This document shows, piece after piece, positions 1 to 64,000 of a stretch of 64,000 nt of DNA. Every line of letters starts with the position of its first letter. Within the stretch, counting starts at the first letter, position 1. This DNA is from Bugula neritina. Taxonomy: Eukaryota > Animalia > Bryozoa. The notes beneath the pieces were generated by a model, which saw only the letters and a list, made by a program, of their open reading frames with translations, had not been told where the DNA came from and did no database searches. The position numbers were made by a program, and so were the translations under genes. The DNA lies in contig OZ037767.1 of NCBI GenBank assembly GCA_964035545.1, forward strand, positions 26,490,628 through 26,554,627. Direction: 5' to 3'.

Positions 1-231
1 AGGCTACATTGTTTTGGTGTGATGTTAACCTTCTATCATACCAAAACAATAATACTGATACCTTTGCCTAGAAGCTTGCTTGCTATTAGTAAGCAGTATG
101 ACTGTATTTAAACCAATGTCAGGTGTCCGATGCATTTATTCTGTCTTAGAGTTTGCATAAGTTTTCGGCTTTAATTTTCTCTTTGTTTTTCAGCAAGAAA
201 CTATAGCAATAGCAGTATTATAATTTATAAT

Positions 232-3200
232 ATGTTTTTAGGGAGAATGATGGAGTTAGACTTCTCTTCAGCTACAAGCCTCTTATTGGCTGGAACTGTC
301 ACAGCACTACTATTCATTTATCTGATGAGAAAAACCAGTAACAAATATCCCCCTGGACCTTTTGCTTTTCCTATTATTGGAAATTCTCCTCAGATTCTGC
401 TGTCCGGATCATTGGCTAAATTTATAGAGTCAAACCGTCAACAGTTTGGAAATGTATGTTATTTTCACTAATTTATATTTTCTCAATGCAGTTTCAGAAA
501 CTTAATTTATGCAAGTCTACATTCTGTAACTAAAAGGTGTATAATATGTTCATACATTGATTTTAGTAACCTTTAAGCTATACGACAAACGCCTATTTTT
601 TATCACCCAGGTTCCTGCTCTTTCTTAAAATTCGCAACTAACATCTTGATTACATTAATATACAAAAAAGCATTGTTGAACCCTTGAATATGTAACATTT
701 CCCCCATACAACAAGGTGTTGTTGTAAAATTTAATTACACTGCTGATATTTTGTTAACAGCAAACAACAAAATAGTGTTTAATTTTATATAATTTCAGGT
801 GTTCACTTTTGTATCAGGAGGTAGTAAGCGAGTAGTAGTATCAGGATATGATGCAATCTACAGACTGTTGGTCAAGAATGCAGATCACACTAGTACAAGA
901 TCAACTGCCTCCATGACACAGACTATAAAAATGGCAGCACAAAAAACTCCTGGTAGTATTTCATACACTTGTGTAACTTTTGGTATCACAATTTTATCAT
1001 CCGACTAAAGTCATTCTGAGAATTTTAATTAAGTAAGCTTTAACAAGAGTGTAGCCATTCAAATACATTCTTTACAATCAGCTTAGTAATGATTATTTGA
1101 GTAAAAACTAAGCACACCAGTTTCAAATCATAAGTCTAAACTTTAAAATAATCTTAGAAGCAACTAGTTACTAAAGAATTGTAGGCTTTTAGTTGTAGGC
1201 TGTAGCCAGTATTGAAAACCCTCTGCCATAATATCTTGCAGTGCCGTTATTTGTACAAATGATTTTATTCTCCAGTGTTAGCTCGACGGGAACTGTAAAC
1301 TATGAGGCTTACTGCAAATTGCAAGACGTTTACAACTTACCATTATTGCAACAAAATAGGTGTTTACAGTGCCTACAATTATACTTGTAATAGATTAAGT
1401 GTGTTACGACTATATTTTTGTCAAGTTCTTGTAGCCTGTTCTTCTTTCTTTGCAAACAGTTGTCATAATTTTGCTGCTACTAGTTAAAGAATGATTGATA
1501 CATGAAATAATGAAATTGTGCTTCTATTATCTAATTTTAGGTGTTATTTGGGCTCCATATCCACTTTGGAAGGACTTGAGATCATTTTCCATCAGTTCAA
1601 TGAGAGACGAGGGTATGGGGAAATCTACTTTAGAGCCACAGCTTATAGAAGAACTTGAACTATTCATTGCACATTTTATTGAACCAAACTTGAATAAACC
1701 AATAGACATGACACTTGGACTGAGTCAGGCTACTAATAACATGATCTCTCAAATGATGTTTCGTCGGCGATTTGATTATGAGGATGAGGCTTTCAAAACA
1801 AGAATCGAATCTATCGATGAATCGCTTTCAATTAGTCTTAAAATCTCAATGGTTGAGAATTTGCCATTTGGAAAATATTTTATAAAATCAGCTATTGAGA
1901 GAGATAATTACATATCTTATACTATCCTGTTGCCTGCATTACAACATCTCATTGATGAGCACAAAGATGACCTGGACGAGCATGACCCCAGAGATATTAT
2001 GGATAAATACCTTCTTCAGTCGCAGAAAGAGCGGAATGAAGGGAAAACCAATCATAGCTATTCAGGTGAGACAATAGTAAGAACTTTGAAGTATGTTGAT
2101 TGTGTAGTTTCAATGCAACATCTCTTTACCTTCACCTTCACAATATAACATAATATAGGATAGCATAATAAAATAATAAAATAAAAATATACAATAAAAT
2201 AAAATGTAATGAGTTAAATATAATCAAGTTTTAATTGTTGGATGTTACAGAAGACAATGCTAGAATTCTTGCTATACAAATGTATATTGCTGGAACTGAA
2301 ACCACTGCTACAGCTTTAAGATGGGCTCTCCTGTTTATGTGTCTACATCCAGATGTTAAGAGCAAAGTCCAGAAGGAGATATCTGAACACTTGGGTAATA
2401 AACATAAACATGGCATTAGCACTCTATATTATTCAGTACATATAACTTGAATACCTATCTTTGTGGGTTTGTGATATTGTATATTAGCTATGCTCATAAT
2501 CATTAGTCAAATTATCTTGTATTTTTGGAAGACATTGCAAACTAGAAGTGCTTTGTCAAAATTTCTGCTGATAGTTTTGTCAGTTGCCAACATCAAAACT
2601 GAAGATGAAATTGCCATATTAAAATTAACTATGCAATCTATTATCTGTCAATTAAGAACTTATAGATTGAAAGAATTTGTACAACTTCTGACAACTCATA
2701 GTTCCCTTGTTTCTAGGAAACCGTACTGTATCTTGTAAAGATCGAGTCAGTATGCCATATACTGATGCTGTGCTCCTTGAGACGTTGAGGAAGGCTTCTG
2801 TTGCTGGTGTTGGGTTGCCACATACTCTTGAGAAGGAAATGGTTATAGATGGTGTGGTGAGTATATTTACACAGCAAACTAATGTTATGCTGAGATAAGA
2901 AAAGTTAGAATAGAAACACATCTGCTATATAATATATGAGATCATTTTTTCTGGTGATTTTCGAAACTTCTGTTTTTTGTTTTAGACAATCCCAGCAGGC
3001 GCAGATCTAATGATCAATTTAGACTCAGTACTTTTTGATGAAGACGTATTTGAAGATCCACGGTCTTTCAAACCTGAGAGATTTTTAACAGGGGATATAA
3101 CATTGAAAAAACAGAGGACTATTCCATTTGGTATTGGTGAGTATTTACTGCTGATTCATAATTGTCCTAGAATCCGTATTTACAAAAATAGTTTCATTTT

Positions 3201-3632
3201 TTGTAGCTTGCTTTTGCCAATTTTCTCTTTTAGCAAATTTTTCAGAAAATAGGCTTATAATTGTAAAATATTTAAATTTCATCATAAATTACACAATTAA
3301 CAGTACAGCAAGTCTTAGTATGGTATAGCGTAGTTTCACTGCACTACTATAAGTTCAACCAGGAACTGTATTTGCTTCATCATATGATTTTTAGTTAAAA
3401 CAACATAATTGTTGTTAATTTTTAGAATAATAGCATTATACTTGTTGTAGGTCGAAGGGCTTGTCTAGGAGAAGGCTTGGCTAAAATGGAATTCTTTTTA
3501 TTCTTTGTTACTTTTCTACAAAGATATGATATGAAAATTCCTGAAGGACTTACTGTTACAGATGAACCTAAGAAATATTCATTTATAGTAAATACTCCCA
3601 ATCCATATGAAATTATCTTCTCACGCAGATGA
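232..3632 (+). CDS. Cytochrome P450, clan 2 (CYP2-like), copy 1; 7 exons: 232-453, 799-952, 1541-2065, 2251-2394, 2717-2856, 2986-3136, 3451-3632 (505 aa)
   Basis: All introns are GT-AG and the frame is continuous (1518 nt). N-terminal membrane anchor plus PPGP hinge, WKDLR (C-helix), AGTETT (I-helix), ETLR (ExxR), KPERF, and heme motif FGIG|RRACLGE split by intron 6. Confidence 0.95.
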
Positions 3633-4549
3633 AGTTGTCGGAGAGAGGGCAGATAATTACTAATATTTTAGAATAGTTTTGTTTTATTTTCTAATTCATT
3701 TCATTAACAATAACACAATGATTTTAACAAGTTGTAAACCTAAAAATCAATCTCAAAACTATTAATATCTTTTATTCTTCATGTTGGTAGATTGAAACTA
3801 ACTGCTCTCGTATAAACAATTTTTTTGTAAAATTTTCAGTACATTATGTTTTTTATAAAATGTAAATTAATAATATTCAGTTAGCCAATAGTGTCTGCAA
3901 AAGCTGAACTATTTTTTTATTTTCTGTAAACATTTACAAGTTTTCTTGAAGTGATGAAACCCTTAAAATCTTAAACTTACATTTATACACTTACTCCATT
4001 ATATTTAAAATGAACAAATTGATACATGTCAATAAATTATTTTATAACGTCTTAAGCAACTTCACGTAAACAAATATGATTACAGACTATAAATGATATA
4101 TATTGAGAAAATTGCTTCAAGTTTGAGAAAGACTTTTAGAATTAGTGAGCAGTTTTTTTGTAAAAGGGTATGAAAACTCCCATAATGTACAGTTCTTTGA
4201 ATTTATTTTAAAATGTTATTATAATATCAAATGTTGAGTAAATTTTATTAGTTGTATTACTGTCACTTACATTGGACCATTAATGAATAGTGAGAAAAAT
4301 TAAGGTGGGAAAGTATGCGAGATTTTGTAATACTTGAATGTTTCATACTAATGTCTTAATAAGTTTTGGGAAGATTGTTACTCATATTTTCTAAAATGAA
4401 GTACAACAATGCATACAGCAACATCAGTCATTGATAATAATATGCTGATCTCTTTCTTTTGGTATTTGTTGCTTTGCCCAATCACCCAATCAACTGTCAA
4501 CCATGACTTTGATTAATTGGAAATCATTAAATTTACAAATTAATATACA

Positions 4550-4875
4550 AATTTAAACCAACAAAGGTTTTCAACTATTTAGAATTCACTTGTTTAAACA
4601 GTTTACTGTGATATACTTTGAATTCCTGAGGTGTAAATTTCGCCTTCAGCAGTGGAAGCAGGATGCGGATAATTATGACCAATTCAAAAAATGAAACTAT
4701 GAAACTGGTAAAAATGATTGAAAACACATTTACTATGGGTAATCAAGTGCAAACATCTAAAGTTACACACATGCACACATCGACAAGAATTAAAAGTTTA
4801 AACAAATGTGAATTTCCCATTTCCATTTGCCTTTGTACACAGTATTGGTTTTCTTCTGTATTTGCTGTATTGCAA
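4550..4875 (-). pseudogene. Degenerate relic of exons of the neighbouring coiled-coil gene (homologous to about 17920-18050 and 18215-18330)
   Basis: 4605 actgtgatatactttgaattcctgaggtgtaaatttcgccttcagcagtgg matches 17976 gcttcgatatactttgaatttctgaagtgtaagtttcgccttcaacagtgg. 4818 catttccatttgcctttgtacacag...ttcttctgtatttgctgtatt matches about 18275-18329. Confidence 0.8.
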
Positions 4876-4925
4876 GAAAACTGAAGCTAAACTTGTCAGA
4901 CTCCAACTAACTGCAAGTTTCCTAC

Positions 4926-4967
4926 TATATAAGCTCAACTGTTGGTCTCACAACAGCTAGGGTAAGT
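4926..4967 (+). promoter_or_regulatory. Candidate TATA box plus 5'-UTR splice donor upstream of CYP copy 2 (paralog at 11016-11057)
   Basis: TATATAAG at 4926 and AGG|GTAAGT at 4962, identical in both spacers. A second donor CAG|GTAAGT lies at 5757 and 11466. An acceptor (ttcctatag) lies just upstream of the ATG. Confidence 0.35.
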
Positions 4968-6114
4968 AACTAATATGATGTATTTATTGTGATGGAAGGG
5001 TATGCATTCATTGTGACATAATCTTTCACAAAGCAAAAGCTGAAAGCCCATTGCTAGTATTTATTCAGTCATTGATACTCATAATGTAGTTAAAGAATTC
5101 CTGACACACTTTACTTATATAGCATGAAAATATTCATCTATGTCTTAGCTATTATTTTAACACTCTTTTAGGGTTTCAGGTCTAAACAATTTTGTTTTAT
5201 AACAATTTTAGTGCATGCATGTCCAAAAAACTTCCAGAATTTTTTTCGCCTTTCTGTGACGTATTACACCGCAGTTGCGAGAAATAGATGGAAATGCCGC
5301 CTGTAAGACATTCGGAAAATAAATATAGGCTATATTTTCCGTTGCATGTAACCTTACTTTTAGCATTTTTAATTTATCGGACGTCTGTCTAGCCCCCCAA
5401 TTAGTGTTTTTTTGTGGAATTTAGGTTTTATTTCATAAACAAATTTCGCGGCAATAAATACATAGCTACAGGTGACAGATTGCAAGCGTGATGCAAATTG
5501 AATGATTGATTACACTGCAATTTCAGTCCTAGCTTGCATCACCATTGCAGTACTCATTGGAAATGCATACGAAACAGTTTAACTAGGCGACAGTATATAA
5601 TAGCATTCTAGTTACACTCTCTTACCATTATAATCTGTGACAGATATCACGCTTGTGTAAGGTGCTAGTACAGAGTATTACAGTATATCAACTGTCTGCA
5701 TGATCGCTACTAGTTGAAAACTTGCTAGCTATTGAGTGGTTACCTTATAAGTACAGGTAAGTCGGCGTTCTCCATTCTTTACCAGGTTATAAAGATACAC
5801 CAGGGTTACACATAATCAGGCATTTAGTAGAGATATTAGCAGATATATAGTAGCAGGCAGTAGCTATTTAGACCTCATTAGTGTCACAGGCTAAGGCATT
5901 GTTGTTCACACAATAGCAACAAATTATGTATTTTTAAACCATACTAATACTTAGCTAGTGTGCTAATCTAAAACCAGGATTTTGGTAGCAAACCTTGCAT
6001 TATACAACTTTATTCTCAATTCGAATTCATTATATTTAGTTTTTTTACCCTTGTACTATCTGGAAAGAATTGGTGCTGTTTTTCCTATAGCGTTAACAGT
6101 AGGTATTATATTTG

Positions 6115-9100
6115 ATGTTTTTAGGGAGAATGATGGAGTTGGACTTCTCTTCAGTTACAAGCCTCTCATTGGCTGGAACTGTCACAGCGCTACTATTCAT
6201 TTATCTAATGAGAAAAACCAGTAACAAATATCCTCCTGGACCTTTTGCTTTTCCTATTATCGGAAATTCTCCTCAGATATTGCTGTCTGGATCATTGGCT
6301 AAATTTGTAGAGTCAAACCATCAAAAGTTTGGAAATGTATGTTTTTTTAACTTATTTTCAATAGTTTATATTTTCTAAATGTAGTTTTAGAAACTTATTT
6401 GATTAAATCTGCAATCTATAGCCAATAAGCATCATATGTGTTCAACATTGATTTTGGCAACCTTCAAGCTGCATGTATAGCAAACATTTATTTTAATTTT
6501 ATTTCATTATCAAGGAACCAGTGTACAGAACCTACAAAACCCTCATTTTTTGCGATTCTACAAACTGATTAAATCAATGTACAAAATAACAAAAGAATGG
6601 CCGATATTCCATTCTTATTCAATAACGTGGTGTTGCTGTACACAATGGTTTCGCTGCTGAGTTTTTTTTTAGCAACAAACAACAAAATAGTGTTTAATTT
6701 TATATAATTTCAGGTGTTCACTTTTGTATCAGGAGGTAGTAAGCGAGTAGTAGTATCAGGATATGATGCAATCTACAGACTGTTGATCAAGAATGCAGAT
6801 CACACTAGTACAAGATCAACTGCCTCCATGACACCAACTATAAAAATGGCAACGCAGAAAACTCCTGGTAATACTTTATACAATTACATGTGTATGACTT
6901 TTAGTATCACAATTTTACATCATCCAAACAAGAGCAGTTGTGAGAGCTTTAAACTAAGTGGAACTTTAATAAAAAGTTAAGTAAATACATACCTATGTTA
7001 CTCTCAGCTTATAATGTTTATTTGAGTAAAATTAAATTCCTAGGTTATAAAGTTATTTAACATGCATCAGTTTCATGATCAAATCATAGGTCCTAAACAG
7101 TGTTAGAAGTAACTAGAGAATTGTAGGCTTTTAATATAGAAACCCTCAGTCATAACAGCACGGCAACAATAATATGCTATTTTTCAATCATTTAAAGTAA
7201 TAGATCATTGTCTATGAGTTGTAAAGATGTTTGGTTTGTAATTTAATTAAACCATTTTGCCTGGCAAAGAAATTTGTTTGATCAAATATCATGAGAAAGC
7301 TATATGTATGTAAAAAGAGTGACCATACTCCAAACTTTTTACCAAAACAAAGACTTTGTACAAACTTGCATCTCATAAACCAGAGGGACCGATATGTGTC
7401 ATAGTTTAGCAGCTCCTAGCTTTATACTGATTGAAACATAAAATAACTAAACTCTGTTTCCATCCCATGACTACAATATGTTATTAACTGCTTTAATTTT
7501 AGGTGTTTTTTGGGCTCCATATCCACTTTGGAAGGACTTGAGATCATTTTCCATCAGTTCAATGAGAGACGAGGGTATGGGGAAATCTACTTTAGAGCCA
7601 CAGCTTATAGAAGAACTTGAACTATTCATTGCACATTTTATTGAACCAAACTTAAATAAACCAATAGAAATGACACTTGGACTGAGCCAGGCTACTAATA
7701 ACATGATCTCTCAAATGATGTTTCGTCGGCGATTTGATTATGAGGATGAGGCTTTCAAAACAAGAATCGAATTTATCAATGAATCAATTTCAACTGGTCT
7801 TAAAATCTCAATGATAGGAAATTTGCCATTTGGAAAATATTTTATAAAATCAGCTATTGAGAGAGATGATTACATATCTTATACTATCCTGTTGCCTGCA
7901 TTACAACATCTCATTGATGAGCACAAAGATGATTTGGACGAGTACAACCCGAGAGACATTATGGATAAATACCTTCTTCAGTCACAGAAAGAGCAGAATG
8001 AAGGGAAAACCAATCATAGCTTTTCAGGTGAAAATAAATATTCAAAATTTTGAAGCTTTTTAATCTTTTAGATTGAGTTTCAATGTAATCTCTTTGCCAC
8101 CTTTATATTAAATTATATATCATAATATAATATAACATAGCATAACATAATAACATATAACATATTACAATATAATAAAATATAATATAATTACATGTAT
8201 AATCAAGTTTTAATTGTTGGATGTTACAGAAGAGAATGCTAGAATTCTTTCTTTGCAAATGTATATTGCTGGAACTGAAACCACTGCTACAGCTTTAAGA
8301 TGGGCTCTCCTGTTTATGTGTCTACATCCAGATGTTAAGAGCAAAGTCCAGAAGGAGATATCTGAACACTTGGGTAATAAACATAAACATGGTATTAGCA
8401 CTCTATATTATTCAATACATATATAATTGTTCAATACCCTGTGTGCTTGTGATATTGTATATTAGCTATTAGACTCATAATCCTTTAACTATCCTGTATT
8501 TTATGAAAGACATTATTATACTGAATGTGCTTTGTCAAAATTTCAGCTGACAATTTTGTCAGCTGCCAGTATCAAAGTAATTACAGATGAGATTCCCGAT
8601 TTATTATCTGCCAACTAAAAACTTATATAATATATTGAAAGAATTTACACAACTTCTGGAAACTCGGCATGTAATCTTCACTTGCAGTTTCCTTGTTTCT
8701 AGGAAGCCGTACTGTATCTTGTAAAGATCGTGTCAGTATGCCATATACTGATGCTGTGCTCCTTGAGACGTTGAGGAAGGCTTCTGTTGCTGGTGCTGGG
8801 TTGCCACATACTCTTGAGAAGGAAATGGTTATAGATGGTGTGGTGAGTATGTTTACACAGCAAACTAATGTTATGCTAAGATAAGAAAAGTTAGAATAGA
8901 AACACATCTGCTATATAATATATGAGATCATTTTTCTGGTGATTTTCGAAACTTCTGTTTGTTGCTTTAGGCAATCCCAGCAGGCGCAGATCTAATGATC
9001 AATTTAGACTCAGTACTTTTTGATGAAGACGTATTTGAAGATCCACGGTCTTTCAAACCTGAGAGATTTTTGACAGGGGACATCACATTGAAAAAGCAGA

Positions 9101-9633
9101 GAACTATTCCATTTGGTATTGGTGAGTACTTACTGCTGATTAATAATTGTCCTAGAATCCGTATTTACAAAAATAGTTTCATTTTTTGTAGCTTGCTTTT
9201 GCCAATTTTCTCTTTTAACAAATTTTTCAAAAAATAGGTTATAATTTTAAAATGTTTAAATTTTATCATAAATTACACAATCAACAGTGCAGGCTCTACG
9301 CTGTACAGCAAGTCTTAGTATGGTATAGCGTAGTTTCACTGCACTACTATAAGTTCAACTATGAACTCTATTTGCTTCATCATATGATTTTTAGTTAAAC
9401 TAACATAATTGTTATTATGTTTTAGCAGTAAAAGAATTATACTTGTTGTAGGTCGAAGGGCTTGTCTAGGAGAAGGCTTGGCTAAAATGGAATTCTTTTT
9501 ATTCTTTGTTACTTTTCTACAAAGATATGATATGAAAATTCCTGAAGGACTTACTGTTACAGATGAACCTAAGAAATATTCATTTATAGTAAATACTCCT
9601 AATCCATATGAAATTATCTTCTCACGCAGATAA
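6115..9633 (+). CDS. Cytochrome P450, clan 2, copy 2; exons 6115-6336, 6714-6867, 7503-8027, 8230-8373, 8703-8842, 8971-9121, 9452-9633
   Basis: Same exon lengths, intron phases and P450 motifs as copy 1. No frameshift or premature stop seen. Confidence 0.95.
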
Positions 9634-10539
9634 AGTTATCAGAGAGAGGGCAGATAATTACTAACATTTTAGAATAGTTTTGTTTTATTTTCTAATTTAT
9701 TTCATTAACAATAACACGATGATTTTAACAAGTTGTAAGCATAAAAATCAATCTCACAACTATTAATATCTTTTATTGTTCATGTTGGTAGATTAAAACT
9801 AACTGCTCTCATATAAACAATTTTTGTGAAATTTTCAGTGCATTATGTTTTTTCTAAAATGTAAATTAATAATATTCAGTTAGCTAATGGTATCTGCAAA
9901 AGCTGAACTGTTTTTCTTATTTTCCTTAAACATTTACAAGCTTTCTTGGGGTAATGAAACCCTTAAAATCTTAAACCTACATTTATACATTTACTCATTA
10001 TGTTTAAAATGAACAAATTGATACATGTCAATAAATTATTTTATAACATCTTAAACAACTTCACATAAACAAATTTGATTACAGACTATAAATAATATAT
10101 TTTGGGAAAATTGCTTCAAGCTTGAGAAAGAATTTTAGATTTTTTCGTAAAATAGTATGAAAACTCCCATAATGCGCAGTTCTTTGAATTTATTTTAAAA
10201 TGTTATTATAATATCAAATGTTGAATAAATTTTATTAGTTGTATTACTGTCACTCACATTGGACCATTAATGAATAGTGAGAAAAATTAAGGTGGGAAAA
10301 TAATGTGAGATTTTACAATACTTAAATGTTTCTACAAATTATGCCTTAATAAGTTATATAAAGATTGTTACTCATATTTTCTAAAGTGAAATACAACAAT
10401 GTATACAGCAACATCAGTCATTGATAATAATATGCTGATCTCTTTCTTTTGGTATTTGTTGTTTTGCCCAATCACCCAATCAACTGTCAACCACAACCTT
10501 GATTAATTGGAAATCATTAAATTTAGAAATTAATATACA

Positions 10540-10734
10540 AATTTAAACCAACAAAAGTTTTCAACTATTTAGAATTCACTATTTTTAAACAGTTTACTGT
10601 GATATACTTTGAATTCCTGAGGTGTAAATTTAGCCTTTAGCAGTGGAAGCAGGATGCAAAAAATGAAACTATGAAACTGGTAAAAATGATTGAAAACACA
10701 TTTACCATAGGTAATTAAGTGCAAACATCTAAAG

Positions 10735-10799
<65 letters not shown>

Positions 10800-10965
10800 C
10801 ACGCACACACACGCACACACACGCACACACACGCACACACACGCACACACACGCACACACACGCACACACCGACAAGAATTAAAAGTTTAAACAGATGTG
10901 AATTTCCCATTTCCACTTGCCTTTGTACACAGTATCAGTTTTCTTCTGCATTTGCTGTATTGCAA
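10540..10965 (-). pseudogene. Second degenerate relic of the neighbouring coiled-coil gene, interrupted by a microsatellite
   Basis: Paralogous to 4550-4875 and to 17920-18330. Confidence 0.75.
10737..10870. repeat. Compound microsatellite (AC)n + (ACGCACACAC)x8
   Basis: Directly visible in the sequence. Confidence 0.97.
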
Positions 10966-11820
10966 GCAAACTGAAGCTAAACTTGTCAGACCCCAACTAA
11001 CTGCAAGTTTCCTACTATATAAGCTCAACTGTTGGTCTCACAACAGCTAGGGTAAGTAACTAATATTATGATTTCTTTATTGTGATGGAAGAGTATGCAT
11101 TCATTGTGACTAAATCTTTCACAAAGCAAAAGCTGAAAGCCCATTGCTAGTATTTATTCAGTCATTGGTAATCACAATGTAGTTATTATACAGGTGACAG
11201 ACTGCAAGCGTGATGCAAATTGAATGATTGATTTACACTGCAAGTTCAGTGCTAGCTTGCATCACCATTGCAGTACTCATTGGAAATGCATACACAACAG
11301 TTTAACCAGGTGACAGTATATAATAGCATTCTAGTTACACTCTCTTATCATTATAATCTGCTTGTGTAAGCTGCAAGCACAGGGTATTACAATATATCAA
11401 CTGTCGGCATGATTGCTACTAGTTTAAAACTTGCAAGCTATTGAGTGGTTACCTTATAAGTACAGGTAAGTCGGCGTTCTCCATTCTTTACCAGGTTATT
11501 AAGATACACCAGGGTTACACATAATCGGGCATTTAGTAGAGATATTAGCAGATATATAGTAGCAGGCAGTAGCTATTTAGACCTCATTAGTGTCACAGGC
11601 TAAGGCACTGTTGTTCACACAATAGCAACAAATTATGTATTTTTAAACCATACTAATACTTAGCTAGTGTGCTAATCTAAAACCAGGATTTTGGTAGCAA
11701 ACCTTGCACTATACAACTTTATTCTCAATTCGAATTCATTATATTTAGTTTTACCCTTGTACTATCTTGAAAGAATTGGTGCTGTTTTTCCTATAGCGTT
11801 AACAGTAGGTATTATATTTG

Positions 11821-14800
11821 ATGTTTTTAGGGAGAATGATGGAGTTGGACTTCTCTTCAGTTACAAGCCTCTCATTGGCTGGAACTGTCACAGCACTATT
11901 ATTCATTTATATGATGAGAAAAACCAGTGACAAATATCCTCCTGGACCTTTTGCTTTTCCTATTATCGGAAATTCTCCTCAGATATTGCTGTCCGGATCA
12001 TTGGCTAAATTTATAGAGTCAAACCGTCAAAAGTTTGGAAATGTATGTTATTTAACTTATTTTCAATAGTTTATATTTTCTAAATGTAGTTTTAGAAACG
12101 TATTTGATTAAATCTGCAATCTATAGCCAATAAGCATCATATGTGTTCAACATTGATTTTGGCAACCTTCAAGCTGCATGTATAGCAAACATTTATTTTA
12201 TTTCTATTTCATTATCAAGAAACCAGTGTACAGAACTTACAAAACCCTCTTTTTTGCGATTCTACAAACTGATTAAATCAATGTACAAAATAACAAAAGA
12301 ATGGCCGATATTCCATTCTTATTCAATAAAGTGGTGTTGCTGTACACAATAGTTTCGCTGCTGAGTTTTTTTTAGTAATAAACAACAAAATAGTTTTTAG
12401 TTTTATATAATTTCAGGTGTTCACTTTTGTATCAGGAGGTAGTAAGCGAGTAGTAGTATCAGGATATGATGCAATCTACAGACTGTTGATCAAGAATGCA
12501 GATCACACTAGTACAAGATCAACTGCTTCAATGACGCAGACTATAAAAATGGCAGCACAAAAAACTCCTGGTAATACTTTATACAATTACATGTGTATGA
12601 CTTTTAGTATCACAATTTTACATCATCCAAACAAGAGCAATTCTGAGAGCTTTAAACTAAGTGGAACTTCAATAAAAGGTTAAGTAAATACATACCTATG
12701 TTACTCTCAGCTTATAACGTTTATTTGAGTAAAATTAAATTCCTAGGTTATAAAGTTATTTAACATGCATCAGTTTCGTGATCAAATCATAAGTCCTAAA
12801 CAGTGTTAGAAGCAACTAGAGAATTGTAGGCTTTTAATGTAGGCTGTAGCCAATATGGAAACCCTCAGTCATAACAGCATGGCAACAATAATATGTTATT
12901 TTTCAATCATTTAAAGTAATAGATCATTGTTTATAAGTTGTAAAGGTGTTTGGTTTGTAATTTAATTAAACCATTTTTATGTCTGGCAAAGGAATTTGTT
13001 TGATCAAATATCATGAGAAAGCTATATGTATGTAAAAAGAGTGACCGTACTCCAAACTTTTTACCAAAACAAAGACTTTGTACAAACTTGCATCTCATAA
13101 ACCAGAGAGACCAATATGTGTCATAGTTTAGCAGCTCCTAGCTTTATACTGATTGAAACATAAAATAACTAAATTCTGTTTCCATCCCATGACTACAATG
13201 TTATTAACTGCTTTAATTTTAGGTGTTTTTTGGGCTCCATATCCACTTTGGAAGGACTTGAGATCATTTTCCATCAGTTCAATGAGAGACGAGGGTATGG
13301 GGAAATCTACTTTAGAGCCACAGCTTATAGAAGAACTTGAACTATTCATTGCACATTTTATTGAACCAAACTTAAATAAACCAATAGACATGACACTTGG
13401 ACTGAGTCAGGCTACTAATAACATGATCTCGCAAATGATGTTTCGTCGGCGATTTGATTATGAGGATGAGGCTTTCAAAACAAGAATCGAATCTATCAAT
13501 GAATCAATTTCAATTGGTCTTAAAATCGCAATGATAGGAAATTTGCCATTTGGAAAATATTTTATAAAATCAGCTATTGAGAGAGATGATTACATATCTT
13601 ATACTATCCTGTTGCCTGCATTACAACATCTCATTGATGAGCACAAAGATGACCTGGACGAGTACAACCCGAGAGACATTATGGATAAATACCTTCTTCA
13701 GTCACAGAAAGAGCGGAATGAAGGAAAAGACAATCATAGCTTTTCAGGTAAACATATAAATATTAAAAATTTTGAAGCTTTTTAATCATTTAGATTGAGT
13801 TTCAATGTAATCTCTTTGCCACCTTTGTATTAAATTATATATCATAATATAATATAACATAGCATAACATAATAACATATAACATATTACAATAAAATGA
13901 AATATAATATAATTACATGTATAATCAAGTTTTAATTGTTGGATGTTACAGAAGAGAATGCTAGAATTCTTTCTTTGCAAATGTATATTGCTGGAACTGA
14001 AACCACTGCTACAGCTTTAAGATGGGCTCTCCTGTTCATGTGTCTACATCCAGATGTTAAGGTCAAAGTCCAGAAGGAGATATCTGAACACTTGGGTATT
14101 AAACATAGACATGACACTAGCACTCTATATTATTCAGTACATATATAATTGTTCAATACCTTGTGTGCATGTGATATTGTATATTAGCTATTTGACTCAT
14201 AATCCTTTAACTATCCTGTATTTTATGAAAGACATTATACTGAATGTGCTTTGTCGAAATTTCTGCTGACAATTTTGTCAGCTGCCAGTATCAAAGTAAT
14301 TACAGAGATTCCCGATTTATTATCTGCCAACTAAAAACTTATATAATATATTGAAAGAATTTGTACAACTTCTGAAAACTCATAGTACGTTCCCTTGTTT
14401 CTAGGAAGCCGCACTGTATCTTGCAAGGACCGTGTCAGTATGCCATATACTGATGCTGTGCTCCTTGAGACGTTGAGGAAGGCTTCTGTTGCTGGTGTTG
14501 GGTTGCCACATACTCTTGAGAAGGAAATGGTTATAGATGGTGTGGTGAGTATGTTTACACAGCAAACTAATGTTATGCTAAGATAAGAAAACTTAGAATA
14601 GAAACACATCTGCTATATAATATATGAGATCATTTTTTCTGGTGATTTTCGAAACTTCTGTTTTTTGTTTTAGACAATCCCAGCAGGCGCAGATCTAATG
14701 ATCAATTTAGACTCAGTACTTTTTGATGAAGACGTATTTGAAGATCCACGGTCTTTCAAACCTGAGAGATTTTTGACAGGGGATATCACATTGAAAAAGC

Positions 14801-15585
14801 AGAGAACTATTCCATTTGGTATTGGTGAGTATTTACTGTTGAATAATAATTGTCCTAAAATTTGTACAATTACAAAAATCGTTTTATTTTCTATATGGGT
14901 AGCTTGCTTTTGCCAAATTTTATCTTTTAACTAGTTTCTTAGAAAAAATAGGCTTATAATTTTAAAAAAATAAAAAAATTTCCTGTCAATTGCAAATTGG
15001 TAGCATGTAAAAATGTAGTTTATAAAATAATCACATATATTTTAATATGTAACGACATTGTGGTGAATGACAGTGGCTTTAAATTAGGTTTATGCTACAG
15101 TCTTTATAAAAATATATGTACATGATGGTAGTGCTTTAAAACATGGTAATAAGAAAGACTTTGAATTTGTATGAAAAAAACCGAAAGCCAATAGTAAAAT
15201 TTAAACTTCATATATATAGCAAAAATTTAATTAAAAGTGTAAACTCCACACTGTAAAGCAAGTTCTAGTATGGTATGGTGTAGTTTCAGTACACCATTAG
15301 TTCAACCAGGAACTGTATTTGCTTCATCATAATTATAACTTTTAGCTAAAACAACATAATTGTTGTTAATTTTTAGAATAATAGCATTATACTTGAATTG
15401 TAGGTCGAAGGGCTTGTCTGGGAGAAGGCTTGGCTAAAATGGAATTCTTTTTGTTCTTTGTTACTTTTCTACAAAGATATGATATTAAAATTCCTGAAGG
15501 ACTTATTGTTACAGATGAACCTAAGAAATATTCATTTATAGTAAATACTCCCAATCCATATGAAATTATCTTCTCACGCAGATGA
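11821..15585 (+). CDS. Cytochrome P450, clan 2, copy 3; exons 11821-12042, 12417-12570, 13223-13747, 13952-14095, 14405-14544, 14674-14824, 15404-15585
   Basis: Same exon lengths, phases and motifs as the other copies. Intron 6 is longer (579 nt versus 314 and 330). Confidence 0.95.
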
Positions 15586-17297
15586 AATGATTAAATAGAA
15601 GGCCTATAATGATTAACATTTTAGAATAGTTTTGTCTTGTTTTCTAAATTATTTCATTATAACAATAACACAATGACTAAAACAATTTGGAAGCATAAAA
15701 ATCAATTTCACAATTATTAGTTTTTAGCAATTGTTCATACTGGTACAATAAAACTATATGCTTTCATATAATCAATTGTTGTGAAACTTTTAGTACATTA
15801 TGATGTTCTTATAAAATATACCTTCATATTCAATCAATCAATTGTGATTTGTAAGAAATTGAATAATTTCTTTATTATCTGTAGACATTTACAAGTTTTT
15901 ATGAGGTAATGCAAGCCAGTGTATTGTAAACCTGCATTTATACATTTACTAGTATAGGCCTACATTCGATTGTAGAACAAGTTTGTTAACAAGTTGATAT
16001 TTGTTTTATAGTGTCTGAGCCAACTTTGTATAAACACATTTGATTACAGATGATGAACTATATTTTTTGGGAAAGTTGCTTTTTAGAGTAGTTGAGCAGG
16101 TTTTTTGTAAAATGCTATGAAAGCTCCCATAAAGTCCAGTTCTGTGAATTTATTTAAAAACTTTCTTATTTTAACAAAGGCTAAATACATTTTATTAACT
16201 CTATTACTGTCACTCACTTTGGACCATCGATGAATAGGTGGGGATGATTAAGGTATAGAAATCATAGAAATCTATAGAAATACTTGAATGTTTCCTACTA
16301 ATTTACGATGCATAATAAGTTTAATTGGGAAGATTGGTGCTCTAAAGTCTAAACAATTGACAAAGTAATATTTTCTAAAGTGAAGCACATCAACAACACA
16401 TAAAGCTAAATCCTTCATTACTAATGTACGCTGATCTTTTTCTTTTGGTGTATGCTGCTTATTTGACCAATCACTTGACCGTTTGTAGAGAGCTGTTGGC
16501 TGGTTTGGCAAGAATGCGTGGTATATTTTTACATTTGTAATGAAGTTAGTCATAGAGGAGGTTGATGAGTAATATTGAGATTGGGAAAAGCCTATATGTT
16601 ACAGGAGAGAAGCATAGCAAAAATTCGTGTTCTTACAAAATTACCAATCGACACCTCAAACTAAAATTCATAAAAGCTATTAAAGAATTTAGGCTGTATG
16701 TGCTCACGTACCTAAAATGCTATTTCTGAAGGTGTCCAATACCAAACATTAGTTGGTGTTGCTACTGGTTCAAAATAGGCATGATCAACTCTTCATGATT
16801 TTCAAACCAAAAGATATTATAAATATTTTATAAGAAATAAAGCTACGTCTACAATATTTAATGTTACAATTAATATACGTTTAAAATAATTTACCCAGTT
16901 ACCAGAGCAAACTTAAATCAACACAACAAAAGACTAACAACCTTTACTATACACTATACACAGCTTGCAGTAAAGGTCTACAACGTTAACTTTTCATCCT
17001 AGATATGTATGAAAATAGTTTAAAAAGTATAATTATTAGGATTGTCTTTATTAAACAATAATATAAACAACAGGAGCTAATTATTGTACTATAAAAAAAT
17101 TGAATGTAATCCAGGAACTATATAGTTATACAGATGTAGATAAGCTTGCCTATCAAAGCAGAAAATTTTTATTATTCACAACTTATAAATTTTATCAAAT
17201 CAAAGAACAAAGTATACATAGCAAGGAAACTAGCTGGCTTATAGTTACTACAAATGAAATTAAAGCAAAGCAATGACTAGTACTATAACATAAACAA

Positions 17298-20200
17298 TCA
17301 TTGGTATTGCTCTAAAGATTTTAGTAACCTGGCTTTTGATTTCTTAAGTTCTTCCACTCGACTGAAAACTTCTGCCTCATCTGTCGACTTTGGAATCAGA
17401 TCCTGTGAGACACAACAAACTAAACAGTGTGTTTATATATTACAGCAGTGTTTGAGAGAACTTAGTAGAGTGATAAAAATAAGATGAAACTACATGACAC
17501 CACTTCACTTAAAATATATTATCTCAGATAAAATAAACAACTTAACAGATAGGAAAGGCCAGGTTGATAAAATTTTAACCACCCACACTCTATCAAAGAA
17601 CGGAACACAACTTCCAATTTATAGATATAATTTACCCTTTTGTTTGTGAGAGAAGACCTTTGATTGGTGAGATTGTCAATTTGGGATTTCAAAAACTTGA
17701 TTTCCTTGTCTTGTTGCAGTTTCAGTTTAAAAGATGCCAAAAGTTCCTCTATAAATAGTGATGCACATTTTTACGGATAGCCAACATTTGATATATTATA
17801 TTAAAACTAGGCGCTGCTCACCTTGTTGCTACCATCAAACATTTATTTAAATGTATTATATAACTGCAAGCTGTAACTCAAATTAGCTAAAAACACCTTT
17901 AAATTTAAAAATTAATACACATATTTTAAATCAACAAAGGTTTCAACTATTTATAATTAATTTTTTATACAGTTTGCTTCGATATACTTTGAATTTCTGA
18001 AGTGTAAGTTTCGCCTTCAACAGTGGCAACTAGATGAGAATAATTTTGATCAGAGCTATTCTTTTTTTCAAGTTTATCTTTCACCATAGCTTCAGCCTTC
18101 TTCAGCTTTGATAGCTGACATTTAACCATGTTGGTTTTTATTCCCAAAATATCATTCAACCTTTGAATACTCTCTATATCTACAACATTAGTGAGTGCAA
18201 AATATGTGATCATCAAACTGGTAAAATGACTGTAAACATATTTAATGTTGGTAGCCAGAGGAAAATATTTTTTCCATTTCCACTTGCCTTTGTAAATGCT
18301 ATGAGTTTTCTTCTGTATTTGCTGTATTTCATCTTTTGATATTGTTTGCTTAGCCAGCCTCACAGCCTTAACTCTGTTCTCTTCTGCCACTCGGAGTCTT
18401 TCTATAAATCAGAGCTACTTGTAGATGTTTTGGTGATTCAGCATGCTGGCAAATACCTTCTTACAAAATATTAGACCAATCACCTTTCTTAAATATGTCA
18501 AAAAAGTCTGTACAAATCTGTAGCCAAGCCATACTATTACAAAAGTTTATTAAAAGCTATACACCAGGGAAGGGGATATTTTATACAAACCATAAAAACT
18601 AACCTTTCTCAATCTCAAACTGCTTTACTTTGGCTTTAAGCTTGGCAATCCTATTTTGTTCCTCAGCAATCTGCCTTCGCTCTTCTTTTTCTATTACAGA
18701 TAATTTTAGCATTGACATTGACTATAAATTTCACCTTAACTTTTGTTTATTAAAATGGCAATTGATTTTTCATATTGATCACAAGAGGCAAGATTGAGTG
18801 GCTTTAATATTTTAAATCTATATTGGGTAAAACCTAATAAGACAAAATACCCAATCAAGAGTTTATAAAACAACTGATTTAAGATGGTTGTCATATAAAT
18901 TGGGCTGAATATGTTCAGCAATTTCCTTAATTTTCTTTTGTTTCATATGGCTGCTAGAGAAAGAGATGCAAAACTCTATTCAATTAGGCCAAGGTTCAAA
19001 GATGTCATTAAATGTAATCTACAACACTTCAAGAATGGATTAATCTGTCTAAAGATTGGCATGTTAGACATTAAAACTACACATATTCTGACTGATGCCA
19101 TAACACTATATACTTTCAACAACTAAAAAAGCTATGAGAAAGATCTCAAAGGAGGTAAAGATCAAAAAATACATGCATTGTCATCTTCGACAGGTGAATA
19201 GTAACCGTATTTGACACATAACTGTGTACTATGTTAAAGCACATAAGATGAATAAACTATAGTTCAAAGATACCTACAAAATTTCTCACAGCACCCAATA
19301 TGCACGAAGGCTTGTGTGTACAATTAAAGTTTATTTCAATCAAGAGTTTTAACATAGCAAAGAAAATAAACTTTGGAACATAACTTTTCGTTTATGGACA
19401 GAATCATAAACTATACCTTGTTTGATTTGATGTATTTCCTTCATTAATTGGGGGAAGTATGAGAGATTTTCAAGTGCTCCTTCGAGTAGCCGATCTTCCA
19501 GTTCTCCACAGCAGCTAGCATCTGCTTGTTCAGGTACAGGATAGGGGATATCCTCTGGAGATTTAACTGCACCACATGGTATAGATAGCTGATTGATGGC
19601 ACTGGGCAAATAGTTTGCTAAAAATATCAGCTATTACTGTATTATTCATTACAGTTTTGCATATAATCAGAGTTTGCAGAAAAAAAGTTTGATCACTCTT
19701 TTTCAGTATGGCAGACTTAAGCGTTATAGATTTCCTATCAATGTCAATTGTTATTCTGTGCTTTGTAAACAACACAACATATGCTTACTAGACTGATTCT
19801 CAACAAGTTCAGAGCCAAGGTTGGACAGTGCAAGGGACTCTACACTTGTAAGTCTATTTGACGAGATGTCTGTAGAGGTAGGATCACAGGCATCGGCAGC
19901 ATGGTCCTGCTCATGGCAGCGATACAGCTGGAGAAAGGATTGGAGAGAAGTCTATAACAGATAAATATGCTTATACAATAAACTGCAAATATTATGTTAC
20001 AGCAAATAATATATATCATGTTATATATATTATATTCAGGACAGTAAAAACTCAGTATTTCTACTTTGGTAAGCTAACCATGATTTAGCCCTGGTTACTA
20101 TATAATGTTTATAATATTACAATGAACTTTGTTTAATAAATTAAATATTTTATAAATTCAAAATCCTTTGGCTTTAATGTACAGCATTTCAGAATGTGAT

Positions 20201-21187
20201 GTTGATGTAACATATTTGAGTCCTAACTGCCAAAATCTGGCTTTGGAACAGACTTAAATTGTAGAAAGAAATATAAGAGCAAAAAACTAAATGACTGCTG
20301 AGAAACACATAATCAGCAGCAACACTTCTTAGGCAGATTGAGCGTTTTTAAAATTTTGACTTCTTATAGAGTCAATAAATGAAGCTAATTAAATTTATTT
20401 ATACATCTAGTATTTATAGGAAGATCAGATATGACATACCTTTTATAAACTATTCTATAAAGAAGATAACATAAAGTCTCACCATGACAACACCAGGAGA
20501 TACTTTACAATTTTTTCGTCTTTATCATACTCTTGTAGTGAAAAGAATGGTAAGTTATTGATACAAAGCTTAAAAGCTAGATCAAACCTGTCCCAATCAA
20601 TCTCACCTATAAAGAAATACTCTTCTTACACATATACATAATATTATTGAAAACAAAGTTCAGTTTCATGATCACACACACTATGCAGAACATCTGTCAG
20701 AATTTTTAATAACATTTTTAGTTTTCAAGTTAGTTGTTAAAAAGTGTTTTATTTATTTTTTTATAGGCAATTGCATTGCAAACCAGCATGCATAAATACA
20801 ATACAAACATTTTTCAATATACTATTAAACCAACAGCTGGGCAGCGTTGCAGCATAGCAAAAGTTCTCACACCAAGTGAATTATTATTACTTTATTAGTG
20901 AAGCAAGCCAAATTCAGTCAAGTCAAGGGCTCAAGGCTCAAGTCAGCAAGTTAGCTTGACTTGAATTCCTGCTCTGGATAGTACAACTACATCTTGTACT
21001 TGCTATCATTGCATTAATAGTTTTTACTAGTTTTGGGGTAGTAATCAGTAATGAGAAATCAGTAATGAAGAAGTTGAATAGCCAATATTTTTCACAAATT
21101 ATAATGAAGTTTTAAAAGTTTTTGATTTGAGATACCAGTGAAGATGGCAGGAGAATCAGAACATAACTTCTTTTGCAATATTTTTCT
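17298..21187 (-). CDS. Spliced gene for an uncharacterised protein with a C-terminal coiled coil; exons (21187-21136), 20606-20509, 19951-19789, 19617-19417, 18690-18604, 18401-18288, 18179-17988, 17748-17636, 17402-17298; start codon unresolved
   Basis: Phase-compatible exons read GEIDWDRFDLAF...EKEERRQIAEEQNRIAKLKAKVKQFEIEKERLRVAEENRVK...VEELKKSKARLLKSLEQYQ*. The E/K/Q/R heptad-like composition suggests a coiled coil. One candidate GC donor at 18287. Confidence 0.7.
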
Positions 21188-22896
21188 CTGCAAAGCAGAT
21201 TAAGATTTGCCTATTCTCACCGTTACTGCACTTACCTTCTATATAATGTATCGTTGCTCAGTTTGTTATATGCTATTGACTGTAAAGCATAGAACTCTAA
21301 CTGCTACCAATCTGCTCCTAAACCCGAGTTATTAAAAAACTCTGGCCGAATGTGCTCCAAACTCTCGTCACTGGACTTGGCAACCGCAATGATTATTCAT
21401 GCATAATGTGTCGTCTGCACTTTGCAGTGTTATCTGGGATTCCTTTGCGCGACTCAAGTTATATCAGCAAGCTTCAGTTTCCGATTGAAAAAATTTTCTA
21501 TAGTCCATGGTGATAGCTTATGAGAAATTGGTTTAAAGCATTTTATTCCAGTTATTGGTTTTAAGTATAATGAATTAAGACATTTTCTCAATTGCTGCAT
21601 CTCTGTGATTACTATGCCTAAGATGGTTTGCCTTCGTTGCTTTGGTCATATGCATACTCATACTGATAGCAAAACTGTCCGATTATGCTAGGACTTCTAG
21701 ATCTACTTTCTAGAGTTCTAGTTCTATTTCTACTTCTAGTTCTAGCAGATAAGAACTAGAAGTTACCAAGTGTGAGTATCAACTTGAACTTCAGTATTCA
21801 ATTATATTTCTAATTTAGTAACGTTACTTTTATATATTTGAATAATACTATGAAACCCCTGACTTCATAGTAATTTGAATTAATTTTAAATTTAATCTAA
21901 TGGCTGAGGTTGAAAATAATCATAATCATAATCATAATGATAATACCTTGATAGAAGCAGAGCATTTACATTTATATTGTTATTAAAATACCTGTAGGCT
22001 ATGATGCTGTATTGACTATATCTATCTATAGTGTTGTCACTTGAATGTCATTGAATTGATAAGCAAAATCTGACACTACTGATTTCCTTGTATCAGCAGA
22101 CAATGAATGATGGACCTCAACTTTCCACATCTGTCTTTTATTAGATAGATAAGTATTTAGCTTAAACAGACACATATATCCGACCAGGAGAATGATGCTA
22201 AGCAGGTAAATCCCTGGGCTCATATCTAACTGCTCCTGAATCTAATGAGCTGCTGAACAGAAATGGCTGAGGCATTGATACCGCCAAATTCTTAATGAAT
22301 GTTTTTGAAACTGAGAAGTCACCAAGTTGCAGGACATAAGATGATATAATTATAGCAAGGTATTAAAATTTAGTTGTAAATTATCTAGACTGTTCTTTAT
22401 TAAAAACATACATAACATATGAGGGGGGGGCTACTAGCTTCAGTTATTACAGCAAAGCACTGGTAAATAACTAAAGCTATTTAGTTCGTGTAGCACTATA
22501 GACTTCAGTTGTTCTACTAATTCTAGGCTCTAGTCTTGTTGAAGCTTGGGAAAAACTTGCTTTTGACAAATTTTATGAATTCACAGTGCATACAGTTGAA
22601 CATAACATATGAAATGCCTCACAGAACTTTATTAATTTTACCTAACTCTTACAAATAATAAATTTGTGGTGATTGTAGTTATACTAGAGCTCTAGTAGAA
22701 TTATAGTATACCAAACCAAACACAGCATTTGCTATAGTAGAGATAATATAGTCACTATATTATCTTTACTATATTATAGTGTATATTTACAGTTAATCCA
22801 TTTTTTCGTGTTTTACAATTGTGCCAATCAGTAAATGAGAGACTTAACAGAAGCTTGATTAACTTTTGTAGTATGCAGTTGGTGTATATTTTCTGC

Positions 22897-25800
22897 TTAA
22901 GGTGTTGATGTGTCTGTGTAATCTGAAGCCACTTCCTTATACTTGTTCGGCGGCAGTTGTTGAGCTTCCTCTCTGAAATTAGAATCAGATTCTCTACTCT
23001 GGTTGTCATTAGTCCTAACAAACTCATAGTCATTTGCTTCATGGCAGTCCAACTCTGAGCCTTTTACTTGAGAACTGGAATCTTGTGCAGAAGTAGCTGA
23101 TGTTGTCATCTGCTCTGAATGCGTAGATATGGTTGGCTCTTCTATAGTGTAGTACACAGCATCTTCTGTATCACTGTTCTCAATCACTACGTTGTCGTAC
23201 CCATTACACACAGGATCATTGCCATTATACTCGAATCTAAAAAACAACCATCAGCAACAGTTTTTTTTTCAAATAATGTGTATAGGTGAAACTGAATTTT
23301 TTTATAAGAATCAATATAAATAGATGGAACTGTGACTTGAGACTTAAAATTTGGATTTAGTTTAAAATTAGATTTTATTTTTATAGCTTATTTAGAATTT
23401 TATATTTTTTCATATTAGGAAGGAGCCTATAATATATATCATAACTCATTATTTATGTATTCTGCTACCTAAACGTATCCTTTGCTTTTTCAAATTTTTG
23501 TGCTGAAGAACTTCGTTGTGATGAGTGAATGGTTGGTGTTGACTGTGTCATTTGACTGTTCAGCATAACATTGGCAGATCTTCTTCTCCGCTTTCTACTA
23601 CACAGTGTTTGTACAAACAAATCAACAAGATTTTAGTGTATAACCCAATAAAGACAATCATAAAGAACAAAAATTTAAACATTATTAGGAATCTTATCAT
23701 TATAGCTTGTCACATATAGTAAGTAATATGCAAATAACTTACATTGTAAAGTATGTGTTAAGTGTAACCGCAGCGATGATAATTGTGAAAAAGATGACTC
23801 CAATTACTATAAGCATTGTGCGAACATCTGTAAAGGCATAAAAAAATCAAGGGAATTTTTTCTGATGACAATTCTTTTTGTGTTCAATTATTCCCCAAAC
23901 ACTGAAACAAGGATTTTGAAACAGTTCATAATTTTTTAGATTTTATTTAATATATATGCAATCAGCATTAACTATGTTAGAAAAATTAGTTCCCAGTGAA
24001 AAGTTGCATTATATGTGATAAATGGAAAAGTGCTGCGTCTCTGTTATTAGACTTAAAGTTTAGTTACGAGTATTACCCTGGTCACAACCAATAAACACAG
24101 TAGCTAATAATAAGCTGTAAAGTACCTACTATATTTTATTTAAGTTCAAGTAATAATACTAATTTCTTGATCCAAGTATCGGTTACCAATATTTTTTACA
24201 TCTGCAAAACTTTTAGTGTGAAAAAGCATGCTTTTTGCATGTACACCATGCTCTTTGTTAATAAGGATTACTGTTATTTGCTTACTGAATTTATTTGTTG
24301 GTTCACTAACTGGACTCTGTGTTTGAACTGGTAGCTGACTCAACTGGCCCGTGCTAGTGCAATATATTGTCACTTCCTCTAAAATGAACAACGGTGACTG
24401 TGAACATGAAACTGGGAAGTGCAGGAATTTTTTGTTTTAGTGGTGACTTGGTAAACTAATTTACCAATCAAATAAACTATGAAATTTTAGCACATATCTG
24501 TTGAATAAAAACAAATATACATAACATACAAAGGCACTGTTACTGTATTGCTGAAGTCTTTAATTTGTTGATATATAAGTAGTTTAAGGTTAAGTTTGAT
24601 CAATACTGAAATAAATATTGTAAAGGCAAATGTTCTCAGTGAGTTTTGTTTGGTAATTGCTAAGCTTATTTTTTGTATAAGTTGTAAAAATAGCATGGGT
24701 ATCTTATGGCAATGGTGAAAATCTTTCGAGTAGTGAAAATATGAGGAAAAATTAAGAATTATTACAAGGCAAAAAAGACTTGCTACAGGCAACTAATAGC
24801 CCAAAGACCTACAACTAACTGGCTTAGATTATCTTGTTTTGTACTTGCCTTTGGAGTAACCTCCCATTTTTATGATAACTGTCGCGTCAGCTTTTAAATG
24901 ATATACATGCAAAGTCAAAGTAGAGCATTCCTCATCAGTAATCATCCATAAAGTAGAGAATGATGCCTCTGTTTCACCGTAATCCCAGCTGCCGGTTACA
25001 TATGTGCCAGCCATTGGATAAGAATACTGCAAAAAAACTACTTTGCTAATTTTTATTTTTCAAATCGAAATTTTTTGCCCTTAATTAAAGGAATTTTCAG
25101 ATTTCAACAAAGCTAGCTATCATGGTTAACTAAAGTTTCACTCACAGATATCATCTGATTCTGATCAGAGAATTCCAAGGTGGTGGCCGTAAATGTAATC
25201 ACCTCTTCATCCTTGTATGCTGAAGTATCACAAACTACACAGCTGCACGTGTTGTACCTGCAAAAAATTACATCAACCTAAACTGCTAACAATTGTGTTT
25301 CTAAAAATATTAAAGCACATTTAAAAAGCATGATATTACATTTTCTAAAAGCTTAACTGTTAACCTATTCTGCTACAGTTTTTAGAAGATGGGCGATATA
25401 ATACGCTGAGAGTGAGGCTTGAGCTTACGTTCACAGCAATCTCAGAGTTGGTGTAACAATTCAGTGGATAAGAACTCTTTCCACATCAGAAAGAGGCTCG
25501 CAGATTAAATGGCAATACATGTACATTATACTAAACACTAGGCATTCTAAGATTGGCTACCATGGCTACCAATTCTAGCCGTTTACATTACGCAAGGCTC
25601 TGTGGCACCTAGAATAGCCTGAAATCTTTGGTTTCAATCAGCACATTCTAAAATATACTATGGGAAAAAGTTAGTTCTCTTATTGCAAAGCACGAGTAAT
25701 CATTATAGTGATTGGTCTGTTCTGGTGAGAAGACAACTCCCAGCTAACAGTTATTGGGACACTGAGCAAGTATTTATTTAGTCTTAATTTCTCATTATTA

Positions 25801-26359
25801 TGTTTTACATATTAGTACACCAAACACACAAATATGTCATAGCATATAACTACTTTTTACAAAAATGTTCTGTGAAGCAAATTGTTACAGCAATGGGCTA
25901 AAAATTTGAAACTCAAAGATCTAATTACCTATTCAGGCTATTCTAGGGAATTTTACCTGTCATAATAAGCTAAGCTACTGTGCGCATAGGTGTTATTATT
26001 TTATTATACAATCTGCATTAGTCTCTTACCTATCTGCTTGGAGGCTGGAAGCATTGTAGTTCAGCGATGTTTGTTTAACATCTAATATCGTATTATTTTG
26101 TGTCTTGCACCATTCTATGTCTATAAATGTTATAGGTGAAAACAGTTAATAAAACTATGATAGATTTACATAAAATTGTGATTCTGTGCATTGCTATCTC
26201 AACTGTTCAAGTATGTAGACTTTTATAGTCATTCATATATAAATTGTTTGGAAAAACTCACACTATGTTATCAATTAGCAATGTAATACACTTACCATTT
26301 GAAGACGAACTTAGTACAAGGTTATATAATAATACACCTTTCAATAAAAATAGCAGCAT
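22897..26359 (-). CDS. Type-I single-pass membrane protein (about 363 aa) with a small Cys-containing ectodomain and a Tyr-motif cytoplasmic tail; exons 26359-26296, 26120-26030, 25257-25146, 25026-24849, 24378-24286, 23827-23743, 23597-23469, 23236-22897
   Basis: Signal peptide MLLFLLKGVLLYNLVLSSS; transmembrane segment MLIVIGVIFFTIIIAAVTL followed by RKRRRR; tail motifs YDNV, YYTI, YEFV, YKEV. All exon phases are compatible (1092 nt). Confidence 0.8.
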
Positions 26360-27838
26360 TTCCTAGTAATAACTATTGTCAACCTTGAACTGGTTACAAT
26401 TTCTGTTTGCATGTTAGCTGTAGTTACCAGTTTCACGATCAATAAACTTGCCTACCTGCATTATACAATATCACCAACACATTATATCCAATTACTGTAT
26501 TGTAAATTGTCATTCATCTCTTATTGTTAACTTTTTCAAAGGGAAGAAAACCTATATTTAGCATGTTTATATGCCTTCATTGAACAGTATAGGCGCAATA
26601 CAGTGGTCAATTCTGACTTATGTATACTTTCCATTGTATTATTTTTTTAGCTGAATAGAACAGCTTGCAACTACCTCAATTTTCACGAACTTCATAGAAT
26701 GCTCAATTTTAGTTGAAATATTGCGTGAAGTGGGCTGTACATTTTTTGAGTAATTATATGGGTACATGCTAGAATCTAGATAATATAGCAACGATTTTGC
26801 CTGTTTTCAAGTTAGTTTTAAATCTACAGTTCATAGACATATATAAAGTACTTACTTTAATTATTAACTACTTTCTACAGGCTATTATACACGGCTAATA
26901 TATACCCCATAACATGGTATATGCACAGCAGTGTCTGTTTAAAAATGTATTTAGACACAGCCTTCATGTAAGATATGCGGTGGGAAATGACCAGCCAGTT
27001 ATGAATGCATAGACTCCAACCTTTTATTGTTGATTGTGGCAAATTAGGATATCAAAAATAACTCATAATATACGTTGATAATATGCAAGTTATACATTAA
27101 ATATAGTTTGATTATGAATAAATTTGTTCAATAAAACTGTAAAATAAAAAAGATAATATAATAAAATATTAATAGCTTTAATATGATAAAAGTGGTAATA
27201 CAAAAATATTAGTAATATCCAAAAACACTGAAATTGAATAGCAAATATACAAATTATCATTATAACAGCAGCAAGCACTCACAATAGAGCTATTTATATG
27301 AAAAGGAAGCGTGGAAGTTCATTTCTTGATATGTTTGCATGTAGGCCATACTACTTGATCCATTTTGTGCACAGGTTATAATATTTAGAGTGGTCCCATG
27401 AGCCAATAACTTTAGAACTTGGAGTTATCAATCCTTCCCCACAATAGCTGAGCAAAGACATTAATATAATAAATACTATGAGGAGATTAAAAAAACAGAG
27501 AGGTAATAAATGGATTGCTTCACTCATAGATCATTTCACACAGTTATAGCTCATTTGTTCTAGACTCACAGCTGCACAATGTCTACACACAGAGTATTTT
27601 TATTGTCATAATAAGCTTTTATACCAGCATGTTAATTTCCTTCCATCAATCAAATAATTAAATCAACTAGATATAAGCAGTCAAAAGTGAATATGAAATA
27701 AGTTGCTACACGTGCTACAAACTCTACAAGTATAATAGCTGCTGCTACTTCTACTAGCATTGCTGCTACTACTACCACTAGTATTACTGCTACTAACTGC
27801 AAGATGAAGTCATACCTTGAATCCCAGAAGTAGATGAT

Positions 27839-30800
27839 TCAGTCAGATTCTGAGTGATCCAGAGCAGTGTACTGAGATGTCTGTGTGTTGAGATAGTCTG
27901 GTGTAGTTGTCAAATTGTAGTATGGAGTCGTTTTTCTAAAACAAATGTAATATTCTTCATAAAGCATTTCCCACAAACACAACCTTTACTCTTTCAGTTT
28001 TATCGCACTGAAAAGTAGTGGAGTACTAAATGGTCGTCATTTATGTTATTTCATAACTGTGGCTATAAATAAAGGCTATTTTACAGGTTATTTATGAGGA
28101 AGTATTTTTACAGACATTTCATATGAAGTCACGATTCTCCTAGATTATTTTAAAGCTGATTAGTCAATTCAATAAATGTGACGGAACTCTTGAGTTACAC
28201 AAAACAGGGTATAGCAGCAAGTGCTAACTAGTGTGTAGTGTAGTATAATAGTGCATCAAGTGGTGAATGAATGTCTGCATAGCTAATGAGCTCTCGGTGC
28301 ACCTATTGTGAAAAGCCTCTATTAGAGGCTTTTCACAAGCCCTCTGGGGACATTTGTATTTTGAAGTTGTCTCCTCCCAGAAGGGCGAAGTGTAGTCTCC
28401 ATGATATATAGAACAAGCACATAAAATCAGTAGAAATCTAAGGTTTGTGGGAAGACTATTGCTAGTACCAGTTTCATTTTTTCTGAGATTAATATTTTGG
28501 CATAAGCACACAGGTTAGCAGTTCCAGAAAAATTTTAAAAATTTTCTTTCTTCAAAAATCTTGAGAAAAATTAACTTCAAAGCATGTTTGTGGTTTTGGT
28601 TACTGCACGAGCAAGCTGAATTGGCAACTATGAAATAAGTCCCATTAATCAGTTGTTATGCTGGCTGTCATATTCAATTTATAGCTGTTGACCTTTCAAC
28701 TCTTTGGTCAGAATGTGCTGTTAACACAGTGTTAGACCACTGCTACTCTGCTAGTGCACTGAATGAGACAGCAGATTAGCTGTGTTAGCATTTTCATTAC
28801 ACTTGCACACTTATGCTATGATAATAGCTAGACTATAACCTCAACATCCATCATTTTCACAAAAAACATTTTCACAAAGCTATGGATATATATTAAATAG
28901 ACAGATTAAATTTGTAGTATAGAACGAATATGAAATGTGCTTTGACACATGTCGGTTAATTATCTAATACAGGTTAAATGCATCTATGGCAATTGTAACA
29001 ATTGTGCTCAAATAAATATATATCTAGATAATTTAATCAAAAACCGAGATAGTCTTTTAGCAGTTGGCATTCAGGCCCTTGTGTTACAGCTTTGTTATTT
29101 CTTAATTATGCCTGTGGCTTGTAGCATTTAGGAGCATGCAGTAGTGAAGAAATTGAGATAGCCTAAGTTCTTTAACTTTCTTTACAAATGTTGGTGTTGC
29201 GTATAACACAACTTTTTTGCTACATTTCTAATCTAGAAAAAAGGCTTTTCCCAATTTCTCCATTAGTACTGCATCTACCTTGTGTGTAGTAGTCATCTCC
29301 GTCAACTGCGGTAGATTCAAGATCCTAGTTAATGTATGGTAGGTTAAAGTATAGTTATATAATAAAATGGATATACAATATAAAATAGGTAAACTAATCT
29401 AATCACTACTGCACCTGAAAGTCCAAGTTTCCCAACTCATCAAATTGCAGCATAAACTGAATTCTCTGAAAATTACTTTAGAAGGAAATTCTGGTTGAAA
29501 AGTAGCCTATTAAGCAGATTCTTACAAGTGAAGCAGTGAAAGCATGTTGATAAAATTGGGTTATTAACATTTTGCTTGGATTTTCAGTTAAACTGTTTAA
29601 TGTTATAGCTCCTCAACTTCTCATGCTTCAAATATCATGAGCTAGTGTTATTGACATTCAACTGCAGTTATACAACTAGCTTGGCTGATCCCATGGGTCA
29701 CAAAATGTTATAAAATATAAAGCCTTTCTTAAATTTAAGACTCATATTTGAATGACATAAAAGTTTAGAGGTTGGCTATAAGTCACGACAGCACCAATTA
29801 GAATATTACAGCTATTATCTTAAAATAGGCATGCGCGAGGATATGTAAGTTAAAATCAAGTATAACATTTCAATTAAATCTTTTAAATAAAACTATTAGA
29901 CCTGTTGTAAAATATGCAATGAAGATATAGGGTAGACAAAATATTTCAAGATGGATCGATACTGAATGAAAAGATGCCTGCTTAAATATAAAGTGTTTTT
30001 AATAAATTTTTGCATAAACTGAGCTTTGCTTTTCTTGGTAATATTTTTCTTTTAAAGAAGTTTTAGCCATAACATGAAACTATGTAAAGCATTTACGGTC
30101 CTTTGAACATAATGTAGCACAAACTCTTCAAAGTGTAATTAAGTGCACATGCTATCACGCATCATTTTGATACTACAAATTTAATCTGTCTATTTAATAT
30201 ATATCTATAGCTTTGTGAAAATGCTTTTTGTAAAAATGATGGATGTTGAGGTTATAGTCTAGCTATTATCATAGCATAAGTGCGTAAGTGTAATGAAAAT
30301 GCTAACACAGCTAATCTGCTGTCTTATTCAGTGCACTAGCAGAGTAGCAGTGGTCTAACACTGTGTCAACAGCACATTCCGACCAAAGAGTTGAAAGGTC
30401 AACAGCTATAAATTGAATATGACAGCCAGCATAACAACTGATTAATGGGACTTATCTCATAGTTGCCAATTCAGCTTGCTCGTGCAGTAACCAAAACCAC
30501 AAACATGCTTTGAAGTTAATTTTTCTCAAGATTTTTGAAGAAAGAAAATTTTTAAAATTTTTCTGGAACTGCTAATCTGTGTGCTTATGCCAAAATATTA
30601 ATCTCAGAAAAAATGAAACTTGTACTAGCAATAGTCTTCCCACAAACCTTAAATTTCTACTGATTTTATGTGCTTGTTCTATATGTCATGGAGACTACAC
30701 TTCGCCCTTCTGGGAGGAGACAACTTCAAAATACAAATGTCCCCAGAGGGCTTGTGAAAAGCCTCTATAGAAGGCTTTTTGTGTTCCTTTACAAAACCTT

Positions 30801-33800
30801 CAAAGCTACATCTTCATTTAGCTTTAAAGAGGAAGAGATATCATCTGCCAGGGGTCCTCATAGCATTAGTTACCAACTTTTATCAATTATTTTCATTACT
30901 GTGATTGGATCTAATCTCATTGATCTCTAACCTCCAACTATCCACAAACTTGCAGATGTTTCTATCAAAAACAAACTCGGACTAGATTGTTTGTAATGCC
31001 TAATATCTGCTCAGTTGGTTTTTGAACAGCTGTCAAAATTCCTTTCATTCTGCCAGATCAGATCACTGTATTTCCTATACTATGTGCAGATGTCCAGTGC
31101 TTTGTGCCAGTAGATTGCTGGATGCCATAAAACATGTAATGTGGCAGTGTGTATGCCATGTAATATGGAAGAGTAAATAAAGATACATATTTGGTTTTTA
31201 CAATGTAGGTTAGAAAAAAGTCTTCATTCTCAAAGTTCTAGTATTTTGAAACAATATAATTAGTTCAAAATTTCAAGCTGAATGAACCCTGAAGTGTTGT
31301 AAAGCAATCCTTGCATATAAAGCCAAACAATTTCTGATGATTGCTAACATTCTGATGTGCCAAGATGATTTATGGAGATTTCATATCAGTATGATGGTTT
31401 TTAGAAAACATAATCCAACCAAAACTTACTAGTTCAATGGTACAACTCAAGTGGAAGGACTAAATCGCTAAATTTGCTGAAGAATACTATTATTTCTGAG
31501 GTTTATTAATCCTAGATTTATCAGGTTTTAACCCATTGTATTGTTTCAGCATGTTGCAGTAAACTTATGTTCTAACTCCCCTAGGTGTCAGATTAGCAGC
31601 TGAGAAACTGCTAAACCTCAGCAACACTCTAGGTACATTATCTGCTGCTAACAGAGAAGGAAAACTCTCCATTAACAGCCATCAGTGGAGCATTTGGAGC
31701 ACAGTCTAACTGGTAAGAAGAAGGATTAGAAGACGCATGTTCAGCACTTAAAAATCCAGCAGCCCCAACTCCAGTTCAGAAAATAATTCTATTGAGGAAT
31801 CAAAACGCGCTTATGACTTCAACTCAAATTACGCACACCCAAATGTTAAACGCACACCCAAATGTTAAACGCTGCTCCAACCTAAAATGCTGATGAATTT
31901 TCAACTTTCACTTTTCAGCCATGTGCAAAGATGTCAAACTTTCTAAGTATTGGTTTAGAGTCTGAGTTTGATATGCAGACACAGTACTTTACAGGCTATT
32001 ACCTGCTACAAATTGAACTGATGAAATCATTTGGCACCTGCCTTAGTCCTCCTGAGAATAAAGTTTGCCAAGCGTTAAAAATTAGTAGTTAAAAGTTGAA
32101 ACAAAATATCATCACCAAATAACAAGGACGAGTGGGTGGTTTCACTGCTGGTGGTAGAGGAGTGAGTTGGTAACATAATAATTCTCAGAGTAAGAAATAA
32201 CAGCAACTTTTAGTTGACTTACTTAGTTGGAGGTGGCACAGGATCACTGAGAACCGTTAAGTAACCTTTAAAGTGAATATCATTGGAATTTCCTGTAGGA
32301 ACTGGGATTTTTTGGCTAAGCAAATTAGCAGTAGAAGCTTTGTCGGGTAGCTCAAAGGAATGTCCATTGCCAACCACAGCTAAAACAGGTATATATGAGA
32401 AAGATCAGCAATAATAAATGCCAAGGAAGAGCAATGGACTAATAAATTACCAATTACAGAGGGTTGGCAGCCAACTTTAGCACAAGCTGGGATGTTTGTG
32501 TGCACAGTAGTTGGTCACATGGAGTATTTTTAGGTACTTGTACTGCAAGAAAACAAGCAGAAATGCACAGGTCTGATTATCTGTTACCTTGAAAGAGTTG
32601 GAGAGGGTGTGAGGCCGTAGCTTCCTACAAAGTTGTTCTCATTGAACTGAGTATGTGCTAAGTAAAATATCTAAACCCAGACAACACCAGGGTGGTTTGC
32701 AATACCCATATTACCCCTGAAAAACTACCTTGATCATATATTAGCAGGAGTAGTTGTACCCTGGTAAAGCTAAAGCTTTCAAGATACATAAACAGGCCAA
32801 GAGTAATCAACACGAGTTACCATTTCACTACAATCTCAGAGAGACAGACGTTGCTAGTACAGCTCATGTCAAACAATATCAAGTGCCATTATATATATTG
32901 TACTAGCTCCAAACATTAAATCCTCACTCACATTGGGACAGAGAACTCTGGTCATGTGACACTCACATTGGGACAGAGAACTCTGGTCTTGTGACACTCA
33001 CATTGGGACAGAGAACTCTGGTCATGTGACACTCACCTTGGGACAGAGAACTCTGGTCATGTGACACTCACCTTGGGACAGAGAACTCTGGTCATGTGAC
33101 ACTCACATTGGGACAGAGAACTCTGGTCATGTGACACTCACCTTGGGACAGAGAACTCTGATCATGTGACACTCACCTTGGGACAGAGAACTCTGGTCAT
33201 GTGACACTCACCCTGGGACAGAGAACTCTGGTCATGTGACACTCACCTTGGGACAGAGAGCTCTGGTCATGTGACACTCACCTTGGGACAGAGAACTCTG
33301 GTCATATGACACTCACCTTGGGAGAAGGACTTCTAGTCATGTGACACTCACCTTGGGAGAAGGAACTCTTGTCATGTGACACTCACCTTGGGACAGAGAA
33401 CTCTTGTCATGTGACACTCACCTTGGGACAGAGAACTCTTGTCATGTGACACTCACCTTGGGATAAGGGATTCTGATCCATAGGCAAGTAACTTTTGTGA
33501 GCATTTACAAGAAGTCCTGATTGGGCGACACCAGCCTTGGGTACAGTGGCGAGTAGGTCCAAGGAACCTTTAGATGGCAAAGTTCCACTGCCATTGTGCG
33601 GAGCTGTTGAGACATTTTCCTGTGAGTCTCCCGAGTTAGAGTCTGGCATCACGTAATCGGCATCATAAACATAGCCATCTTTTTTTAGAGCGCTCTGCTG
33701 TAAGGGTGACATTCTAACCCCTCCGTTGATAGATGGCTCAGGGTTAGGAAGTGCTCGTGGTAAATCCAGACTGAAACCAAGCAAAGATAATAGTTACCCA

Positions 33801-36800
33801 CCTTCATGTGCTGCACCATTCAGTAAAACAACTATAAGATTGAACTTGTAGACCTGACCAGATTTCAATTACTTAACGGGACGTGCGAGAAAACCCGTTT
33901 AGCCTAAAAATGGGACATTGAGTTCGGATTTTTATGCGGATAACATAATCATTTAGCGAGCACACTTTTTTATTTTAATTCACGTTGTAGCTTTTAGCGC
34001 ACTGAATTAAAACAGTTTCATATAGTTTGCATTTTCGCTTTTATAATAATATCTAAAGTCACTTCACGGATGACGTAGTTTTAAAAACAAACGTCTGTAG
34101 GCGAGCAGTAAAGTTAAACTCCAAGAACATTAGCTAATAAATTTCTACAGGACGGGTTTTCTCACAATTTAGACCCGAGCAGGAAATCCAGCTTGTGTGG
34201 CTCTACGCTAAGAGTTAAAGCAATTGGTAACAATTCTATAAGTTTTACAAATAAGATGTGCTATAGTTAATAGCAGAACTGTTTTATGACTTTAAACAGT
34301 TTTTCCACCAAGCAACAGTCAATGCCACGAGGTTAATAGCCTGAAACAATAATTAAAAACTAAGTGCTGGAAAAGAGCCTGAGTTTTAGCACACAATTGT
34401 AGCGCTTGAAGTTGTCTACCTGCAACCTAAAGCGCACTAGAGAACTAGGCTAGGTGTATCCGTAACATCTAGTAGAAGTAACAAGCATAAGGAAGCCTTA
34501 GTTACTATGACAGAGTTGAGTAAAATGTTACCAAATTAGAGTGACAACATTATGAAATCACACGCTGGAATTACTAAAAAGTCACTCCAGTGAACCACAA
34601 CAACATATTATGATTCTCTCCAAATCATGCAGAGTAGTATCCCACAACTAGCTAATGTCAAGTCATTGGAAAGCATATGAAATACGATAACAATATGCTG
34701 TATATATGTATAATTGATAGCAAATAGCCAGTAGCCATTGTAGAGATGGTTTGTTATCAACATGTCAACATACAATCATAACAGTAAATTATGAGAGATA
34801 AACAACTCAACAATGAATTAAACTTCCACGCCAGGTCAAAATAATTATAGTATGCAAACAAATTATTGTTTCACAATGCTATTAGAGAGATGACTGATAG
34901 TGTTAAGGAACTTAAATAAAGGAGAGATAATCAGATAACCTCAACCAAATATTTTTTATCTACAGTCATATTTTGTTCTCATATCATAGCATAACACACT
35001 ATAAACACAGCACAGTGGATGACTTGGAAAAGACTCAACTCGCCAACAGCATAAACAGCACCTGCGGGATGTAAAGCAGATAACTGAGTTAATCTGCAGA
35101 AATAGAGAGAGTTGATCTACAGATAAACTGAGAAATTAAAACACTTTCATTTTGGCTCACCTGCTGGTTTTATCTAAGGAAGGCTTAGATCTTGGATGCG
35201 GTTTAGGTGTGCAGGTGTTATACCTGCCGTGAGCTTCACTGGTGGCTACATCTGACATGCCCTGCAACACTTCTGTCACATTCTCATAGGCAAACTCCGT
35301 GTCATCTGTAATAGTCAGACTCAACTTTAGGGACATATCACTATACTTAATCTATAGTTTATAGCTACTACAGCTGGTGCCAGGGAAACTACATGGGTTA
35401 CGAGAACAAGCATTATGGTGACAGTTGGTTGACTGAAGAGGTTAGAATTTTGATGAAAATTTCAGACTTTGCACCAAAAAATAAAATATTTCCAAGTGAA
35501 CTTTTGCCATACAGGCATAAATATATCGACTTTTCCAGAAAATATTTTACTAAATCTTATCTGTTTATTACAGTCAATAATGGAAAATAAATACAGTTGC
35601 AATATGAAAAGGAAAATTTGAAAATGATGGAATAACATGCAGGATGAGGCCAAGGTCAAGCGTGTTAGATTTTCACAACAAAAGAACATCCATGTGAGGC
35701 CGAGTATTTGTCTGTTACTGGTGTTGCCAGGAAGAGCATCAAATCACAATTAATTATAACCCGGCTTCTCACTCCTGCCCCCCCCCCCCCTCTACTCTCT
35801 AGTCCCAGCTTAGAATACACCGCTATGAACATACATCTTTCCTTTGCGTTTAACTAGGAAGTCTAAACATTTAAAAGCTATTAGTTCAATGGCCTCATTT
35901 TGACCTCATTTTTATTTCTAAAATTATCAAATGTTATGTTTTATGTGAGTTTAATTTTATCCATGCCAACTTTCTGCATGGGATTTGAACATTAGATAAT
36001 TTATGACAACATGAGCTAAGAGCACTGAGGTAACGGCACCGCAAGATTTGGATGGAATACAACTATTTGTACCGGAAGCACTTACATCAGGGATATAACT
36101 GAAGTGGGAAATATCAACCTAACAGCTCAGATGCTTACAGACAAGCACTACTGCAGTAAACATGTGTCATAATGTGTTTCCGGGCCAACACATGTCGAAA
36201 CTTGTCATATGCTACCACCATATTGCCAGTGCAACTTCGTAACTAATATTTTTATTTTTGTCACATTCTATTAATAATCATAGAGCATTGAACTGCGTAA
36301 TCTCTAACCGATAGCCTTCACGGCCATCAAAAAGGAACAGCAACAAATATCTTTCACTATTTTAACATATTCTAAATTGAACTGCTGTATCTATTTTTAC
36401 ATTAGAACTTGTTAGATAGACCATTTCCTTAGTTTAACTTTGCCTTTTACATGCAGCTTGTCAAACAATCTCATGTTGAACCTTTTACTACTGACAATCT
36501 ATTTAAATAAAACACAGTAGGCTAAAGATTTTTTATCTATTGTGTTGAAAAAGAAAACACAAAGCAACTTCAGCCACTGATAATTTGTAACCAGAATCTG
36601 TTCTTCCTCTGAAATTCAAATTATGCATTAACACTAATTTATGCTGTAATCTAACATTCAAATCTATTTAGCCGTCAGAGAGGATGTCCGATTGTAAACA
36701 CCTTCAAATATGTCACTAGCAGAAGTACCACTGAACAAAATGTTAGCAGGAATGAAAAAAATGTGTAGGGCATTTGGCAGTTTTTCAAATCTCATCACTT

Positions 36801-37986
36801 GACAAAAACATTGCCATTAGATAGATTATTATTGAAGCTGAAAATACCAGTGAAGCTTTCATATCAGTCAATATATCACAGAGTAAGTAACTTCAGTAAA
36901 TATATCACAGAGTAAGTAACATACCACTCTCGCTGACTCCACTACGCTCAGATCCCAGAGTCTGTCTGGGCATTGGTCGCGGTCTGCGTGGTGACTTTAC
37001 ATACCCTCCGATATCTGCCTTACCATTGGCAGCAGAGTGGGCAGCATTTATCTGTTCAATCTCGCTGACATTGGAATAGTCATGTTGAGGAAGACCAGGG
37101 TTTGTGGTGGGTGGCACCACTACATTCAAACTGGATAAACTGTGAGGCTGGAAATAATCACTCAGTATATCATTCTTTTTATCTTCCGACAGGCTGACCA
37201 TCAACTTTGGGGACTTTTTCGTTTCTGGTGAGTTAGAAGCCGCCATCGGTGGAGGGGAGGCCATGGACTCCGTACCACACGGGTCTAAATAGTCTTCGCT
37301 ATCCTCTCGCTCTAAGAGAACTTGAGGTTTTGGTTTCACAGATGTCGCGTTAGCCTTATTACCAATCGGAACCGGAGTGGACAAAATCTTGGTGGAGAGC
37401 TGCCGACCGCCCATGAAAGAATTGCCAGTCACTTTTACAGAACCATCTGATTGTTTTCTATCAGACAAAGGTAGACGTGGTGATTTTGGACTGTTATTGT
37501 TTGATTGTATATCGCTGTTAGATGCATCTAAGTTTTGTCGCGACGGTAAAGGAGGCGGGCCAGTTGTTTGGCTGACAGGGTCGGGAATATATGTGTAATC
37601 CCTTTCACCCGTTGATTCTCTAACTGCTCTTTTGTCCAACTCATTTACAGAAGGGGGAGGATCTCGGAACTTTTTCTTGCCTTTTTTCTTACCACTAAAC
37701 AAGTGAATCATACAGTATGCAAACTGGCTTTAAAGTAATGTTTTTAAAAATGATTCTGTTATTAATAACACAGTTATTCCGATGTCACATACATATATCA
37801 AATTCATTTGATTATAAAAAATGAGCCGGAAAAAAGATTGTGAAAATTCTATTTATATACCGATTTGAAGATAATTTTATTAACAAAGCCAGCACAGCAC
37901 TATCACTTTGAGGTAATTAAATTGACAGTGGCATTTTCATCAATTCATATTGTATAACAAAATACTTACAAACAATTTAAAGGCAT
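27839..37986 (-). CDS. Low-complexity Pro/Ser-rich multi-tyrosine docking/adaptor-like protein (about 499 aa); exons 37986-37970, 37694-36925, 35305-35161, 33770-33457, 32379-32223, 27935-27839
   Basis: Phase-compatible GT-AG exons (1500 nt). N-terminus MPLNCFGKKKGKKKF; PPPLPSR; motifs YLDP, YFQP, YSNV, YENV, YVMP, YLPM, YLTV, YYNL, YLNT, YTAL. Extra cassette exons near 29.3-29.5 kb are possible. Confidence 0.75.
28323..30767. repeat. Long inverted repeat: arms 28323-28920 and 30170-30767 (598 bp each), spacer about 1.25 kb
   Basis: The arms are reverse complements with about 13 mismatches by eye. The ORF track shows near-identical peptides on opposite strands (28224-28511 - and 30579-30770 +). 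Confidence 0.95.
31831..31872. repeat. 19-bp tandem duplication (acgcacacccaaatgttaa)x2
   Basis: Directly visible in the sequence. Confidence 0.85.
32926..33481. repeat. 35-bp minisatellite, 15 units plus the exon-junction copy (unit actcaccttgggacagagaactctggtcatgtgac)
   Basis: Units start at 32926, 32961 ... 33451 with exact 35-bp periodicity. Confidence 0.97.
33877..34177. mobile_element. Putative MITE (about 300 bp) with imperfect terminal inverted repeats
   Basis: Left cgggacgtgcgagaaaacccgt, right acgggttttctcacaatttagacccg. The interior is CpG-richer than the flanks. No clear TSD. Confidence 0.5.
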
Positions 37987-39069
37987 CTTGACTTCTGGAT
38001 AGAGATATGTTCCTGAAAATATTGCAGATCCTTTTTTTTTCAGCTAAACATGTAAAGCCCTGTACAGTTTTTTCAGTTAGTCTGATGACTAATGAATTAT
38101 TTGTTTGCTATGTGAAGAGTAATTGTCAACAGTGAGAAAAATATTTGGGAGACAATCACTCTAAGCAGCTTTACTCCTTCCAATTCACAATTACTTCTAC
38201 AGTGAGTGAGTAGCTGCACCAGTATGAGTCCAGACAACTAGTAACTACAAGTACATTTTCGGCAAAACTAAGGTTACAATCATCAAATTACTGAGTATGC
38301 AATATTCAAATTAGACTCTTGCTGTTCGAATTCAAATTGGGTTTCAATTCAAATTAAACAACCATGAACCAAAAAGTTTATTTAAAAGTTATTACTTGGC
38401 AGTTACTGGTGTTATTACCTACCGTAATTATTCATACACGAAAATAAAATGATCAATCTATAAGTATATAATTATTATTTGCTATTAATTTATTAACCTA
38501 CTGTGAGCATAGCACGAACATTAGAGAGAAATGAGAAAAGGTACCAGAAGAACTAGAGAGAGAATTCACTGTGACTACCCAGAATGAAACAAGCCGACAG
38601 ATGAAGAAGATTAATGAAACCTACTTGAAAATTTTATATGCTTTTGGATTCCCCCAGCAATTACACTTGGCTAACACTGCCAAATCATGTTGAATAATAA
38701 TTCATTCGTATTAATAGTTATGGTTTGCTAACCAAGAAGGTAAACCCCTTAAACTTACATGAATTTTAAACTTAGCTACTATTTTAAATGAATAAGATTT
38801 TTATAGATAGGCCAGTGGTTTATTTCTGCCTATAATAGAACTATTCGAGTCATGAAATTTTTTGCTACTTAACACGTTTGTAGGCTAATTTCAGGATGAG
38901 TAACACTCAGAGACCAGCATTACATGGTCAAGTTCATTTCCTCATTCAAATGCTGTGGTGTTTATCGTAAAATTCTCACTAACAATGGTTTTATGCATTG
39001 ACTTGAGCTAGCAGTTATCTAGTTCTTTGAAGAATTAGAATATGTTTAAGGAGTATCTCTTCTTGTGAC

Positions 39070-39430
39070 TCAACTATTACTATTAATATTACTATTACTT
39101 ATTAGTAATACTATTAGTATTGCTATTTAAAATTAATAATTGCAATACTAATATAAATACAAACTATAAAGTAAACAGGCAATACAAATTAAAATGCTAT
39201 ATTTATTAGCATAAATAATAAAACTAAATAATTAAAAATAATAATTATAATATAATTTAAATTTATAGATAATTTAAATTATAATATAACTTATAAGTTA
39301 TAAGCATAAATTACTTCAAATTTAAATAATGATAATAATATAAATGATAATTATAGTAAAATTACATATAATAATAATTAAATTTAATATATTATTAAAT
39401 AATAAATTTAATTTTATTGATTATTCACTT
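39070..39430. repeat. Extremely AT-rich low-complexity tract
   Basis: Almost exclusively A/T with (TAA)/(TAT) runs. Confidence 0.8.
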
Positions 39431-40830
39431 TCAGTGACTCAAACTGAAACTAATCCTTTCGCTGTTCTCAATACTCAATAGTCATTCAACATAATAGAAT
39501 GCACTCTGGTACAAACTAAATCCCAACTATGCTCAATGGCAGTTTACAACGTCGTGTAGGTTGAGCCAAACAAAATTATATTTATTAGTATTGCAATTAT
39601 GATTATCAAATATTGAGCAATACCAATTGAGCGTGACCAACAGTCTCCAAACTTTGGTCTAACTTATTTTTATGACCGTAGTCATGTTTTATGCATGTTT
39701 AGGCACAGAACGACAGGCTTTAAATTAAGCATAAAATCCAAGGCTAACAACACTTTGCAAGCGCAGTGAAAAGATAACTCTATATGAGCAATTTGTCTTT
39801 TTTTTCGTTAATAGCTGCAAGGAACGCAATTCGGAAGGAAGATAACTCTTTAAGTAAGTAATGTTGAAGGATGGTAAAAACTGAGTGAAAGATTTGAACC
39901 CAAAATATAACTTCATTGAATATGTAGGACACGTCATAAAACCATGCAAACTGTAGGCTATAGCCCCTTTTAACAATTTTACAAAATAGTGACCTATGTT
40001 TCAACATAAAAGGTGAAGGTGCTAATAAATGGTGCATTATAAAACTCTTTTACCCACACCGAATTCTTTCGACTTGTATAAGAAAACTTTGAAAACTTGG
40101 CTACTTTTCACAGTTGCTTTTAAATTTAAGCAAAATAAAAAATAAAGAAATACTTGAAATTTTATGTCGACAAATGTTTAATGAGAACCGAAAATTTAAG
40201 ATCCAAGTGACCAATGTTCAAACTTCGAAGTGGATTAAAGCAGCTATTGAGATAACTATTTACAAGCAGTAGCCCATCTACATTAAAAAAATATGCAATA
40301 GGGGTTATTTTCTCTCTCTAGATACTTGCTAGCTACCCAGGCATTGGTTCAACTTCAATGTTATGTTGATCACTCTAGACTCTAGAGTCCAGAGGACTTT
40401 GAAACTTGTAGTCTAATTGCTTTCCCAAACTTGAGCGGTTTTATTGCCTGTATTCTTTAAAAACAGTCTATTTACAAAAGATTTCTTGGCTCCAACTCAT
40501 CATGCCTTCTTTTATACAGCTCGTCTCATCATTTAGAGTAAAATATAGCGCAATATATTGAAAATTATATTATTGGTAGAAAATGCTGATAACATGAATC
40601 ACATACACTAATATTTCCTTCCATGTGTCTGCTATTTGCATTAAAACTTCTGTTTCAGTAGTCAACAATATATGCAATCTGTGAAGCAGACAACATACTC
40701 AGCCAATCAACATTGAGGTTTACCGGTTTCAGTATATCCTAGTACACAGTGATGAGTCATCAATCATATGCCTCAGAATATCACTTTACAAACCAAACTA
40801 GTGGATTGTTCAATTGAATATTTATATTTA

Positions 40831-40918
40831 TTTAACTTCCAAAAGTTTATTCATCTACATTAAAAAGCATATCATATGCTTTTTAATGTAGATGATTTAT
40901 AAACTTTTGGAAGTTAAA
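40831..40918. repeat. 88-bp near-perfect palindrome (hairpin)
   Basis: tttaacttccaaaagtttattcatctacattaaaaagcatat-c-atatgctttttaatgtagatgatttataaacttttggaagttaaa; 1-nt loop and one small bulge. Confidence 0.9.
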
Positions 40919-43900
40919 AAATATGCTATGTTGTAATAAATATTGAAAAAGTGTAATTTTTGGTTATCTACTGAGAGTTGTCTTCTTAGTTTTTAAAAAA
41001 TAAACATAATATGTTGATTGTCCTACACTTTATTACAATAAATCTCAATTCAGACTAGCTTTTAACTAGTATTTTATTCTAATTTATGAAAAGATGCATT
41101 GCATTGAAAAACTTTCTAAAAGTTAAAAGTATAAACATTAATAACAAATATTTGTACAAATTCAATTATGATAAAAACAACTTGTTATTTATAATAATAA
41201 ACATTAAATCATGTTAGACCTGACAATTCAACAGTAATTTACTTTACAATTCTGCAACTGTTTAATCTTTTATTTGAAAATAAATTTAATGATGCCCTCC
41301 ACCCCTTCGAAGGCGACATACTAATTGCCCAATTCCTTATTGGCTGGTACTAAAACATGCTACAGACCAAAAAATTAATAATTGTAAAATATTTGCAGCA
41401 TATATTGGACATGTTAGTACGGTTACCAAGACTACAGCCATCTAGGTGAGAAAAGTGAGAAATATGGACATGTTAGAGTATATTGTTATGTAACATGTGT
41501 TTTATAAAGATATACTTCATAATAATCTACAAATTATATAACAGCAGGAATTTTAAGCAAACAAAACATAGGCGCTGCTTTATACTAACCCTGCATTCAG
41601 AATATAATAATATAAATAGGTTTGTTTTTGCAAATGTTAATATATTTTTATACTACATGCATATAAACTGGAAATTTTACATTGCAGTTTCTTGTTTGCT
41701 AGTTGTAAATTATGCTAATTGCTACTAATGCCTGTTATATAATCAATCCATCAACTATGTACACTTTATATTTCAGATAAAATTATAGTTATTTTTAATT
41801 ATACCCATTCACTGTTATCTCCCTAATATATATTATAATTATTGTAGGCATGAGAGCATAGACATTATATTATATATCAAAATGTATTAATAGATAGGAG
41901 TTCTCTGTTCTCACTTCTATTGCTGTTACTGGAACTTCATGTTATCTAAAATTGTTTCCACATAAAAGTAGCATGGCTCTAAGACTACATGTAGAGCTCA
42001 ACAACTGCCAAGGCTATAAAGATTGGCACTATTTATATACTGCAACATTAAAAATTTAGAGTTATGTTACATTGAATACTAAAGAAGTAGCTCTTATACT
42101 TCCACAACACACTTTATAATTTGACCACAGAATAGATGTACAATGTATAGATTATGGGTAAATTTGAGCTTGAAATGGGAAAGCAGAAAGTTGTTAGATT
42201 AAAATCCAAAAATGAAAAACTGAGAAATTTGAGTTTATATCATTGTGGTTATTGCTGCAGCTACATTCAGCAAAGTGTAAGTATAAAATATCACTTAAAC
42301 TGAATTTCTATAACTTCTTAACAGTATGGCTTTACAGGTAAAATGGTTGAAAGGCTAATGACTTGTGAGGCACATGTCGTATGTTGTCAAACTGCAATAT
42401 CTATTTATATGCATTGCACAACAACTTTTTTTGAAAGGCATTCATCCTATATAACATGCAAAACAATATTTCATCAAAAACGTCATTCAAGGTTCAGGCT
42501 TAAGCTGCATTATGCCCATCACCCACAATTAATCAATTATAGACCAATATTTTTTTTTTAATATTATCTACTTACAGCTAAATCATCGTTTATCTGCTTT
42601 AATCTGAAACAGAGACAAAAAATATCTGCTCCTGGAAGACAGTTTGTGTCGATTCATCCGGGATTATATCCTGATAGAACAGTACTCCCTTTTTGCAAAT
42701 GTCACTTGCGTAATGTAAAATCAGGTCATGTCTTCCCTCACACTCAATAACTGGATTTTTTTTACTAATGCCAATTTTGGGCACATAATATGCAAAATAT
42801 ATTTTAGTTTGAATTATCCTTTAATAGCTTGACATATAGGAAAATAATTACATGAAATAAAGATTAAGAGAGTTAAATCTGCAATCTATATCACATTATC
42901 TAGCTAAACCAAAGATATGTTGTTGACGGTGCTAGATGGTGTTTAGCAGTAGATTGGTTTTTGATAAATTTTATTTTGTCAGCAATATCAAATATAAGAT
43001 CAATGCCCTAGAGTCTAGTATATATATAAGTTTTCAATCCTTTCATCATAATCTCTTATGCTCTCTTATAGCTAGTTAATGGTGGCAGTTTAATTTCTCA
43101 TTATAATCAAGTTTCAACCCACCAACTCACATGGTTAGCTGTATATTCTGTAAAAAAACAAAGATCTTAGACTTTGTGTTTTAAAAAGCAAAATCCTGTT
43201 GCATTATTCGTATATGTATGACTTAAAGAGACGCTCTAGTAAAATACTTCAGCATATAATTATAGCGGTAATGCAGTGTAGTGATGAATCATTGAACTAC
43301 TAACACAGAGACTTGCATCTCTCTCACGGGTTCCAACTTTTGAGGTAGTTATGACTACAACACATACAGCCCCACCCTTATTTGGAAGATATTTACTGCT
43401 CTGGTGGGCTATAGACAGTTGTATGGGTTGACTGAGACTCTGTACCATCAACCTAAAATATGGTGACTGAATGGAGCTCCCCAAACCACTCCAAACCCTG
43501 GAATTTGTATTTTGGTTTTGCAGAATTTGATCACAAATTATAAGAATCGTGTGGTTAATGCTACTACCTACTTCTCTAATACAGGTCACCCTGATGGTAT
43601 ACCTGCTGCACTGCTGAACTAGCAGATTGCTTAAGAGTTAAGCGTGTCCCACTGCGGACAAACCATCTTCTACATGTTTTAATACACCATAGGCATAAGC
43701 TTCGAGTTGTCAGGTGCAAGCTCGTGTCAACATCAGTTTATTAGTTACCGTGCTATTTTCATCCCAACTCTAACAGGAACCATGTCAAAGTCTACGTTTA
43801 GACATCCTGATAAATCAGTCGTATGAAATGTTTTGTTTTTATGTAACGTTTGACATTATATTACAATATTTTGGCTTAAAATAACATTATTAAAACTGCA

Positions 43901-44691
43901 GTTAGCAGCACAATCTGCACCATTAAAAAGCAAAAGAACAGTAGAAACATCTGTAAAATAAAATTTAGTCTGCAGTTGAGTAGAGCTATCTACATAGCCT
44001 ATGCATGGTGCTATATCTTCCAGAGCACAGGTTTAACAATCAGAAATAATTCTAACCCTGTAAAGGCCATATCGTCTTGACATTAAAATGAAGCTTTATA
44101 AATGGTTGCAGAAAAGAAGATACATTGAACTCTGCTAATTGTCACGGCTGTTTCAAATTTAGGTCATAAAGATTTTCAACTTCAATGCTTAACTTTAAAA
44201 AACTAACATGATTTTTCTTCTGTAAACCTCACCACATTTTTTGCTATTTTTATTTTTTAACCAACAATATTTTCACATAGTAGTAACCAACAGTTGGCTG
44301 GGCAACATTAAATAATAATGATGTAATATCTACAATTAATAATATAACACCCAGGCACAGTATCATCAGCTTCTAATCGCTAATATAAATTTGCAACAGG
44401 TTATTTATTTAAAAATTACATCACTTTATGGCAGAAAAATTGACATAATATTTCATAAGTATAATGAAGCGGTTTTTGCTTCAGCAACTATAATGTTTAG
44501 TTAAGTCATTTGGTACTTGTGTAGGTTATGTGAAGTCTTGTAGGCTTTGTGGTGTCAGCCTGTAACATCTAAATAATCATATTATGTCACGGCAACGAGT
44601 GGAAGTGAGCTGTGCAGAACTTGCTCAGGGCACATAAATATGAGAAGAAATGCCAGCGTGTAATGCGTTTACGTGAGGCAAGAGATAATCC

Positions 44692-44699
44692 TATATAAA
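44692..44699 (+). promoter_or_regulatory. TATA box of the secreted beta-trefoil-like gene
   Basis: cTATATAAAc lies 63 nt upstream of the ATG at 44755, with GGCAGTT (initiator-like) about 30 nt downstream. Confidence 0.6.
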
Positions 44700-44754
44700 C
44701 TGCAGGTGTGTGGAACTGTAGGCAGTTCTCTGATGTGTAGCTGTAAAGTATACA

Positions 44755-47700
44755 ATGTCTGGGATACTATTTAACTATTTTGTTGCGTTGCTACAGGTGA
44801 TTCTATTTCATTTAGATGCAGGTAATTGATGCTAGTATAATATATGCATATTTCATATTTATATTGTAAAACTATTAGTTTAAAAATTTTGTATTTAAAG
44901 CTACATTGAAATTAGTGCTTTTTTATTGTAAAAAATGGTGGAAAGTTGTGTCTTCTTAAAACATGTATTTGATTAATAAATATTGGTTCCAGAATATTCC
45001 ACATCCATCAGTGTAAATAAATGACCTTTGTGTCATCATCAATAACATTTAGCAATTTTGATCTGTATAGCTCTAGCTGATGCAAGATCCCATGCAGTAC
45101 TTAGGTCGGCCTTTAACAAGCATAAATATTTAAACTAATTCATAGTTAAAAACTTGTGTTGCTGCTATTGTCACTATTGTAAGATTATTACAAAACTTTG
45201 CCATTGGCCAACTAGTCTTGTACAATCTACTCCTAGGGATGCTTGCATATAATGTGTTTTCTTCTTTATACAGTCAATGGGAGTTGTGTAGCAGAGGCCT
45301 ACAAAGTTAATCATTTCTTTATACGGGCCTGGGACGGTCTGCACATCAAAATAGATAACCGGTACGGTCCAGTGGAGACTGGCCTGGCCAGCTACAACCA
45401 GCAGGAAAATGACAAGTGTATGAGTATAACTAACTAGCCATGTAGTAAATTATTGTTGTACATATACATGTTCAAGATTTAACAAGCTGTTTTTAATTCA
45501 ATTTTTAAAGCTAAAAGCACAACATCTGCTGTTGCTTAATGTTACCTTGTATAAATTTATCCCTTATATGAATGCTGTTGGTGTGTAGTTCTAATGCAAA
45601 AGCAAGCTTGATATACAAAAATATGCTTGTAAATACAATTACAATAGTTATAGCATACGAAATAATTATAATTCTATGAAATTGACTAATATCAATTTGT
45701 GCCATCTTTGTAATTGTCTTATATTTTGTTTTAGTTTTATTCACAACACAGTTTTATGTGTGCGAAACTAACTACGATTTCATGTCAAGCAAAGCCAATC
45801 AGCAAATTAATGGAGTAAAGTTTTACTTAGCCAATACCGGAGGGGGAAGTACTGTAGACGTCCTGGTAAGTTAGACCACCCAAACAGCTGGTAATCTGTT
45901 GCATGATGAGATATTAAACCCTAGAAGACTTACTTTTTGTCTGTGCAAGTACTGAGTAACAAATCAAACCATTTCAGTGCACATGCAGTCGTAAGAATAA
46001 TTTATTAAGCAAGTATTATTTTATGTCTTTGCAAATATTCCTATATAGAAAAAGCATACAAATATGTATGTACATTTTATTACATTGTCGTTTTTAGTAA
46101 ACGTGTGTACTTTTACTTTTGAAATTTTGTACTAGTACTAGTAATTACATAAATCCCAACTTGTATAAGATTATGATCAATGATGTCACAAGTATGTTTA
46201 TTGAGTATAAGGCTTGCTATATCGTTAAGAAGGAGAAATGTTTTTTTCTTACAAAAAACAAAAAAACTTAACTGAAAGCTTCTCTAGAATTTTACATACT
46301 AACAACTTACAGTACAACAGTTTGCGGCTATCAAAATTTATTTGGGGGCTTGAAAGTGTGCTGCTAAGCAAATTTCCATTTGTTAATCTAACTATGAATA
46401 ACAAAGTTTACTTCTTACTTGTTACTACATATAATTCTACATGCATATAGTTAAAGGTTGCAGTCTATATTATATAATCATATAGTTTACATATGTCCTG
46501 TAAATGACTATACACTTTCCAGGAGGTTACCAATGCACCATTTGTAAGCAGCAAAGATGAGAGACTCTTTAGATATTCTGGGGGAGCGAGCATTGAGCTT
46601 CTAAGACTCCGTAAGTTTCTGCATACTAAAAGTTAACAAATTGTTGTTTATATCTGAGTGAACGTTCCATTTCTTTTATTAGAAATTTGCAAAACAGTTT
46701 TTGATAACTTGATTATCAAAATATTTTTGCACTATTTTCAATATTTTCAATATGTTTCATCATATAATTTACAAGCATAGTATAATCTACGCATTATACA
46801 CAATAAAATATAATTATTTATGAACCATATCAAAACCCATATTAATACAGCCATAAAAATAGACATTTAAAATATTTTTTGCAATAAAAGTATAACGAAT
46901 AAATTAATTATAAGAAAACCCAATTTTGTCTTTTGTTCAAACCATTAGAACTTGTCTGATTGTTTACAGAGACCAACACTGATCTGTTTGCTTATGCCAC
47001 CCAAGATCACGCTGTCAAGTTTGGTAAATCTAAATTTTACTGGACGGCATGGCCTTACATTACCAGAGGTGTTGCAAGAACTAAGAGATCTTTGTATGGA
47101 AAGGATCGGCATCTCTCTCAAATTACTGCTTCATTTCAAAGATCTGAAGGTATTCATTCCCCTACCCAATAGTCATGTGAGTTTATAGTCGCTATCCCTG
47201 TGAGAACCCCTGATGGAAAAGGGTTTTTGTTAAAGCGGGCTAACAGCTAGCAATTTATCCATATTTCGCACAGGAGCTATTATGACTGGATGCTCTTTCT
47301 AACATTATCACTGGTGTCTGATCTTAACCACTGACCTATGTTTACTAGGCCAGCACTCTACCCACTGCCAACACTGCTCCTATCTATAATACTATCATTT
47401 GGAAACCCTAGGTTTGACCTTGTCTATAAGGTCAAAATTCAATTACATCTCTACATCTGCTAATGGAATGTATTTTCGCTAAGTCATAATTTCGCATGTA
47501 TTTACAAAAAAAACACAATTGCGAGTATTCAGCAGATAAATAATGTCACAACAAATAACGATATTATGAAATGTTGTTGTAGAGCATCTAATCCCGTATT
47601 TAACCTTTGTTATTTATATCAAGACGTTAATACCATTCTTGTGTACGTGTTGCAGACATTGTAATTCAGCAGACACCAAAGAATGAGATTATAGCAGTTT

Positions 47701-50700
47701 TGAAATCAAAGGTTGACTCAAATTTTCTGTTTAGAAATGGTAAGTACTGAAAGAATATGCTGATCTACTGATACTATATGTTCAGGTGAACTAACTAATA
47801 AACATTGAGTGTACCCATATACTTACTATACGACTATGTATGCTTATAAATAATATATTTTCATGAATAAAAGCCACTCTAGAGCTATGGTTGAAAGTCA
47901 ATGAGTAATTGTCTTAGCAGCCATGGATTTGCAGTATTTTTAATGCAAGGAAAGAGAGTGTTTACTATGTACTGATGTTATTCACATACTTATAATATAT
48001 TATATTGATAGTACACCTCACTCTTAGCTCTGTATTTCCAATATAGCACAGAAATCAAACTTGTACAACTCCTTAAAATGGGTTACTGTTTATGTGGTCA
48101 ACAAGTTTTTTATATTACTCTCAAGAGAGAAAATATTATACCTTACTAAGTGTTGAACTTAAATACTTACAAAATACATAACTTTGGTGCTTTTTCTGAA
48201 ACACCTAATAATACAAATACATACCTCAACAAGGGTCTCTTTTACTACTGTAACTACATATATGCTCATTTGAGTTTTGACAAAGTCAAATTTTGCTATG
48301 AAACTTATAAGCCTATAATAATTAATTTCAGACATCACGAGAGATAATTTTTTTGTTTCTGGAAATCTAATAATTATGACTATTTCTTGCAATAATTTAA
48401 CTATATGTTATTTAAACTATACTCAACAGTTTAGATCATAATTAAAGCTATTAAATTATTTCTTTTATTTTGTGTTTTAGGAAAAAGTTTTGAAATCGTT
48501 GCCTGGAGATTATACAAAGATTTTGATGCTAATGGAGACATAATTATAGGAACAGCAATAGTCATCAGGCAACCCAACCAGGAGGTTTGTATTTAAAGTT
48601 ACTCAGCTTTATTGAATTACGTAATATGTCAATATATTACAACTCCGCTGATAGAGTCTGTACTGGTAATAGAACATTCAATAAAATTATCACCTATTGT
48701 TATATAACTCACCAGCTATTTGGAAAAAAATCGTAAGGGAAATTTTAGTAACAGTAAATGAAGCTTCAGGTCTAATAATTCTACTATATTTTTAGAAGTA
48801 CCTAACATATAACAAAGTGGGTGATGAATTAATTCAGACAACAAGCTATAGATGTCGCCAATGCTCAACAACAAAGCACATTTCTTACCAGCCAGCAATC
48901 CTCAAGGTTGGTTTTCTGAATATTCTCTTGCTAATCTTATACAAGAAATAAAATTCTATGACAACAAGCTATGCAATTTTATTATAGAAATATTACCAGT
49001 AAATTGAATATACCAGGTATTGGTTTTTCATTGTTGGCTGTTTGCCTTAAACAGAAGCAAACTAAAAGTTAACTAGTAGTTTCAGTTAGTTGTATGTAAA
49101 TTAGCTTAATATTCAAACATGTGCTGGCCTATAATTATATTTTATAATCTCACTGTAATTATAGTGTATAGTTATAGTTTATTATAATTGTATTTCTTAT
49201 AATAGGTTATCATATGTGCTTGAGCTTCACAATACATGATAATTCTTGAGCATTGCACTATATATACAACTCAAGACACAGAATTTTTTCATTAATTATG
49301 TGTATTTTTATTATATATTAAATAAAACACATACTTTGCATGAGGAGTTATTTTCCTTTTAGAAATATAATCAAGCTCAAACAAGTAGGAGCTCCAAGAT
49401 TCTCCCAAAAGACATCAATGATCAAAATTTTGTTGATGAGAGGTTCTTGGAAGTCATAAAAAGAAACGATGGGACATTCAGGCTACGTAGCGTTCTTCAA
49501 CCTGGTTCGTATTTAGAAAATATGAAATATAAAAAAGAATGGACATAAAATAATTTAGTGACTAAATTTATGATTATACATGACTATATTCTCAATATGA
49601 AAAGTAAAATTTTAAAAAAGCTTTAATGCATATATGTGCCTAGACAGTGTTAATGTTACTAATGGTTATCTCATTGATGTACATTCTATGTTACAGACTA
49701 CTATCTGGCGGTGTATAAAACAAGGTTCAACAAGTATGAACTGGTTTTCACAAAGTTTCTAAATGACAAAGCTCTAGAATTCAATCTGCAGATTAATATA
49801 CCTGGTAAGATTGAAAAACTACTACCATATGTCTTTTTGAAAAATGTGGTCAGCTTCAATCATATAATTCTACCTGATGGAATTTTTACTTGCAGGTTTA
49901 TTTATAGTTTACGTAAAAGGGACCGCTGTTTAGATTATAAGGTTAGGCAGCTGTTTTGCTACTTGAACTCAAAACTCTACTTGTAACTGCCCTCCTAGTT
50001 TGCTATGAAAGTTCCATACGGGTGTATGTTTTAGTGTAGATAGTTTATTGATTTACACTGTTCACACCATTTACACCTTTTACACCTTTTACACCTTTTA
50101 CACCTTTTACACCGTGAAACTACAATTTTCACAAAACAAAATGATTAAAATATGATAGAATAAGAGCAAATTAAACACAGAAAAGTACATAAAAGAATTT
50201 GATAAATTGCTTGTTTTATAATTATTAAAATATTCAAAGTAACAGTATAAATCAACAAAGTTATAATATATAAAAGCATACCTCTTTCACCCTTTCTAGG
50301 AGAGAGTTAGTAGTATAAAGAAAGCAACATTTTATACCGTGTGTTTGTAAAAATAGCTATAATATTATGTGAGAGTAGATGAGAATGGAACCTTGACGCT
50401 TGAGGGTTCTTACGATAATGTCCTGGCTAAATGTATTTTAACTGTTTTTGTCGGCATGTGTAAAGCTAGTGCACTCAGTTTCTTAGTCATGGTTTTTTGA
50501 GTGCAGCCAGTGCAAAATAAAACTTGCAATGCACCGAGTGATACTAAAATGGTCTTGAAGATAAAAAAAAACAGTGACAAACAAGTGCTAAAGAGTACAC
50601 TAAGGATGGGTGATTCATCGCTGTTGGAATATGTGACAACACAAACGCAGTGTGGCAATGTCGGTAAATGCTAAATTGCTAATTGATATATATTATGACA

Positions 50701-53700
50701 GTTATGAACAAATTGGCAGCAGAGTGTCAGTAAGCAAACTAAATAAAACCAAATTTATGAAATTTTACTATTTATTATAAAGGACACTACACTCCCACCT
50801 AAAATTTCAGAAATTTTTTCAGCAAAGTTTTACTCGTTATCCTTTAAATACATATGTATATATTTTTTAGTTTTCAATTAGTGTCACCAGCTTTGAGACA
50901 GGGCGGTGTAGGTACTTTTTGGAGTTCACAGGCTGGTTTCTATTACCAATTAAAATTTTGGCTGATCGGACTCTACCGTCTTTTGATTTTATACATTCTA
51001 CCACCTTTCCCATAGACCACTCATTTCTATTACCATTGTCATCCACAATAATCACTATGTTTCCGGTCTTCATTTCTCGGCCTGTTTGATTCACCCATTT
51101 CTGGCGAGATTGGAGATAGCACAAATACTCAGTGCGCCAGCGCTGCCAGAAGTTATTTGCCAGATGCTGCACAGCACGCCAGCGCTTGCGGCTGTAAATA
51201 TCACTGTCGGTGAATTCAGATGGAGGTGAAAGAATGATGTCTGACTTCATAGTCAGCAGGAGATTTGGAGTGAGAGGATGATGTTCTTCAGTGACTGTGG
51301 AAAGGGGCCTCGAATTTATGATAGCCATAACCTCATACATGAGGGTTCGGAGGTTACTGGTGTCGAGTCTTCCGGCATGTTTTCTCAGAACGTGCTGAAG
51401 TATGCTTCTAGCTGAACGGATCATCCTTTCCCAGACGCCACCCATGTGACTGGCTGCAGGCGGGTTTAGCTTAAACTCCAGGACACCTTTCTCAGTTAGT
51501 TCAGGAATAGCGCCAATGAAGTTGGTACCCTGGTCACACCAGATTTCTCTAATGGGGCCGCGAATAGCAATTACGTTGCGAATGGCATTTATGAAGGAAG
51601 AAGTAGTCATGTCATCGAGTAGCTCGATGTGGACCGCTCGACTGGCCAAGCAAGTGACCATTAGACCATAACGTTTCAGTTCAGTGCGTCTATCCTTGAC
51701 TTGGAAGGGGCCAAAACAGTCGACTCCACAATAAGTGAAAGGGGGTGACTCTGTAACTCTTTCTGCAGGAAGTGAAGACATATTTGGAATGATTGGCTTA
51801 CCGCGATCACGACGGCAGTCCACACAATGATAGATGAGAGAGGTAACTAGCTGTCTAGCACCTATGACCCAATAACCAGCTGATCTCATTTGAGCTAGGG
51901 TCATTCCACGACCTTGATGCTTAGCCTGGTTATGGAAGTGCTGAAGAAGAAGTTGGGTAAAATGTCCGGCCTTGGGAAGGATGATTGGGTGTTTGTTTGA
52001 GAACTCAATGAATGCGCTATGATCGAGTCTACCTCCAACTCTCATGATACCCTTTGAATCAAGGAATGGGCTGAGATTGAAGATAGGGCTGCTTTGACTG
52101 ATTTTCTTGCCATCTTTCAGGCATTGAGCTTCAGGAAGATGCTCCTGTTGTGCAGATTTGATGATGTATGATTCAGAGGCAGATTTTATATCATAAGAAG
52201 TGCTTTTCATGTGCTTAGAGCGTGCTTTCTGAATGAATAGTCCTGTCACTTTGACAGCTGTCGTCCAGGAGGAAAAGCGATGGAGCAAATGATAAAGTGT
52301 TGGATGGGTGGAGGTATCATGGGTTAAAGTAACAAGTGACTTGACCTCTTTGTCATCATTTCTAACTTGTGGGGTTGGCTGCTCAGGGATTACTATCGGT
52401 TCATTCCAGAGAAAATCTGGTCCCGTGAACCAGTTGGATTTGTTTAGCTGATCAATGGTCAGACCTCTTGAGGCATGGTCAGCAGGGTTCTGGTCTGTTG
52501 GTACGTAAAACCAACTTTCTGGACATGACTGGTCTCTAACCTTTTGGATTCGGTTTGTGACATATACATGGAACTTCTTTGAGGTGTTTTTGAGATAGCC
52601 AAGTACAACTTGAGAATCAGTCCAAAATGTTTCAGTGACATCCATTCCAAGTTCTGACCTAATAATGCCGGATACTTGTGCTGAGGTGACTGCTGCTTGC
52701 AGTTCCATGCGGGGGATTGTGATGGGTTTGATTGGAGCTACTCGACCTTTACTCATGAGCAAGGAAACATTGACTTGGTGCTTGGCATTGACCACTCTCA
52801 AGTAGCTGACTTCACCATAGCCATCTGTACTGGCATCGGAGAAATGATGAATTTCTGCTTTGGAGATATCACCGAAATCATGTGGTTTGTAGCATCTCTT
52901 GATGTGGATGTTGGAGAGATCGGACAGAGAAGATTTCCAGCTCTCCCACCGTAATAACAGTTCACCTTCTAGGGTTGCCTCCCATGAAGCTGAAATTCTA
53001 CACATATCTTGGAGTATATTTTTACCCTTCAAAATGAATGGGGAGAGGAAGCCTAAAGGATCAAATATGGATGCAATGGTAGAGAGAACACCTGAACGAG
53101 TGTTAGGGTTTGACTTGATGGATGAGCTGAATGTGAAAGCATCAGATTTGAGTGACCACAGAAGACCTAGAGTTCTTTCAATGGGTTGAGAATCATCATC
53201 AGGCTCAAGAGTTTGGATGTCTTGCACATTTCTTTCAGAAGCGGGGATAGATTCGAGAACAGCAGATGAGTTAGATGAGAATTTGTGAAGACGTAAATTG
53301 CCTTCTTGGCATATGGATATGGCGTCTTGGACCACACTAATTGCAGAGTCAGTATCAGAGAAACTCATTAAACCATCATCTACATAAAAGTTGTTTCTGA
53401 TGAACGATTTAGCAAGTGTGTTTGGGTTGATGCTAGTGTCACAGAGTGACCGCAAACCGTATGTTGTGCATGCGGGGGATGACGTTGCGCCAAAGAGATG
53501 CACTTTCATTCTGTAAGGAACTATCTCTCCCTGTTCGTCATACCAAAGAAACCTGAGGAGATCTCTATGTTCAGGAAAAACCCGAAACTGATGGAACATT
53601 CTACCAATGTCACAGGTTACTCCTACCAGGTCTTTCCTGAATCTCATCAAAATACCTATCAAGCTATTCATTTGATCAGGACCCTGGAGCAGATAGTCAT

Positions 53701-56700
53701 TGAGACACATCCCTCCCACCTTGGCGGCTCCATCAAAGACAATCCGAATTTTTCCAGGTTTCTTGGGATGGTAAACACCAAAGTGAGGGATGTACCATGC
53801 GCTCTCATTGTTTTTCTGGTCATCTGGAACAAGTTCTGCCTCACCTTGTGTTATGATGTCATTCATAAATTTGTGATAGTGCTCAGAGAAAGTAGGATCA
53901 GTTAAATTTTTTTGAAGATTTTTGAATCGATTGAGTGCCATGTATTTAGATTTGTTTGGACCGGGTTGAGATTTTAGTGGAAGAGGCATAGTGATGTGAC
54001 CTTCTACATCTTTATATGTTTGCTCTTTCATGAGTTTCAAGAAGTTGATGTCATCGATTGACATCTTTGAATTCTCATTTGACGGATCTGAATCAAAGTC
54101 AGAGCTTAGGATCTTAAGGATTTTGGTTTCCAGGTTGGCATCTTCATTGTGGCTGTCTGCCTGTATCTTAAATGAGATATTTTCTCTGGTTGTGGGTTGT
54201 AAGACTGCAAGGTTTACTATCGTAAGCAAATTACGGGGGTTCTTTTGAGTATTATTTTGTGTGGTATTTCCCATGAGTAGCCAACCAAGATCACTCAGCC
54301 TAGCAAATGGCACATTGTCACCAGCAGTAATTTCTTGCCGTGACATGAATACTTGTGGCAGATTGCCACCAATGAGGAGACCGAGAGTGAGCTGGTTGCC
54401 TTCTTTGGCAGTGATGAATTCAGAAGCAAGGTGACGTAGATGGGGCCAGTCCTGTACGGACATGGAATTAGGAATTTCATTGCGATTGAAGGGTATTTGT
54501 GACTGACTTACACAAGTTGGCAGCTTAATATACTTTTGGCTATTGTAGCCGCGGACTAACAGCCCAGTTGCAACTTGTCTGCTGGATGTAGACCCTTGTA
54601 CATCAGTGAGGGTGCTGATACTCATGTCCGTATCATGAGTAGTGGCATTGAGTGCATTAATAGTGTCGTGAGTGATGAACGTGTGATTAGAACCAGAGTC
54701 TAATAGAGCATAGACTAGGACTTCATGGTCAGGATTTTCTATTGATGATACATACACTGGAATGGTCCATGAGGCGAGGTTTGCTGGCCTATTTCCGGCG
54801 CAGTTACGTGCGGTGGCTTGTGTTGGATTATTTTCGTTGCCTTTATTGGAAGTTGAGTTTTGAGTGGAGGACTTATTTTCGCTGCCTCGAATTTGATTGT
54901 TATGTGAAATTTTATTTGGTTGAGAGGTCTTATTTTCGCTGCCTCTATTGTAATACTTATGGAACACAGCAAGATGTTTTTGCTTACAGTCTTTTTTAGT
55001 GCACGTCGCAGGGTGGCGACATTTATCCATTTTGTGTCCCGGCTTTGCACATGAATAACAAAGGTTGTTATTGTCAAATAATTTCTCTATGTCTGAATGA
55101 GGTAATTTTTCAAGTTTGAAACAGATGCCAGTGCCATGGTTGTTCATGTTACACATCAAGCATGGGTACCTACGCATAGGTTTTGTGGTGTCATGTGATA
55201 TGTTAGCTGTTGTAGCTTGATTTTCTGAAGCGAGAAATACTGTTGCCTGCTTTTCGGACTTGCGAGTAGGTTGACTCCGCCTATAGCTGTTATCATGGTT
55301 TCTATTTGATACGACTCTTTTGGCTATGGCTTTGTTTAGACTGTTGCTTGCTACATCAGCCTCTCTAGATAAGAACCGAACAAAATCAAATATTGATGGA
55401 AACCGATCTGTTGTTGATTCTATTTCAGTTGCCATTTTGACCCACCGATTGCCTACCGATATTGGTAACTTTGCGAGAATTTTTTCATTTTCTCTTCGAT
55501 CATTAAGGCAGTTGAGTTCGGGAAGCTTGTTCATGGCGGTTTGGCAGGATTCTAGGAAATTGACTAGTTCCTCCAGTGCCTCTCCGTCATGTTCTTTGAT
55601 AAGGGGCCACTGTTCTAACTGGGTCCGATATGCTTCAGTGAGTATGTGGGGTTTCCCGAATTTATCATTTAGCTTGCGTTTTGCTTCTTTAAATGCTTCT
55701 TCAGTTCCAATTTGGAATAAATTTGCTACTACTCGTTTGGCTTTACCACCTAAATATTGTTGAAGGAGAGCTATCTTTTGGAGGGGATTGTAACTACCAC
55801 TCTCAATGAGACCCTCAAATGCCACCTTCCAATCCAAATATTCGAGGGGTTCACCAAAAAATACAGTGGGCTCGGCAGGTTTTAGTTTGATTGTGTGAAT
55901 AGCTTGTGCTAGTGTGTTAGCAAATGCTTGTTGATCAGAAACGGAGCTGATGTTCCATGGTGGAGTGACGTCTACAGGGCTCCTTGTAGGGTACGAAGTG
56001 GAGTCAGCTGGTGCCTGGTAGAGCTGAGGGTTGGTAATAGGATGTTTAGTCTGAGTCCTAGGTGCAGGTATTGGAGGTATGATAGGGGAAGACTTGGCTG
56101 GATTATCGAGTTCGGCATGTGATTGTGTGAAGTTAGGCTGGGGTAGTGGATGAAAAAGTGAAATACTGCCTTCATCTTCCATAGCCTCAGAAAGAACCTG
56201 TTCTTCAGCTTCAATGGCATCAAGTTCTGCTTGAATTTTGCTTTGCTCTATAGCCATTGCCAATTGTTTGGCCTGCATTTCTAGTGCATGAGTGCTTTTT
56301 GATGACTCAAGTTTCTGTTTGAGAGCTGCAGATTTTGCTTTAGCTTCCAACTGCATAGCTTTAATTTTTGAACTAGCACGGGATGATTTGGAAGCTGAGG
56401 TGAGATGGGATCGAGATTGAATTGAAATGACTGAACCTGATGGGTTACGTGGTTTAGACAGAAAAGCAGCTGATGATGCGCCTGGTTGGTTTGATAAAGC
56501 AGTTTTAGAACGCGTTGTATAGACATGCATCAGCTCTAAGACTTGTTGCAGACAATTTTCATTATCTGCTCCTACGCGGTCAATTTGGTTCCTGACTTTT
56601 AGATCTGGTTCAAGATCGCCACAAGCTTCGCGCAATTGTTCATAGGCCTTGATTACATTGGCCTTCTCTTCAATAAGCTGCGTCTTTAAACCTTCTAAAG

Positions 56701-59700
56701 TCTCAAACGATATCTCTTTATGTGAGGAAAATTCCTTACTTATGAACTGATGAAACACACTGCAGTTTTTTAGTATCTCTTTTAATTTATCTGCCAATAG
56801 TTTGATTTCAATACGTTTAGCATGAGTTGGATTGTCTTCATGTATCTCAACATGTCCTTGTGTGGGTGGAATTTCCTGTTCTAATGTCTCGTAATTTTTG
56901 GCTGACGAATTTTGGTCAAACTGAAAAGTGTCACTAATTGCAGCATTTTCTGATTGAGTATTTTGTTTATACATGGTTGACAAAAAGAAATAGCAAAATG
57001 TGTGAGAATTTAGTGTTGAATATCTTGGCGTGAAAACACAACTCCTAATTAGTTTTTTGAAAATATCGAATTTCTGGTCAGTTGGCTTACTGTCACAAAG
57101 CGCACAATAAATTCAAAGATAGCACGCGTAACCACAGTAGGCAAGGAAAATCGTAGTGCGTTGACTGTTAAATTATTGCTTTGACCTAGTTATTGCCCGG
57201 AATGTAAACGCAGCACGCTGTGTTGTCACTATTACAACAGCGATGTTACAGTAATAAAGAGATAGAACAAATGAAAATAAAGATGCTCACTAATAGTAAT
57301 TGTGATATGTGAATGAAAAGTTATAATTAGCTTGAGAGCTATGTAAAATTTGGTAGCTATGTAGTACAAGAAGTAAATTGTGGTTCACTAGGACAATGTG
57401 TCAATTGGGTAAAAACTTATACAGTATAGATATAATTAAACTTATCGCTCTGGAGTCTTGTTGGCTGCTGGCTCTGGCTCTTGGCTCTGGCTTTGTAGCT
57501 CTGGCTCTTGGCTGACTGGCGCTGGCTCGGTACGACTGTATAGGCTGATAGTTTGGCTATCGTTCGACTGCTGGTCAGTTTTCCCGGAGACTGTATGCCT
57601 GATTTGGGTGAATTGTGGGTTGAGTTGTTTAACTTGGGTTTGGTGTGCTTGTGCTTATCGTAAGTGATGAATGAGAATTTACTCTGTGCATGAGGATAGA
57701 AGCATTTCACATTAGAGTATTACGTGCTGTTTTGGATTAAAGTTGTGGGAGCTTGATGTAAAGTGGAAAATCAAGGTTCAATCATTTGAGTGTAAGTAGG
57801 TTACAGTTTCGCTTGTCAGCAGCAAGTGGGAAGTTTTACTTGCTGTCTTAGGTTAAAGTTCCACTTCGTGAGAGCTAAGAGTCTAACACTTGTCAAAGGC
57901 AAGTGGGAAGAGTTTCACTGTAACTGCCCTCCTAGTTTGCTATGAAAGTTCCATACGGGTGTATGTTTTAGTGTAGATAGTTTATTGATTTACACTGTTC
58001 ACACCATTTACACCTTTTACACCTTTTACACCTTTTACACCTTTTACACCGTGAAACTACAATTTTCACAAAACAAAATGATTAAAATATGATAGAATAA
58101 GAGCAAATTAAACACAGAAAAGTACATAAAAGAATTTGATAAATTGCTTGTTTTATAATTATTAAAATATTCAAAGTAACAGTATAAATCAACAAAGTTA
58201 TAATATATAAAAGCATACCTCTTTCACCCTTTCTAGGAGAGAGTTAGTAGTATAAAGAAAGCAACATTTTATACCGTGTGTTTGTAAAAATAGCTATAAT
58301 ATTATGTGAGAGTAGATGAGAATGGAACCTTGACGCTTGAGGGTTCTTACGATAATGTCCTGGCTAAATGTATTTTAACTGTTTTTGTCGGCATGTGTAA
58401 AGCTAGTGCACTCAGTTTCTTAGTCATGGTTTTTTGAGTGCAGCCAGTGCAAAATAAAACTTGCAATGCACCGAGTGATACTAAAATGGTCTTGAAGATA
58501 AAAAAAAACAGTGACAAACAAGTGCTAAAGAGTACACTAAGGATGGGTGATTCATCGCTGTTGGAATATGTGACAACACAAACGCAGTGTGGCAATGTCG
58601 GTAAATGCTAAATTGCTAATTGATATATATTATGACAGTTATGAACAAATTGGCAGCAGAGTGTCAGTAAGCAAACTAAATAAAACCAAATTTATGAAAT
58701 TTTACTATTTATTATAAAGGACACTACACTACTCAAGTACAGCTTCTTTGCACTAATGAGAGTATCTTTAGTTGCTAGCACCAAAGTATATATTAGGAAA
58801 AAAAATTTGAATGTAATGCTTTAATTCAATTTGGTGCAGCACCAAGTGAATTGATTTTGAAACTATAGTTTTACAATACACCCCAATAAACATCAAAGTC
58901 AGACTAGATGGCATTCAAAATTGATTGAATTGTTTTTTTATGCAGTAACTACTAATATTTACAAAGCCACCATTGCATATTTAATAGATGGATGAGACTG
59001 ATAATTTGTAAATCAATTTCATGGTTTTGCAGATGTTCCAGAGCATTTAGCCAAGCTACCCAAGCTGCCTTGTGAAGGTGATACACTAAAAAGACGAGGT
59101 CATCAAAAATCGCTGTTTACATGTTTAGATGATGTTGACAATGATGTCGGAGAAACGCTGACAGCAAACTCAGAGTATGGGTCAGCTCCAAGTAGACCAA
59201 TACCAGAATCAGGACCAATAGATCTCTCGTCTGCGCCGATTTCCTCATACTGGAAACCAAAACAGGACACGGAAGACGTGCCTCTCTTGACTACTAGTAA
59301 CCATCAAAATACAAGACGAAGTGTAAGCGCTGGGAATTCATTTAATAACAATTATGGCCACTCACTTAGTGATCTGTTGGTAACAAGAGGTCGCAAATCC
59401 AAGAATCTTGATAACTCAAGTCCTACACGCAAGTCAGGTCACAGGACACAACCCAACAGTCAGCCAAATACAGAGGAGGAACATAGCAAACCAAAGTGCA
59501 TGAAACATAAACATCGCTCAAGTTGTAAGAAAGCACCACACAGTGGAAATAATTCATCAAACAGAGACAATGACTCTACAACTCCCAAAGTCACAAGAAA
59601 AAAAGATAAAACAACTCCTCGGCCCATTATATCTACAACTACTACAAAAAGTACTACAACTCGAAAGCATCATCATTCGAGAGAAAGTTCAAGTCATGAG

Positions 59701-59799
59701 CATGGGCATAGCCATTGGCGAGGTTCAAGTCACAGACCTTCTAGTACAAGGAGTCATCCAAGTTCAGGAAGTCATAACAACGGAGGAGGACACTATTAG
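44755..59799 (+). CDS. Secreted protein (about 604 aa): signal peptide, two FGF/IL-1-like beta-trefoil-type repeats separated by RTKR, and a basic Ser/Thr/His-rich tail; exons 44755-44821, 45274-45417, 45735-45865, 46523-46610, 46970-47149, 47656-47739, 48481-48584, 49363-49504, 49697-49804, 59033-59799
   Basis: Ten GT-AG exons in a continuous frame (1815 nt). Signal MSGILFNYFVALLQVILFHLDAVNG. Repeated motif DERLFRY...LLRLQTNTDLFAY and DERFLEV...FRLRSVLQPDYYLAV. AATAAA at 59856. The fold assignment is inference from motif resemblance. Confidence 0.75.
47196..47380 (-). mobile_element. Degenerate tRNA-derived SINE in an intron
   Basis: The minus strand starts GGAGCAGTGTTGGCAGTGGGTAGAGTGCTGGCCT (A-box-like) ... 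GGTTAAGATC (degenerate B-box), followed by AGAAAGAGCATCCAGT. Confidence 0.45.
49982..50791 (-). repeat. 3' LTR
   Basis: Direct repeat of 57919-58728 with no difference found by eye. Contains (TTTTACACC)x4 and a minus-strand AATAAA near its 3' end. Confidence 0.97.
50792..50800 (-). other. Polypurine tract of the retrotransposon
   Basis: Minus-strand AGGTGGGAG abuts the TG of the 3' LTR. Confidence 0.85.
50867..56983 (-). CDS. BEL/Pao Gag-Pol polyprotein (2038 aa): Gag zinc knuckles, aspartic protease, RT, RNase H, integrase
   Basis: Triple knuckle CLMC..H..C / CYSCAKPGHKMDKC / CTKKDCKQKH; protease ALLDSGS; RT NFYVDD; RNase H HHFSDAS; integrase H..H..CVDC, DCFGPF, DQGTNF, GGVWERMI. Uninterrupted ORF. 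Confidence 0.97.
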   Translation of the reverse strand: MSTMYKQNTQSENAAISDTFQFDQNSSAKNYETLEQEIPPTQGHVEIHEDNPTHAKRIEIKLLADKLKEILKNCSVFHQFISKEFSSHKEISFETLEGLKTQLIEEKANVIKAYEQLREACGDLEPDLKVRNQIDRVGADNENCLQQVLELMHVYTTRSKTALSNQPGASSAAFLSKPRNPSGSVISIQSRSHLTSASKSSRASSKIKAMQLEAKAKSAALKQKLESSKSTHALEMQAKQLAMAIEQSKIQAELDAIEAEEQVLSEAMEDEGSISLFHPLPQPNFTQSHAELDNPAKSSPIIPPIPAPRTQTKHPITNPQLYQAPADSTSYPTRSPVDVTPPWNISSVSDQQAFANTLAQAIHTIKLKPAEPTVFFGEPLEYLDWKVAFEGLIESGSYNPLQKIALLQQYLGGKAKRVVANLFQIGTEEAFKEAKRKLNDKFGKPHILTEAYRTQLEQWPLIKEHDGEALEELVNFLESCQTAMNKLPELNCLNDRRENEKILAKLPISVGNRWVKMATEIESTTDRFPSIFDFVRFLSREADVASNSLNKAIAKRVVSNRNHDNSYRRSQPTRKSEKQATVFLASENQATTANISHDTTKPMRRYPCLMCNMNNHGTGICFKLEKLPHSDIEKLFDNNNLCYSCAKPGHKMDKCRHPATCTKKDCKQKHLAVFHKYYNRGSENKTSQPNKISHNNQIRGSENKSSTQNSTSNKGNENNPTQATARNCAGNRPANLASWTIPVYVSSIENPDHEVLVYALLDSGSNHTFITHDTINALNATTHDTDMSISTLTDVQGSTSSRQVATGLLVRGYNSQKYIKLPTCVSQSQIPFNRNEIPNSMSVQDWPHLRHLASEFITAKEGNQLTLGLLIGGNLPQVFMSRQEITAGDNVPFARLSDLGWLLMGNTTQNNTQKNPRNLLTIVNLAVLQPTTRENISFKIQADSHNEDANLETKILKILSSDFDSDPSNENSKMSIDDINFLKLMKEQTYKDVEGHITMPLPLKSQPGPNKSKYMALNRFKNLQKNLTDPTFSEHYHKFMNDIITQGEAELVPDDQKNNESAWYIPHFGVYHPKKPGKIRIVFDGAAKVGGMCLNDYLLQGPDQMNSLIGILMRFRKDLVGVTCDIGRMFHQFRVFPEHRDLLRFLWYDEQGEIVPYRMKVHLFGATSSPACTTYGLRSLCDTSINPNTLAKSFIRNNFYVDDGLMSFSDTDSAISVVQDAISICQEGNLRLHKFSSNSSAVLESIPASERNVQDIQTLEPDDDSQPIERTLGLLWSLKSDAFTFSSSIKSNPNTRSGVLSTIASIFDPLGFLSPFILKGKNILQDMCRISASWEATLEGELLLRWESWKSSLSDLSNIHIKRCYKPHDFGDISKAEIHHFSDASTDGYGEVSYLRVVNAKHQVNVSLLMSKGRVAPIKPITIPRMELQAAVTSAQVSGIIRSELGMDVTETFWTDSQVVLGYLKNTSKKFHVYVTNRIQKVRDQSCPESWFYVPTDQNPADHASRGLTIDQLNKSNWFTGPDFLWNEPIVIPEQPTPQVRNDDKEVKSLVTLTHDTSTHPTLYHLLHRFSSWTTAVKVTGLFIQKARSKHMKSTSYDIKSASESYIIKSAQQEHLPEAQCLKDGKKISQSSPIFNLSPFLDSKGIMRVGGRLDHSAFIEFSNKHPIILPKAGHFTQLLLQHFHNQAKHQGRGMTLAQMRSAGYWVIGARQLVTSLIYHCVDCRRDRGKPIIPNMSSLPAERVTESPPFTYCGVDCFGPFQVKDRRTELKRYGLMVTCLASRAVHIELLDDMTTSSFINAIRNVIAIRGPIREIWCDQGTNFIGAIPELTEKGVLEFKLNPPAASHMGGVWERMIRSARSILQHVLRKHAGRLDTSNLRTLMYEVMAIINSRPLSTVTEEHHPLTPNLLLTMKSDIILSPPSEFTDSDIYSRKRWRAVQHLANNFWQRWRTEYLCYLQSRQKWVNQTGREMKTGNIVIIVDDNGNRNEWSMGKVVECIKSKDGRVRSAKILIGNRNQPVNSKKYLHRPVSKLVTLIEN
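57919..58728 (-). repeat. 5' LTR
   Basis: Direct repeat of 49982-50791, upstream of the ORF on the minus strand. Confidence 0.97.
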
Positions 59800-60644
59800 A
59801 CGAGTGCGCCTGCTGATTAGTTTAGCTGTAGATGGTGTCCACTTCTAGTTATAAAAATAAACATTTGATCAATATGTATATGGAAATAACAGACATTACT
59901 AAAGTGTCTATTTGTGTGTTCAGTGTAGATATATCTTCGCCAGTATTATTAACTGAAGAATAAGACACTATTTGTTCATTGGTGGTCTCCTAGCAACATG
60001 TTCACTATAGACAATTTATTATATTAATAATTTTTGCAAACACTGTCTTTGTAAATTGTTCAAACACCTTTTTTCATCAGTATTAGTTGTATTGGTATTA
60101 CTAAAATATATTATGTATAATACAAATAGCAAAGAGTGAGCAGCTTTTCATAGACATGACTTTACAAGATGATAAGGCATCGAAATTTATGTTTATTACA
60201 GTATTAGTGACCAGTTCCAAAATTTTGCCAAACTTCCATTTTTCTATGAAAATGGTACTTAAGCATATTGAAATAAAGTGACTAAAACCAATTTGGTTGG
60301 ACAGAATTACTTAAGTCAGAAATGTTGAAATATTTTTAGCCTACTCCGTAATTTCTACTGTATAGAAACTGTCAATTTAGAGAGCAGTGATCTACACAGT
60401 TCAATTGACATACTCACTTCAAATACATGGCGAACAGAGAGTAGTAGGCTTGGCTAAAATATCATAGTCATTATAAATTAGGTTATTTATTAATTTAAAT
60501 TGCTACTAAGGGGAGTTGTCTTTGCTGTCACCAAGGCATTTTAGGAAACGAGAGTCTTTCTGCAGCAAGTTAGGAGATCCAAAGTTTATTCCTCTATATC
60601 TAAAAAAATTAGAAGAAGACCTTAGAAACATGTTAAAATTTTGT

Positions 60645-60740
60645 AGTAGAAGGGCAGACAACTCATATACCTTATATATCATATTTGCATGCGTAATAAG
60701 TAGGAAGGCAGACAACTCATATAACTTACATATCATATCT
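60645..60740. repeat. Two-copy direct repeat with a period of about 55 bp
   Basis: agtagaagggcagacaactcatataccttatatatcatat and agtaggaaggcagacaactcatataacttacatatcatat. Confidence 0.8.
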
Positions 60741-60850
60741 GTGTAAAGTAGATGGACTGAGACGGTACACTGCAGGTAACTGTGTGACTGCAAGCCGAGT
60801 ACGATGACTCACTATTTCAGTTGTCTCCTTCTGAATGTCCATTGATGATC

Positions 60851-63445
60851 TTAGAGGTACAAATATCTATAGCGAGAGAACAACTACGATGTTATATGCT
60901 ATAGATATAATAGTCTGGACATGATTATTATACTTGGTAAATCTTCAACTATGCTGTTATATGATTTAAATATAATAGCTTAAATTTAGAGAATTTTTCT
61001 GGAATATTTGCATGTGTATCAGCTATAGAATAAATACTGACTGTTACTCAACATAGACAAAAATTAGTTTTATAAACAAGTTGTTGCACATGTAAAAACA
61101 GTCATAACTATCAAGTTGACTATAATGCATATAAACATACATGAATTAAACTTGGTTTTGTTGGAGCTGAAGGCAACAGTACTTATATTGAAAAAAGCTT
61201 GTATTTTTTGAAATTAATACCTGTTCTTGAGGAATGAACTTTTGATAGCATGGAGAGCTATAGAGGACCAACATGCTTCTTGGACGAGCTCGAACATCTG
61301 TTGTTTCAATTTTTGGTAAATTCAAGCAGTTTATTCTTACGTTATCTTCTTTCTTCCATTGATCTTAATAGCACAATATTTTATAATGATATATTCAGTA
61401 AACAGTGTTGTATTCTATGATAGGTTCTCAACAAAGTCATAATTATACATGCACTAACAGCATCACATGAATGTAGATGTCGAACTAGCACATAATTTGG
61501 TTTGTAAACAATTTGAATAATTTCTATTTTTGCTGCTTTCCTTATTTTTTTTATCAGTTTAAGTGTCTAACACTTGAGTTAATTAATATAAATGATAAAA
61601 GCATAAAATAAAAGAAATATATAATATTCTAACTCTATGAAGATCTACTTAACAAGAAGCAACAATCAAAGGGCTTAGGTAAATGAGAAAAAATGAACAA
61701 GCAGTCTATTGTTTACCTAATTTTGAAACATTAGCAAAATATGCAATTTGTGGAAATTTTTAGTTTGTAACCAAAAGCAAATAAAAAGTTACATTTCTTT
61801 TACTATTAAATTTTAAGAATAAAGTGATGTATAAGTATATAAAACATTATAAATTCAAAACATCCTTTTGAAAAGTTCATTAAAAGCATATGAACTTGTA
61901 TTGCTATTACTCTTATAATGCTACGAATATGTACAGAAATTGTATGCACATGTGCCTACGTGCATGTATGTGTGTTCGTGTGCAAAAAAGTAATTTACAC
62001 TAATGCTCTACATTAATAATATTGGCAGTATATTGCATCTATATGATGTCTTTTTAGTAAAAAGCACTGTTACCTAAAAATTGATTGTAAACATGTGAAA
62101 GCAATTGAACATCATTGTAATGATTGGTACTATTATCAGTACTGAGTCCCAATAGAGGCTGGCTGCATCATCATAATTATTTACATGCTATAATTAGGAA
62201 ATAATTGCATTAATTCCAAATCTTCAAGGCAAATTATATACAGCTTACTTTGTTTCTTTTGTTGGGAGGCAAGAAAATTCTTCTTAGTCATCTCACTTGT
62301 CTGTTGCTCCCGATAAGCTTGCCTGTCCAATAAATGACTCAGTGTCTGGAATTGTCTCATCTGACCGAAATTCTCCCTTAGTATAGTATGAGTCATCTGT
62401 AACATATGAGTCACCAGCATAGTGTGAGTCATCCGTATATAAGTATTAGTCATCTGTAAAGTGGACTAAATAATGACCTAGAAACTAACTTGTTGGAATT
62501 GGTCATTTTTTCTAACGTGCAGTTTCTCCAATGAAATCCTTATAATATAAATTTGTGTAAGTGCCGTAGCAGAATATTTATAGAAACTAAGAACTAGAGC
62601 ATTAAAAAGTTTGTAACAATTTAAAAAAAAAGTTAAAACTAATCTCACCTATATAGGCTACAGATATACAGTTTATTAATAGTTTGAGATTGCAGTAGGA
62701 CACATAGATCACTTACCATATTGGTGAGTGCAAAATAATAGTGTCGATTATAATTATGTAATAAGTTATCGTGATAAAAAAACATGTATGATGACTTCAA
62801 TGATGCTAATGTTTATAGAAATATTTTCCGTGGCTTTAAATATGAAGAATTGTCAACAGTTATTGAAAGGTGCAACTTCCATCATAATTTTAGATTACCA
62901 ACTTGGTAAAATTTGAATCAAGGACAACTAACCTTATGCGAAGGTAGCAAGTATTTCTGTTTCAAAATAGGCTTACTTCCCTTTTTGTCAACGCTAGGTG
63001 GTAGAGGGTGAGTGCCACCCGTAATTTTGGCTTTTGCAACATTAGGTCTATTGGGTATTTTCTGAGTGGCAATCTATAAAAAAAAACATATAATGAAAAG
63101 CCAAAGATATAATATGTCACGTGATATAATGCAAAAAAGCATTGGCATATCTCATGACATGCTAGCCAGCTTGCTTCCCAATATACCATAGATTTTCTTT
63201 CAAAACACTCAATGCTAATTCTAGGCATTCAGCTATCTTACTTAAAATGCATTGGTTATATTTTTCTAACAAAACCTTTTACTTTGCACCATTCCATATT
63301 TAATTCTAGTCATTAAGCTACAGTAAAGCATACTATACAGTCTTTTGCTCAACACTCACCTTTGAATGGTGACCCATCTTGGTAAGCAAAACTTTCTCCA
63401 AGTGTCAAAAAGCTTTTAGTGTGTAAAAGACAATCTCTTATGCTT
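60851..63445 (-). CDS. 3' exons of a gene whose 5' part probably lies beyond the window; exons about 63445-63360, 62805-62716, 62453(or 62396)-62249, 61363-61221, 60866-60851; weak resemblance to the HPS4-type C-terminus
   Basis: Phase-compatible exons read SIRDCLLHTKSF...SSYMFFYHDNLLH...SIALHAIKSSFLKNRYLYL*. The family resemblance is from memory only and is weak. Confidence 0.55.
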
Positions 63446-64000
63446 CTGTAATGTTGTAGACTACAGCCATAGAGTTTAACCTATGCTGTGGGTTGAATAA
63501 TCTATCAAGCTGCCGGTAATGAACCACTTATATTTTGTGAAAGTCTCAGGTTTTGACCTAATTATAAGTAAAAACAATGATAGGTACTTTAATTAGCTTC
63601 TGTGCCATTGGTCAATTCAGTTGCATAGATGTAATATACTAAAGATCGTTAAACTTTAATATTGCAATAGAGATCTAATCAAGTATACAAATGCTTGTTA
63701 ATAACCAGTGTTCAATCTAATTAGCAAAGAAAGTTTGAAGTAATGCTTCAAAAACAAATGAAAAGATTAAAATATTACGAGTTAAGCAGTATATAATATT
63801 ATTGGTTTAAAACTTCCTACCCACACAAACTGTCTACTTATACAATTTATAAACTGAAAGTTTATCACAAATTGTTTGCAGCAAATTAGAATTTTGAGTT
63901 ACATCTATATAAGTTTTGAATAAAAAGCAAGACGGAGCCAATCTTATATATGCACCTATTTCAATGCCATAGCTTTCATTTCTCTTTCTGGTTACACATG

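Follow-up and report, generated by a model that had tools for sequence, protein, structure and literature searches.

A bryozoan gene predicted to encode a secreted tandem trefoil-like protein with a furin consensus in its linker

FGFs are secreted ligands with a single beta-trefoil core of about 120 aa. Among the Drosophila FGFs, long low-complexity tails are found in Branchless, Pyramus and Thisbe, and furin cleaves Branchless. Tandem trefoils are common among lectins. [quoted passage not shown] The phases of the two central trefoil introns relative to this motif are conserved in the superfamily. Secreted IL-1 members, IL-1Ra and lamprey IL-1.1, are also described (Fontenla-Iglesias et al. 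2026, PMC13736523). Bryozoans go unmentioned in that work (PMC13736523).

The gene described here lies at positions 44755-59799 of the window, the whole stretch of 64,000 nucleotides analysed, from Bugula neritina or a sibling within its species complex. A preliminary description had read it as the precursor of two FGF/IL-1-like ligands separated by a furin site. Each trefoil-like domain is encoded here by 4-5 exons, within the range of the IL-1 superfamily. The bryozoan protein differs from that superfamily in having two tandem trefoil-like domains, a classical signal peptide as a rule of the family, a site of furin type and not of caspase type, and no relatives outside bryozoans by sequence. 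It differs from FGFs in having two domains and not one.

Gene model and purifying selection

The gene model consists of 11 coding exons on the + strand with a product of 641 aa (Table 1). The ten exons of the preliminary description were all recovered at their coordinates, and on their own they gave canonical GT-AG joins and a single open 604-aa frame, but exon 7b had been overlooked. This exon is part of the GenBank model P0017 and has homologous segments in the Watersipora proteins. The signal-like N-terminus, the linker VARTKR followed by SL, the sequences of both domains, KRR and the low-complexity tail were present as described. P0017 shares the start codon and has 93% identity over 484 aa. 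The highest 12-aa Kyte-Doolittle mean at the N-terminus was 2.4, and hydrophobic leaders are found in the Watersipora relatives as well. Two donors had been considered for exon 5. The alternative donor at 47024 gives a 55-nt exon, breaks the frame and removes WPYITR, which is conserved in all relatives, including all paralogs; the donor at 47149 is therefore regarded as the productive one.

Table 1. Features of the gene and of its last intron, in window coordinates. Ortholog, the orthologous locus in another Bugula neritina assembly; mismatches are given for codon positions 1/2/3.
Feature	Position	Strand	Content and intron phases	Ortholog	Paralogs
Exon 1	44755..44821	+	ATG at 44755, GTAATT donor; hydrophobic signal-like N-terminus, residues 1-22		
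Exon 2	45274..45417	+	Domain 1 start; conserved G-x-C, NGS sequon; AG/GT, phase 1-1	92% identical, gapless	Homologous exons in B1 and B2
Exon 3	45735..45865	+	Domain 1; conserved FY-x-C and YLAN motifs; phase 1-0	96% identical	Matches in A, B1 and B2
Exon 4	46523..46610	+	Domain 1; DERLFRY motif; phase 0-1	94% identical	Matches
Exon 5	46970..47149	+	Domain 1 end (WPYITR) and inter-domain linker; phase 1-1		
RTKR codons	47077..47088	+	Residues 180-183, within exon 5		
Exon 6	47656..47739	+	Domain 2 start; phase 1-1	95% identical, gapless	
Exon 7	48481..48584	+	Domain 2, FEIVAW...NGDIIIGTAIVIR; phase 1-0		45-61% identical
Exon 7b	48796..48906	+	Domain 2 middle, 37 aa; 111 nt, AG/GT sites, phase 0-0	5 differences, 0/0/5 (third positions only)	Homologous segments in B1 and B2
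Exon 8	49363..49504	+	Domain 2, VDERFLEV...FRLRSVLQP; best-conserved exon of the family	Mismatches 0/0/5	Matches at three paralogous loci
Exon 9	49697..49804	+	Domain 2 end, YYLAV...YELVFT...LEFNLQ; phase 1-1	Mismatches 0/0/7	Matches
BEL/Pao-type LTR retrotransposon	49982..58728	-	In last intron, antisense to the gene, outside the product		
Exon 10 (eleventh coding exon)	59033..59799	+	LPKLPC...LF-x-C motif, then 220-aa S/T/H/K/R-rich tail, stop	Mismatches 11/12/29	

Exons 1-9 were compared with the ortholog without a single indel and with all splice sites kept. Exon identity was 88-96%, whereas indels were found in all introns but one (49505-49696). Mismatches at codon positions 1/2/3 numbered 25/23/76, and together with the contrast in indels between exons and introns this places the reading frame far beyond chance. 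Silent sites of the two Bugula genomes differ by about 20% (dS about 0.2). The dN/dS ratio was 0.18 overall, 0.15 in domain 1, 0.08 in domain 2, 0.35 in the linker, the fastest segment, 0 in the cysteine motif and 0.27 in the tail. Purifying selection on the predicted gene is thereby shown, and at the level of sequence the gene is genuine and maintained by selection. In both assemblies the frame of exon 10 stays open as far as a shared stop codon, with indels of 6 and 3 nt. The tail frame of the preliminary description is the conserved one and that of the GenBank model is not; in practice, the C-terminal frame of the GenBank model EB796_000843 is wrong.

Bryozoan family, linker and tail

Sequence comparison placed the predicted gene in an unnamed family whose members known to date all come from cheilostome bryozoans. 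The Bugula genome holds three paralogs (A, B1 and B2) on another chromosome, with the same exon order, and at least three relatives were found in Watersipora subatra. A profile of exon 8 matched 13 proteins among 1.84 billion, and profile matches to the family had E values of 5e-24 to 1e-10. Named database relatives came from Bugula and Watersipora only, and sequence searches gave none outside bryozoans. With the family proteins P0017, P0001, P0007, P0012 and P0013 the gene shares a signal-like leader, a domain 1 ending in W/L-P-Y-[IV]-T, VDERFFE and YLAV in domain 2, a C-terminal cysteine motif and the exon phases. The paralog pair on contig C6, for one member of which GenBank EB796_015548 is a partial model, agrees with the gene in exon order and in phases and shares both domains, exon 7b, WPYITR, DERFFE and the cysteine motif, with just 43-56% identity in the best exon. 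The pair differs in lacking RTKR in the linker, and its proteins stop directly after the cysteine motif instead of continuing into a long tail.

The exons of domain 1 have phases 1-1, 1-0, 0-1 and 1-1, and those of domain 2 have the same series plus an extra 0-0 exon. In each domain the DER[LF] motif falls in the 0-1 exon. These segments are also paired in the best profile-profile alignment of the two domains (E 0.33, not significant). A four-exon unit duplicated in tandem is the probable origin of the two divergent domains, of about 150-185 aa each.

RTKR was the only R-x-[KR]-R site found by a regular expression over the model. It is kept in the ortholog as GVPRTKRSL, and proprotein convertase P-domains occur at several loci of the genome. 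A predicted two-domain protein built for secretion, with a furin consensus in its linker, is supported. Of the proposed furin-cut polyprotein with two ligands, the linker site and its conservation in the ortholog stand. The site is not a property of the family, however, since it is absent from paralogs A, B1 and B2; the linker of Watersipora P0007 has RKTR. The C-terminus had been described as a polybasic tail of roughly 250 aa. Its first 35 aa proved to be a conserved two-cysteine motif, LPKLPC...LF-x-C, and not tail; the motif is conserved in B1 and B2, which end right after it without a long tail. The remaining 220 aa are only moderately basic (K+R 33 vs D+E 19) and rich in S, T, N, H and P. 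As neither RTKR nor the tail characterises the family, processing may be incidental.

Fold of the two domains and competing readings

No Pfam family matched the gene, and the fold was approached through predicted structures. AlphaFold models of both domains were of low confidence, with pLDDT 40 for domain 2 and 45 for domain 1. The domain 2 model was searched exhaustively against 48,161 solved chains, and the best 50 rows were beta-trefoils throughout (50/50). Ranks 1-6 were IL-1alpha, IL-1Ra, IL-33, IL-36gamma, IL-37 and IL-1beta (Z 7.0-5.6), with IL-1alpha at Z 7.0 and an rmsd of 3.2 A over 102 residues. Next came FGF8 and FGF12; together with FGF4, FGF18 and FGF10 the FGFs scored Z 5.5-5.1, with FGF8, FGF12 and FGF4 at Z 5.5-5.2 over 89-99 residues. 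Ricin-type modules and HA33 filled ranks 9-50. All Z scores were below 8, a range common for the search tool used, and the margin of IL-1 over FGFs and lectins is 1-2 Z units from a model of low confidence. The domain 1 model gave mixed matches to unrelated beta-sandwiches only and was uninformative.

A different predictor was consulted for two Watersipora relatives, P0007 and P0013, which are 24% identical to each other. Their ESM Atlas neighbours by feature and by structure were all trefoil families, including IL-18 at TM 0.63 over P0007 residues 20-164 (domain 1) and a ricin-type domain at TM 0.57 over P0013 residues 176-369 (domain 2); the Atlas models have pLDDT 0.38-0.45 and their TM values are mostly below 0.5. 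Domain 2 is thus most likely a beta-trefoil, with the IL-1 family and FGFs as its nearest solved structures in these models. Both domains are most likely of this fold, with moderate support for domain 2 and weak support for domain 1. The trefoil fold of the preliminary description is probably right, and its cytokine polyprotein reading is unproven.

The protein could instead be a tandem trefoil of the ricin-B, CDT or HA33 type with a role in carbohydrate binding or in defence; it would then act as an uncut two-domain protein in which RTKR is incidental. A match of ricin-B type had been named in advance as speaking against the cytokine reading, and the evidence on it is divided. The secreted tandem-trefoil layout recalls ricin-B lectins and toxin B subunits such as CDtoxinA and botulinum HA33, the last a natural double trefoil which recurred with ricin-type modules among the structural matches, and the furin site is missing from the paralogs. 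The nearest ESM feature clusters of P0007 and P0013 were RicinB_lectin_2 salivary peptides, CDT subunits and ricin-type lectins (0.90 and 0.84), values that shuffled proteins sometimes reach. Against this, the Q-x-W motif of the threefold ricin-B repeats was absent from all family proteins (0/6), the internal repeat detected was weak (E 0.07), and the ricin-B profiles PF00652 and PF14200 missed the gene and its relatives, PF14200 matching on other contigs only in a genome scan. Z scores of ricin-type modules lay below those of the IL-1 members, and RTKR is kept across a dS of about 0.2 within a fast-evolving linker. A lectin or toxin-like protein is therefore considered unlikely.

The protein could also be a true cytokine precursor of the IL-1 or FGF superfamily that takes the conventional secretory route and yields two receptor-binding ligands on cleavage by furin, its tail binding heparan sulfate. 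The ranking of the domain 2 matches and the IL-18 and IL-1 clusters matched by the Atlas models are in line with it, as are the IL-1 members secreted by signal peptide (PMC13736523). All family proteins (6/6) carry at the same place in domain 2 a motif resembling the IL-1 signature, LRS, FRS, LVS or LAT followed by x-x-x-P-x-x-[YF]-[LV]-A, in a pattern that was relaxed post hoc from that signature and does not keep the central E. The predicted strand FRLRS, which holds the motif, corresponds to strand 9. Of the two introns flanking the motif, the one ahead of exon 8 is in phase 0 and the other, four codons past the Ser of the motif, is in phase 1. The low-depth model may itself be steered by the motif. 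Membership in either family was not borne out by profiles. The FGF model PF00167 had no match at the curated cut-off in any exon or in P0007, P0013, P0012 and P0001, although genome-wide it does find a canonical FGF gene (contig C7:15.494-15.496 Mb) as its sole match and so misses the paralogs too; no FGF sequence signature was seen in the gene. The IL1 model PF00340 matched none of the exons, the relatives or the locus; it also matched nowhere in the whole genome, and that genome-wide result in itself shows little. Sequence searches of the PDB were empty, and Pfam found no PDZ domain in the relatives, unlike in most IL-1anc proteins. ESM features favour ricin-B and CDT families, the paralogs lack the furin site, and B1 and B2 lack the long tail. 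A cytokine precursor appears rather improbable. A more specific version, a bryozoan branch of the IL-1 superfamily in which PDZ was lost, a classical signal peptide gained and the trefoil tandemly duplicated, with a furin site and a matrix-binding tail added in this paralog, is a little less probable still; if true, it would mean that a lophotrochozoan has an IL-1-like cytokine of polyprotein type that leaves the cell by conventional secretion.

Another all-beta fold, with the trefoil matches as artefacts of poor models, is about as improbable as a cytokine precursor. The low pLDDT values, the mostly low TM values of the Atlas models and the beta-sandwich matches of domain 1 would fit it. Fifty trefoils in the best 50 rows, and the same fold family from relatives of 24% identity with a different predictor, argue against it.

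The last intron, of 9.2 kb, holds the 8.7-kb retrotransposon, which has a 2038-aa open frame. An identical run of 812 nt forms its ends in two copies (49982-50793 and 57919-58730), read as LTRs of about 810 nt with a CTACT target duplication on either side. At the ortholog the site is empty, and the corresponding two exons are separated by 5.9 kb. A mis-joined or decaying gene, with exon 10 foreign or a pseudogene disrupted by the element, could be suspected from this insertion and from the different tail frame of the GenBank model, but is very improbable given an element that is intronic, antisense and missing from the ortholog, an exon 10 start conserved in B1 and B2 in the same exon order, and the dN/dS values of the cysteine motif and the tail.

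Proposed function and implications

The reading favoured, by a modest degree, is that of an 11-exon gene for a secretory 641-aa protein with two trefoil-like domains, a cysteine motif and a disordered tail, serving as an extracellular binding module that is cut at RTKR and tethered by its tail. We infer its fold, cleavage, tail function and binding partner. The protein would enter the secretory pathway and act outside the cell on a presumed partner. In this paralog a furin-like convertase would cut RTKR in the exposed linker, freeing domain 1 from domain 2 and the tail. The His-rich and probably O-glycosylated tail could then anchor the C-terminal half to matrix or cuticle.

Should the predicted fold be right, bryozoans possess an uncharacterised family of secreted tandem trefoils that no sequence method links to named families. 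It would also extend recent work in which IL-1-like trefoils proved much older and more varied than sequence searches had revealed (PMC13736523). This paralog is a natural experiment, in which, alone in the family, a convertase site and a long tail were gained and both were kept across two genomes, and the effect of cleavage and tethering on a trefoil module would therefore be directly testable.

Gene structure and coding frame

The gene lies in AT-rich animal DNA on contig OZ037767.1 (C3) of a 216-Mb assembly. Spliced at canonical GT-AG sites, all ten exons of the preliminary description gave a single open frame of 604 aa, but one exon had been missed. The nearest database protein to the gene product was the hypothetical protein EB796_000843 of Bugula neritina (P0017, 615 aa), 93% identical and gap-free over its first 484 residues. 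P0017 contained the same exons and one extra between exons 7 and 8. Since this exon 7b is found in the window with splice sites, and homologous segments are found in the same-genome paralogs B1 and B2 and in Watersipora proteins, the predicted gene comprises 11 coding exons for a product of 641 aa. The choice of the donor at 47149 was upheld over 47024, which would give a 55-nt exon, a frame shift and loss of the family-wide WPYITR motif.

Features located in the window
Feature	Position	Strand	Basis
Exon 7b, omitted from the preliminary description	48796-48906	+	AG and GT sites, 111 nt, phase 0-0
BEL/Pao-type LTR retrotransposon in the last intron, antisense to the gene	49982-58728	-	paired LTRs and CTACT target duplication

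The orthologous locus in assembly GCA_010799875.2 (VXIV02000096.1:164286-176184), which encodes P0017, was 83-92% identical in DNA to window positions 42140-62839, so the two assemblies have diverged enough to reveal selection. Every exon was gap-free and 88-96% identical, with all splice dinucleotides preserved, and the introns were 73-91% identical with indels in all except 49505-49696. Mismatches at codon positions 1, 2 and 3 numbered 25, 23 and 76, and exons 7b, 8 and 9 differed at third positions only. The Nei-Gojobori dN/dS was 0.18 overall with a dS of about 0.2, and on this value the pseudogene reading was rejected. By part, dN/dS was 0.15 for domain 1, 0.08 for domain 2, 0 for the cysteine motif, 0.35 for the linker and 0.27 for the tail. 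A complex of cryptic species is known for Bugula neritina, and a DNA identity of 83-92% with a dS of about 0.2 in this gene is divergence far above the usual level within a species. The distance between these two assemblies, labelled as or matching Bugula neritina, fits such a complex.

In the last exon, the frame chosen in the preliminary description was open to an identical stop after ...GGHY in both assemblies, with indels of 6 and 3 nt, and mismatches at the three codon positions (11/12/29) displayed a third-position bias. After ...NTRRSV the EB796_000843 model has an invented intron, by which it departs from the conserved frame (P0017 residues 485-615 against window 59330-59799). The frame followed by P0017 after residue 484 meets a stop in the window, and the third-position bias belongs to the other frame. 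Because of this bias, the openness of the conserved frame and the stop in the P0017 frame, the C-terminal tail of GenBank EB796_000843 is judged to be wrong and the tail first described to be right.

The LTRs of the retrotransposon in the last intron are identical to each other and about 810 nt long; the element is flanked by a 5-bp target duplication, CTACT, and carries a single uninterrupted open frame of 2038 aa. The insertion site was empty at the orthologous locus, and for this reason the element is taken to be a young or lineage-specific insertion.

Fold of the two domains

Exon searches were run one at a time, and full-length work was performed on database proteins (P0017 and relatives); exons of the window were joined only for frame checks and substitution counts. 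Statements on the fold thus apply to P0017, with its 93% identity, and to the Watersipora relatives.

Sequence searches did not identify the fold. Pfam gave chance-level matches for single exons and none for four full-length relatives, and PDB sequence searches, whether by profile or by single third-repeat segment, returned no relevant match. The gene was missed by genome-wide scans with all three of the FGF, IL1 and RicinB_lectin_2 models. The FGF model recovered a canonical FGF gene at C7:15494185-15495650, where one exon matched PF00167 positions 43-69 and another positions 67-117, each scoring over the cut-off. The scan thus works, and the bryozoan has an ordinary FGF besides the double-domain family. 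RicinB_lectin_2 matches with in-frame stops were seen on the small contigs C190, C236, C262 and C57; these may be decayed copies or DNA from outside the host.

Whole-length MAFFT alignments (A2, A3) split short exon fragments, and per-domain alignments (A6, A7) were built instead. AlphaFold models from these shallow alignments had a pLDDT of 45 for domain 1 and 40 for domain 2. The domain 2 model was aligned exhaustively with 48,161 solved chains, and the 50 best rows were all beta-trefoils. IL-1alpha headed the list (Z 7.0, 3.2 A, 102 residues), followed by IL-1Ra (6.4), IL-33 (6.3), IL-36gamma (5.8), IL-37 (5.7) and IL-1beta (5.6), then FGF8 (5.5) and FGF12 (5.3), and after these ricin-type modules, HA33, CDT, fascin and Kunitz inhibitors. 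The tool describes Z values below 8 as common; it is the uniform trefoil list that gives this search its weight. An atlas shape search with the same model gave mostly trefoil families at low TM. The domain 1 model was uninformative on the fold, with meaningless Foldseek results against the PDB and mixed sandwiches from VIA-align. By language-model features in the ESM Atlas, the nearest clusters of the Watersipora proteins P0007 and P0013 were all trefoil families (0.90 and 0.84), namely RicinB_lectin_2 salivary peptides, CDT subunits and ricin lectins. Poor Atlas models matched IL-18 for domain 1 of P0007 (residues 20-164, TM 0.63) and a ricin-type domain for P0013 (residues 176-369, TM 0.57). 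The structure search and the Atlas neighbours make the beta-trefoil reading of the preliminary description probably right. Overall, domain 2 is likely a beta-trefoil, and the same fold is favoured for domain 1 with less confidence.

The exon phases run 1-1, 1-0, 0-1, 1-1 in domain 1 and 1-1, 1-0, (0-0), 0-1, 1-1 in domain 2. In both domains the 0-1 exon carries the DER[LF] motif, and the exon that follows begins shortly ahead of a hydrophobic strand, LFAYA in domain 1 and YYLAV in domain 2. Self-comparisons of the protein were not significant. The best profile-profile alignment of the two domains, non-significant at E 0.33, paired exactly the DER[LF] and hydrophobic-strand parts. From this pattern we infer that the two domains probably arose when a four-exon unit with phase 1 at both ends was duplicated in tandem.

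Family, kinship and the linker site

A genome search with exon 8 found three further loci, all on contig C6. In these paralogs (A, B1 and B2) an exon-by-exon comparison gave the same exon order as in the gene. Among 1.84 billion representative proteins the exon 8 profile had 13 matches; those with names came from Bugula neritina or Watersipora subatra only, and the remainder were unnamed short fragments. P0007 (420 aa) and P0013 (415 aa) both have the leader, domain 1, linker, domain 2 and C-terminal motif, and a short His-rich end is present in P0013 and in P0012, also from Watersipora. A word-index protein search with P0007 found no protein besides itself, and with the mixed alignment A2 it recovered P0017. 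Profiles of the two domains were unrelated to an array of single-domain trefoil-like genes 1.19 Mb upstream (best E 0.11), and a literature search for Bugula and trefoil found nothing. Paralog A (C6:8790492-8791216, L011/L008) contains a long GA-rich microsatellite, read in frame as (ER)n, between the parts that resemble exons 3 and 4. A search of paralog A for equivalents of exons 2, 6 and 7b gave none; this copy may be in decay or simply more diverged.

Kinship of the trefoil domains with IL-1 is favoured by three points and opposed by several. IL-1 members occupy the top structural ranks, but the domain 2 model, of low confidence and built on a shallow alignment, may have been steered by the strand motif itself. 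This motif, [FL]-x-[ST]-x-x-x-P-x-x-[YF]-[LV]-A, occurs within a predicted strand in 6/6 family proteins and resembles the IL-1 signature around (F/L)ES of strand 9, although the pattern was loosened after the fact. In a 2026 paper the (F/L)ES motif of strand 9 served to identify IL-1anc proteins of invertebrates (PMC13736523). In the gene described here, the intron ahead of exon 8 is phase 0, and the intron lying four codons past LRS is phase 1. The third point in favour is that 4-5 exons encode each trefoil. Against these stand the absence of an IL-1 profile match and of a PDZ domain, the classical leader and tandem layout of the family, and language-model features that lean to lectin-type trefoils. 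The lectin-type reading itself is opposed by the absence of any Q-x-W repeat from the six family proteins.

The furin-type linker site RTKR is the sole R-x-[KR]-R in the protein and is preserved in the ortholog while the surrounding linker changes. A basic site after WPYITR was absent from all three paralogs, and B1 and B2 terminate directly after the LPKLPC...LF-x-C motif. In the Watersipora linkers, P0007 carries RKTR and P0013 is without any R-x-x-R. The KRR first described is present, but it is non-conserved and positioned between two conserved cysteines. The tail of 220 aa contains 29% Ser+Thr and 8% His, with 33 K+R against 19 D+E. Convertase P-domains are encoded at several places in the genome, so an enzyme for the predicted RTKR cut would be present. 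The FGF/IL-1 cytokine polyprotein first proposed is contradicted by the paralogs as a property of the family; for the RTKR-bearing copy alone it is a live minority reading.
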